DNA of 64,000 nucleotides from Patellaria atrata CBS 101060 (taxonomy: Eukaryota), in contig MU006108.1 in assembly GCA_010093705.1 (NCBI GenBank), positions 62,001 to 126,000 on the forward strand, read 5' to 3'. Both the position numbers and the translations under genes were made by a program. Positions 1 to 64,000 of the stretch are shown here, piece by piece. How positions within the stretch are numbered: the stretch's first letter is position 1; each line of letters opens with the position of its first letter. The notes below the pieces were generated by a model. That model had not been told where the DNA came from. It did no database searches and worked only from the letters and a program-made list of their open reading frames with translations.

Positions 1-493
1 TAAGCTCTCAACAACGCTCACATACGAAGTGGCACCAATGAAGTCGATACTCCTATATCTCTATGGAGCCTCGATGAATGCCTGAATCTCTTACTCTCGT
101 ATATCTGAAATACTTTTTCCCCTTTAGAGCCGAAATTTATATACGTATGTATTCAGAGAGCTCTCAATTCAGCCCCTCATTGCCTCATAGCTTTGCCCCT
201 CCATCTCATCATCTGCCCCTCCATGCCCTCGTCCTCCGTTTATCATCCGAACGGTATAGATAGATGGGAAGGATACGTTCAGTCCATAACGTTTAATGTA
301 TTTCAAAGAAAGCCGTCAACAATTCATCTATGAGTTATCTCTGAATCTGATGGGGCAGGTGTAGTGACAGAAAAACAGCAAAGCAATCTATTTCAGTTTT
401 GTCAAAGCTATAGAACGAAGTGGTATCATCATAAGAGATTGAAAAGAACATTCGAACATCTCGGCCCATTTTTCCTTCACATATACTGCAAAT

Positions 494-1145
494 TTAATGA
501 GCAGACGGCTCAGGCGTCTTATCCTTCTTGCCCAAACCTAAGGCATTTTTGGCCTTGTCAACGAAATTTTCCTTGCGGGGATGCTCGGCGTGTTTATGGG
601 GCACATGTTCGCCTCTGATTTCGTTCCCTTTTCCGCCACGCTACGAGAAAGATAGCGGTCAGTAGGGACATAATTGAGTTAGGATTATTGGAAAGACATA
701 CCCCGGCGTGGAAGTTTTCGTGTCCATCCGAACGCAACGCGGTCTCGGGAATCACGTCCTCAGAATGGCGCTGCGCACCGAGCTGGGGAGTTCCTTTCGG
801 GGTGCCGATATTTCCAGCTCCACCGCGCTGCCTGACGTTAGCCTCCAGGTAAGAGGTAGCAGTGTAGTTGACGTACGCCCGTCGAGTACTCCTTGTTGTC
901 GTTAGTCTCTCCGACGACTCCTTCGCGGACAATGGCACCATCTGCGTAGCTAGAAGCGTAGTTAGCTTTGTGTCCATTTCAGGAGATTTATTGAGAATGG
1001 GATAACCTACACATTGGGATCGGTACCAATGTTGCCGCGGCCTGGATAAAGAAGAGTTAGTCTTTCTATTTCTAAAACAGTAGGTTCGATGGCTTTTACC
1101 TCCGCGACCAGTAGAATGGATCCCATCTGATACGTGCTCGGCCAT
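494..1145 (-). CDS. DUF3602 / Par32-like GRGGxGNI-repeat protein (140 aa, 5 exons)
   Basis: Exons 1145-1100, 1041-1011, 949-877, 827-702, 640-494 with GT-AG introns splice to MAEHVSDGIHSTGRGGRGNIG...YSTGRGGAGNIG...FHAGRGGKGNE...; the three GRGGxGN motifs are typical of this family. Confidence 0.85.
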
Positions 1146-2362
1146 TTTGGATGTAGTTTTGATATGTTCAGAGATGAGCCAAAGTATTTCTCGGTTTCAA
1201 GGTTGACGAGAATTGTAGTGAGTCAAGGGGAGAGCTTTAAACAATTCGCTCAAGAGTCCAGACGAACTGGGTTTTTATATATGACGCAATGTCAACGTGG
1301 GATAGAAAAGCGTTCACCTGGCGTTATTGCACAAGTATGATTAGAACTAGCTGCTTGCCCCATTATTACTTCAGGTTAGCATTCACACCTAACCGCCACG
1401 GCCAAGAAACAAACTCGAGGAAGAAGAGGCATCTTGCTGTATATCTCCGTACTGGCGGGGCCTTGGGTTGACTGATGGTGTTGACGCATCCACGAGGAAA
1501 ATCAGATCTTTCACCTCTTCCAACCATGTGCCCTCCTGTTCCTTCTGCCTACATTACCGTCCCCTGCGCTACCGTGTTGCTGGTGCTGGTCCGGCAAAGA
1601 GCATAACTTCACCACATTTAAGCCCTACATGACGCAGAATCCGGTGATCAGTCCGGTAAGGTTACGGAATGGCTGATGGCTTTGGGGGAATACGAGAGAG
1701 TTTCAAGCACGTCAATTCAACCCGCCGGCCCTTTTTGTTCGTCAAAATTTGTCGAATGCGTGAGGTGATGCGTTTCCGCTGAGCTTTTGCTTTTTACCTA
1801 CAAATACCTTCATCAGAGAGATGGCCTGATAAGCTTCCGCCTTCTGATTCGTCAGGCAGTCCAAGATCACTCGTTCTCGCTGAGTTTGCTGACAGTTCCA
1901 TATTAGGTTTTGATAGGGGTGACAAACCGGGTGGAATACGACTATACAGAACTACAAGTACAGGAGTCTGCAGTCTGGGGCCTAGAGTCCGGAGAAGGTA
2001 TCGGGATGCAGGAGCGTGGTGTGAAAATCGCACGACACTAAAAGGTACAAGTTACAAGCAGAAAAGTCTTCTACCCCGGAAAAAACCCCCTATTGACTAG
2101 CTAAGCATCATTCACTGTCTAATCGCTTGCTTCCAGGTCTATTTGTGTGGGAAGCAAAGACCAAGGGACGTTGGGACAATGAGGTAAATGCAGGGGATTC
2201 CTAAACCACATTTGGGATTACGTACATTTGAATACGATAAAGTACATGTACATAATGCGCAAAACTCTAACCCAAAGAACCTCTGAAAGTTGACATAATC
2301 CGTTGCTTTCGTTATGAAAAAAAAAAGCTGTACAATTGTCTCCCGGCTCCTAGGAACCATAA

Positions 2363-3732
2363 CTACTTCTTCTGCTCGTTTGCTTGACCACCACCGGTAG
2401 TAGGCAATCCTAGGGAAAAAGTTAGCTCAGTCGATATCAAAGCTTGTAGCAAGGGATCATCTTTACCCATGAAGATCTTGAAGTAATCGTAAATCATCCA
2501 CTGCAATCCGGTCAAGGTGCCAATCATCACAATTCTTACTGGAAGACCATTCCACAGACCCGAGAAGCCAATATCCTTGTAGATGCGGCCCATTGCAGCT
2601 CCGAACGCCTCCCCAGGTTGACGGTTGGCATTAAGTTTTGAAACCATAACGTCCGCAGGATGACTGACTATCGCACAAAGGATACCGGCGATATACCCAC
2701 CAGTAAACGATACGGCCGTTTGTGCACCCTTTCCATAGTCGGATTTTTGCCCCGGGAGCGATTTGTAGATCATCTCAACCGTGGTTTCAAACGATGCGAA
2801 TTTCATCATGGTGTAAGGGATTTGGCGACCCCAAAGTGGATACAACCCCTTATATAAGCTGATGTCTGATTAGAAAAAATTCACAAATGCTGGGTTTTAA
2901 GTGTGTAGTCCTTACCCGGAAGCTCCTTCTTTCGCTGTGATCTTCGAGATGCCATCAATCGTTCCGGTTGCGAATGGAGGGATAGTGGTTTGCATGCGGA
3001 CCTTGGCAGCTTCGAAAGGACAGAGGGCAACATCAGCAATGAACTCGGCAGAAGCACTGGCTGTCAGGTAAAGTGTCGTCTTCCATCTCGCTGCAGTATC
3101 AGGACCCACAAGATCGGCGTAAAACTTCTTGAAGAATTCATATCCACCGTATTTGAAAGCACCTTGAGCCTGACAAAAGTCTCAGTACTGATCATATCCG
3201 ACAACTATCCCAACACTTACCGAATATCCAAAGAAAGTTGGACTCCAACCAGTATATATTCCTCTGAACCCTTCGGCACGGCTGATCTTTCCCCAAGCCT
3301 CAAAGTTCCCTTTGTACATCTTCGAGTCTACCTGGCGACGGCATTTCACAAGATCTAACGGGGTAACGGCAGTATGTGTAAGGCCCTAACGGTAATTAGC
3401 TTCATAATAAGGATGATGGGTGAATAACCTACGCAGGCCAAGAGACCACCGAAAGTACACGCAGCAAAGTATTTTGCAGAGTATAACTCAATCTTTCCAG
3501 CTTTCGCCTGAGCCGCGCTACTGGCCTTCTCAAACTCCTTTACGGCTGCATCACTAAGTTGTGAGCCTTTCTTTTTAGCATCATCCACTGCACTCCATGC
3601 GGAGTAGAGCTCTTCTCGAGCTTCGTATCGACTTAGTTGAGTATGCGCCGGTGAGGACCTGTTGCTTGAGAAGGGCGACGATGTGGCGAAAACATCTCTC
3701 AAAATGGTCTGTGAAGGAAATAAAATGGGCAT
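2363..3732 (-). CDS. Mitochondrial phosphate carrier (Pic2/Mir1 family, 385 aa, 5 exons)
   Basis: Exons 3732-3433, 3385-3221, 3169-2916, 2858-2467, 2409-2363 join in frame; carrier signatures [34 protein letters not shown] is typical of phosphate carriers. Confidence 0.95.
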
Positions 3733-3760
3733 CTTGACAAACTGTGAATCTGAGAGCTTT

Positions 3761-3796
3761 TGAACCTGTTGAACCTGTTGAACCTGTTGAACCTGT
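3761..3796. repeat. (TGAACCTGT)x4 perfect 9-bp tandem repeat
   Basis: Read directly; about 30 nt upstream of the phosphate carrier ATG. Confidence 0.95.
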
Positions 3797-4269
3797 CAGC
3801 TCAGTTACTCCACATTGGCATTGATGCTATAGCTCCAATATTCCGATAAGCAAGATGCCGTGCTTATTCTCGCAATTGGAATAATTACAAGGCTAATACT
3901 TACTACCTATCACTGAAATCAAGAATACCGAAGGCAATGAGGTTTATGAAATGAGACGGAAGTGCCGGGAGGTTGATAACTTTGAGGTTGGATGAAGGGT
4001 AGGGAAGCTGCAGCATTATCGCCAACCGTCATAACGCTCATATCTAGTTCTACCGTAGCTTGGCATTTACGTCAAAGCTGATTTTTATACCTCGGATCCT
4101 AAACCCCGAGTTATACTTGTACTTCACCTTAGTAAGAGACAAAGCAGTAAACAGAACAGCATTTTGGTGTATTTTATCTACTAATGCTCAATGGTCTTTA
4201 TGTATTCTCGCTTTCTGCTCGTCAATCAATGGTTCCTCTGCTACTTTATTACTGATAGCTGTCATCATA

Positions 4270-7245
4270 TCAGAACCCTCGTCCTGGCCTTCTGACGATA
4301 GGTTTCTTTACTGCTCCCTGCTTTGAGATTTGTTTCAAGCTCGAAAATGGCTTCTTCACGCTAGTGTTCGTATCGCTCTTCTCTTGAGCTATTCTTTGAG
4401 CTTCCCGTTCTTTGTCCTCGGCCATCTTGGCCTCCAACTCCGCTTTCCTATTGAACTCTATCTCTGTAACGCGTTTCTCTCGGACCGAGTACCCCTTCTC
4501 CTTAACTGAGTAGAATACACCACCCAGATCGGCGAGCCAGTGGGGATCCACTGAAGTCACGCAAGACATGTATTCCTTGGATGTAAGAATGAGTTCGTGG
4601 TAGATAACATAGTCCGGAAGGTAGCCGAGCCCATATAGCGCGCTCGTAGGGTGCAGCTGCACCGTGACACTCGTCCTCAAGTTGATGTATTCACCGATCC
4701 CTTTTACTTTAGCCGCTTGATGGTAGTATCCGGAGCAAATGCATTTTCTGATGATATCCCAATCGGTCCCGCAACTGGTCAAAGACATCTTCTGTAGCTT
4801 CATAATATCCTGAAGCTGTTCTCGGATTTCCTTCGCCCGACGAACTGTTTTGGGATGGAGAAAATGCTTCACACACCAGCCATCCGAATAACCATTCATC
4901 CTCCATAGAGTGTACACATTGAGGAGGGTCAAATGGTCGGACTCTGGGACGAAGAACTTCTCACGGGCTGCGTCAGCTTCCTCCATTCGCTCTTTCGGTC
5001 GATAGAATACGTTCGGCACCGATAACATCGACACAATGGTTAACATCTCCTCGCTGCATCCGTACTCTTCAGAAGTGATGAGAAGTTTGGCTAGTGATGG
5101 ATCCATAGGAAAGGCGGTCATTTTCTTGCCGAGAGGAGTCAAGTTCCCTAGATTGTCTAAAGCACCTAAGGCCCAAAGGTCGAAGAGCGAGGTCGTGATG
5201 GTATCTTGAGGAGGAGGATCCATGAAATCAAAATCAAGGAGATCTTTTACTCCGAGAGATTTAAGCAACAGGACAGTGTTGGCCAAATTTGTCCTCTGAA
5301 TCTCAGGGATCGTCTGTATGTAAAATTCATCCCGGAAAGCTCTCTCAGTGTAAAGGTGAAAGCACTTCCCTGGGCCCGTTCTACCAGCTCGACCAGCTCT
5401 TTGTGAAGCATTGGCCTGGGATATTGGGGTTATTTGCAATGTATCCATACCCATGCGAGGATTATACACTTTCAGCTTAGAATAGCCCGCATCCACCACG
5501 TACATGATGCCATCTACGGTCAAACTTGTCTCAGCAATATTGGTCGCAACAATGACCTTTCGTACACCGGGTGGAGCCCGTTCGAATATTTTCGCCTGCA
5601 AATCTGCAGGCATTTGACTGTATATTGGCAATATACTCAGCTTTGGAGGGTCGTTCAGGAGCTTGAGCCTTTCATCGACAAGCTCACATGTTGTTTCAAT
5701 ATCTTCTTGTCCTGTCATGAAACAGAGAATATCCCCTACACCCTGGGACACATGGATAGCAAGAATTTGCTTAACAGCGCTGTCAACATAGTCCTCGCAA
5801 GGGGAACGTGAATACTGTATGTCCACTGGGAAAGTCCTCCCGGGGATGAAGAATTCAGGAGCTCCTCCATAGAAGCGAGAGAACCGTTCTGCATTCATAG
5901 TCGCTGAGGTTACTATGAGCTTAAGATCTCGCCTTCGAGCTAGGACCTTTTTGATTAAACCCATTAGAACATCAGTATTTAACGCACGTTCGTGAGCCTC
6001 ATCCATAATAATGCAAGAATACCTATCGAGATCAGCTTCCACCAGTGATTCTCTCAACAGGACACCGTCCGTCATATATTTGATGACAGTCTCTTTGCTG
6101 GTACAATCTTCAAAACGGATAGCATAACCAACTAAGCCCCCTAATTTTACTTCCATCTCTTCACTCACCCGCTTAGCTACGCTCATGGCAGCAACCCTTC
6201 TAGGCTGCGTACACCCTATCATGCCGTGTTTTCCATATCCATCCTCATATAGAAATTGTGTGAGTTGTGTGGTCTTTCCAGAGCCCGTCTGACCAACGAC
6301 AATTATAACTTGATTATCACGAATGACGCGAAGAAGCTCCTCTCTTACCGCGAAAGCCGGAAGGTATTCTCGCTGCTCTCTGAGCGTTTTGCTTCGACTG
6401 AAGGTACTTTGCCCCTCATTTTGCTTTAGGTGCTCCGCAAACTTACTACCACCTTTTCTTTCTTCCTCGCCTGGTATATGAGCCGCCGTATCTCCGTCAT
6501 CCTCTTTCACGCCCATTAAATTTCCTAGTGCAGTGCCAGCAACATTGGTAGCCTCCTGTGCTTGTTTCTGTCTTTCCTTCTGTTGACGTCTTTCCTTAAC
6601 GACCTTACTCCCCTTACGACTGAAGACGGCCATATCACTCTGTGGGTCTCTAATAGCTGATACCGGATCCAGTTGCTTGGTAAACACCTTTCTCCCGTCC
6701 AGAAAGGGGGGTTTGAGATCATGCACTAACAAGTGTACTCTGGTAGCCTCCTCATCATCTTCAAAATCCGCGTCGAAATGACGCCGCTGTGCTACACCGG
6801 ATGTGAGCATACGGTTCGTTTCCCACGCATCTACCTCTTTTTTTCTTTGAATTGCCCGCACATCTACACGTCTGTTATTCTTTTTCTCGGCCATCGCGGC
6901 TTCTCGTTGTTGATCTAGCCAGGTATTATCTAGACCGCCGAACGGGTTATGTGTATCATCCCCAAATGCGTGGCCATTCTCCTCTCCCCCGTACCAGTCT
7001 CGATCTAGTGCCGTGGAATCTTCCCAGTCCACACCAGGTTCGGGACCGTCAAACTCTTCCTGCTGAGGTATTGGAGTCCCTACATTTGCTGAGGTTCGTG
7101 GAGTATGTAACCCTGAAGAAGCGGTAAAGTTCCTGGATCGATTCGGGGTATTAGAGCGGCTTGTGGCTCTCGATAATGATCGCGATGGGATAGAGAATCG
7201 ACCATCATCAAGCTTTCTCCGCTTCGGACTGTGATCACGAGCCAT
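4270..7245 (-). CDS. PRP16: Pre-mRNA splicing DEAH-box RNA helicase Prp16 (991 aa, intronless)
   Basis: Motifs [23 protein letters not shown]; Prp16-type N-terminal segments [10 protein letters not shown] and [13 protein letters not shown]. Confidence 0.95.
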
Positions 7246-7483
7246 CCTGAGGAGTTATGATAACCTTTAAGGCAGTTAATTAAGGTGAAAAAGAGCGTGG
7301 TAGATACCTTCAACTGTCTGTACCTTGCACTTTGTAGTCGATGCCAAGATATTGGGTCCTTGCGCGGTCGGGTATTTCCCTTCACGGTAGATAACCGAAT
7401 ATCTGCCGCCATCATTCAATATTTTTCTGAGCAGCGCGCAAGGTGGGAAAAATCACTTAATTTTATAGCGCAACACTTTTAGG

Positions 7484-9200
7484 ATGTCTATGATCACAGC
7501 GACAGCTTGGGTACCTCGGGGCTTTGCTGCTCCATTTCCCACCAAGTACGTCTTTGACGAAGCCGAATATTCTCGCATTCAAGAGCTTGCAAAACTTCAA
7601 CTAGATGACGCCAAGGAGGACCTCGAAGAGGCGCAAGGGAAGAAGAGTGAAACCAATGGATCTTCAGAAGGGACTGATCTTCCCCAATCTAACGCGTGAG
7701 ATACTACTCTACCTAACCTCATTTCTAAACTAATTCAGTATGTTCCCACAGCGACATCGATGATGACCTCAAAGAGTATGACCTCGAGCATTACGATGAC
7801 GACGATGAGGAGAAAGAGCAGGATGAAAATGGAGTCTCCATGGGCATATTTGGAAATATTAAATCCTTAGCATATCACACCTCCAACGATGATGACCCGT
7901 ATATCACACTAAAGGATGGGGATGACGATGACGACGACCGCGAAGAGCTTCAAATATTAGCAACAGACAATCTGGTATTAGCAGCTAGGTTGGAAGATGA
8001 GGTCGCCCATCTCGAAGTTTACGTATATGAAGACACGGAGGACAATCTTTACGTTCATCATGATATCATGCTACCTGCGATACCACTCGCCGTAGAATGG
8101 CTTGATTTACCGGTAGGTCAGTCAGGAACTGAGAGAGACAGTAAAGGTAACTTTGTCGCCGTTGGTACTATGGATCCTGATATAGAGCTCTGGGATCTTG
8201 ATACTGTGGATTGTATGTACCCAAATGCGATACTTGGGCAAGGACAGGAAGATTCTACTAAAATTGATAAGACGAAAAAGAAGAAGAAAAAGAAGTCAAA
8301 AAAGGCAAACGATTCATATCATGTTGATGCTGTGCTTTCACTTGCCGCCAATCGACAGCATCGCAACCTCCTCGCATCATCTTCCGCAGATAAGACCATA
8401 AAGCTATGGGATCTTAACAAAACAAAATGTGCAAAGTCGTATTCATACCACACAGACAAAATCTGCTCAATAGCCTGGCATCCCGTCGAGGCGACGGCTC
8501 TACTGAGCGGCAGTTATGATCGGACAGCCGCTGCCGGCGACATGAGGACAACAGAGGCAGACCTACGCCGATGCGGGATTGAGAGTGATGTTGAGGCCGT
8601 CAGATGGAACCCACATGACCCAAACTATTTCTACGTAAATTTATCGCACTTTCTAACAAGATCGGTGCTGACATAGAATAGGTTACGACAGAGAGTGGTG
8701 TTGTTCATTATCAAGATGTCCGACAGCTAACAGGAGATCCCGCCAAATCCAAGGCTGTCTGGACACTTCAAGCCCACGATGAGTCTGTGTCGGCCTTTGA
8801 TGTAAACCCGATAATACCAGGTTATCTAGTCACTGGTTCAACCGACAAGGAGATCAAACTCTGGAATGTCCAGGCTTCGGGTCCAAGTATGGTAGTCTCT
8901 AGAAATCTTGGCGTGGGTAAAGTTTTCTCGACTACTTTTGCCCCTGATCAGGAAGTAGGCTTCAGACTGGCAGTTGCTGGCAGTAAGGGATCGGTACAGA
9001 TCTGGGATACTTCCACCAATGCTGCTATTCGCAGAGCTTTTGCTAACAGAGTCGCGTCTTCCGAGGTCGAAGTAGAAGAGCGCCTAGTCAGTGTTAAAGA
9101 GGATGATAGTTCGTCAGATGAGGAGGGAGAGGGAGATGAAGCGATGACTGACGGTAATGGACATCCAGATGGTTGGGAATCTATGGAGGAGTCAACTTGA
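7484..9200 (+). CDS. PWP1: Periodic tryptophan protein 1, WD40 ribosome biogenesis factor (537 aa)
   Basis: Exons 7484-7695, 7752-8634, 8682-9200; N-terminus MSMITATAWVPRG, NLYVHHDIMLPAIPL, WD repeats, acidic tail. Confidence 0.93.
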
Positions 9201-11288
9201 ATTATGCTTCCATCCTGATAAACCAAGCACGAAAAGCATCGAAGGCAGGAGTAGCGCAAGAAGAGCATTCGAATTCACGGTTAGTACCGGTACCTTGCAT
9301 ATTCCCGTGGCGGATGCTTCTATACTACGACAGTCCATGTTGTACGTCCTCAAGGGAGCAGTATTTCGTCCTGGTCAACTCGAGTTTTCACCTCAGGTAA
9401 GATGACAGCACAAAACAGGAGATTTACCTTACCGAAAGCTATCAGACTCGAGAGACTATATTGGCATGTACAAGTGCAAGGTACAAGTTCTAATAGAGTA
9501 CACTTCACTACCATACAGCCTGGTATCTTCTTGTCACTGTTACACATGTGGACCCGTAAAAAGTTAACATTAGTCAAAGACCGAAGTCGGAATAGAATTT
9601 CAATCCATACTTTACATCAAAACCCTTACAAGCTTGATGACTAAAAAAAGTTATTCTTGTCCATTTGTACTAAGTTAATTCTATAGTATTGGTACTGAGT
9701 TCGCTATCACCCTTTACAGTACACTGGTCCGAGTTCGCATAGGGGAGAATTCTCTGGTCGGCTGCGGTACAGCAGAACTACTGTACCCACTGGATTGACC
9801 AACACATCAATACTGCAAGACAGCTCTATTTTTGCTGACGGTCTACTAGACGAGCCACGAAGTCTGGCCGAGGACAAACTTCGCCGACATGGCTGCATCG
9901 GGGTCCTTTGATTCACAGCGTTCGAGGAGCAAGTGTTGTTAGCTTTATATGACTGACCGAATGACCGATCCGATGTCAGCGGGCTGGGACTCACAGAAAA
10001 TTCCCCATATGAGGTTGAAAACCGAACAAGACTCAGAAGGAGAGCGATACCTGGACCCGTGCCGAAAGGTTTGTCCCATCACTGCAGGATCTGTTATAAA
10101 AACAGCCATCTGGTGATTCCAGTGAGTCTGAGGTGCACTGTAGGGCTTCTCGGAAGAAACAAAAATGTTCTACGGTAGATGAAACGCTCCCAAACGGGCT
10201 AGGCTGGAAAAGGTAAGCAAGGTAGGATGCAAGCAAGCATGAAAAAGTCTGCAACACGTTGGCGTCGCTCTCCTGTACCCATACCTCCCATACCTTTACC
10301 TTAGCGCCCGCTTTGTTTCTTTCTCTCATTCAGTCTCTCTGCACGATTTGCATAACGGAACAGACATACGAAAACGGTGATTGGTCAGTTAGTGCCAACA
10401 AAGCGACCAGCATGTGAGAAGAAATTCCGAGGGAAGCACGGGAAGATGGCAAAGAGTGGGCGCTTGGATGACAGGTGGATCAGAGTGTCAATCATTTTCT
10501 GTCAAACAAGTCAATCCGCGCAATTCCCATGTTTTAGGCCCGAAAGTCTCCCCATCATCTCTCCGCCTTAACGCTAAGATACCCTTTTTGCGCCTTTTGC
10601 TTCCTCTTCTTTTCAAATTATATCTCTTCTTCAACAACTTTTCAATCCAACCTTCCCTCCATAAAACCTTTTTTTTATCTGTCTGGTTACACTGCTCCGA
10701 CACGCTCCCTATCTCCTAAATCTCTGTCGCGACCTGGTTGTTCGCTCCTTACGACAGCTGGATCCCTTACATTCTCTTTCCATTGCCTCATTTAACTTGA
10801 ATTACTCTCCTTATTCTTACAGACAGCGCTGCCAGCCAGCCTCAACATCGCACAATCTCTGAAATCGATCCGAGACTAGATTCGCAAAACACTTCTTACT
10901 ACCTGAGTCTCGCACACTGCTCCAAGGGAACAAACGTACAAGTTTGAAATCCTGCGCCTTGTCCAAAACGTTTCACAGCTTCCCATTCTCCCCAAGGCGC
11001 AAACACCACCGATTAAAAACGGTCAATCAGTCTTCACGGCCACGAGACACAATCGTCTTAGACACTACACACATTGTAGCTGCAAATTGTGCACCACCTT
11101 CCTAAATCTTGAAAGCCTCGCAGCTCCTCACGTGTCGACTTTAATTTATCCGTTGCCTTTCCCCGCAATATCCGTCTAAGCCAGACCTCCCAAAATCAAT
11201 CTATATTCTTCCACGGCCCTATTTCCGCAATTTCGACTTGCTTTAGGAAACCCACAGCCAATATACCTATAAAAAACTTCTCCACAAA

Positions 11289-12083
11289 ATGTCCATCGTC
11301 CGCGCTTTTACCAGACGCTCAAAACGAACCGAGACTCCATCCTTCTCGCCCATCCGCACTGCCAGCACAAAACAGAATGGCCAGATGGTTGACCGCAAGC
11401 AAATATCAGGACCCGTTGCTCTGATTTCCACGACGAATATGCTGTCCTACGACGCTCCAGATATCCCCACCATGCGCCACGTATCCTCTTCGTCCGTTTC
11501 CTCCTCGTCTTCAAGCACCGCCGAGGATTCAGATCACTCCGCCGCAAATCTCTCCGGAGCTGATACCGATGCGACGTCAGTAACGTCGTCTCCCACCTCG
11601 CCGGAGCCAAACCATCTTTCATGCTACTTCCCCCAGCCAACCCAGAAGCCACGTAGGTCGACATCCACCACCAGCTTTCCTCGAGCATCTGAGCTTTCAA
11701 TCGATGCGCCGGCAATACCGAAACGTGCACTTTCACATAGTAAGAAAGCTCATGAACAGATCGCACGACAAAGGTCCATTCGCTCCATGTCGGCAAGAAG
11801 CAGCTTAAGCTCACGGGAACAACGCTCCTCGGTCGACATGTTCCGGACTTCGGTAGAACCGAACCATCCTTTCGGTAAGGAATTAGAGCAGTTGAACGAA
11901 GTCGCCGAGGAATTTGGGAATGTTGCCAAAGATGCCGATGCGGCCCAGATCGATGAAGACAACCATTTCATGCAGCAACATGGTTTAGTCAAATTTTGCG
12001 CAAGCGACTATCTGATGGAAATTCAACCACTTTATAGCAACATATTTGGGGATATATCTCTTCCCAGCCCTCAGTGGATCTAG
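11289..12083 (+). CDS. Ser-rich hypothetical protein (264 aa)
   Basis: Intronless ORF with good ATG context (caaaATG); blocks ISGPVALISTTNMLSYDAPDI and HPFGKELEQLNEVAEEF look like conserved fungal hypothetical-protein motifs. Confidence 0.85.
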   Translation: MSIVRAFTRRSKRTETPSFSPIRTASTKQNGQMVDRKQISGPVALISTTNMLSYDAPDIPTMRHVSSSSVSSSSSSTAEDSDHSAANLSGADTDATSVTSSPTSPEPNHLSCYFPQPTQKPRRSTSTTSFPRASELSIDAPAIPKRALSHSKKAHEQIARQRSIRSMSARSSLSSREQRSSVDMFRTSVEPNHPFGKELEQLNEVAEEFGNVAKDADAAQIDEDNHFMQQHGLVKFCASDYLMEIQPLYSNIFGDISLPSPQWI

Positions 12084-12697
12084 GAGAGATTTGTTTGGAC
12101 AGCTGGTAGGAATCCTTTGTATAAGCAGCTAGATGTTGTTCGCAGAATTGGGGAACAACCCCGCCATATCATTTTCTTGTGGATATTTTAAATTTACTTC
12201 TCTTCTTCTACTTACTATCTGTTGGATTGAAAATTGGCGTTGTCGGCAAGACAGGACATGGCGGCGCGGGGGGCCCCGGAATATACAGAGAAAGGAGTTC
12301 TCTTCCGATCGTTTATGACTTGCAGTCTATGCTACGGTGCAACCGACTTGTTTTCTTCTGTATGATTGAGTTTGTTGCTTCTTGCCGATAGCGGCTTTTT
12401 AAGTATAAAATATATCGACTCATCTCAAAAATCTATTGTTGAAAATTTACTTCTCACAAGCACAAGTGCCCTCATCCGCCGTCGATAAACCGATATATAT
12501 GGCGAAGTCAGGATTTTAAATGCTAAGGCCCATCTACCTGATGCTTTATACTTGATGTTGAATAATAATAAGAGTCTTTGATATTTTGAACTGTATACAG
12601 TGTTCACCCTTGCTCGCTTTGTTCGGCTATCCGCTCGTGGGTTACCCGTCACCCGCAGCGTTGGGCACAAGGGGCCACTTTGGGCTAAGGGAAACGG

Positions 12698-12825
12698 GTG
12701 TGTGCAGTGGGTGCGGTGGGTGCAGTGGGTGCTGTGTGAATTATCGGTGATCATCCCGTGCATTGGTCCATCACCAAAACCGAAAACCAGAAACAAAAAC
12801 ATCCAACACAACACAACACAACACA
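12698..12825. repeat. Short tandem repeats upstream of CKS1: GTGCRGTGG x3 and (CAACA)n
   Basis: gtgcagtgg-gtgcggtgg-gtgcagtgg near 12702-12728; caacacaacacaacacaacac near 12804-12824. Confidence 0.8.
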
Positions 12826-13018
12826 GTTACTCCAAACCTACCTCACCCCTCTCCAACTTTTCCTCTTCCCGTCCACACGCATAATTCGGGGAGAAGAGAA
12901 GGATACCAGACAAAAGACACAACTAGAATCACGAAAAGCTGAAATCACTACTCCGTCTCTTAAAGCATCAACAAATATCAAACCTAACCCCGCGGTTCCT
13001 CACACGCGAGCAACTGAC

Positions 13019-13567
13019 ATGGCTATGGACATTGACTTCACAAGACGAAACAAGAAGCCCAGACCTCTTTCCGAGAGCGAACGAGACAAGCTGGATGAAT
13101 TCATAGACGCGATACACTATTCTGCGAGGTATAACTGCGCTCCCATTGATGCCTAGACCACATCTAACGCGCATATTCACCACAGATATTCTGACTCCGA
13201 ATACGAGTATCGCCATGTGCAACTACCTAAACAAATGCTGAAATCAATCCCGAAAGAGTATTTTGATGGTTCACGCGGAACCCTGAAATTACTATGGGAG
13301 GAAGAGTGGAGAGCTCTGGGGATAACCCAGGTACGGACCTGATGTTTTACAAATCCACAACTCTCTCTCCTCTCTTTCATGTGAGAACAATAAGTGGGCT
13401 GACACGATGTTAAGAGTCTAGGTTGGGAACACTATGAAGTGCATGAGCCAGAGCCACATATTTTGCTCTTCAAGTACGTGTTTTGCTCAGTCGTTCTCGC
13501 CTCATGTCTTCAGCTAATTTGCTATAGGCGGCCAATCAACTATCAACCACCTATGCAGCAACAGTGA
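13019..13567 (+). CDS. CKS1: Cyclin-dependent kinase regulatory subunit (117 aa, 4 exons)
   Basis: Exons 13019-13128, 13186-13330, 13415-13473, 13528-13567 give [21 protein letters not shown]...[33 protein letters not shown]. Confidence 0.97.
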
Positions 13568-14364
13568 TCCTATTCCCTGGTTTTTTGAAATCTCTTCTAC
13601 AGTGTTCGTCGTCTCGCGCCTGTCGATAACCGGAGAGCGAATCTCTGGTCACACTTTAACTCTTCAAAAGATGTTCTCGAACCGCTCAATACGAGAATCA
13701 TTTCCCATAAACGACAAGATCTTAAAGAAGCTTGCTCGCGCCTTAATTCTCTTTCTGCGACACATACGAGATTCTTATGGATACCGAACCGGTTAACTCT
13801 ATAGAACCGGTGTTAGGGTATCTCAATTCTTGTCATTGATTGGTGTCCATCATTGTAGATATGAATGAATGAATCTCTAAACGTTCTAAATGGAAAAAAG
13901 ACTCAGAATGTAGGGCGTTCCGTTCCCCACGTCAACACATCACTTTACTCGATACCCGAATATGCTTCTACAGTCTTCCCGGATTGTTTTCAAAAACGCT
14001 CTTTTATACGATCCTGATCAATTACCTCGAGGATTGGAGTAATGGACCCTGGTTTCCACTTGAATACATGGGCGTTCCTACCTAATTATTCACGATATCC
14101 AGAGACCAATATCATCAGCTAAGTCAATGGCTAGTCTAATTGGGAACACGAGTATCTGCTCCCAGAAAGAATCTACTAAAGATGGGAAAAGAGATCCATA
14201 AGCCGTACGAAACAAGTTCTACCGTGTACAAAATCCGTTTGTACAAGTGGAGAATCTTTTATTTGTGCTATATTTTTTTTATTAGAAGGAGCGGATTATC
14301 TACAATACCTACGCAATTTACAATCTACCTATCTTGCGTCTGTCTCTATGAGTGGGACCATCTC

Positions 14365-16102
14365 TTAATGGGGCCTTTTACCTTTCACGCTCACCCATTC
14401 CATCGCCACAGCACCAACAAGTGAACAACATCCTAGCACCAGAGCAACCTTGAACACATCGGTCAATGCATCATTGTACACATTCAGCACGAGGTCCAGC
14501 AGCGACGAGTCAACCACATGCCTCAGCTCCGTCGCCCCTGTATTTGCGATCACACGTGCATCGATGCCCTCAACGCCAGACAGACCGGATATCAGCTTGT
14601 TACTGAGGATGTTCTGCGCCACCGAGATGAATACCGCACCTCCCAACCCCTGTGCAAAAAACATGAGTGATGTGCCCGTCGGTACGTCTTTCTTGTCCAG
14701 TACTGCATTTGCTGCGGTAGCAGTCTGTTGGACTCCCAGCCCTAGCCCCATTCCTGCGAGCACCTGATATCCGATCCACTTCTCGTGGCCTGTCGTCGTC
14801 GTGAATGTTGTGAGCAAACCACAGCCTATCGAGAAGAAGACAGAACTGCCGATCATGAAAGGAGTGTAGAAGCCCGACATCGTTACCAGTGCTCCTGAAA
14901 TTATACTAAACAGCACAACACCCAGCAGCATCGGTAGATTCATTATACCAGATTTGACCGCCGATGCATCCTTGATGGCCTGAAACCAGAACGGGAGATA
15001 GTAAACTAGGACTAACATTCCCCCTCCGATGCACGTTGTGAACCAGACTCCGGACGCTATGCTGCGCTGCCTGATTATGCGAGGAGGAACCGTTGCGCTC
15101 TCACCACGCCAGATCTCGACTGCGACGAAGACTAAGAGCGTGATTGAGAAAATGACCAGTAATGCGATGATCCGACCATCCGACCAGGCATACTTTGCTC
15201 CGCCCCATTGCAGCGCTAGAAGTAAACAAACGATACTCGGCATGAATATTACTGTCCCCAGGGGATCAAGCTGGATCATCTTCTCTTTGAAGGTCATGTT
15301 ATCCACCATTGTAGGAATCCGTAGTACCAACACGAGAACCGCTACAGAAAACCCACCAAGGGGTAGATTTATATAGAAGCACCAACGCCACGATACATGG
15401 TCCGTAAAGGCGCCACCGAGGATAGGACCGGCGACAGACGCGACCCCGAAAACGGCGCCCATGAAGCCCATATATATGGGCCGTTTCCGGAGAGGGATAC
15501 TATGCATGATGATCACGACGATGCCCGAGAAGACTCCTGCCGATCCGAGGCCTGCGATCGCCCGGCCGATGATCAGGGCTATGGAGCTAGGTGCTGCGCC
15601 GCAAATGGTGGACCCGACTTCGAAAATGAAGATACTCGCGAGGAAGACAGCTTTCGGACTATAGAATGTGTAGATGCGGCCGAAGAGGAGCTGAGAGGCG
15701 CACATGGTGAGTGTGTACGCGCTACCATACCAGCCGACGTCTTCTAAGGAGTTGAAATCGTCCGTTATGCGGGGGATCGCTGTCGCTATGATGGTTCTGT
15801 CCTATGCTTTCATTAGTGCTATAAGATTTGAAGGTGGAGACGGGACGATATACCAGAGCAACGAGGAACAGAGACAGGTATATAGAGATCATAACGAGAA
15901 GGATGGACATCCCTTTGGGTTGCTGGGCTTCGTCTTCCATCTTGGGGTCGATGTCTTCTTCCTCATTCTTCAGTGCTTCAGGACGGACTGACGTTGCTTC
16001 GTCCTCTTTTTTTGACTCTGTATGCTTTTCGACATCTTCCTCTAGCTGTGTTTGGGAAGAAGCTTCTTTGACAATTGACGTTCCATCTCCTTTCTTCGAC
16101 AT
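14365..16102 (-). CDS. MFS 14-TM drug/toxin efflux transporter (DHA2/AflT-like, 561 aa)
   Basis: Exons 16102-15854, 15801-14365; LDRTIIATAIPRIT, GPILGGAFT, WRWCFYINLP motifs and many TM segments. Confidence 0.93.
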
Positions 16103-16883
16103 AACGAACGTGTCTGCAGCTGTTTCTGATAGGCTAGTGAATTGACGGTACAGTTAGAAGAAGAGAAGAGCAAATTATAAGCAGACTTGACTGGGGAAGA
16201 TGATCACATATGCTACAAGAAGATGCTCCGGGTCCCTTTACATATTTGGTCAAGAATACGGTATAAAAGGAGCTTGTCGGGACCGACGAGAACCACCATG
16301 ATACTTAGAATCCTTCTAGAGTCCATTCGAAGTAAATTCCACAGAACAAGATATTGTTTCAGCCTTTGAAAGTGACGAATTCCAATGCTCGCATCCTATC
16401 ATGGACCTCGTAATTTGTTGAAAATGGTGCATATTATCCCGATTCTCCGATGGTAAGGAGATAGGATGTCGGTGAGTCGGTGACATGATGTACCGTTTAG
16501 GGAGAAGTTCAAGCACGTGACCAAGGAGGGCATTTTCAACTAGAACAGATCTAGTTCAGCCTATTTTTAGTTCTATCTTCCTTTCATATTTGAATATTTC
16601 AACTCCCGAAGAGCGGTAGCAAAGATATTATCGTGGTGAGAATCCGACTGGAAGCTAGAAGTTATCTATATGACTATAGAGTAGGACTAAGTTATTCTCA
16701 AGCTCATTATAGTTGATCAAGCAGGCCATGTCGTTCGGTTAAAGGCAAAGATACTTCTATATGCGTGCTCTGTATGCACCCGTATGTATGACCTCACCTC
16801 GTAATAATGCTCGACTCCCACCACATGCCTACTTACTGCAACTATTTCTCTTTATTCATTTATAAATGCAACGAATGCAATAA

Positions 16884-18096
16884 ATGATCCGAACACTCTC
16901 ACAAACTACTTCCTCGGCTGCTCTTTTTATACGATCTTCGTTCATCCTGAGGACAAGAACACCATCTCTCTCCTACATACGCACAATGGCAACAGGGAAA
17001 GCAGACAACGAGCAATTGAAGAGTTCGAAGCTCTTCGATGTATCCCATGTTACTGCCGTTGTAACTGGCGGAGGAACGGGAATTGGTTTGATGATCACCC
17101 AAGCTCTTGTCACCAACGGAGCGAAGGTATACATCACCGGTAGAAGAGAAGAGGCTCTGCAGCAGGTTGTAAAACTTTACAACAGTGGCCCCGGCAAAAT
17201 CATTCCGTAAGGCTTGCTTAGACACACTTTGACATCCTTTTCTTCATTCTCTCATGTTTGTCCTCCCAGTCTTCCCGGCGATATAAGCGATAAGTCCGAA
17301 GTACAACGTCTGGCCAAAGATATCTCGTCCAAGGAACCAAAGGGGATTCAGCTCCTTGTCAACAATGCCGGTATCGCCCGTGACGATGCGACAAAGTTCT
17401 CGAGTGCCGGTGAGCCAAACATGGAGGATCCAGTCTCAATATCTGAACACTTCCTGAAATCTCCGCCCGAGTCTTGGGAGGAAACGTTCAAAACCAACGT
17501 GACGGCTCAATTCTATATGTCAATGGCATTCTTACCTCTCCTAGCGAAGGGCCAGAATGAAACTCCTGGCTACACGTCCAGTGTCGTTAATATCTCCAGT
17601 GTCTCAGGCGCCATGAAAGGTCCTAGCAGCGGCCAGTTCGCGTACGCTTCGAGCAAGGCAGCATTCACTCATCTGACGAGGATGCTAGCTACCACCTTTT
17701 CCAAAACCGGTGTCAGGGTAAATTGTATAGCGCCTGGTATCTTTCCTAGTGAGGTGAGTTACCGTTCTCCTTTCGTTGATCACCCTGCGGATACCGTAGG
17801 CTATTCAATGGATTGGAAGAGCTCAGAGTACTGACAATTATTCTGTAGATGACGGCTGGAGACTCGGATAACGATCAGAAATCGTCACTCGATATGAAAC
17901 CATCAAACCCAGCTCGGCGTACTGGACATGACGCCGATATAGCGGCGACCATTCTTCTCCTCGCAGGCCACGGTGGAGCCTTCTATAACGAACAGATCAT
18001 GTATCCAGATGGAGGTAAATTATCGCACCTCATTCTATTCTTCTCGAGTTAACAATATGTCTAGGCAATACCCTCGTGCAGCCAGCGGCCAATTAG
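16884..18096 (+). CDS. Short-chain dehydrogenase/reductase (334 aa; second in-frame ATG at 16986)
   Basis: Exons 16884-17206, 17270-17753, 17849-18014, 18065-18096; TGGGTGIG, NNAG, YASSK, VNCIAPG motifs. Confidence 0.93.
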
Positions 18097-18477
18097 CGTG
18101 GAACTTTTCCTATGTGATGCACGTGTATCATTTTTTTGTACAATAAGGGGTCGTTGACTCAATGAGGGTTATTATTGTCTCACTCTAACTTCTTTGTTCA
18201 AATCTAAAATAAGACCTTTGGCAAATGAAACTATTGTCTCAATTGTAATTTCTGTCTATGGTTGAGTGTCCTTGTTCTTCGGAGCCTCAACCCGGCATCA
18301 ATGACTTCCTACATTATCATCGGCGTGACCAATGCGAACTATTCACAAATTTTCTTAACAATCGCGAACTATTCCCCAACCACCAACACTCAAGCAAACG
18401 ATTGCACATGCGACATCTTTAGCAACGCACTCCCATCGCATCAGCGTTCCTACATGATCAATAGCATTCTCATTACA

Positions 18478-19515
18478 ATGACTCGACCCCAGCCACCTTC
18501 CTCCGTCTATATGTATCCGTCGATTTCTTCTTCCTCATCTTTTTTTAACAATAAGTACCCCTCAAGTCCTTCTTCATATACCTTTACCTACCCAATGTTT
18601 CCTCATTCACAACGCTTCGATCCCGGTCGGATCCCGAAATTCGCAGCCTGGCCGCTCCCACCTTACAACCCTATTTTTCCAGCCAATTACCGTCTTAAGG
18701 CCAATCCAGACGTGCTTGGCCCATATGCTGACCTTGTATATGATGAGAATTGCGCCCGGATTCGAGCGCGCTTCGCCGGCACCAACCCAATGCGCGGCTA
18801 TAACGAGCCCTGGCTCCCGAATCTCTATCTGACTCGTGACACCTACAGTATGCTTAGTTACCGGATGCTGCGTAAAAACTCGAAATCCAACCCCATCCGC
18901 ATCCTCGCTCCCGAGCCCGTGGAAGCCGAGCCAAAGAAAGCCGAGCCAGAGACCATTCCTCGCCCATGCACGCCACCACCTCGATATTGGGATCCGCTCG
19001 CCAACGCCTACACCGACTCACCCTAAGTCGGCCTACGCATCCTCGAGCAATTTCAGGAAGAGGCCAGAAGGGACGAAGAAGAATCGGAAAAAATCGAGCG
19101 ATCCCGACGGATGATGAAGAACTACGAGGAAGAAGTAATAGACTGCGCCCAGTTCCTCCTCCACTGGGCCCTCAGGATCTACCTCGTCGTCATCACCGCC
19201 GTCACCATCTGCAAGGTCCCTTGGTGGTTCTACCTCGTCTACGGTACGCTCTTCCTGCTAGTCGCCTCCGTCCCCCCGGCCATCGGCCTGTACCGCAACT
19301 TCCGCATCAGCGACGACACCAAGCGATACGTCCGGTACCACTAGTGCGTCCTCAAGCTCGAGTGGGACATAGTATACTACTCTCCGAGGAGCTTCGCCGT
19401 CTTCCGCGTGCTGAACGCCACCGTCTTCAATCCGAAGTACTGGTCCATAGCTTTCGGCCTGTGCTTCGTCTTCGTAGTACTCACGAGAACGCCGGATTAG
19501 CGCAAGCTTTTTTGA
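18478..19515 (+). pseudogene. Orphan membrane-protein-like reading frame interrupted by in-frame stops (pseudogene or recoded gene)
   Basis: One frame with coding-like GC3-rich codons continues across TAA 19024-19026, TAG 19342-19344 and TAG 19498-19500; hydrophobic segments lie on both sides of the second stop; start codon uncertain. Confidence 0.6.
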
Positions 19516-19833
19516 AAAAGGCTTCGCGTACGGGAAACGTGCTGGATGAGTGTTCGCGATGGAAATTGGCTGGAGTGTTAAATGGACGAGGTTCACTTAG
19601 AGTATCGATATCAGTCGTGCACTATCATCGCTTGTCATCATCGTTCGACGAAATCACTTTATCACCATCGTATTCGAGGCACATCGTCTATCCTACCGGC
19701 ATCATTCATCATCATCATCAATGGAGGAACTGGAAGGGCAAATCGTTCATGGATTCTCGACAAAGAGAAAGAAAGAAGATCAACTGTCTGTCTGTCTGTC
19801 GATTTCAAGAATTGGAAAAAGAGTAGATTATCT

Positions 19834-19985
19834 TTGGATTGATCTATCACATTGGAAGAAAGGAGTAAATCGTTATATCGTGGTTCATTGGCGCTGCAGA
19901 AGGAGTAAAATCGGCCTTGGATAGATCTGTCACACTGGAAGAAGGGAAGCAAATTGTCACATGGTGGTTCATTGGCGCTGGAGAA
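19834..19985. repeat. Degenerate direct repeat, ~83-bp period, 2 copies
   Basis: ttggattgatctatcacattggaagaaaggagtaaat...gtggttcattggcgctgcagaa versus ttggatagatctgtcacactggaagaagggaagcaaat...gtggttcattggcgctggagaa. Confidence 0.8.
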
Positions 19986-20273
19986 TGAATTTTAGCAGTA
20001 TCTCAGGGAAATTGATCAGGATAAGAAAGGTCCATTGATTCATCATTTCAGACCAAGGTCTGGTCGTTCAGTTCTTATTTTCATTTCTTTATCAAACTCA
20101 GGCGCTGCTCATATAGCGAGTCTGGCGTCTTTTGATATCTTATGGAACTTTATCATTTCTGGAAAGGCTTCTTATTGGGCCGTTCGGTTCATGTTCATCT
20201 TTTTCTTCAAATCAGGCTGTTGAAATAGCGGGCCTGGCGTCTGTTTATTGACAGAAGCTTATGCTTAGATCCC

Positions 20274-20294
20274 AATCAATCAATCAATCAATCA
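20274..20294. repeat. (AATC)n microsatellite
   Basis: aatcaatcaatcaatcaatca. Confidence 0.9.
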
Positions 20295-20882
20295 TCGAAT
20301 TACATTGCTTACATTAGTGATGACATTGCTGTGGATGTGCTGATGTCTACCCATTACCTTACATCCTTGAAACTCAATACCTTCCTGCCGTACCATCGGG
20401 AGCGCCAGATACTGATAAATGATCTACTCAGTGGCGGGTGTAAGATTGCTTCTATAATTTGCTCTATCTATTACCCCAGTGACCTCCCTAATAACGAAAA
20501 CCTTTCCTATAGATCCACTCTACAATCGAACCTCTACCAAAAGCTGCGTCCCCTTAAATGAAAGCTTGACAATAATAGTCCGTTTGTTCTGCGTGCTTTC
20601 CACACTCCCAGCCAAACATCCAGGAGGGTTGGATACAGCAAATGTCATTGCTGACGTAGCAGCCTTTTCCGTACGCACCGGACATCTCCACTATCCGTAT
20701 GTGCTCCACGATCGATAGTCCCGCGCTGAGCGTTGAAATTGAAAATTTTGCTCTATCCCAGAACTTCGGAAGACTGGAGAATTTGAACAAAATATCGGTT
20801 TAAAGGGAAAGGAAAAACAGGGGGAAAGATTCGGTTAATCCGAATGGATCAATATGAACATTGATCATGAGGAAGGGTATTG

Positions 20883-21033
20883 CGCGGCTGGTACTGATAG
20901 CCGGGATAGGTAAGCGCATGGTGCTCTGTAAAACTGATGTGCGGTTGGTACTAATAGTCGGAAAGGGTGAGCACATCGACGTTTTAAGGGAAGTTACTAT
21001 GCGAATGATATTTATAGTTGGGATAGGTGAGTA
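20883..21033. repeat. Degenerate ~58-60-bp tandem repeat, 3 copies
   Basis: gcggctggtactgatagccgggataggtaagc / gcggttggtactaatagtcggaaagggtgagc / gcgaatgatatttatagttgggataggtgagt. Confidence 0.7.
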
Positions 21034-21296
21034 AGAGTTGATTAGCGATGGCTCTAAGGATCGTCCTTGGTCGAAACATATGAGCCAGTCTGCATTTTGC
21101 CCTGGTCATTTCTCTTCCTTTACGTTCTCTATTCCCTCTAGCACCTCTTCTAATGAACTAAGATGACTGTTTTATCCGCATAGATGTTTGAGTAGGTAAG
21201 GGGTGATGGAAGCGATGCTCTTTGCTGAACCTTAACGTCTTCTTGCCCTCATCTTTGTAGTCTTATTGTCGAGTGAACAGGAAATGATTCGGATTA

Positions 21297-23038
21297 TCAG
21301 CAAAACAACCAAGTCCCGGCTTGTTTGAAAAGTCTCCATTGAGGTTCGATGCACTCTGAAAATCCCTTCAAAATGACTTCGTTTCCGCCTGTGAGATCAG
21401 ACTTCACTTCTTCCGCCTTTCGGTATACCATTTGCGCAAACCGGCTCGATTTACCGTGACTCTTTTCTACGTTCGCTTCTACCTGGAGTAGTAAACTGTA
21501 CGCGATAACGGGGAAATCCAGTCCTCCTTTCTCCTGCATATTTTGGACTGGTGGATAGCTGTCGATCTCATTCACCAGGTAGATTATCAGCTTCACCAAA
21601 GTCCAAATATGGACTACCCGCAGGGGATGATGTGGTTGGGGATACAGCACAGGGTCAACGTGGAAATGGATCTTCGAAGCTTGCATGAGTGCTGCAACAA
21701 ATTGCCCAGCGGTAAGCGTTCTCACATACAACTCTTTTCGTAGTGCGGCAAACGGCTGGCGGGTGGGCGAGAACATGCCTGATTGATAGCACATTTGCAT
21801 GTTATCGTCAAGCATTGTCATAGCCTCTTGATTATCTTCCAAGTCCCGTGATTTCTCCAGCGCGTCGAAAGCCTTTGCCTGAAGAATTGCCATATACCTC
21901 AACCGGAGTTCATCACAACCAACGTAATTGGGCCCACCATGCTCAATAGTAGAAGATAGATCACGGCGTTCCTTGAGTAATATCCGGGCTTTGGAAGCCC
22001 AATACTTAGTCACTGACGAGACTAAGAACTCATCCTGAGGAAGGGTGCTTCCTTTCTCGCAATTGGAACAAGCGCAAGTAAAATGATAGCGAGATTTTAA
22101 CTCTGATTGGCGTCTGTAAAACGGATTACTGCTGTCGATGTACGAGATGAAGACTTCTTGATCTCCCTTAATATCTTTCAGAGCACGCAAGGACACCTCC
22201 GGACCATCCATGACTATGAAAGCATTGGGGTCACAAGAATGATTTGCCGATGCGAGGAGCGGGTCCAGACATATACCCAATGGATCATAAGTAGGAGTGA
22301 TTAGAGCAAAAGAGTTTGTAAGGACCTAATAGGTTAGATAGAGGATGGAAAGGATTTGTATTTAGTCCTACCTTCGCAAATATCTCTTGCGCGATCCCTT
22401 CATTGAAGGCATTCTGAGTCCCAGAGATTTCCAAGGCGCCCTTGGATAAGACTTCTATCTTCTCTAGAAGTTGTTTGTGTGACTCAGTGGATCGAATGTG
22501 GTCAAGATGCGAAGTGAGACGGCCTAATGAGTCCCATTGATCATCCGTCAAGGCCCCATGTCGTCTCATTGTTAGTATCTGTATGGTAGCTCGTACAGCA
22601 TTAGGTAGTTGGTTGCTACGCAAGAACTCCTTGAAGCGGGAACATTCGTGCTTATGGTGTCTCTTCCAAGACTGAGATTGACATTTCTATGGCCTCTTAT
22701 TAGCAAACTTCAAGATAGCGAGTAGAATTATGTCAAGGATATCAATTCGCGTAGGAGTCAAAACTTACCGTCGAGCAGTATTTCAACACTTTACAGCCAC
22801 TACATGCTTTAACGCCTACTTTGTCCACCGCATCCCCTTTACTGCTGAACAGAGGTGTCGTACTCCAGATGAAGCAATTAGAGCAGCTATCGGACAATCT
22901 GGGTAGATCAAGAACGGCGATAAGTGGTCGTGCCAGGGACAATATCAATTCCCCTGGTGGGATATTTTCCCGAGCAAAAAGCCCACTACCTGAGGTGGGG
23001 GAGGGCTTTACATCAGCCCGACAAGGTAGTGATGACAT
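21297..23038 (-). CDS. SET and MYND domain lysine methyltransferase (SMYD-like, 537 aa)
   Basis: Exons 23038-22769, 22686-22372, 22325-21297; GSGLFA, MYND finger CSNC...CSGC...YCSTKCQ...WKRHHKHEC, NHSCDPN, ISYI, post-SET FTCACSNC. Confidence 0.93.
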
Positions 23039-25125
23039 GGTGAGAGATGGTGGTAGTTTTGGCTTTGTTCATAGAAGAAGTTACGTTTTTGATAATTGGT
23101 AAAAGGGGAAATACTGTAGTCGCGTCCAGGGGGTTCACACCAGGTTCACAAACGGTATGTGCGTCATTCTCAGATACGGGCTAAGTTACGAAATCACGTG
23201 CAGCCTACCTCACAGTACTTTTTGTTCGATAGCTAGGAGAGATATTTCTCCGACTTCCCATATTCGCTCGTTATCGCATTCAAGCTACCTCCGTATATCA
23301 ATCGAGATATCAAATTGTTTAGAATCACGACCGGAGTAATCGGCATCACACCTGCAAGTTGCTCTGTTTCGAAGCATTCTCAAATCTTTATACATATCCG
23401 AGGTTCGCGCCTACAGTATCTGTTTCGGAACGTGAGTACTCCTATAGCACTGGGTTTTGCCTGTGAGACCATATACCCGCACTCCGAGGGACCCCATTGA
23501 CGACATTCTATAGCATGGATGAACCTGTATCCGTGACCGACGCCCCTCGGGAATACAGTCTGACCCTAGTCGAAAGTGAGAAACCAGTTCTTCGGAAACA
23601 AGACTAATGACACAGGATTTGCATAGCGGAGGCTAAGATATAGAGTATGGTTATAGACACTCACCGTAAATATGACCATTGACTCCGGAAACGTGCTGCC
23701 AAAAATAGAAGAGTTTTCAGTTACACAAGAGATATCAGCTGCCTGAAGCAGTGAATGATAAAATGATCTTTCGATAGCGAAAATGATGGCCGGCACAGAT
23801 CTTCATGCAAGGTAGGAGGCCATTGTATGATTCCAAGAGCCTAGGGATATTTTTTCTCTATTAAGATAAGGAAAATCTAAGCCACCAGGCGTACCTGCAC
23901 CTATACAACGCATACGTACTCCGAGGGCAATGGCCAAGTCATCTGGGTGTCAAAATCGATCTCCAGGGCGTATAAGTCTATCACCGATGCATCCTCTGAC
24001 GTATAGATACACGAATACCTTTCTGCCTTGCTCACCTGAATGATGACCTGCATGGTGGAAGCAGTATCGAATTGATTGTACTTGATCTGTGCGTCACATA
24101 TTAAGCAATATGAATATGTGACAATATAACGAGTGTAACTATTTACTTCTTTGTAAAGGTTTTATGTAGCCGATTATTCCCAGGTATATACAAATTCCCA
24201 ACGGGAGAAAGTGTCAAGCATGAAAATGAAGAGTGTCAGCCATGCTGACATACCACCATTCCCTGTGCTCGCAAGCTCAGCTTATTCAACTCAGCCCAAT
24301 AGTAATTTGATTTCATAAGAGTAACATGCGATGGGATTGGACGGTGTTCTGTGAATTCATACTGCGAGTCTCTCATGTCCTACATAAGTTTAGAGTACTG
24401 CTCGCAATTTAAAAGTTTTGATAAATGAGAGCTATCGCCTTTTGAAACGATTATAGCAAGAGCAGGATTCGAGAGAGTTTAGGAGAGCGAGATTGAGATC
24501 TATGCATTCAGATTAGTCCTCTGGTTAGGCTCGCCATATGGTACAAGATTTGCTGGATTCCATAGACTATCTGCAGATAGAACTAGTAAGTTTAACGACG
24601 CAATCCTAGACCCAAGCCGCTTTAGAGGATTACCACTGAAGAACCCGTCAGCGACTCTTCCAAGCGCATCACGAAACTAGTGCACCCAATTAGTCCATAC
24701 ATAGAGAAGTGGAAAATGGGTACCGGAACGAACATACACCTTGAAGAATGGCTTGACGAGCATGTGCGGTCTCAATCATACAGTGGTCCAGTTATTCCCC
24801 CTGCGTTTAAAGTATAAACATTCCCCCAAGAGGTTGGCATAGTATTTGTGTTGATCGTCCGTGGTAGGATAATTCACTGGAGCTGGAGAGAGTAACGGGT
24901 TGGAGCAATAGAAAAGATTTCATCTATGGGTCTGACACAAAGTTACCCGATGTATCACCAAATGGTGTTACCACAAGGTCTGTTTCGAGAGCATATGGGG
25001 CTTCCATTCGACCTACTAGCCAAGTGATAAGTACCGACCTTTTGTCTTCTCCAAAGGGCTTCACCAATATCCAGCAGAGCGGTGCACCAGCAACGGCTTC
25101 AAAAGGCAAGCACAGTTCCAGAAAT

Positions 25126-26068
25126 ATGACACAGCAGAACCCTAGATGGCAGAAAATAGTGGATGGTATTATATCTGATTGCGCGAAGCCTGGCTTCTGG
25201 CAACTCAAAAGGCTTTCTCTAGGCCTCACAAACAGGGAGATGAACTACTCTGTTATGTGCTCCATACTCGCAACATCGAGCATTATTTATTTGGATAAAG
25301 AACTGAGAGCGAATAGAATCGAGATTCCAGCAAATGAAGGCCCAAGGGGACGTCTTCTGCGCATAGCAGCAGGATATGCTCTGTCCACAGTAGAGTACAA
25401 GCCTAACGCATCACTAACGACGCAATTACAGCAATTCAGAGAACTTGTTTTTGCGAGTTTATGCGTCGTCCTGGAACAACAAACCGTACCAATAGCGAAA
25501 ATAAATGATATTATGCGGCTGTGTATCTCTGCTTCGGGTACAGCAAACTTGTACCGTCTAAGGCGAGGTGCTCTATGGGTAAATCGGGTGATAGCAGGGC
25601 TCATTAAGAAAGGATGGGGACATCATGCCACTGAGCTATTTTTCTTATGTACGTATTCCTATTTCTTGATAACGGAGCCACTCGCGGTATTTGTGACAGA
25701 ACTGACCTATTCATCTGTAGGCGGCCGGTCCGTTTCGCAATATGGACTCCTTTGGGAATCGTCTTCGCGGTCATTCCCATATTTCTCAGCAAGAGTAGAA
25801 CAATCGAGAGAGAGCGCTAATGCACTCTCGGACGAACCTGGCTGGGTGCCTTTATGTATTCCTATGATTATCAAGAGTTTGGTTGGAGACGTGGTATCGT
25901 GAGTATTCAACATCTTATAGAAGTACATCCTCATTATAATGCTCATAATCTGACATATTAAGGGTAAGTCAATCCCACATAAGTCTGGCTTTAGGATACG
26001 ATGAGACGACGTTGGCTCAAATATGTGAAACTGTTGTGCAAAACAACACCTCCTTGATGTACTGCTAA
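25126..26068 (+). CDS. Hypothetical protein of unknown function (268 aa from first ATG; 5' end uncertain)
   Basis: Exons 25126-25648, 25721-25898, 25963-26068 with GTACGT/GTGAGT donors and CTGAC branch sites join in frame; the frame is open upstream to 24868 with no ATG. Confidence 0.6.
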
Positions 26069-26111
26069 GGTGCGCTGGGTTCATCGTCAAACGAGGTGTA
26101 TACGGTATAAA

Positions 26112-27389
26112 TCACAGTTCATCTTTCTCAGGCGGCGGCTCCTCCCACATCCTCTTCTTCTGATTTCTCGGCGCATCTGACTCCTTTAGTTCGTTTCCAT
26201 CTCCTCGAGCGGGAGTCTTGGATGTTTTTTTATCCTCTCCTGCGACTTGAGAACCTTCACTGTTCTCAGCAATTTGACCTACTTCTCGCGAAAGACTGCC
26301 TTCAGGACTTGGATCTAGGTCTTGCTTAGCTCCAGTCCCGCCAGCTCTGGTACGTACAGTTGCCGGTTTATCAGCCATATTATATGAAGGAGGACCTTTT
26401 TCCGCGCTCGGTTTAATGATTAGACTGCTTCCGGTGGATGTTAATGTATGATTGACGGTAACCGAACTGCCGACCAGTCCAACACTACTCAATGTCCAAG
26501 ATAACAACCTATAACAGGACTTTAACGGGAGCCAAACAAGCCACCAAAGAGGACCATAGAAGAATCGTCGATATACCAACCAGATAATGGTACACAGTAG
26601 TATGTAAAAGGCGGTTTCGAGGTACCACGTGTCGCTTTTCTGACTACGTAGAAGAACGCCTAAAAGGTTCCTTGAAGAGGAAAGCAGATCGCCTAGACTC
26701 GTATACTGTTCAGATAGTTGGGCGAGAGCGGCTGTACTCTGGTCTAACGTTTCTTGAGCGAACTGGGAGCGAGAAAGCTCCGATTGCATAAGCTGATGGG
26801 TACGTCTTAAAGCAGCAGTGACGTCGCTCGAAGCCTGAACTTCTAGCTCTTCTTTTGTTAACTGTTGATTACCACGACGGCGGGATGGTGTGTTCTCGTT
26901 GTTGCCTTCCTGTATATTAGTGAAAAGAAGACTCCGCTCTTTTGCCTTAGCTGCTTCCGCGTTACGTTTTGCTGTCAATTGCGCAGACCTGAACTGGGCA
27001 CGGGAACTATATATCCGAAGTTAGACACCTTAAACTGATGAGAAGAATCAGGAGCCGCTTGCATACTGTCGCAAATCCTCGCCTAATTTTGCAAGTTGTA
27101 CCGCGATCCTAGACCGTTCTCTGTCTTTCTCACTTCCCTTTCTTCTATCCGCGATACTGGACGCTAGGTCGTTAAATTCTTGCCGTAGGATCTCTAGTTC
27201 TTCTTCTTGTTGCTTGAGGTTATCGTGGATCTCTGCACTTAATTCCACCCTGACATCATTGGTATCGTCGTCGAGAGGTGTAGAGCCCGGTTGAAAATTG
27301 AGCTTCGAAAGACGGTGTATTAGCAGAACTACAGATTTATTCGAATCGGTAAGGTGGGCGATTCGGGCATTGAGTGACTGGGTTGTCAT
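26112..27389 (-). CDS. SEC20: ER Qb-SNARE Sec20 (405 aa)
   Basis: Exons 27389-27067, 27006-26112; SNARE motif SSDVTAALRRTHQLMQSELSRSQFAQETL followed by KSDTWYL and a TM segment. Confidence 0.9.
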
Positions 27390-27812
27390 TGTTCTTTCAA
27401 AGGGAGCTCTCCACGTAGGCTGGTTTCCTTTTCAGATGCAAGATGGGGGTCCAAGAAGCCGGAAAAATAAAATCCCATAGAACTACTGAAATAGCGTAAG
27501 TGGTCAGTGTGGACAGACCTAGACACTGGCGCCGGGAGCAGGACGACAATGAGAGAAGATGTAAAAGTACACCAGTAATTGTTAGCCAATGCAGGATCGC
27601 GCCTTTGAGTCTGTGGTATAGATTATTTGAAGGTAGGTCATTTAGGTTTCCGTTGATATTCTAACGCATCACTGACAATGCGGTAGTTTATAATACCTTC
27701 GTACCGTCTCTGCTCCGAAGATCGAACACTCTGAGATCTCCCCATTTCCCCTTTCCTCCACGATCGGAGCATATATACAATTGGAAAATAGTGAGATTCA
27801 AGGACCATTGAA

Positions 27813-28192
27813 ATGATAACGCGCTTTCTCACCGATGTAACCGTCCGCTTTAACCCTTTCACGGCGCCCGCAAAGACAGCACGGACATTTCTTGCACATC
27901 TTCCACCAAATGCGCGCTCCAATATGAAAATCAACACAGCGCTTTTACCGCGCACTGCAACAGGTCCAACGAAATTATTTCTTAAATTCAGTATGTGGAC
28001 AAGTTGGAGCTACAAACCAATGATATAGCAACATGCTCACTTAGTTGTATATCTGCTAATACAGGAGTTTGCACAGAAGACGGCAAGGAAATGGATCTTG
28101 ATCTTGATAAATTGAAGATCAAAGACGTTATGGTGGAAGTGGACAGGCATGCAAGATTACTATCAAGGCAGGAAGAGCTGTCGGGTAGCTGA
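27813..28192 (+). CDS. MRPL44: Mitochondrial large ribosomal subunit protein mL53 (97 aa)
   Basis: Exons 27813-27990, 28077-28192: MITRFLTDVTVRFNPF...LKFKDGKEM...EVDRHARLLSRQEEL. Confidence 0.9.
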
Positions 28193-28375
28193 TTCGATTG
28201 GCGACTAGTGAAGCATTCTTCGGAGTCTTTGTAGCATTTAGGCAGGGTTATTCGGAACTCGAATTGAAAGATTCTCATCAATCAACTATAATCCCTTGTT
28301 CAGATTTTGTTACTACTTTTGGGTACTTTAAGATGTCAATCAACCACACCGTTTCCTCGCGCAAACGCTGGAGGT

Positions 28376-29839
28376 CTATGCTGACGGTGCTCCAGAGATA
28401 AAGAACCATTTATCAATGCTGGAATCGATGGGCGCAGGAGGGAGATTCTCGCCCCTTGGAATGTTAAGGCTGTTGGGGTCGACCCGATCGGGGGAATGAG
28501 GGACTTGGACATTCGTGCTATAATAACGAATCAGCTAGCTACCCTATTAGATTGGGTGAGAAAATGGTTCTTACAGTGAGATTTGGCCTTTCTGCGACTT
28601 CCCGGTGATTAACTTCTCCCAAGCTTCGGCACATTCGCGAATAATGTCCGTTGCGTACCTGTCATAGTCAGTTATTGGTTCGCGGAATAGAAATGCTCAA
28701 TTTACACACTTCTTGTTCTTGCACTCTCCGGAGAATGCGAATTGGTTCTCTGGCTTGCCGTCGGGAATCTTATAGATACGGAACCATTCGTTCGTAGCCC
28801 GAAGTAAGCCTGGCAAGTGTCGTTCGACATCCTCAATATCGTTCAGCTTGGGTGCTAAGGGGTCGTTGATGTCGATGACGATGATCTTCCAATCCGTCTC
28901 TTCTTCGTCCAACAATGCCATGACCCCCAAAACCTTGACTTGTTTAACTTCACCCGGTTTGCCCACAATTTCACCAATCTCGCATACGTCAAGCGGGTCG
29001 TTATCTCCTTTTGCCTTGGTTTCCGGATGGACAACATTGGGGTCCTCCCAAGTCTACAAGTTATTTAGTAATGACATCCATATTTTCTTTTTTATCTGAT
29101 GACGCACCTGGGGGAACGCTCCGTAGTTCCAAAGGTAACCCTTATGGGGAAAGCAGTTCCGCACGTATCGAAGTTTGCCCTTCTTAATATCTTGCTTGAT
29201 AGGGTTAAGGGTCTCTTCTTTGGAGATCTACCGGGTAGGGACCACATTAGCGGGTAGGCTCAACTTCGTAAATGGCGATACATGTTATGGGAGGTTGTAA
29301 GGGCAGGGTAAGCATACCTCCATCTTAGCATTGGTCCACCGGGGCACCTCAACGATCATGTTGAAGACTGTCTGCTGCTCGTTGGCATACAGAGGAATGT
29401 CGTGAAAGGGTGAGAGGGGAACGCCATCTTTTTCGATGAAGATGCGGTGCTCCAAAGTGTTAGGGGCGCCAATTTTCCTCGCGGTGTAGGTGGAGGGGGC
29501 TTTTGAGTGGTAACCTTTTTCAGAGATGGGAAGAGAAGCCATTGCAGCAGTGGTGTGTCGTGAAGGTGAAAAGGATGAAGAATTGAGAAGATGTCCAGCG
29601 ACCTGGCTTGCTCTTGATTGAATTTTATCGACCTTGGCAGAATTGGTGGTGGTGGTGGTGGGGTAATGGCGATATGGATTTGACGTGGCCAGTGTAGCAA
29701 ACGTCACGGCAGGAAGTCCGCATGAGACTGCCTGCACTCGAGCTTGTATTATGGGACTACTGGAACTAGTGAATGATGTGCTCTTTATCCGCGGGGTCAA
29801 GAGAATTCTCTGAGGACATGACAACCGAAATACGACCAT
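28376..29839 (-). CDS. IPP1: Inorganic pyrophosphatase (family I) with N-terminal extension; second in-frame ATG at 29542
   Basis: Exons 29839-29318, 29227-29108, 29053-28710, 28658-28575, 28517-28376; [45 protein letters not shown]. Confidence 0.96.
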
Positions 29840-30290
29840 GCAGGCTCATTAAAAGTAGAAGTTGATAAAAAACTCGGGTGTTTATGTACGGATGGAAGAG
29901 ATGGTAATGCAATTGATACCTTGAGCTATCCCGTCTCCACTTGGTTTGACGTTTATTGTACAATACAGTACACCTCAGTATTATGGATTGTTCTCAGCCC
30001 GAGGACCAACGGAAGAAAAACAAGGGGAAACATGCACGCTGAGGTCAAAATAACCTGGAAACTTTCCATTTTGGTGCACACGCTAATGAGATCTACCTTA
30101 CTGACTAGCACCAGAATGGAAAAGCATACAGTTCACTACCTTACCTTATGGTGACCAGTGAAGTATCCATCCCTACTGTCTGAATATATATTGAGCCATC
30201 GTTTGAGAGAAAATACGGGACGTCACTATAACAACGAGGGGTTTCGGATTGTGCACAAAATAAAAAGAAGCTATCCTATATGCTCAGAGC

Positions 30291-32430
30291 TCAATATAAT
30301 CTATTCGGGCGCCAAAAGTTCTGAAACCTTTCATCGAGAAACAGCCCTTCTCTCGTCATCAGGGGTTCTTCTGGAATTGTTCGCTCTTCAAATATGGCTG
30401 ACTCCGTTACCTCGCATTCATCGTCCTGACACGGAAGTAGCACGCTGACTCCCTCTTCCAGCCCTTCCGCTCCGATATCAATAGCATCAATCTCGCCCCC
30501 ACCCTCAGCGCCCAGAAACTCGTATTGTCCTTCGTTAAACCCCAGGTCAAACTCGCCGTAGTCTATATGCGTGTTATTATCATGTGGAATAGCGAATATA
30601 AACGTGTCGTCTCCGACGTAGTCATTCACTGCACCGAGATTCTCATCATAAGGTTCATCAAACTGGTCGTAAATTCGTGGATACCTGATATGGGAATGCT
30701 GAATGTCATCATCAGCTAGATTCTGGGGTTGGTAGTTTGCCGCGTATGTGTCTTGAGCGTCGACATCATTCCCTGGCACATCAAAAGCTGCATCACACCG
30801 TTTAAGCAGCTGGCCGAGTGAGGAGGATGTAGCAGGGTCTACCCTGTCACGAGTTTTATCTGGTTGACCTCGTTTCACATCGGGAGAGCAACGTCGTTCA
30901 GGGGTTTCCTTGCGTATCTTGTTAGAATTAGTCTCAGAGCTTTGAGTTCTTACATCCGGAGGTTGATGTGACAATCGCCCTCCATCATTCTTTGAATAGA
31001 TAGGCGTTTCTACGGCGGAATAGCGATGATGTTCGGCGACCAGCATTTCTTTCAAATCTTGTCCGCTCCTGATCGGTTCTCTATTCCTTTGGAGGTGATT
31101 CAACCGTATCGTTGCACCCCTTTCCATAACATGAGATTGACTACCATGTCGGCTGGGCAAGGTCTCGTCAGATGGCCGAAACGATCCCGAGTCTGTAGGT
31201 GCTGAGGATGGGCCCCGATTATGAACAACCCGCCCCTGGTTAATATGAATTTGAAGCGGACTGTTCTCATCTAGCTGACCGACATGTATAGCAGAGAAAT
31301 CCCGTGGGAATACCTTATGTCCTTTAGATTGAGGGTTGGATTCAGACCAGGTGAAAGGGGTCTCCCCCGTCGAACTTTTTCTTGAATCGTACTGTTCAAC
31401 GACGGAACTTTCCCGTGCTTCCACAGTTGGAATAACTGTATGTACCGATTCCCTACCTAATGACGATCTGTACGTTCGTATTTTATGATCTCTTTTCGAG
31501 TCTCCCAGCGGATGCTTTGTGGGTAGTTTTTGCACGTTACCGGCGTTCTCAGCCCGTGAGACTTTCTTGGTAGCGAAGTACCCAGATATTTCGTAGTTAT
31601 TTGATCTTTTTCGATCTCTGTTCCTATCTTTCTTTCCGCTTGCTCTACTCATCTCCGTCGGGTTGAGCTCATGGCCGGCTTGTCTGGGCTTTTGAAGGAA
31701 CCTCATCTCGGAAAAAGTAAGGTCAGGTACTGTAAGTACGAACCTTAGCTTTCGTTGCTCACGGCGGATTCATTTCAAAGGAGGATACTTACAGCCGCGA
31801 CCCTTATGCGGAGAGGATGCGCGACCTCTCCCGAACATTCCCACTGGCGCGCATTGTTTTAACTAAAAGGTTTCCGATCAGCGTACGCTTCAAGAACACA
31901 GTCCGCTTGGAGCGTACGGTTAGACGTTCACTGGCTACATTCTTTGCGCGAAAAGCTTGAACAAGTCCAGTTCCTTGCCTGTCCTCTTTTCTTTTTCGTG
32001 TCTTTCGTTTGGATTTTCTCCTCTTGCCGTTTCCACCGTCATTAACAGGTTTCGCTCGAGACTTCTCTTTCACTTCGTAGAGATCAGGTCGGGTCTTATG
32101 ACGAGGCTTCCGCTGGTACTTGTTTGACGGAGTGGAACTCTCTGAAGCGCTGCTTCCGGGATCGAGAAGGGCATCGGATGAGGTCTTTAATAGTTTTTCC
32201 TCTGCATCAGAATCTATATCTCCCCTGAGGGAACGTTTACACGCAGGCTGTGCTTGGAGCAAAGAGCTGTCTGTATGTGAACGTTTCCGCTTGCTACGTC
32301 CAGTGGGTGGTAGGTCTGCTGCAGCACCTCGTCCAGCTAAGAAAGGATGAAGACCGAGTTCGTGAAGAGTTTCGGCTTCTTCATCTATCTTAGTTTGCTC
32401 AATCCATTTTTGAATGCGGATTTTGTCCAT
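30291..32430 (-). CDS. Low-complexity hypothetical protein (673 aa, 3 exons)
   Basis: Exons 32430-31918, 31862-31793, 31729-30291 join in frame; short conserved-looking blocks RKPRHKTRPDLYE, GRGLPDLTFSEMRFL, C-terminal FWRPNRLY; basic NLS-like tracts. Confidence 0.8.
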
Positions 32431-35050
32431 CGGTCAATGCTCAACGATAATGCAGAGGTCCACCGTCTGATCTAAGGTAAGGACGGGATTGAGAGGTCAT
32501 GATAGGCAGGAAGGCGACAGAAGGTGTGACTTCCTCTTCTAGCAATCAGTTTGAGTCCCCTCATTCCGTTCTATCTTGCCGACGTAAGGTACTTTGTGAG
32601 GCACCTAACAACCACATCTCCTCCGTTGGCACTTTTATTTCCCCCCTTTTTACTGAAAAGAACCAACATAAAGTAACCATACGGAATTCAATTCCGTTGG
32701 ACGTAGCACCGTTCCATACTGGAGGTCCATCGAAAGACGATAGCAGGCGCCACAGAATACCTACAGCCCAAACCTCCCAGGGAGCACAAGAGCTGGGTCA
32801 AAATATAATGGGAGCGATTGCCAGAGGGCAGAAGCGGATGTTTCTTCCGGGATGAGTGTTAATAAGGTACAGTCACCGATGGATGGATGAGTAATTACGG
32901 CGACGGATGCGACTGGAAGTATTTTGCAGCTTTTGTTCTAATCCATGCTACGGAGAGGATTCATCAGTCTCGCCGCACTTCGCAAAAACTTGATTTGAGA
33001 GCGAATTGAGCGCATGAGGATGAAAGCTCAGCTCCTTCAGCCGTACTGTCGACAGGCCAATCTCCAAGCGCCAACGCTCCGTGATATATCTAGCATTCCA
33101 GCAGCTTAGGTTACAAGCGTGCACAAGCTGAAGACCTTTGGTGGTTGAACCAAGTCGTCGTTGACGAAAGCGGTAGGGCCTACGTCCCAGGTGAGGGAAG
33201 CCGGGGCTTCCCCTTAGAACTAGAACTAACGGGCATGGGGGGGACTCTCGCATTCGCAGAGACCTTGATCCGAACGCACACCAACTCCTTGTCCTTTCTC
33301 CTCCACAAAGCGAAGTTGATAAACCTCCTCTTAACCTCACGCAATCGGTACGTCTCTGTTGGGCTTCCCCTAATACCCTTGCTCTGTTCTCCACCTCTTC
33401 TCCCAGTTTCTTACTGTTATTATGGCCGCGAACGATGATGATAGCCGCATGTATCCGTCCAAGTCGGTAACCCAGTACCAACGCTACAGAGGGATCGATC
33501 GCACTTCAAAGTCTTGAGAGCTGCAGCCGCCGCAAGGGGCCGTCAGGTTTCTTCGGAAGTACAAGAGGGACCCTGCTTCAGAAAGTGTTACCGTATTGTG
33601 CTAGATGGCGCAAGGATGGATGGTCATGTCGAGCACTTAGGACTCGCTTTGCCCAGCTGCGAGTGTATACTGGCAAGTGTGGCATTACTGCAGCAGGTTG
33701 GGCTGGCCTCTTCTTGGGCTTGCATTCTGCTGCACCATATCAGGTCTAGACGAGTTCGAGGGTCAACTCTTTTCTGCAGACTCTGTTGCTTCAACCCCGG
33801 CTGTATCCTACCATTGGCTTCAACAGCTGGGCCTTATAAGGATTGGCCGCATGATCCAGATAGCACGGGATGGCTGTCAATATGCCTCTTCGCACCACTC
33901 GCGACGAGCAACACCAGAATCAACTTACCACATCCACCAACCAGAAAATTTCCTGGCAAAAGTACAGTTTGGACCGATGGACGGAGTTGGACCCAGATAC
34001 ATTGCATTAAACTAGCATAACAAGCATAACAGTGGTGTGAGATAATAGTCAACAGTGAGAGCATGTCGTTAAGATTGAAGACATCATCAGTATCATCGGT
34101 TTCGTTCGAGCTACAGTACAGTACCAAACGGAGTACAAAGTAACTCCAAACTGTTTGTACTGTACAGTGCCTTCCACTCGATCAATCCACGCTTTCTTGA
34201 GAAGTCATCAGAGTTCATCCATCCTACCTTAAGCTACCTTATTAGAACGTTGAGCCGCGCACTCTTTCTGTCGCATCTAGGCGTCGGGTGCTTGCATCAT
34301 CAAGCGCACTCATCCATCACTCTTTTCATTCTTCCTCTTCCTTTCTGTTTGCCCCAAAACGTTTGTTGCTGTGTGACTGGACGATCAGTTTGCCCGGCCC
34401 ATCTTTCATCTATCCTCCAAGCCTTTACTCATCTCCTCCACTACATAATACCCAGCTGGTATTAGATCTTTCGAAGCCCGAACTTCGTTCCTGATCATAA
34501 TTTTATTGGTGACAAGCAAAAAAAGAGGTCAGCTTTTTCCAACTCGTTAGCGCGTACGGTACTGTGCAATACTAGAGGGCTCTACCTTTTATTTTTCTTT
34601 TGCCCCGCGATTGTGAGGTCCAGGTAGTTCTTCATCACCCCCCCCTCTTTACCCACTTCCTCCACCCAACTTGCAACTTCATCCACGATCTGCAGAATCA
34701 ACACCCTCCTTCGTCTACCTCGCAATTCTCCAGCTCGCTCTGGACTTTTGCTCCAAGCCAGATATTGACCCTTTACCAACGCCAGCGCATAAAGATTGTC
34801 AGTCATTTCTTGATAACAACGCTAAACTCCGTCGATCATCCTCACTCACTGTTAACTGCTGCCTTACTACCCAACTTTCCTCACAAAACATCCTTGCATC
34901 ATTCTGCGCTCTGTTTCTACCCATTACTTTTCTACAGCAGCAAGATCTTTGTATTGGAGCTCCACACGCGTCCCCTAATAATCGTCCATACTAACACTTC
35001 ACTATAGCCATCTCTGCGCTTCAGGATACGGTCCGCGAAAACAAACAACA

Positions 35051-35912
35051 ATGTCTAAACTATTCGTAGGGTAAGTGTAAATCATCTTGGATGACCTTTA
35101 GATGGCCATAGAGACTCGTACTGATACCACCTCTCCAGCGGCCTAGCTTGGCACACTGATGACCAAACTTTACGCACCAAATTCGAGGAATTCGGTCAAG
35201 TTGAAGAAGCTGTGCGTGTCGATTCTAAAGTTTTACTACTAATCACTCACTGATGGTGGAAGATCGTCGTCAAGGACCGTGATACGGGCCGCAGCCGTGG
35301 TTTTGGCTTTGTCCGCTTCTCCCAGGAAGCCGAGGCGGATGCCGCCATTCAGTCAATGAACAATGTTGAGTAAGTCAAGGGAATTCATCTAGCTGTTTCC
35401 AATGTCCCCTCTCTGGAAGGAATAGCGTCTTCTCTGAAGTGTCGACCCTTTTCCCTTGCAATTGCTAACTTCATCCAGGTTCGACGGACGCACCATCCGC
35501 GTTGACAAAGCGTCAGAGCGCGCCGGTGGTGGCGGCGGTGGCGGCGGGTTCGGCGGCCGTGGTGGATATAATAATCCTCGCTCTGGTGGAGGGCAGGGTT
35601 ATAACTCTGGATATGGTACGTGTCGACCATCGTTCATTACCGTGTGTCTCTTTAAGAAAATATGCTAACAGTATCAAAAGGTCAACAGGGTGGCGGATAT
35701 CAGCCACGTAATCAGGGTAAGCAAAATTTAACCACCAACATGACATCACCAAATTCGAATTCAATGTACTCATTCGTTACCCAGGCTACGGTGGTGCCGG
35801 TCAATGGGGCGGCGGGAACTATGGTGGCGGAAACTCCTATGTAGGTGGTCAACAGAGCGGATACGACCAAGGCCAGCAGCAAGGCGGTGGTGGTCAGTGG
35901 CAGCAGCAATGA
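35051..35912 (+). CDS. Glycine-rich RNA-binding protein, one RRM plus G/Y/Q tail (166 aa, 6 exons)
   Basis: Exons 35051-35070, 35139-35211, 35263-35369, 35479-35615, 35681-35716, 35785-35912; RNP2 LFVGGL, RNP1 RGFGFVRF. Confidence 0.92.
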
Positions 35913-36955
35913 GTGGATGACGACAGTTTGAGGTTCCGCATTCGCACTGGTTCTTTTCTCGGGTCCATTGGGAAAAAAAAAACATTCATCGGACTCATCT
36001 GGACTCGACCTTTCAACATTACACTATCGTCGAAAGGGCTCTCTGCATCTAGTTTCGAGACGGGGATATGGGATTGAAGACCTCCCGCATTACCATCAAC
36101 CTCTACTGCTCATCATACTTCTACACATACTCCACATTCCTCTTTCCACATTCACTTCACACTTCAAAATCAACAATTCTCCTTACACACGACATTTCTC
36201 ATTCAGGCGGGATGCTTCAGGGCTGGGGTCGGGGCTTTGCGAGACTGCAATAGTGGCAGATGAATTTTCTTCGAAATGTCCTTTCTAATGATGGCTTAAG
36301 GGATGATACCCCAGGTCTACGGAATCGATCACACTTGCTGTTTCTCTGAATGACCCGAACAAAAAAATGCTGAATTGATCCCGCACGACTGAAAACCACC
36401 TTTCTCCACAGAAACCCCCTAAAATCTAACATCCTAGCTTGATGAAAAGAACAGATGGTAAAACCCCTAGATCCCCTTTTACACTTACCAATATCACTCA
36501 CTGGAGTATTTTTACAGAGTATTTTTTTTTTTACAGGCGCCGACAAACTCGCCATTATTCTCTCCTCTCTTGCTACTACCGAAATATCCTCGGTGAATAT
36601 ACGGATTGTCGATCCTCTTGCCCACAATTGGGACTGCTCGAAATTACGTGGAATACAAAACCTTATGCGCTCGATGGACGTTACAGTAAGCATGAGTACA
36701 TGGCACAGAAATAACCGGTTTGTCGCGTGAGTTTCAAGAAGCAGGGAGGACATTGTGGGATGGATGAAAATGAAACATGAGGTGCAATTTCGTCATTTCG
36801 TTACTTATGAACAATCTACACCAGCTCGCTCGCTCCGAACGCTCATCAACATCGTATAGAAACCCAACGCTCAAGCGATCCTTCGTTATTATCCCGCAAC
36901 TGACTACCCATATATACTTCCCGCCTAGCGCTCCGAGGACTCCCCTTTCCACCTC

Positions 36956-39900
36956 TTACCAGAAGATTCTCCACCCAGCCTTCTTCTTCCGCGGCGCGGG
37001 ATACGGTTCCGGCGTCAGACTCCCCTCGCTGTACCTCTCCCTCTCCACACGCTCGAGATACTCGCGCTCGCCCCTCTCGCGCTCACTCATGACCTGCTGC
37101 GCGCGCCGCGAGTGCCCCCGCTCCAATCGTTCGTCGTGCAAGTCAGCCGACTCACGCGACACGCTGGCGCTGCGGTAGCTGTGGCGCTCCGGCTCCGGGA
37201 CGGGGTCATGCGGTTGCGGTTGGTGGCGGGGCATCGTGACGGAGCGACGGGGCGGGGCGATTGCCTGAGCTTGGGGCTGTGAGTGACGGTGCGATGCCGA
37301 ACGCTGCGGTTGGGAGTGGGGGCCGCTGTATGTCTTCGCTCTCGCTGGGGGGCCTGAAGGCGGAGAGGGCGTGTATCTGTCGCCCTCGTCGTAGCGATCG
37401 TCGTGGTCGTAATCCGGTTCCCTCTTCTTCCGGGAGCCGAATAGGCTGAAGCGGCGTTTTGGCTTTGCGGGTTCGTACTCGTAGTCGTCGTACAGTACGT
37501 CGCCGGTCTCGCGGTGAGCATGTGTCGGATCGATGGAGTGATCGTGGGGTGTGCCGGCTGGAGTGACTTCCTCGCTTTCGTCAAAGCCACCGCCGGATGG
37601 TCCGACGTCGTGAGACCTTTTGTTCTTACCATGACTGAAGAGACTCTTCAGGAGACCCTTCTTCTCGTAGTCGAGTGCATTTAGGTCTCCCTCACCCCGA
37701 TATTCAAGCGCCGGTACGAGTAGCCGATACGGCGTCGTGATTCCGGAAGGATCATGCTGGTTCACCTCAACATTGAGCACTATGTCCAATCCATGCTCCA
37801 GATTTATAACCCCAGCATTCTCCAAATTGGATCCACCGCCTTTGAGCGCGGCCTTTTCGGATAGACCAGTTGGGCGGCGATGGAAGGGATTAGGACGAGG
37901 AATATCTCCCGCAGTAGTGTCTGGAAAATATGACCCCGAGCCGTCTGCTGGTCTGGGGATAACGTCTGCACTTGCGCGGCGTCGGGATCCCTCAGGTCTG
38001 CTTCCTGCCAAGGTTGAGTCTTGAGACATGCTGTTATGATATGATGATGGCGGAGCCCCTCTATTAGAAAGCCTGCGGACCAACCCACCTGGGGTAAAGT
38101 CTTTTCGCGTCAGCGATAACGTGCGGGACAATCTAGGGCCTCTTTGAGACGGCGATGGCGACTGTGGAGGAGGAGACGGTGGCGGTGTAGATCCGGGCTC
38201 ATACTCGCGCAGGGAACACCAATTGCGACGAGGAAGGAGATGTTGGTTGTTCCTTGGTTTCCCATCCACATCATGGGTGAATATAGGGATCATGTCCTCG
38301 TCAGTCTCATGATCGAGATGGTGGATTTTGTTCCGCTTGTTCAAAATATCTGCCATCATATCGGGAGGAGGAGTATTGACTATGGCAGACGATATGACGT
38401 TCGGCATGTACCTATGATCACAGTCCTTGGGTATCCCAAGTTTCTTGTTACTGAAGAATTGCCCAACCGCTGCTAGATGAACATCACCACCCAGGATGGT
38501 GATGCGGACCGACTTTTCGGCTGCTATTTCCTGCAGTTCTTGGATGAACCAGTTACGTTCACTCTTATGGTGCTTTGCAGTCCAGTGATCGTCCAGATCA
38601 TCCAAGATCTCAACTCCGCCGTCAAATTTATTGACAAACCCACCAAGCAAACCTGTGCGGCCTAGGGCTTTTATAGGATCCATCATACGAGAGGTAAGAA
38701 CATTTTCCAAGAAATTGAGTCGTGGGTATGCAATTGGCTATTGAAGAATCAGCATGGTATCTTGTCAGAAGGTTTTAAATATTCTTACCACTCCTAAAAG
38801 GACGATAAGGTGCCTTGTCTCGCCCTTGATGATTTCTCGTCGCAACCGATCGAAAACGAGATCGTATGTAGCTTGGGTTAGGATTGAGTCTCGCTGTCTC
38901 TCCATGCGGCAGTCCAGGCCAAGGAAAGCAACATTACGGCCCAAAAACATGAACAGATTGCGACTCAACTGATTGATATATGGGCCGGGGGAATCGCCCA
39001 AAAGCCAGGAAGGTTCGTGCTCCTGTAACTCTTCTGGAAGACTTTGATGCTGGAAAAGCATATAGTACTTATAAGCTACTGCACCCAATCCTGTAAAAAC
39101 TTTAGTACTCATGAAATGATGAGGATATGAACCAAAGCCCTGAAAGAGGTTAGTAATATATATTAAGATGGGTTTCCAGTTACTTACGTCGATAATGTCA
39201 TGATCATCCCAAATATTGATCATAGGAATTTGGGAATTGGCCATCCCAAACAGCCCTTGAGAGAACCACATGGCATATCGATTGAGATAAAAGTCCTCTA
39301 ATTCATCCTGCATCTCCCGAGTGAATTGTGCTGAGTGCTTGTGTAGAGCATTTTTGGTTACTGTCCATTCTTGGAACAGCTTCGTCTGCTTCATAGCAGC
39401 ATCGTTGTAGATCTGGTCTCCACCTCCTATCATAACGTGAAAAGGACGTGTCTGGTGGGTGTTCAAGACGTCTCGCCACATCGGATCTGGGCCAGAGAAT
39501 TGATTGGAGTCTACACTGAGACTGAAACCATTGCAGCTGTGGAACATCATATTCATCGTTTGTCCCTTTGCTGGTACCCAGAAGCCAATTGCTGGACCAC
39601 GGTTGATACGATATGCAATTCGACGTTGCTTTGATCCCAACTCCACTTCTATACTGAAGCGCCAGAAGGTCACGCCTCTCTCAGCATATAATCGAATGCC
39701 TTTTACCTCCTTGTACTTTCCTAGTTTCTCGCCATCTTTGGAACGTATTCGAGATCTCAATCGCTGGTTTTGTTTTCCTTGTAATTTGTGGGCACTGTCG
39801 TTGCTGTGCGTATTGCTTCGTTTTTCTTCGAAGAGACCACTATCATCCTCAATGCGAGAGAGGTCCGTGTTTTCGGTCAAATCTTCTACAGGGCGAACGA

Positions 39901-41953
39901 ACAAAGTCTTGCCCGTCCTGGACACCTTGACTTCTCCAGCTAGAGGATCAATATACTCCGGCGCAAGTCTTTGCCCGCTCTCAGCGCTTACCTGTGCCGG
40001 AGGAGGTGGCATCAGATCCATAGGTTGCACAAAAAGTCGTAGAACAGGTACTGCTGTGTAAGAGGACGCTGAATCTTGAGTGACTATCATCACGGTTCCT
40101 CGCCAGATTTCACGACCTTCGGAGGTGCTGGCAGCGGCTGCAGAACGCGCGACCGTCTCTTTTCGCATTCCGGTGTACCTCAATAGAGGGCCGCACTTCA
40201 TGTATAACGGGGGATTAAAGTTTGTCTGACCTGATGGATCCTCATAAGCTCCATCATAGATGAGACCCTCAGTAGGATTAGAACCTGTCAAATCCTGACG
40301 AGCGCTCCCACTACTACGACGTTGTTGACCGGAACGTTCCCACCAAGCCTTATTCTTATCATCAGTATGATTTTGATTAACGTTAGTCTCCGGGGCATCT
40401 AACGACATGTCATTCGCTAATAAAGTTGCAATTTGTGCTTGTTTCCACTCATCCAACGGTTTTGCATGCTGGTATCTTCTTTCTGGTTCATGTTTACGGT
40501 GAACGATACTGGCGAAACGCTTATGAAGACCATCGGTGGGTATGGATGTGTCATCCTCTAAGCTTGCATCACTAGAACTTAAGCTATCTCTTGCTTTGTA
40601 GGCACCCGCAAGTTGATATGGAACACCGTATCGATGTTCAGCACGATCGTGTGGCTTGTGGTCATTCTCGACGGAGCCCGATGTCTTGGTGATATCTCTA
40701 CCACCTACGAGCTTCCGGCTTGGATACTCCCATGGCGGTTCTTTCTGAAGTTTTCGACTGTTGCTCCGGCCAACCATCACTGGCTTTTGTTCGGTCTGGT
40801 TGTCCATACCATAAAGCCCTAGACCAGTGGGCGCAGTGTCTCGTAGTTCTTCCTGCGGGACTTCACCCCTGCGCTGATCTGACCGGTCTCCAGCGAGAGA
40901 CCTATCGCGGAAGCTGGCACCCCTAGAGACGTTCGATCTATCATACGGCCTTACTTCTTTTGATACATCTCGCGGAACTCCTTTGGGCCTCCCATCTTGC
41001 GTTTCTAATGGAAGAGCCCTAGAACTAGATTCCCGCGATTGTCTTACTCGTTGCGTGTTTGGCGCGGCCTGCGGATTGTAAGGAGTTCCGCCGAAGTCAA
41101 TCGTGCCCTTTTCCGGATACCTGGCATCTAATAATCCTTCTGTCGGCATAGAAACATTGCGTCGATTATTGTCTGTTCTCAGTGGCTGAGAGCTCAGAGG
41201 CTCACAAACTTTACGAGCTTGTGAAGACGCGGGGGCGGCATCACGGTTAGAGCGGCTGGCGCGACGATCTGCAGCTGCCTTTTCTTGCGCTTGAAATTCA
41301 GCTTCCTGAACTCGTGCGCGCTTTTCCTCTTTACTAATATCATCGAGTTTAACCTCAAGCTTTTGTAAAGGGGATCGATCTGGGACGGAATCGCGCCTGT
41401 CAACCGTGGCTCTTGTAGCAGACGTCCTTCTATGCTCCCTACGATCTTTTGGAGATGTAGGTGACATTGCATTTTCAAGATCATAGGCGGATGGCTGTGG
41501 TACGGTTATGGTAGGTTGACGCGCACTGTGGGAAGAATAGCTTTTCGAATTGCCGCGAGGGGGTGCGGATGCTTGGCCTGCTGCATTTGGCCCTCTATAT
41601 GAGGAGGGTGGTGGCGCACGGGGTGCATCTGGCGCAGCAGGGGGTGGGTGAGAGCTTAACGGCTCGTTTGATACTGGATAATTATATCTTTTATTCTCCC
41701 GTCTTCGATGAGAACTAGTCCTCTGAACATCGGCTGTGGGTTGACCCGTGGCGTACTGAGACTGAACAATTTTTTGCGGCGTGTAAGATGGAATGACTGG
41801 TGACTCTTCTTGGGCGTGCACCGCGGTAACCTGGTCAGGGGCCCGTCTATAGGAAGAACGCTGTGGCTTGTATGTATCGACACCTGTTCGCTGAGGTTGC
41901 GGTGGAATTACTTGAGATGGCGAATATACACCCCCACTCCTGCGGTCATCCAT
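36956..41953 (-). CDS. Large protein with PhoD-like metallophosphatase domain and disordered termini (1632 aa)
   Basis: Exons 41953-39188, 39139-38789, 38737-36956; FHSCNG, GGGDQIYND, WDDHDIIDG, LDCR, GGDVH motifs. Confidence 0.88.
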
Positions 41954-42993
41954 CCCGAGAGACAGTCTTGCGCACCCCGGGGCCTAAACTTTTTGTGGAG
42001 ACAGAGTAGTGGTTTGGGAGTAGAGATGATAGAGGTACCGAATGGAGACCAACTCCCTCACTAGATTTGACGTTGGATCTATGCAATGCTTCATATTAGT
42101 GACTTGAAAACATGACACTGGAGGTTTATTTACCAGATACTGCTGTTAGTAGCACGAAAGATGTGTGCTGGTCATAAAACAGTTTAACAAATGACGTGTG
42201 GACGTAGTACGAAACGAAACAGCAATATCAGAATGTCAGAGGCATCATAATGGAACAACTGAAAGCATCGCATAGAAAGACTGAAGCTATGTACAGGAAG
42301 AATAAGAAAAGGAAAAAAGAAACAGATGCGCAGCGGGGAGGAAAAGTCTGGTGGTGAACGATTCGGTGGCTGGCATCTTGTGCTGATCTCGGATCGGCTG
42401 GTAACTCTGGTGGTTGGGTGGCTTGAGCGTCGGCCCGTCTGTCGCTTCCCCGCAGGAACTCGGGGGGTTAGGGCGGGAGAGATTGCTTAGCGCGCTTGGC
42501 TAGTTGTTCAGCGGAGCGGAAGTCTTCAGGGGTATCAAGGGACCCGGAGTACTCCCGTACGTAGGGAGGCGACTTCTTTGCGCGTGAGAGGACACATGTG
42601 AGAATCCCCAACAGCAAGCATTACAAGATCTTTGTCCACTGGTCTATAGCACAAGTATATCCGCTTACCTCCTTGTCGCTAATTATCTTTTCCTCGTATT
42701 CCTGGCTTAGGACCCGTCCGTATACCGCTTAATCCACTTTCCATACTTCTCTAAACATCCGTAATTTCGAGCTTCAACCTATCTCCTCGAACCGGGTAGA
42801 CGTTTACAATATCATAGACCGGCGACTTACCTTTCAACTCTGATATTGGTCTCCAGAAAGTGGTCTACTCCTTCAGTTTCCACGCTGGAACAAACGGGTC
42901 GCTCTTGTCACACCCAGGGGCTTCTCTGAGCGGAACATTGACGGTAAACTTTTGGACCCTGTTACTTTTTTTTTTCGAAACGGGTGTATAGTT

Positions 42994-45492
42994 ATGCGCA
43001 AAAACATAATATGGATATTAGCTATAGCGACCTCTTGCGTCCTTGGGGGTCGTCTCCGCCCTCGGAATTATGACACCCATGACTTCTACGCCCTCCACCT
43101 CGATCCCACCACGTCCCCTTCGGAACTCGCGACTTTCTTAGGGTTAGAGCACGATGGCCAGTTGGGGGAACTTGTTGATCATCATATATTTAGAGCACCT
43201 AAGGATGGAAGGGATGTTATAACAGATGCAGTCGAAGAATTGAAAAGACGACGACGGAAACGGAACGCTCTCGAACCTAGCATATTGGATGGGATATTAT
43301 TCAATCAAAAGCAGAAACTGAAACCTCGAATGGTAAAGAGAGATATATTATACCCCGAGCTGTCAGATATAGCATCGGACCACGTACTATTCCCACGTCA
43401 GGACGCCCCACCCGTCGACTCAGCTGTAGTTGAGCAGAATCAAATCCGGGATGCACTTGAGATAAGAGATCCTGTATTTCAGAATCAATGGCATCTTTTT
43501 AACACACGACAACCTGGAAATGATCTCAATGTGACAGGAGTCTGGATGCAGGGGATCACAGGCAAGAATGCGACCGTGTGCATCATTGATGATGGCTTGG
43601 ATATGGATAGCGACGATTTATCGCCTAACTATTTTGCGATCGGCTCGTATGACTTTAACGATCATGTGGAGGAACCCAAACCTCGTCTTTCTGACGACAG
43701 ACACGGGACCAGGTGCGCCGGTGAAGTTTCAGCTGCGAGGAACGATGTATGTGGTGTCGGCGTTGCCTATGATTCTAAGATTGCAGGCGTTCGTATACTA
43801 TCCGCTCCAATTACAGATGCTGATGAAGCCATTGCTGTGAACTACGAGTTCCACCGTAATGACATTTACTCATGTTCGTGGGGCCCTCCGGATGATGGGC
43901 GCACTATGGATGCTCCTGGTATTCTGATCCGAAGAGCGTTTGTGAATGCCATTCAAAAGGGACGGAACAACAAGGGCTCTATCTATGTGTTTGCGGCCGG
44001 CAATGGTGCTTCCTCTGACGACAACTGTAACTTCGATGGCTACACGAACAGCATCTACAGCGTAACCGTTGGCTCCGTCAGCTCTGAGAATCATCATCCT
44101 TACTACTCGGAGAAATGCTCAGCACAGTTGATTGTTACCTATAGCAGTTCACGGGTCAATTCAATTACGACCACAGATGTTGGCAAAAACGAATGCACAT
44201 CCTCGCATGGAGGAACTTCAGCCGCTGGGCCGTTAGCCGCTGGAGTCTATGCACTGGTGCTTCAAATACGTCCGGACCTGAGTTGGAGGGATATCCAATG
44301 GCTCACAGTCATGACTGGTGTCAAGTTCACGGATGATAGCGATTGGCAGCAGACTGGCGCCGGTCGATTCTATAGTCATCAGTACGGTTATGGCAAAATG
44401 GATGCTTGGGCTATGGTTGAAGCTGCGAAAACATGGAAATCAGTTAAACCACAAGCTTGGTACCATTCGCCCTGGATTCATGTGAAGCACGAGATTCCTC
44501 AAGGCGATCAAGGCTTAGCGAGTATCTTTACAGTCACCGAGGACATGTTAAGGGAAGCTAACTTTGAGCGGCTTGAACACGTCACTCTCACGATGAACGT
44601 CGAGCATACCAGACGCGGTGATCTAAGTGTGGAACTACGTAGCCCTACCGGTGTTATTAGTCATATCGCCACAGCTCGGAAGATGGACGACAAAGCTGCT
44701 GGGTACGTCGATTGGACATTCATGTCCGTTGCTCACTTTGGCGAAAGTGCTGTCGGAAACTGGACGGTTATCGTCAAGGATACCAAGGTCAACGAACATA
44801 CTGGCACTTTCACCGACTGGAAGTTGAGGCTTTGGGGTGAATGTATTGACGGCGCAAACCAGCCGTTGTTTCCACTGCCCAATGAAACCGACGACGATGA
44901 TCATGATGCGACAGTCACAGCCCCAGTTGCAACCACCAGTGTACATGTCCCTTCCGAAACTGAGCATGTCGCTCAACCGACGGATCATCCGAGTCGGCCA
45001 GTTAACTCCAAACCGCCTGCTTCCACTACTACCCCCTTCGAGCCTCCAATAACCACCTCACCATCTCCTAGTGCTATTCCAGACGAGTCATTCCTACCCT
45101 CACCGTTCCCTACTTTCGGTGTGTCCAAGCGAACTCAAATCTGGATATATGGTGCTCTAGCTCTGATCATCGTGTTTTGTGCTAGCTTAGCACTATACTT
45201 CTGGCTCGCACGCCGAAAGCGCCTACGAAACAACCCTCGTGGGGATTATGAGTTCGAGATGATTGACGATCAAGACGATGACGGTGCAACCAGGCAGGGA
45301 CTAACAGGTTCGGGTGGTGCTCGAAGAGGCAAGAATCGGCGGGCTGGTGAACTATACGACGCCTTTGCCGGCGAAAGCGATGAGGAATTACTCAGCGAAA
45401 GTGAAAGCGAGAACGAAACATACAGGGACGATGCCCCTGAAAATTTTAGAGAAAAGCATGACCCTCATGTGGTTGGGAGTGACGATGAATAA
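42994..45492 (+). CDS. KEX2: Kexin, Golgi subtilisin-like proprotein convertase (832 aa, intronless)
   Basis: Signal peptide, propeptide ending KR, catalytic motifs DDGLD / HGTRCAGE / AAGNG / HGGTSAA, P domain, S/T/P linker, TM segment, cytosolic tail with YEFEMI and an acidic cluster. Confidence 0.96.
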   Translation: MRKNIIWILAIATSCVLGGRLRPRNYDTHDFYALHLDPTTSPSELATFLGLEHDGQLGELVDHHIFRAPKDGRDVITDAVEELKRRRRKRNALEPSILDGILFNQKQKLKPRMVKRDILYPELSDIASDHVLFPRQDAPPVDSAVVEQNQIRDALEIRDPVFQNQWHLFNTRQPGNDLNVTGVWMQGITGKNATVCIIDDGLDMDSDDLSPNYFAIGSYDFNDHVEEPKPRLSDDRHGTRCAGEVSAARNDVCGVGVAYDSKIAGVRILSAPITDADEAIAVNYEFHRNDIYSCSWGPPDDGRTMDAPGILIRRAFVNAIQKGRNNKGSIYVFAAGNGASSDDNCNFDGYTNSIYSVTVGSVSSENHHPYYSEKCSAQLIVTYSSSRVNSITTTDVGKNECTSSHGGTSAAGPLAAGVYALVLQIRPDLSWRDIQWLTVMTGVKFTDDSDWQQTGAGRFYSHQYGYGKMDAWAMVEAAKTWKSVKPQAWYHSPWIHVKHEIPQGDQGLASIFTVTEDMLREANFERLEHVTLTMNVEHTRRGDLSVELRSPTGVISHIATARKMDDKAAGYVDWTFMSVAHFGESAVGNWTVIVKDTKVNEHTGTFTDWKLRLWGECIDGANQPLFPLPNETDDDDHDATVTAPVATTSVHVPSETEHVAQPTDHPSRPVNSKPPASTTTPFEPPITTSPSPSAIPDESFLPSPFPTFGVSKRTQIWIYGALALIIVFCASLALYFWLARRKRLRNNPRGDYEFEMIDDQDDDGATRQGLTGSGGARRGKNRRAGELYDAFAGESDEELLSESESENETYRDDAPENFREKHDPHVVGSDDE

Positions 45493-48400
45493 GCGAAATT
45501 CGGGTCAGTCCTAAGATAAGAATAGCATTTTGTAAATTCAATTAATTAGTTATGACTTTGTATAGAATCTGCCACTGCGGATTAACTTCCGTCTCAGATA
45601 TTCAATATTTACAGGGAGCAGTAACCCACGTTTTCAGTCAAGTAATTGATGCTAGGCAAGTCTAGACAGTCTATCCGCCTGCGTAGCGTACCGACACGCT
45701 ATGAATAGCTTATCGATTCACAGAAAGCTTACAGCGGATGGGATAACCATAATGGAATATTTCTCATTTACTAAGGATTAAGAGTTGGAGCTTGAAAGTA
45801 CGTTATCATCACTATCTCAGAATCAAACAAGTCATCGGTCAAGAGGCTCAATTACTTAGGTATATCAAAGGAATATTATTATTAAGAATGAGGACAATAA
45901 GGATATTCATAGGAGTACGGTGTAGAATTCATAATCGCCACCGTTGTCGTTCGCCCCATATGTAAAGGTCTCCTCGTCAAGCCTCATCCTACTCAGCGAT
46001 ACTATTCATAACAACGATTCACTCATTGGAGTCGAGTCATTTCAGTTAGCACTTTAGGAACGAGAGTAAGAATATAAATTTCCTTATCAAATTCGTGTCT
46101 ATGCGCTTATTACTTTCCCGCATCTGTTCTTTCAGTATCAGTATTTCTCCTGTCATTGTCTCAAATCAGAGAGCGCAGAATCAAGTCTTCACGTGGAGAT
46201 CCTGTACAAAGAGTTTGGTGGGCGATGTAACGTTATGAAAAGATGGTTTGACAGATCTTCTAAAATCCAAACGAGATTAAGATCGCAGTTCCGAAGCCAT
46301 TTCTATGTTATGCCTTCTACGTCCGGGTCAACTATCGTCTATTTGAATGCCGATGGAGGATGTCCTTGCATTTGCTGTCTTTCACCAAATACCCCACTTA
46401 TATGCTCTACAAGGACGCCAGGATCTTACTTGCTTGGAGATCACCAGTAATGTAGATATCTGTTTTACGGTGCGTTGAATAACTTGAATCTGTAAGTGTA
46501 TTCTCTTTGGACCCATCTTTGATCAAACCAGGCCTAATTACTATACTAGAACATGCAGGACAGGATAGCTCTTCGGTATTATATCGGGTTGTTTCCATGT
46601 GTAGGGGATAATGCTGTAAGCACCCATTATGGGGATCAGGATACTGTACATCTGTACATCAAGCAGGTCCACTCGCATCTACAAACGATAAGCGACACTC
46701 GCTTCGCAGATATGCCCCCGGGAATAAGGGTATGGCATAGCATCCCATTACTAACCAAGGTTTCCAGTAGTAGTGAGGGGTTGGATCATTCTCTAGTACT
46801 CAAGTTGTTAACGAACGCCTAGGATTAGCCCGAGCAGATCCGATTTCTCGGTATGAAGAGAAGAGGAGCGTACTGGCTTTCTTCTCGCAGGTCCTCCTTC
46901 ACCCACAGGGAATTACTATCCATCTCCTCTGGTGTTGGCGGGTTATATTGGCATGAGCTGATTCTCGTAGACATACTTATAGAATCAGTTGACTATTGGC
47001 CTGGCTGGATTACGTTTGCTACGCTTGATCTATCATTCACGAGTCTACCAATAATGATGGGTACGTTAGAGATAATGGTAGTGAACTCGTATGCTCGGCT
47101 AACTTTGTAAAGGGAAAGCTAGGATCCAATCTATCGAATGTTGTCTTTTGCCTTTCGTGTCATCTTGCTATATTTGGATGCCAACTTCAAGACTCATGAA
47201 GGGGATTTCAAGTAAAACGGCAATTATTCGAGAAAACGTAAGTTTCGAAGCAGTCAGATAAAGCTCTATTGATTTTACGTACTCGAAGAAGTTCGAACAC
47301 GGCCCAAACACATGTACTCCACGTGGAAGAATCCCTGTTACCGCAAGGTTGGAAAAGCTTGCTAAGTAAAGTGGTAGCTTATTTCAAAGGAGACGTCGAG
47401 GCTTTTAAGGTAGTTCTAGTTAGCAATTATCTAGTTCTTCCCTAGCCATGAGTAAGTGACGTTGGATGGGTCTAGTAGAGCTGAAAATACTATAGAGTCG
47501 TGAGAGAGGGTCAATGGTCCTTGGGCCAAGAATGCCCAGCCTGTGATTTTTCCCTTGGCATTTTGTCTGATAAGAATGATAAGACGATACCTTACCGTGC
47601 TCACCTACCGCGGGGCCATCTACTGGATGAAAACAACATGAGAGCACAAGTCTGGCGGAATATCAATTCCTACTTTGTCGCTGTACAGATAGATAAATAT
47701 CAGACCCCCGTTCCATCCCACTCCTCCAAGGCTCCTAAACTGCTAGGTTCATATCACTCCACTACTGTACTCAGATGATTAGAGTCATTCATCCGAATCC
47801 ACCAGGTATCGCTTCAGTTCATCTCTCAATTCGCAACCAGGTCATCCTGTACCTGACGTGTGGCTGCAGTTGTACATGACAATGTCACTTCTAGTCCCTC
47901 CTCGCGTCCTGTCGCTCAGAGGCCCGAGTTTTGGCCTTGATGTTCAGGAACAACACGAGGAAGAAACTGCTAACTCAGAACCAAACTCGGGTTTCTCATA
48001 GATATCCGGGACCATGATACCGGATAAGGTCTAGAAGCTCACAATCAAGGGTAATACAACTCACGAATATTCCCTGGCCATAGAGAGTAGAGACCCCCCA
48101 GTTCTAGTTACACTCGCATCAAATTGTTTCCTACCTCTGTGTTTCTTACTTTCAGGATAATCTGGCAACGCAATTTTCAGAGCAAGTCATGTATATCGTA
48201 AACTTCGAATCAGGCATTCCGAATTCTTCTGCGAATCCTTCAGCTTCGACAAGAACACGGTACATGGGCATATCACTCTGAATGCAGAGCCGTAACCCGA
48301 TGGAAGGTCGGGAACCTTAACCTAGAAAGTACCTTAGCTTACACCTTGAGCTTCCCAACCTTGATTATAGAAAAAATTGGCAATCCTCTTGTATCCTGAC

Positions 48401-48682
48401 TCTGTAACAATTTGCATTATCCATTGTATTTGCTTGACTACACTGATCACTTTCTATGATGTAAGTTTTCTGCTCCTTATCTTTTCCTACTCTATCCAGG
48501 TTCCCCGGTATGCCGAGGTGCGAGTCAGAAAGCTCAATGCTTGCCTGGAAGCTGTTTCTGAGCTCTGCTGTCTTCCACAAGCTCCAATCGAAATCTGAAG
48601 CTCATTTCTGATTTAAGAGCTCATGTCCTCTCATTGAAACTGAAGCTTCGACCCTCGTCAAAAAGACATCTTTCTCGTCAAT

Positions 48683-51222
48683 ATGCCTCGCTCATTATGC
48701 TTCCTTTTGGCTTTCAGCACTGCCGTTTCTGCCGCTTCCATCAGTGGTCGTGGCTCTGCTCTTCCTCCACTAGGCTATGAACGACGTCTCTTGCGTGATG
48801 CCCTCAACAAGAGAAGTTCGAATGATTCAGAAGGGTCTTGTATCACTTCTGAAGCTCCTACTGTGTCCGCTCCCAAGACGAATGTCTGGGCTCCGATCTC
48901 AGCCGAAGATAATCTAGCAGTCTGGAATTTGCTCCACGATCCTGCTTCTGGACTCAACTTGACCCACCCGGACGAAGCAACATTGACGGACAACTATGTC
49001 TTCTGGATCGATACACTGGTGAGTTGCGGGAAGTCGGACTGGAGACCAGTAGCTAATATCAGGTTCTAGCATACAAACAAGAGTTCAGTGATTCCATATC
49101 TAGACGGTGATGGTCCCGTTCCGCCAAAGTATGCGCGGACAATCATCTTCCGTGGTGGTCAGGAAGAACCAGATTCGCAAGAATTCATGGTTGGACCCCT
49201 TCCGGTATCTGCTGAAACCACTATCGAACCGCTTGACTATATCTATAACGGAGGTAGCGGTGGATCTGTTCCTTTCAATGCCCGCTATTTCGATGGAGTT
49301 AAAACTTCTGCTACAGACCCGCTCGTTATCTCGACTATGACCAATATCGCTGATATCACAGCTGCTTTGTTCCAAGGTGGGGTCTATTATGGATCGAGTA
49401 ACGAGAGCACGACTCTCACAGCGACATCGGGTACTCCTCAGAGCTTCGATGGGACTCAAGCTTTCAGAAACATTATGTTCAGGTTTCCTGGACCTGGTGA
49501 GTCTGACAAAAGCGGTTATATGGGATGAACCGTTTACTGATAAGTACTAGCGACATATATGACTCCCTTGGATTTTTTTTTACTTATTGACTGCACCGGT
49601 ACTGATCCCTCCAAATATTTTGTTAAGGGTTTCGTTACGAATGAGAGGTTCTTTGCCACTGAAGCTGAGCTACGTGCCGCATTTGAAGCCGGTGAAATTG
49701 CACAGGAATACGATCAAACACTTGATGCATCTTGGGCTCTTGTTGACTATAAACCCGAAATGGGCGTCCGTGAGCTTGAAGAGAGATTCGCACCTAATAG
49801 CATTGAGCTTGGCGGAAAGCGCTACAAGCTGGACAAGGAGCAGCAGTACATCGAATACATGGGCTGGAGCTTTTACATGTCCTTCACTCGGACGCTAGGA
49901 ATTATGTTTTACGACATCAAGTTTAAGGGTGAGCGTATCTTGTACGAGCTGTCTCTTCAAGAAGCTACGGCTCAGTACGGAGGCAACCAACCAAAGGCTG
50001 CTAACACCGTCTACCATGATACATACTACAGTCTCGGGGCTGAGATGGGTACACTCGTCGAGGGATTCGACTGCCCCTTTGGTTCAACGATGTGGAACAT
50101 TAGCTACCACGAGGGTAACCAAACAATTGTTAATCAAGACGCGCTTTGCATTTTCGAAACAGACATGAACTTCCCCATTTCCAGACATAGGGCTGGTGGT
50201 GGATCCAGCGATTACGGCTTCCGAAACTTAGGTACCGTCAAAGGTGCCATGCTTACCACTCGTGCTATCGCTACCGTCGGTAACTACGATTACATGTTCG
50301 ATTACTCGTTCCATCTTGATGGGTCACTGGAGCTTTCCGTTCGTGCTAGTGGCTATCTTCAATCTAGCTTCTATTATCCTGATCAGGGTAAATGGGGTCC
50401 TCGTATCCAACAGGCAACGCAAGGCTCCCTTCACGACCATATTTTAACGTTCAAGGGAGACTTTGACATTGTGGCTAGCTCGAATAGTTTGGAGGTAAGC
50501 AAACTCGTTTCCGTCAACCAAACTCAACCTTGGTTCCCCGAGCTCGGTGAATTTGAGCAGATGGAGATGGACGTGAGCTGTATGGAGAAAGAGCAGCAGT
50601 TCAATTGGGCACCTAACAACCAAGCTATGTATTGCATAGTCAACAAGAACGAGAAGAATGCCTGGGGAGAGAAGAGAGGTTACCGCATTGTTCCAGGTCG
50701 CAGCGACATACATCTTAGTGTGCTCAATTCACCTTGGTCGATGAAGAACACGGAATTTGCTAAAAGTCATCTCGCTGTTACGAGACAGCATGATAACGAG
50801 CCATTCGCGAATTCTGTACAGAACATCAACCTCCCACTGAAGCCGCAACAAGATTTCATGAAATTCTTCGATGATGAGTCAGTGGATGATGAGGATATTG
50901 TTCTCTGGTTCAATTTGGGGATGCATCATTTCACTCGCTCTGAAGGTTTGTCTCACAATAACTTGCCTGGTCAGTTGTAAGCATACACTAACTTTCGCTA
51001 GATGTCCCTGTTACTCTCTTCACTGAAGCGTTTTCCAGTATTGTTTTTGCTCCTCAGAATTTCTTTGATCGTGCTCAAGATGGCGATCTTTTGAACCGTA
51101 GGTGGATCGTACCGAACGAAGAGGGCGGCCTAGACTATGAAGATTACGGCGTCGAACTCGCCACTTGTGCTGTATCTCCAAGTGAGCCTGTGCTCAGTAT
51201 TGATAAGGTATTGGAATTGTAG
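48683..51222 (+). CDS. Secreted copper amine oxidase (TPQ-dependent, 792 aa)
   Basis: Exons 48683-49018, 49070-49496, 49551-50945, 51002-51222; signal peptide, TVGNYDY topaquinone motif, LHDH and GMHH copper ligands. Confidence 0.94.
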
Positions 51223-51668
51223 ATCTACTACAAAATGACCTGTCGCGCAAGTTGAATGGAGAAGGGGGAATATTCAATGGGTGAGAAGTGAGGGAGGCAC
51301 CCGATTTTAATGCACGTTACGACTGATATTCATGATCTGACGCACATAATAGTACATAGACTGATGGGTACTGGGATGATAGATAGACTTAATTCAGAGT
51401 TTGAACACAATGGTTTCCACACATAGATAGTCACACAAGAGAAAGTCTGCTTAGCCTCATGTACGGTTGTCACGGTAAGGCTGATCTTTGTGTACTAGCA
51501 GTAATATCTGTCTGTTCCGGTTTCATCTCGACAATCTGATCTTTTGAGTTCCGTCCGTACTTGTAACCTACATATGCATCAACGCACAGCAACGTCAACC
51601 CCTCGACGCTCGGAACCAGGACCAACAGGTCACGCAACATGCCCCCCAATCCCTCAACTTTCGTCCCT

Positions 51669-53288
51669 TCAGCTCTTTTCATCGCCCCTAAACCGCTCCA
51701 ACAATCCAACATCCCATCCCTGAAATCGTCTCGCTGAGATCGGTAACAACTTCGCACTCTCCCTCAGCGTATCCCTCAATTGCGTTACCACCAGTGCCGG
51801 CAGCGTGAGTTCCTCGACCGACATGCTCTGCGTGTCCATCAGGAGAGCGGTGGGAGCTTCTTTCCTCCCTTCGGTCTGCCAGAAGATTTTCATGGCGCGG
51901 GTGGGATCGGTGCGTTTGGATGACAAGACGGAAGAGCAGATAAGGAGGGAAGGGGTGAAGATCCAAATCTGTGGAGGTTAGGAAGAGGGGGGCAGTCGGA
52001 GTGAGGAGAATTTCTTCATAGCATGGTGTATGAATGGTTGAGTATGGTGGAGGACAGTTACATAGACTTACCAGAAGTGACTCTTTTTCAGCATCATCGT
52101 CCCTATCGCTGCTATCGACGCGAAATTTGCGCACACCTTGGCTCTCGACGAGCGTTATGAACAGCGCGGAGAGCCATTTCTGCATACTGTAGTACTGGCG
52201 TCGTGGCTTTGCAAAAGCGATGGTGAGACTCCATTTATAGAGCTTGTAGCCCTCTGCACGAGTATCGAAAAGTCCAAGGACGGAATTACAAGATGAGCAC
52301 AGGAGCAGTGGATCATGGTTATGATTATGGGAGGAAGAAGACTTTTGTATTATCTGCTCCTATCTAAATTAGCGCATGAACGCTCATTTTACGGTATGTA
52401 TCTCTAATTTCCCCGGCCAAAGTAACAACTTGAACAGAGGCCTGAGGAATAAAGGAGACGATGACTAGACCCGCTAAGTCACCCGTCCGAAGAGGGTAGC
52501 AGAGCAGGTCTGGTCTATTTACTCTCGGGCGAGTGTATCGGGTAATTGAAGTCACCAGGCCGACCGGAGACCGGTCGGGACTTACTCCCTTCTTCAGGCC
52601 CATGAAAAGCATTACAGTATAGGGTAATAGATCATATGTAGATGGCACAAGGCTGACCTACTTTGACACCGCTACAGTCCTCGTGGTCGAGTAGCAGATA
52701 CGAAAGATCAACAAGGCCAGTACCTTGCGAAGCAGTCAGTTCGGTAGAAGCAGCATAGCCCTTTTCCTGACCAACTGTGTGGTGCTGATGTTCGTGTGGT
52801 TTATGACAGTGCCAAAAGTCCATCATCTCGGCCCAGTTTTCGCTGGGCAGATCTTTCCACTGTCCGATAGCATCAGATTTGACGAGTTCATTGCTACATT
52901 CTAGACACGAAATCCTTTTCGCATCGTCCATTGAGGTTGCGGACCAAGGGACTGCATTTGCTCCCTCATCTGCGCTTGCTTCCCCGTACTGGAGTAACCC
53001 AGCGGCCTTCTCTTCAAGCTGTAGTCGTAGGGTTAGTTCCTTGGAAGGGGTAGCTGGAAGTGTTAGTGAGGCAGAACCACCGCCAGATATCTTGGTCGGT
53101 AGGCGTATGCTTGCAAATTTGCCTTCATGGGTGAGCGTAATCCATTCACCGTCGGTTGACAGCGAAGCTTTAGTTTCTTCGTTTGACTCTGTACGTAAAG
53201 AAGCGAAGAAGGATATCGTACGTATGTTTAGGAGAAGCTCAGCGTAAAGTTCTATGTGTGAATCCGCGTCGGATTCGGACTCTCCCAT
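51669..53288 (-). CDS. HECT-like E2-binding protein (UBE3D/Ipa1 family, 404 aa)
   Basis: Exons 53288-52662, 52359-52072, 51968-51669; LYAELLLNIR, CLEC, WKDLPSENWAEMMDFWHCHKP, CSSC, IWIFTP, RAMKIFW. Confidence 0.88.
52394..52604 (-). ncRNA. Intron-encoded box H/ACA guide RNA; predicted targets U2 snRNA Psi42 and 25S rRNA Psi966 (S. cerevisiae numbering)
   Basis: Layout hairpin / H box AGAGUA (52525-52520) / extra UUCG hairpin / hairpin / ACA (52399-52397); both pockets sit 14 nt from their boxes and pair with the target flanks; ends approximate. Confidence 0.8.
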
Positions 53289-53397
53289 TATTGTTGAATT
53301 TATTGACGGGTGTGGTCCGGGTTAGGTTTGCGCTTTGCAGTTGGGAAAGTGTAGTGTGCGCACGGGCGTCTTCGACGCAAACATTTGTCCAAATGAA

Positions 53398-53433
53398 GCA
53401 GACAAGCCAAACAAGCCAAACAAACCAAACAAG
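53398..53433. repeat. 9-bp tandem repeat (ACAAGCCAA-like) x3-4
   Basis: gacaagccaaacaagccaaacaaaccaaacaag upstream of the UBE3D-like ATG. Confidence 0.8.
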
Positions 53434-54232
53434 GGGTCCTGTACAGTTCGAATTGAACTTCTTGGCGTTTCGTCTCCATCCCTACATATCAGTTCATCAC
53501 CCGTTCCTCTATGTACCATAGCAACTATCTCGTGCTCCAGCTCTCTACAAAGCGGATACTTTTGATCGTGCATCTTGTCATCTTGAAGCCTCTTGAGGCT
53601 CAGAATCAATCGAAACGGTTCACAGAATGTGCTCTCCGATTTCGTTCAAAGAGACCGCTAGGCCGTAAGTCTGTAACGCGAACGTCTCATCCCCTGATCT
53701 CCAACACCAAACGTCGCAGAGTCGTCACCAGCGCCACGCGAGACCGATATGAGACCTCTTCTATTCCTCTTCCGTTTAAAACTGAACTTTTACTCCTCAG
53801 AGTGGCTCACCATCTTCAACCCAATTCCATCTTGGCCATAAGGAAACGACCAGGGCACGGGCGTTTAAGTCCGCCTAGAACAAAAACATACCAAACTCCC
53901 CTGATGATTACGATCGTGAGACCCGGTTTACCATGTAATGATGTGCAGGGGACTTTCGTTCTCATTTCTCAATGCCTTTTTTTTTTATCGAGTCTCTTGA
54001 GTCCGTGACGCCTAGGTTTTGCGTCTTCAGCTCCGACTCGTGTTTTTTCCTTTCCCATTCATCTTTCCTTTGAATCTTCATTCGTCGTTTGGGCAAAGTC
54101 TTTCGACTTTTTGTCGTATTCGTTCGTTCTTTTCTACAGCTGGTCTGCTTAGCGGTCTGTGACTGATTACACTCCTTTCTATTATATATTTATTTCGATG
54201 CATTTGTCTAGCAAGACCAGAACACGATTACA

Positions 54233-57078
54233 ATGAAAAGGATAAAACTAGCCAGCGCTTGGATGAGCGTCGTCGCGATAGGGATCCTATGGCTGCCAAC
54301 GGTACGGAATAAGATAGTGAATTCGGGAGAGCGTAGTTTGACATATTGCAGGTCCGAGGTCGTTTTCCACAGCGCATCATTCCAGATGATCACGATGCGA
54401 AAGGTATTTTTCATGCGAACCACAATGCGAAAGGAATATTTCACGTCAGGGACGCCAACGGCGAATTGCCCGCTGTAGTTCCTGAAGTAGCTCCTGAGTA
54501 TGCAATCCCATTATACGCCCACGACGTAACCAACGATTCTAACATTCAGAAAAGAGGACCAATGTCCATCGATGCAGTCCAAGTCGAGACCAGTCCCGCG
54601 TTGGGGCCCAGTATGACAACGGATGTTGAGCATATTCCTTCCCCAGAAGTATCTCAGCCCGTGGAAACAACGTCGTGCAGTACCGAAATAGCCGTGATAA
54701 CCCATGAACCATCGATCGTTGTAGAATCCGTCACTCAAGAACTTCCTATGACGTCCCATGTACCACCAACAGAACATGTCGTATCAGTTAACTCGCATCC
54801 CGTGGAATCAACATCGTATAGCAGCGAATCTATCGTGGCAGAAGTACCCATGGAGTCTCATGTACCGCCTCCGGAACATGTCATACCTGTTGAGAGCATC
54901 TCATCTCCCGAACACACTCCCGAAGGCGAAACCACGATGTACCTTTGGCCTGAAATAACTGGCGAGACCGAAGCCCTGTTGCCGATCTATACATCAATCA
55001 TTGAGCACCCTCCCATTGAAGAGCAGTCGATCCCTATTGTCTCTGAACCCATGCAGACTCACCCGATAGCGGTAGTCTCTACAGCACATATAATGCAGCC
55101 TCACGAGACGACAATCGCTGATATTGCAGTATCAACGCATCCGGTTGTAGTAGAAACGGTAGTGCATCCACCACCTCCCCATGAGACTCTAGTTGTAGAG
55201 GTTACCCCGGTAGCCTCATCACCACCTCCACATGAGGTAGCACCTGTCCAGGAAACAATGCCGGTCCATGAGACTATGCCGCCGGTGCATATGACGATGC
55301 CAGTCCAAGAGATCATGCCAGTTCATGAGACGATACTGCCGGTCCAAGAGACAATGCCACCGATTCATGAGACGATGATGCCTCCGGTCCACGAGACGAT
55401 GCCGCCGCCAGAACTCCACGAAACGATGCCACCGCTTCAAGAGACGATGCCACCAGTAGTCCATGAGACGATGCCACCAGTAGTCCATGAGACGATGCCA
55501 CCAGTAGTCCATGAGACGATGCCACCAGTAGTCCANNNNNNNNNNNNNNNNNNNNNNNNNNNNNNNNNNNNNNNNNNNNNNNNNNNNNNNNNNNNNNNNN
55601 NNNNNNNNNNNNNNNNNNNNNNNNNNNNNNNNNNNNNNNNNNNNNNNNNNNNNNNNNNNNNNNNNNNNNNNNNNNNNNNNNNNNNNNNNNNNNNNNNNNN
55701 NNNNNNNNNNNNNNNNNNNNNNNNNNNNNNNNNNNNNNNNNNNNNNNNNNNNNNNNNNNNNNNNNNNNNNGAGACGATGCCACCAGTAGTCCATGAGACG
55801 ATGCCACCAGTAGTCCATGAGACGATGCCACCAGTAGTCCATGAGACGATGCCACCAGTAGTCCATGAGACGATGCCAGTACATGAGACAATCCCAATTG
55901 CGGTTGCTCCTCCTCAAGAGCACACTCCGGAAATGCCTATTCATACCCCTCCCGTACATCCACCGATGCAAACTTTGGTTATTGTTGAATCAGTTCCCGT
56001 CATGGTCCATCCTATCCCTAGCGTAGTGGTTGTTTCTACCCCGATGCATGAAATTCCAATGCAGACTCACGTCACTACAGTCAAAGTACCCGTTGTATCT
56101 CATCCACCTGCTGAAAACGTTCATATTCCGGCAGAGTCACCGGAACCTGAGGTGCCCGTCCAAGGAGTCACCGTAACACATCACACAACGCAAAGAGTAA
56201 CGCAATTAATCACAATCACCGAGACAATGAACGGTCTGGTTTCAGTTTACACTGTAAGTGGATAATTCCTGAAAAGCTTACATCATGTGTTGAATTATAT
56301 TAACGTACTATAGTCCGATCTCGCGATACTTTCCTCTCAGACTTTTGCCCTCCAACCTCCCGTTGAAACTGTTCCGGTTCTTATGTCGATGCCACTGCCT
56401 TCAATTATTGCTCCCTCGCTCATACCTTTACCATCTCCCTCAGTGGAAGCATTCTGCAAATGTCACTGCGTGTGCCCTCCCGGCTCTTTTGACCCAAATT
56501 TAATTCAATATGCACCGCAGCACCCCATGGTGGATGCTCCCTCAGCTTATTTACCTGAAATAAGCTCGAACGTGGTCTCATCAGCGCTTCCAACCCTAAC
56601 CACTCTATTAACGGCTCCGTCCAGCTCCGTGATTGCGGAAGAAATAACGACTTCCATATTCGAACTCACTCTCGACGTTAGCGGGGCAGAATCATCTCCA
56701 ATATCGACCTCTGCTCCCGAGAGCGTAGCGGATGCATCTTTCGCGTTATCAGCACCAGCAACCACCGAATCTCCGCCCAGTGAGACCACGATCGAGCCCA
56801 CGACATCCTCTGAGATCCCTGCAACAACAGAAGTACCTGCGAACACATCAACTGCTCCCCCCTCAACAGTTGCTGAGTCTACCACCGAGGAAGCCCCACC
56901 GGAAGTGACAACGGCGATACCGGATGAAGCTCTACAGCAAGCTTCTTCACTTCTCGCCGCGGCGAGTAGCATCGGCAACGAGCTACCGTTTGACATCAAT
57001 ACATTCCAGTTGCTACCGAGCGTCGCCGTCGGTCTTGGACCCGGAAGATTGAGGAGAAGGGTGATGAGACCAACATGA
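54233..57078 (+). CDS. Secreted Pro/Val/His/Glu/Thr/Met-rich repeat protein with ETMPPVVH array and CxCxCxC motif
   Basis: Exons 54233-54301, 54352-56253 (contains the N gap), 56314-57078; signal-peptide-like N-terminus, KR site (IQKR), FCKCHCVCP, S/T-rich C-terminal part. Confidence 0.85.
55441..55889 (+). repeat. Coding 24-bp minisatellite GAGACGATGCCACCAGTAGTCCAT spanning the assembly gap 55536-55770
   Basis: About 4 perfect units on each side of the gap; degenerate units extend back to about 55230. Confidence 0.95.
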
Positions 57079-57567
57079 GTCGTGGTGCGGGTTTTATGAG
57101 CGTGGATTTCCTTTTGTTAGCTTGCGATGAATATTCTTTATGTAATAATACCCAAGATGCGCTTTATTTGTGTTGGGCCACTGTGTAGGATAATGGAACT
57201 CGGTACCGAAGAAGCTATCTGAGGAGAGGGGAATTGAGCGTTCAATTCGCCAAGGACGATATTGAGTGTACACAACTTGGGCAAAGAGGTTGCTAGGCCT
57301 GATAAGGGCAGGTGATAGCAAAGACGAGAGGATTACCGCATCATCGTAGCAAAGGGGCCATTCTATGCACATGTATGGCACATCCTAAAATATACGATTA
57401 CATTCCACAAGATTGACCGTATAAGTCACATCTCTCTTTCTATCCATATGTAGTTCCGAAATGCTACATGTCTCTCCCACCTCGCCGCCATTCCCCTCTT
57501 GATACCAGTATCAGTTACACGATTTCCAGCACACCCAAGATATCCAAGTTTCTTTGCTCCAAATCTC

Positions 57568-58329
57568 CTACGCCTCCTCAAGCCTGCCCATCATATCCCG
57601 CATATCCCTCTTCATCTCGGCCATCCCCTGCCTCACGCCCTCCAAGCGATTCTTCCGCTCCGCGATCTTCTCCCTCATTTTCTCCATCACCCGCTTCTTC
57701 CTCTCGATCCGCCTGTCGAACCGCTCGAAACTCGCTTGTAGCTCCTCCCACTCGTCTTCGAGGACTAAGCGGCGTTTTGGACCTTCCTTCCTCAAACCGT
57801 TCGGCGGCTTCGGCTTCAGTATCGTGGCGGTGGGCGCACTTTTCTTCCTGGAGTTCGCGTTCACGTTTGAGGACTCCTGCATAGGTGGTGAGCTCTCGGT
57901 TTTCCGTTCCCCCGGCACGATGTGGGTGTGAGTGTCTGTTTGGGTGACGTCCTTTTCGGATTTGAGCTCTTCGCCGTCTGATTCTTCGTCGGAGGGCGTG
58001 AGAAGATTTATGATGCAGGGGGGTGGGCGGCGGGGTGGGGAGCCTACTGCAGAAGTGGAAAGGTTATTGGGGGGGTTCTAAGAAAAAGAGTTTGCGTTTG
58101 CGTTTGGGTGTAGGTTTTGGAGGGGTGGTAGGAAGGAAGGGGAGAAAGGGGGCGTACGTCGTTTGATTGGCATGTCCTCTTGTGGGCTGGGTGCGCTGTG
58201 ACGATGCGGTTGGGCGGTCGAGTGACCGGGGACTTTGGATGACTGGGCGTCGCGCTGCCAGATGCGTTTCATTGTTGACGTTTGGTTTTGACCGGAGCGG
58301 AGACGCGCTGTTTGCTTGATTCGTGCCAT
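57568..58329 (-). pseudogene. Orphan gene with histone H3-like N-terminus and C-terminal coiled coil, split by one in-frame TAG (58080-58078)
   Basis: ORFs 58329-58078 and 57918-57568 share a frame and the 53 codons between them are open; starts MARIKQTARLRSG. Confidence 0.6.
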
Positions 58330-59791
58330 GGTTACGACGGGTTGGGTATGTTTTGTAGAAAATATAGAGAGATCCGTTCTGTGGATTGAGGTTCACATAA
58401 GGTAGATCTTGTGGTTGGAAGAATGGGGAGGACGTAGGGTTAACCCCCTAGAGAGGGGGGGGAACCCGGGGGGGGGGGGTGCGAGGGCGAGATGAGTCAA
58501 TGTTGCGGTGTCTCGATCACTGAGTAAGTGCTTATCGAACCAAACGGAGATTTCAGCCAGAGGGCCCCGCTGATATGAGAGAGATGGTTTCTGGGAGTGC
58601 GGTATTGAGGAGGTTGGGGTTGAGGGGGGACATGTGGACGTAAGGGGCTATGACTATCGGCTGAGGCACGTGAAGATGTTGGTAGGTGGTACGTATAAAG
58701 GTGCAAGTATATAGGAGATTTGGGGCCTGGTGTGGAGGATCGGTTCGTACGGTGCTGTTTCTGTGATATGGTATCTGTAGATGGTGCGCTTGACTTGTAA
58801 TACCAACGCGTAGTAGTTCCTAAGTTATGTTAAACCGGTATTCAGTCTCACATTCTGCTTCTGAAAACCAACCACGAGGAGATCCGTATTAGTATAAAAC
58901 CTGGATCCATAACTATATTCATAAGGTGAAGATACTTACAATGTCATAGACTACGCCAAAGAATTAGAAGTCTACACTCAGCTGCTAAACTTTCTTACCT
59001 CTTCCGAACACCCAGTGTAAAGTTCCTCCTCCATTCTCCTGACATGTTGATTGGTAAAGGAAAGGAATCCTCCATCAAAGAATTACTAGCTGATTTTAAC
59101 GACCAGATACGGCGATGGTGGGGCAAAAGGAGAATATTCAATCGATACGAGGTCCTTATAACCGCTAAGCTTCTTGAAATTATATAGGTCGTATACGGAA
59201 AACCAGCGTTTGGACTTGTGCTTTAACATCTAAAAGCCGGGAACCCATTTCTTTGTCCTCGACCAAGTATTTATCATGTCTATAGTGATGTGGGTTTGTT
59301 CCACAGTACGAGTAAACTCAACTCATATTCTCCCTAGAGACAACAGTCCGGTAAGCTAGAAGTACAATGACAAGATATCACACACGATGGGGCAAAATAT
59401 AGGTATAATTCTAAAAGCAAAAATTATGAAAATATCCGTACTCATTAACACTTCCAAGGTGAGGCCACGCGAGAAGAGGCTTTTCGAAGCCACTCACCGA
59501 ACAATGAAATCCTCCCCCAATCTCATCTCAATCTCCCAAATCAAGACAATGAAAAATGATGGATTTGTATAATGAACACGATTCTATAACTTACCTCAGA
59601 CTCTTGCACTTTCGATCACCATTCCGTGATTATTACCCACATTCGTTTTGCTCGCTAGGAGCCGTACACTCATTACTGATTACCCTGAGAACCATACGCA
59701 ATCATTGCATTTCAGAGCAATTTCTCTCTTCCAGTCTTGTCTAAAGCAGGCTTCGATTAGAGACCAAGATTCTAGAATATAACTTCTCAAC

Positions 59792-61715
59792 ATGTACTTC
59801 GCTCGTACTCTATTCGCTATCGTAACTCTCCTTGTAGTCGCATCTAATTCGATTGCCCTTAAAGGTATTACGGCCGGTGTTTGTATCCAGTCCGGACGAA
59901 GGCCTTTTAGGCAAGATATCGAACAGTTTCAAAAAGAGAGACGGATGTTTACTCTGTACATCCTTGCTTTGCGGGAGTTTAACACGGCAGATGAAAACGA
60001 TCTTCTTTCAGGTACCAGAGTGGCTGGTAAGTTTTGCCACGTTCGATCATTGTTCTTTCTTTCACCTTTTAGCCATGCTGATAACAATGAACATTTAGGA
60101 ATCCACGGCTGGCCATACAAGGTGTATGATAATGTAACAAGTTACGCAGAAAACCCGACGGTTGGGTATGCACTTCATCAGTCCATCCTTTTCGGACCAT
60201 GGCATCAGGCGTATTTGGCTCACTATGAACAAATAATCTTTGAGTATGCCCAGAAGATAGCTTCGAAATATCCTGACGGGAAACGGACAAAGTATATGCT
60301 TGCGGCCAACTTTCTCCGGATCCCTTACTGGGATTGGAGTCGTTCGCCCGAGCTGCCCGAAATCGTTAAGAGAAAGAAAATTGATATTGACATGCCAGAG
60401 GGAAGACGAAGGATTGATAACCCGTTATACACCTTCGAGTTCAAAGGAGCTACTGATTCGGTGAGTGAATCCCCAACACGTAGAAAATATGTTTTAACCT
60501 GCACGATCATTCTTCTGTTCTCTTCAAATAGAGAAAATTTTTGCTCATAACGCGATTTCGCTAATAGTAGCACCACAGTTTCTGGGTTGTAAAGAAATAG
60601 TTCGAGCTTCTGACATCGTGAATGATAGATGTACTACTAGGGATGATTTGGCGAATGCGGCTATGACAAACATAGGAAAAGCTCTGCGAGAAGATACATA
60701 CCGTCTCATCGCTTCCCAGCCCAATTTTGCAGCATTTTCGAACCAGGCGTATAGAGGTCCATTACGAAATAATAACCCGGGGAACATGGAGGAAATTCAC
60801 AACCGGGTCCATGCCTTCGTCGCGGGCCACATGAACTACATCGCCGCTTCATCATTCGATCCCTTATTTTTCTTGCATCACGCCAACGTGGACAGATTTT
60901 ACGAGATCTGGAAGGCCATCTACCCCGACTCGTACGTGATCGATCAACTGCACCAGGATCCGACGTTTACTTACGGGCCGAATACTACCGAGACGATCAA
61001 CACCCCGCTGGCTCCGTTCAAGAGAGACGACAATGGCAACTTTCACACAGCCGCCACAATCCGATCCACGAAGAACGTCGGATACTCTTATCCCGAAATT
61101 CAGGATTGGGGCAACATCACATCTGCTCAGCTATCGCTCAATGTCAAAAAGGAGCTCAACAAAATCCTCAACCCCACGGGTACCACCCACGCGGGAAGTG
61201 GCAATCGTTCGGCTAGGAAGCGTTTAGGAAAGAGAAATGTGCTTGAACCGTATAACGAATATCTTATTAACATCGTAGTTGATAAGAATAGTCTCGGCAC
61301 CTCCTTTTTCAATCGCTTTTTCCTCGGTGAACCACCAGCTAATCCGAAAGATTGGACGACGGCGAAGAACCTCGCTGCTTCTCACGCCGTGCTTGTCCAA
61401 ACTCAGCAGGTCGACGGTGACGTTATTCCTGTAGTCGCTCAATTGTCTCTCACAACAGCACTAGAGGAAGCTAAAGAGGGTGGCAAAATCGAAAACTTAG
61501 ACCTAGAATCCGTAAAGGATTTCCTGGATGAAAACTTAGAATGGCGAGTGCAGAAACTCGACGGGAACACCGTCGACCCCGCAAGCCTCGTAGATCTGCA
61601 CATCACCGTAGGCTATCAAGTAGTAACGCCGAATGATGATCTTGGAAGCTTTAGCGAATATGGCCCTTTTGAGACTCTGAAAATCAACTGGAGTGATGGG
61701 AACTTGGCGAGATGA
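59792..61715 (+). CDS. Secreted tyrosinase / type-3 copper polyphenol oxidase with C-terminal shielding domain (577 aa)
   Basis: Exons 59792-60026, 60099-60460, 60579-61715; CuA GIHG...YALH...FGPWH, RIPYWDW, CuB HNRVH...FDPLFFLHHANVDR, GYSY; signal peptide. Confidence 0.93.
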
Positions 61716-64000
61716 GGGAGGACGACACAAACGAGTAGCAGGTCTCCTATTATGTCAATGTAAGTTTATGACAGTGCGGCATTTGGTCAAAAGGGGGGTT
61801 GGCGGCTGATATATTTCCAGCAATCGGAATGATCTCGCGATGGAAGTTCTCGTCTCTCCTTTAATCCCGTTAGCTTTGTACATAAGAATAATTCCTTTCG
61901 AATCTATTAGCTACTATCCCGCGGGATAGGGTTCAAAAAATCTTCTCAAGCGTATACACTTTTTGACGCCTACCACGTAAGTGAAGGATCATTTTTGCTT
62001 TCCGGTGCTTTAACAATGATCAATGCCGGCTCAAACTGTAGATCGGGCAAGCCAGCAATCCTACTCTTACAGATGCTACCGAACAATGAGACTCATCAAT
62101 TGCTTCACCATTATTCGACAGAGTCTGCACCCTAAAGGCCCTTGTTAGGTAAGAGTCACATGGAAGTCAGAATCTGGAGGCTCTCCGAACTGCGCGACAT
62201 CAGTCCGGCTGACATGGTGCATGGCAGTCTTCAAAAGCAGGTCTTATGTACAGTAGAGTAGCTCGGTAAGATGAATTTCGTGCATCTGGTCGCCTGGCGT
62301 GGCTGCGCATTTACATGGAAATGCATCCTGAACTCGATAGAGATGACTTGTGATGCAGTAGGAAAATGAGGGGTGCATGCAAGTCATACGAGTCAGGTCA
62401 GGGCTCCCAAGCAAGCGCTACCTCAAGGTATGCCTAAGGAGCCCTGGGAGCCCTTCGAGCCTTGAGCTTTGAGCCTTCAAGGCTTCAAGGTTTCAAGGTT
62501 TCCAACCTAACAAGTGCCTAATAAGTTAACCCTCGAGGCTCGAAGCGGGGAGAAAACGCTAAGATAGATCGACGCTTTTGTGGGGTAATAAAGTTGCGAC
62601 GGACCTCTGCCTGTATAAGTCTATAAGAGGCTTGATAAAGCCTGTACAGTAGAACTATGGGACCAAGGACCAAAATAGAAGAGACATGGTTCTGTACAGT
62701 GACAGTATGATGGTCGAAAGCACTCGCATTGCACTATTTGCAAACCCATGGAAACTATTACCCCATCGTGCTGGTGCGCTTCGTAAAAATCGAGTAATAT
62801 CAGAAGCGTCGTTCGTGCAGAGTTACGGTATAGGCCGAGCTAGAATCTTTTGCAAAACGTGGGATTCCGTCTTTCCAAACTCTCGTCGTCGGCGTTCGTC
62901 AAGTTACGGTTATGGATGGGTTCGCGAAGTTGTTCCTTGCCATATTTGAAGGTCCCAGACTGTTCTTATACTGCCGATGTACAGCAGCCGCGTGGGGGTT
63001 TTTCCTCTGCCACCCATTCTCCGATTCTGCTGGTCTCAGGAACACGGCATGAAACGGGCAAATGTGAATCGACTGTGCATCCTTGGGCCTGCCATTAACA
63101 GCCATTTGGGTGATAAAAAGCAAATCGAGGCTGAATCTTTCCAACCCATTGGGTCGCAAAAACATCTTCAAGTACTGTACAGTAACTCCAAGCATCTTCA
63201 ACCATAATCATCCGGAAATGGACGTTGAAAGTCGGAAACCCACGACGACGCGAGGGAAGGAATTGCAGTACAGTAGTACTCTGTAATATCGACGTAAGGT
63301 AGCCGTTTAGAAGAGATATCGAGTCGGTTCGTTCCAGCGCCAAGCGTAGGTTAGTCCTGGGGAAGTATAATGATGGATACTTCGGTACAGTATGGGTAAA
63401 GTACTCTTTTCATATCTCGTCACTCGTGAGTCGTGGATGGATGTCATTCATAGTCGATGATCAAAGGTTAAACTTAGTTATGCCCCCATGGAGGGAAAAG
63501 GCTCCTCTGGAATTTTTTAGTATCTTCATAATTTCCCCATGATTCAAATTCCCATTAATTGAACGCCCAAAATCCCATTTATTTGCTACACTGCTACTGT
63601 AGAACTTGAGCAGTGTTACATACGGTGCTAACTCGAATGCTTGCTGATACAAAAGTAACGCCACCGGATGGAATTACGTGGGGGTTCGGTCTGAGGAGTC
63701 GTCATCCAATCCCCGTACTTCCTGCGCTTACTCGGGCGTATCCCTTGCAAAACTGACGAAGCTTATACGGTCCAGTACAGTAGCAAACAAAATAGCGAAC
63801 TCGATTGCCAGATCATTCACCAGAAAAGGCCCTCGTATGAGAAAAACGGCGGGAAATGGGGGTAAGGCAATCGGCTCGGAAAGAGGAGCTCATACATATG
63901 TGCACGATCTTGTGACAACGATGGAAATTTGCTACCCAGCATGAACAACATGGCCAACATCGCATGCTGCCACGTCTTTCATTCTCATACGAGCATCATT

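Follow-up and report, generated by a model that had tools for sequence, protein, structure and literature searches.

Our analysis of a 64,000-nucleotide stretch of Patellaria atrata DNA (hereafter the window) indicates that the first intron of a UBE3D/Ipa1-like gene very probably encodes a box H/ACA pseudouridylation RNA with a guide pocket of the U2-psi42 type. Many filamentous ascomycetes share a family of such U2-guide hairpins, located in this one intron of their UBE3D/Ipa1-like gene. A previous sequence-only reading of the window had proposed that this intron hosts an H/ACA RNA, and the anatomy of the element, its conservation and its covariation agree on this point.

The host intron and the anatomy of the predicted RNA

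The host gene lies on the minus strand of the window. The public protein P0002, which is 100% identical by tblastn, places exon 1 (amino acids 1-209) at 53288-52662 and the start of exon 2 at 52359. Exon 2 (52075-52359; about amino acids 210-304) was given an inferred 3' end, since the 100% match to P0002 resumes at 51968-51971. Both exons match the Pfam family HECT_2 (PF09814; E = 4.9e-57 for exon 1, profile positions 198-289 for exon 2), and this match, together with literature abstracts, bears out the previous assignment of the host to the UBE3D/Ipa1 family and the tie of this family to CPSF73/Ysh1. Intron 1 (52360-52661, minus strand) has a GUAGGU donor at 52661 and an AG acceptor at 52361-52360. 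As claimed from the sequence, it is 302 nt in length and longer than the next intron of the same HECT_2/UBE3D-like gene (about 103 nt), with donor, acceptor and tblastn in agreement. The locus was also found in two sequencing runs as single long identical contigs, which indicates DNA, probably from the source of the assembly.

The predicted mature RNA, of about 210 nt, would span positions 52394-52604 on the minus strand, as do all of the RNA features given below. Its 3' end was placed by the rule that H/ACA RNAs terminate 3 nt after the ACA box (PMC2780460). A 221-nt stretch folds into three hairpins with a minimum free energy (MFE) of -80.2 kcal/mol (z = -2.86; 1 of 200 shuffled sequences was as stable). 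It should be noted that it is conservation across relatives, and not this fold by itself, that sets the element above chance.

The 5' guide hairpin (HP1; 52527-52601), which is visible in the sequence, the MFE fold and the RNAalifold consensus, consists of a basal stem formed by GGGC (52601-52598) and GCCC (52530-52527), an internal pocket, and an upper stem that pairs GGG/CCC, AAGUC/GACUU and CCGACCGG/CCGGUCGG and recurs in the MFE fold. The pocket strands are AAGAA on the 5' side (52590-52594) and GAUAC on the 3' side (52535-52539), and the H box AGAGUA (52525-52520) is found 14 nt after the upper stem. The stems, both pocket strands, the H box and its 14-nt spacing had all been read at these same positions. 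The 3' hairpin (52400-52459) has in the MFE fold a GUCUC/GAGAU basal stem, a pocket and a GGCC/GGCC upper stem, with pocket strands UCCU (52445-52448) and GGGAAAUU (52406-52413), and the ACA box (52397-52399) is located 14 nt after the upper stem; here too the UCUC/GAGA base, both strands and the box are present as described before. The MFE fold also contains an extra middle hairpin (52462-52515), which separates the H box from the 3' hairpin, with an apical stem UACCC/GGGUG that is conserved in relatives, and to which the sequence-only reading had given little stress. We rejected a third guide function for this middle hairpin, as no H- or ACA-like box is present 14-16 nt downstream. Finally, a branch-point-like CUAAU (52368-52372), read from the sequence and putative as a branch point, is located ~25 nt 3' of the ACA box, and CUAAC/CUGAC-like motifs occur 3' of the ACA box in many relatives.

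The sequence rules for H/ACA RNAs concern the pocket hairpins, the H box ANANNA, the ACA box and the spacing of the boxes (PMC2780460). Both the MFE and the consensus folds have the hairpin-hinge-hairpin-tail arrangement, except that an additional hairpin is inserted after the hinge and ahead of the 3' hairpin. The hinge carries AGAGUA, which follows ANANNA, and the two pockets each place the target uridine 14 nt before the box, within the 14-16 nt of the class. In addition, the pairing that would flank the unpaired U-N of the target amounts to 10 bp with yeast U2 and, as far as it can be checked, to 10 bp with N. crassa 26S rRNA, and the minimum reported for guide-target pairing is 8 bp (PMC6049503, excerpt). 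The assignment to the H/ACA class is supported by the agreement of this anatomy with every sequence rule of the class, that is, two pocket hairpins, ANANNA, ACA and the 14-nt spacings.

The 5' pocket, U2 and conservation in relatives

The sequence-only reading had quoted the U2 target as GUAUC-U42-G-UUCUU, and this string is contained in nucleotides 31-78 of yeast U2 as printed (PMC4712673). The 5' pocket fits around U42, with AAGAA complementary to U44-U48 (UUCUU) and GAUAC complementary to G37-C41 (GUAUC), which gives 5+5 Watson-Crick pairs and one possible G-U pair (U2 strings from PMC4712673 and PMC3177201). Judged against yeast U2, the role of the 5' pocket as a predicted guide for U2 U42 is well supported.

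To place the element in an evolutionary context, we used a comparison set of 80 metagenome loci encoding orthologues of the host protein (best host-protein identity, 65%). With the exception of one locus (L068), the gap at the same exon junction measures 298-439 nt in these relatives. Alignment of HP1 yielded 46 distinct sequences, in all of which AAGAA is invariant while the flanking stems vary. On the other side of the pocket, GAUA is likewise invariant and the final C is conserved in at least 90% of the sequences. In the H box column, every sequence begins with A and 90% or more have A as the third nucleotide, and the spacing between pocket and H box is free of gaps in every one of the 46 rows; some relatives read AnAUUG at the same columns, which deviates from ANANNA. 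The RNAalifold consensus of the 46 sequences contains the basal and upper stems around an open pocket, with compensatory changes in 8 of 11 pairs. Moreover, 89.9% of the HP1 cells assigned to pairs are paired, versus 79.5% in shuffled alignments (a value reached by none of 500) and 37-48% when the partner strand was slid. Covariation among orthologous introns had been named beforehand as a check on the proposal, and it came out in its favor for the 5' hairpin, whose pocket is conserved and whose stems covary.

A covariance model trained on 45 relatives, with the sequence of the window left out, returned a single match across the 64,000 bases on both strands (52518-52604, minus strand; 28.2 bits, E = 1.8e-6). 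Among the 80 loci, the model matched 67, once each and always on the strand of the host gene, including 6 loci that are outside the training set and identical to no member of it (L033, L040, L051, L052, L057, and L079). The 13 loci with no match to the model comprise 4 that are incomplete, 1 that is intronless, and 8 that belong to a variant group. Regarding the target itself, a search for the U2 motif gave 0 matches in the 80 loci and the window, and a 15-nt U2 motif found 117 stretches in viral contigs, none of them U2-like by context. Rfam at gathering thresholds also gave 0 matches in the window, which thus contains no U2 or rRNA.

The 3' hairpin and a possible 25S site

Outside HP1, all 35 of the 35 sequences that were aligned have the ACA unchanged. 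At homologous columns in relatives, each of the 5 pairs in the 3' hairpin's upper stem has changes on both sides, and the middle apical stem has 92.9% of its cells paired in the 35 aligned sequences, one pair switching from C:G to U:A. Taken jointly, these two stems are 88.1% paired versus 77.8% in shuffled alignments (0 of 500). The pocket strands of the relatives differ from those of P. atrata at the same aligned columns: on the 5' side most read (G)UUUCA(C), and on the 3' side they read GAUAA, GGUUUA, GAUUA or GAUAG. These strands fit only partially to N. crassa 26S 5'-CUAUC-psi2313-AGCGAA-3' and, again only partially, to the N. crassa 18S stretch after psi1509 (AAUCUUG). U2 stem-IIa was considered as a further candidate target of this pocket in the relatives. 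In the viral contigs, a 20-nt LSU motif picked out a single contig (L198, 2960 nt) whose LSU-like stretch is unusual; as Rfam gave no match on it, this contig was set aside.

The flanks of N. crassa 26S-psi940 are printed as UUUCCC and CAGGAUA, and the homologues of its guide are listed as snR8 and human ACA56 (PMC2780460). The 3' pocket of P. atrata is complementary to this 14-nt string, 5'-UUUCCC-psi940-CAGGAUA-3', through the GGGAAA part of GGGAAAUU, which pairs with UUUCCC, and through UCCU, which pairs with AGGA; its likeness to snR8 and Nc ACA6 is one of function only. The geometry is canonical, with two unpaired nucleotides and 14 nt to the ACA box, and 10 of the 12 pairs that had been claimed can be checked against the printed target. 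Within the 8-bp strand that had been claimed, the outermost two pairs depend on an assumed 25S sequence.

The 25S uridine had been identified as psi966, the target of snR43, which needs correction. Neighboring sites listed for N. crassa (984, 1037, and 1105) and yeast (1004, 1056, and 1124) are offset by 19-20 positions (PMC5699541), so that the matched uridine, N. crassa psi940, corresponds to yeast psi960, guided by snR8, and not to psi966; a pocket of the snR43 family for psi966 was not found in the RNA.

We give an even chance to the reading in which the 3' pocket guides this psi960-type 25S site as a lineage-specific second function. Nearly as credible, although somewhat short of even, is that the RNA is a guide for U2 only, that the 3' hairpin is simply the second half of the particle, and that the match with 25S arose by chance, aided by ancestry, in a pocket that is closed. 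The distribution of the pocket speaks for such a coincidence, as GGGAAA occurs in the 3' half of just 1 of 48 distinct 3' hairpins, that of the window itself, in a comparison whose loci reach at most 65% host-protein identity, and the 25S-type pocket is not conserved among them. Many relatives carry an ancestral GGGAUAA at the homologous columns, from which few changes give GGGGAAA, so that the complementarity to UUUCCC is in part a legacy of ancestry and not independent. In addition, UUCCUC of one strand is base-paired in the MFE fold with GGGGAA of the other, and the pocket would therefore not be open in the free RNA; that only 10 of the 12 claimed pairs are checkable points the same way. 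Against coincidence stand the canonical geometry of the fit, a pairing above the 8-bp minimum (PMC6049503, excerpt), and the prediction that N. crassa modifies the same site by means of a guide with near-identical pocket strands. A rough estimate, not computed by a tool, puts the odds of a 4+8 fit at a fixed register near 4e-6, and even after about a thousand choices of site and register the value is still roughly 1e-3 to 1e-2. Of the earlier proposal that one RNA serves both U2 and 25S, the U2 part is well supported, being conserved and covarying, while the 25S part, found in 1 of 48 hairpins and formed by self-pairing strands, is not conserved in relatives and is no more than plausible in P. 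atrata.

Relation to known guide RNAs and proposed role

In S. cerevisiae, the guide for U2-psi42 is snR81, whose 5' pocket guides this site and whose 3' pocket guides 25S U1051 (PMC6049503, excerpt), a site named psi1052 in a review table (PMC5699541). The joining of a U2 and a 25S target in one RNA, for which the sequence-only reading had asked for a search of what is catalogued, is thus already known from yeast. The P. atrata RNA has the 5' pocket for U2-psi42 that is a feature of the snR81 family and, as in snR81, carries the U2 guide in the 5' hairpin with the same geometry, next to what is here probably a 25S target (PMC6049503, excerpt). These likenesses would be explained if both were the same gene, which at some point entered or left an intron and whose 3' pocket changed its target from 25S psi1052. 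However, we consider direct orthology unlikely. snR81 forms 7+7 pairs with U2 (PMC6049503, excerpt), in contrast to the 5+5 plus one G-U of P. atrata, its 25S site is psi1052 and not the psi960 equivalent, and a survey of fungal snoRNAs calls snR81 (HACA_26) genus-specific to Saccharomyces (PMC5824354, excerpt). Unlike snR81, the P. atrata RNA resides in an intron, includes an additional hairpin in its middle and lacks an Rfam match. Indeed, a search with 4227 Rfam families gave only two chance hits in 52300-52720 at E values up to 10, and in 20 orthologous loci at E values up to 1 it gave none but one weak C/D hit elsewhere. Similarity to the snR81 family was thus not detected by way of Rfam, a comparison that did not include the snR81 sequence itself; Rfam 15 presumably holds an snR81 model.

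Even less credence, indeed very little, is due to the idea that there is no RNA gene here and that the hairpins are intron structure serving the splicing or regulation of the host gene. The element does always occur in the same intron, near the branch point, as such a structure might. Nevertheless, intron structure would not require AAGAA and GAUAC to stay unpaired and unchanged between stems that covary, the H box to keep a constant distance of 14 nt, or the ACA never to vary.

Among the cloned RNAs of N. crassa, the closest resemblance is to Nc ACA6, whose pocket UAUUCAC / GGGGAAA is similar to the 3' pocket UAUUCCU / GGGGAAAUU of P. atrata and has the same target string, UUUCCC-psi-CAGGAUA. 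Nc ACA6 is an intergenic RNA of 165 nt, obtained by cloning, with its psi940 pocket in the H-box (5') hairpin and with the other hairpin guiding 26S-psi1105, and the rest of its sequence is unrelated by eye to the P. atrata RNA. Because the other hairpin and the gene location differ, we did not group the P. atrata RNA with snR8 and Nc ACA6. It is also absent from the 20 cloned N. crassa H/ACA RNAs, and the N. crassa study predicted no guides for snRNA pseudouridines (PMC2780460). In S. pombe, the lack of an annotated U2 guide led to the finding of pugU2-43/44, which is likewise a fungal H/ACA guide for U2's branch-point recognition region (PMC5473140, excerpt). It differs in acting on positions 43/44 from a 3' pocket with sides ACAGAUAC and UGAAAA, and in being located downstream of RPC10 and not in an intron (PMC5473140, excerpt). 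Vertebrate U2 scaRNAs (SCARNA8 and others) also direct H/ACA pockets to U2's branch-point recognition region (PMC5473140, excerpt), and are Cajal-body RNAs with CAB boxes. No published description of the P. atrata RNA was found in the literature, as judged by titles and abstracts.

By analogy with the known biogenesis of intronic snoRNAs, the RNA would be freed from its intron after splicing and then trimmed back as far as the borders of a Cbf5-Nop10-Nhp2-Gar1 particle. The open HP1 strands AAGAA and GAUAC could then pair with UUCUU and GUAUC of U2, in the geometry of snR81 at U2-psi42. HP1 is the conserved core of the family and the 3' hairpin its faster-evolving part, the pocket of which in P. 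atrata (UCCU / GGGAAAUU, 14 nt before ACA) fits the 25S site that corresponds to yeast psi960 and N. crassa psi940. More tentatively, and with considerable doubt, it is conceivable that these RNAs form an uncatalogued and ancient H/ACA family of filamentous ascomycetes, fixed in one intron and supplying U2-psi42 outside budding yeast, with the second hairpin retargeted in Patellaria to 25S psi960 and the middle hairpin acting as a new functional module, for example in localization or processing.

A conserved intronic guide would explain how U2-psi42 arises in filamentous ascomycetes. In addition, with one pocket held constant and the other drifting, the roughly 50 distinct sequences provide a natural series for the study of target gain and loss. 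The fixed home of the RNA in a gene linked to mRNA 3'-end formation is a curiosity, from which co-regulation may or may not follow.

The intron-encoded RNA and its host gene

The predicted RNA (52394..52604, minus strand) lies in the first intron of a gene of P. atrata (Dothideomycetes) whose exon 1 (53288-52662, minus strand) is 100% identical to P0002, the public 404 aa host protein of the same species. Both exons match the Pfam family HECT_2 (PF09814; UBE3D/Ipa1 family), confirming the UBE3D/Ipa1-like host proposed by the sequence-only reading. As set by tblastn of P0002, intron 1 spans 52661-52360 (minus strand) and is 302 nt long, versus approximately 103 nt for intron 2. The AG at 52361-52360 is the acceptor, since the P0002 reading frame needs it; UUUAG (52368-52364, minus strand), ending at 52364 with the first AG past the branch-like CUAAU, is skipped. 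Elsewhere in the window, a long open frame rich in ETMPPVVH-type repeats (~54337-56265, plus strand) is broken by a run of N, an assembly gap within the tandem repeat.

Every element listed in the sequence-only reading was found in place on the minus strand. The 5' guide hairpin (hairpin 1, 52527..52601) has a GGGC/GCCC base, pocket strands AAGAA (52594-52590) and GAUAC (52539-52535), and the upper stem described in that reading, with the H box AGAGUA (52525-52520) 14 nt from this stem. The last hairpin (52400..52459) has a UCUC/GAGA base, pocket strands UCCU (52448-52445) and GGGAAAUU (52413-52406), and an ACA (52399-52397) with the same 14 nt spacing. Folding of a 221-nt stretch returned three hairpins (-80.2 kcal/mol, z = -2.86; 1 of 200 shuffles folded as well), including a middle hairpin (52515-52462) between the H box and the last hairpin; the 3' pocket is closed in the MFE fold because its two strands complement each other.

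Conservation in orthologous introns

A total of 33 host-protein orthologues were aligned, and metagenome contigs were then scanned for relatives, the best 80 of 213 relative-encoding stretches (31-65% identity to the host protein) being taken as L001-L080. The best named-protein match puts some loci close to Alternaria (92-98% identity) and others close to Friedmanniomyces (91-99%), the majority being distant from every named protein compared. In every locus with both exons, tblastn showed the exon matches 298-439 nt apart at this same junction, except in L068, a 1128-nt contig encoding a host-gene orthologue with 48 nt between exon matches and neither the long intron nor the RNA. Plain blastn of the intron picked up a shared stretch of 22-29 nt (3' pocket strand, basal stem and H box) at the position of the intron in a dozen loci. 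By motif search, 57 of 72 distinct sequences carry the hairpin-1 pattern; the misses comprise five contigs stopping <=155 nt from exon 1, the intron-less locus, and sequences that by eye are variants, with GAGAA replacing AAGAA, or GAUAU or UAUAC replacing GAUAC.

Hairpin 1 was aligned in 46 distinct sequences (the window and 45 relatives), leaving out L057 and L076, where the alignment anchor was off target, and L051, which runs off its contig. AAGAA, GAUA and the first A of the H box are invariant, and the C following GAUA is kept in at least 90%; no row has a gap from pocket to H box, which keeps the spacing at 14 nt throughout. RNAalifold recovered exactly the two helices flanking an open pocket, with compensatory changes in 8 of 11 pairs, which is the covariation that the sequence-only reading had proposed to look for. 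Variants include GGGCG/CGCCC, GGGUG/CACCC, GGGCA/UGCCC and GGGUA/UACCC in the basal stem, and GGAG/CUCC, GGCG/CGUC and AGAG/CUCU above the pocket. Overall, 89.9% of cells are paired, compared with 79.5% in column shuffles (0 of 500 as high), a control that relatedness can inflate, and 37-48% when partners were slid by 1-3 columns, a control free of that weakness.

Rfam gave no match in the whole window at gathering thresholds, two chance matches only in 52300-52720 (E of 6.6 and 9), and no recognition of the RNA in 20 orthologous loci. A covariance model trained on the 45 relatives, with the window excluded, did find it: searching both strands of the 64-kb window returned a single match, at 52518-52604 (minus strand; 28.2 bits, E = 1.8e-6). 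Anatomy, covarying stems and this match together indicate that the predicted intron-encoded box H/ACA RNA is real, as first suggested, and conserved.

Across the 80 loci, the model gave 67 matches at E <=0.01, one per locus and all on the host strand, most of these loci being in the training set or identical to a member (exceptions: L033, L040, L051, L052, L057 and L079). Of the 13 missed loci, four are cut-off contigs, one is L068 without its intron, and the other eight belong to a variant group (L042, L060, L061, L064, L067, L071, L072 and L076, missed at E of 0.01). In this group, some members of which have Friedmanniomyces-like host proteins, the upper stem differs (AACCGGCC...GGCCGCAAGG) and the 3' pocket strand reads GAUAU or UAUAC.

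The apical stem of the middle hairpin (UACCC/GGGU type) persists across 35 aligned sequences (92.9% of cells paired), one pair showing a C:G to U:A exchange, and its motif UA(C/U)CCUC...G(A/G)UGGGUU (within 52515-52462, minus strand; columns 67-99 of alignment A3 in the metagenome loci) is conserved. Since no H- or ACA-like box follows, this hairpin was rejected as a third guide.

The predicted U2 target

Counting from A31, yeast U2 reads G37-U38-A39-U40-C41, U42, G43, U44-U45-C46-U47-U48 in the printed segments (nt 31-78, PMC4712673; nt 1-50, PMC3177201), in agreement with the string around U42 in the sequence-only reading. GAUAC would pair with 37-41 and AAGAA with 44-48, leaving U42 and G43 unpaired at the pocket top, and the G preceding AAGAA could add a G-U pair with U49. 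The U2 region around U42 is near-universally conserved, so the same sequence would be expected in these fungi. With yeast U2 as target, the ten pairs exceed the 8-bp minimum for guide-target pairing reported in PMC6049503, which also gives this geometry for the 5' pocket of snR81. The predicted U2-psi42-type guide is well supported on comparative evidence.

Whether a joint spliceosomal and ribosomal guide is already catalogued was left to a search in the sequence-only reading. In yeast, snR81 already joins U2-psi42 and a 25S site in one H/ACA RNA (PMC6049503), which makes this pairing of targets one of a known kind. A fungal snoRNA survey calls snR81 Saccharomyces-specific (PMC5824354). In N. 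crassa, 20 H/ACA RNAs were cloned and no snRNA pseudouridine guide was predicted; the AAGAA...GAUAC hairpin is absent from all 20 printed sequences (PMC2780460). An A. fumigatus study reports that no H/ACA RNA was found experimentally, and for S. pombe the first U2 guide, which serves positions 43/44, dates from a 2017 report (PMC5473140). Among the papers listed for snR81, UBE3D with snoRNA, and H/ACA with U2 and Aspergillus, no title or abstract describes this RNA; the supplementary tables of PMC5824354 might bear on it.

The 3' hairpin and a 25S site

N. crassa 26S, 5'-UUUCCC-psi940-CAGGAUA-3', is paired with pocket strands UAUUCAC and GGGGAAA of the cloned H/ACA RNA Nc ACA6 (PMC2780460 supplement). 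GGGAAA and UCCU of the window pair with UUUCCC and AGGA of this target, leaving U-C unpaired, for ten checkable pairs. Two further 25S pairs in the sequence-only reading would involve target letters upstream of this printed string. Table 2 of PMC2780460 lists snR8 and ACA56 as homologues for psi940, and in yeast psi960 is assigned to snR8 and psi966 to snR43 (PMC5699541). Three neighbouring sites are offset by 19-20 between N. crassa and yeast (984->1004, 1037->1056, 1105->1124), which places the matched uridine at psi960: the proposed fit to 25S holds, but its label becomes psi960/snR8 instead of psi966/snR43. On L198, a contig catalogued as viral, positions 2800-2960 resemble LSU rRNA around the psi960-type site, and no Rfam family reached threshold there.

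After removal of near-duplicates from the 46 distinct sequences, the 3' hairpin was aligned in 35. It is homologous, with the same position, an invariant ACA and both-side changes at 5 of 5 pairs of the helix above the pocket. The pocket columns differ: (G)UUUCA(C) predominates as the relatives' 5' strand, TTTCA being present in 26 of the 48 distinct 3' hairpins, their 3' strand is GAUAA, GGUUUA, GAUUA or GAUAG, and GGGAAA occurs in one of the 48, the window's own. The second pocket is therefore lineage-specific, a pattern that PMC5824354 describes for several H/ACA families. Of the pockets and boxes expected to be conserved in orthologous introns, the 5' pocket, the first A of the H box and ACA are, as are the covarying stems, whereas the 3' pocket is not. 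A 25S guide specific to P. atrata is plausible, and we would give even chances that the window's 3' pocket is a working one.

The window's own 3' hairpin lacks an apical loop seen in many relatives, ACCC-(U/C)(C/U/G)AGA-nnCUUGGGA (L004, L009-L016, L018, L022, L028, L030 and others), whose UGAG/UCAG-like tetranucleotide resembles the CAB box of scaRNAs.
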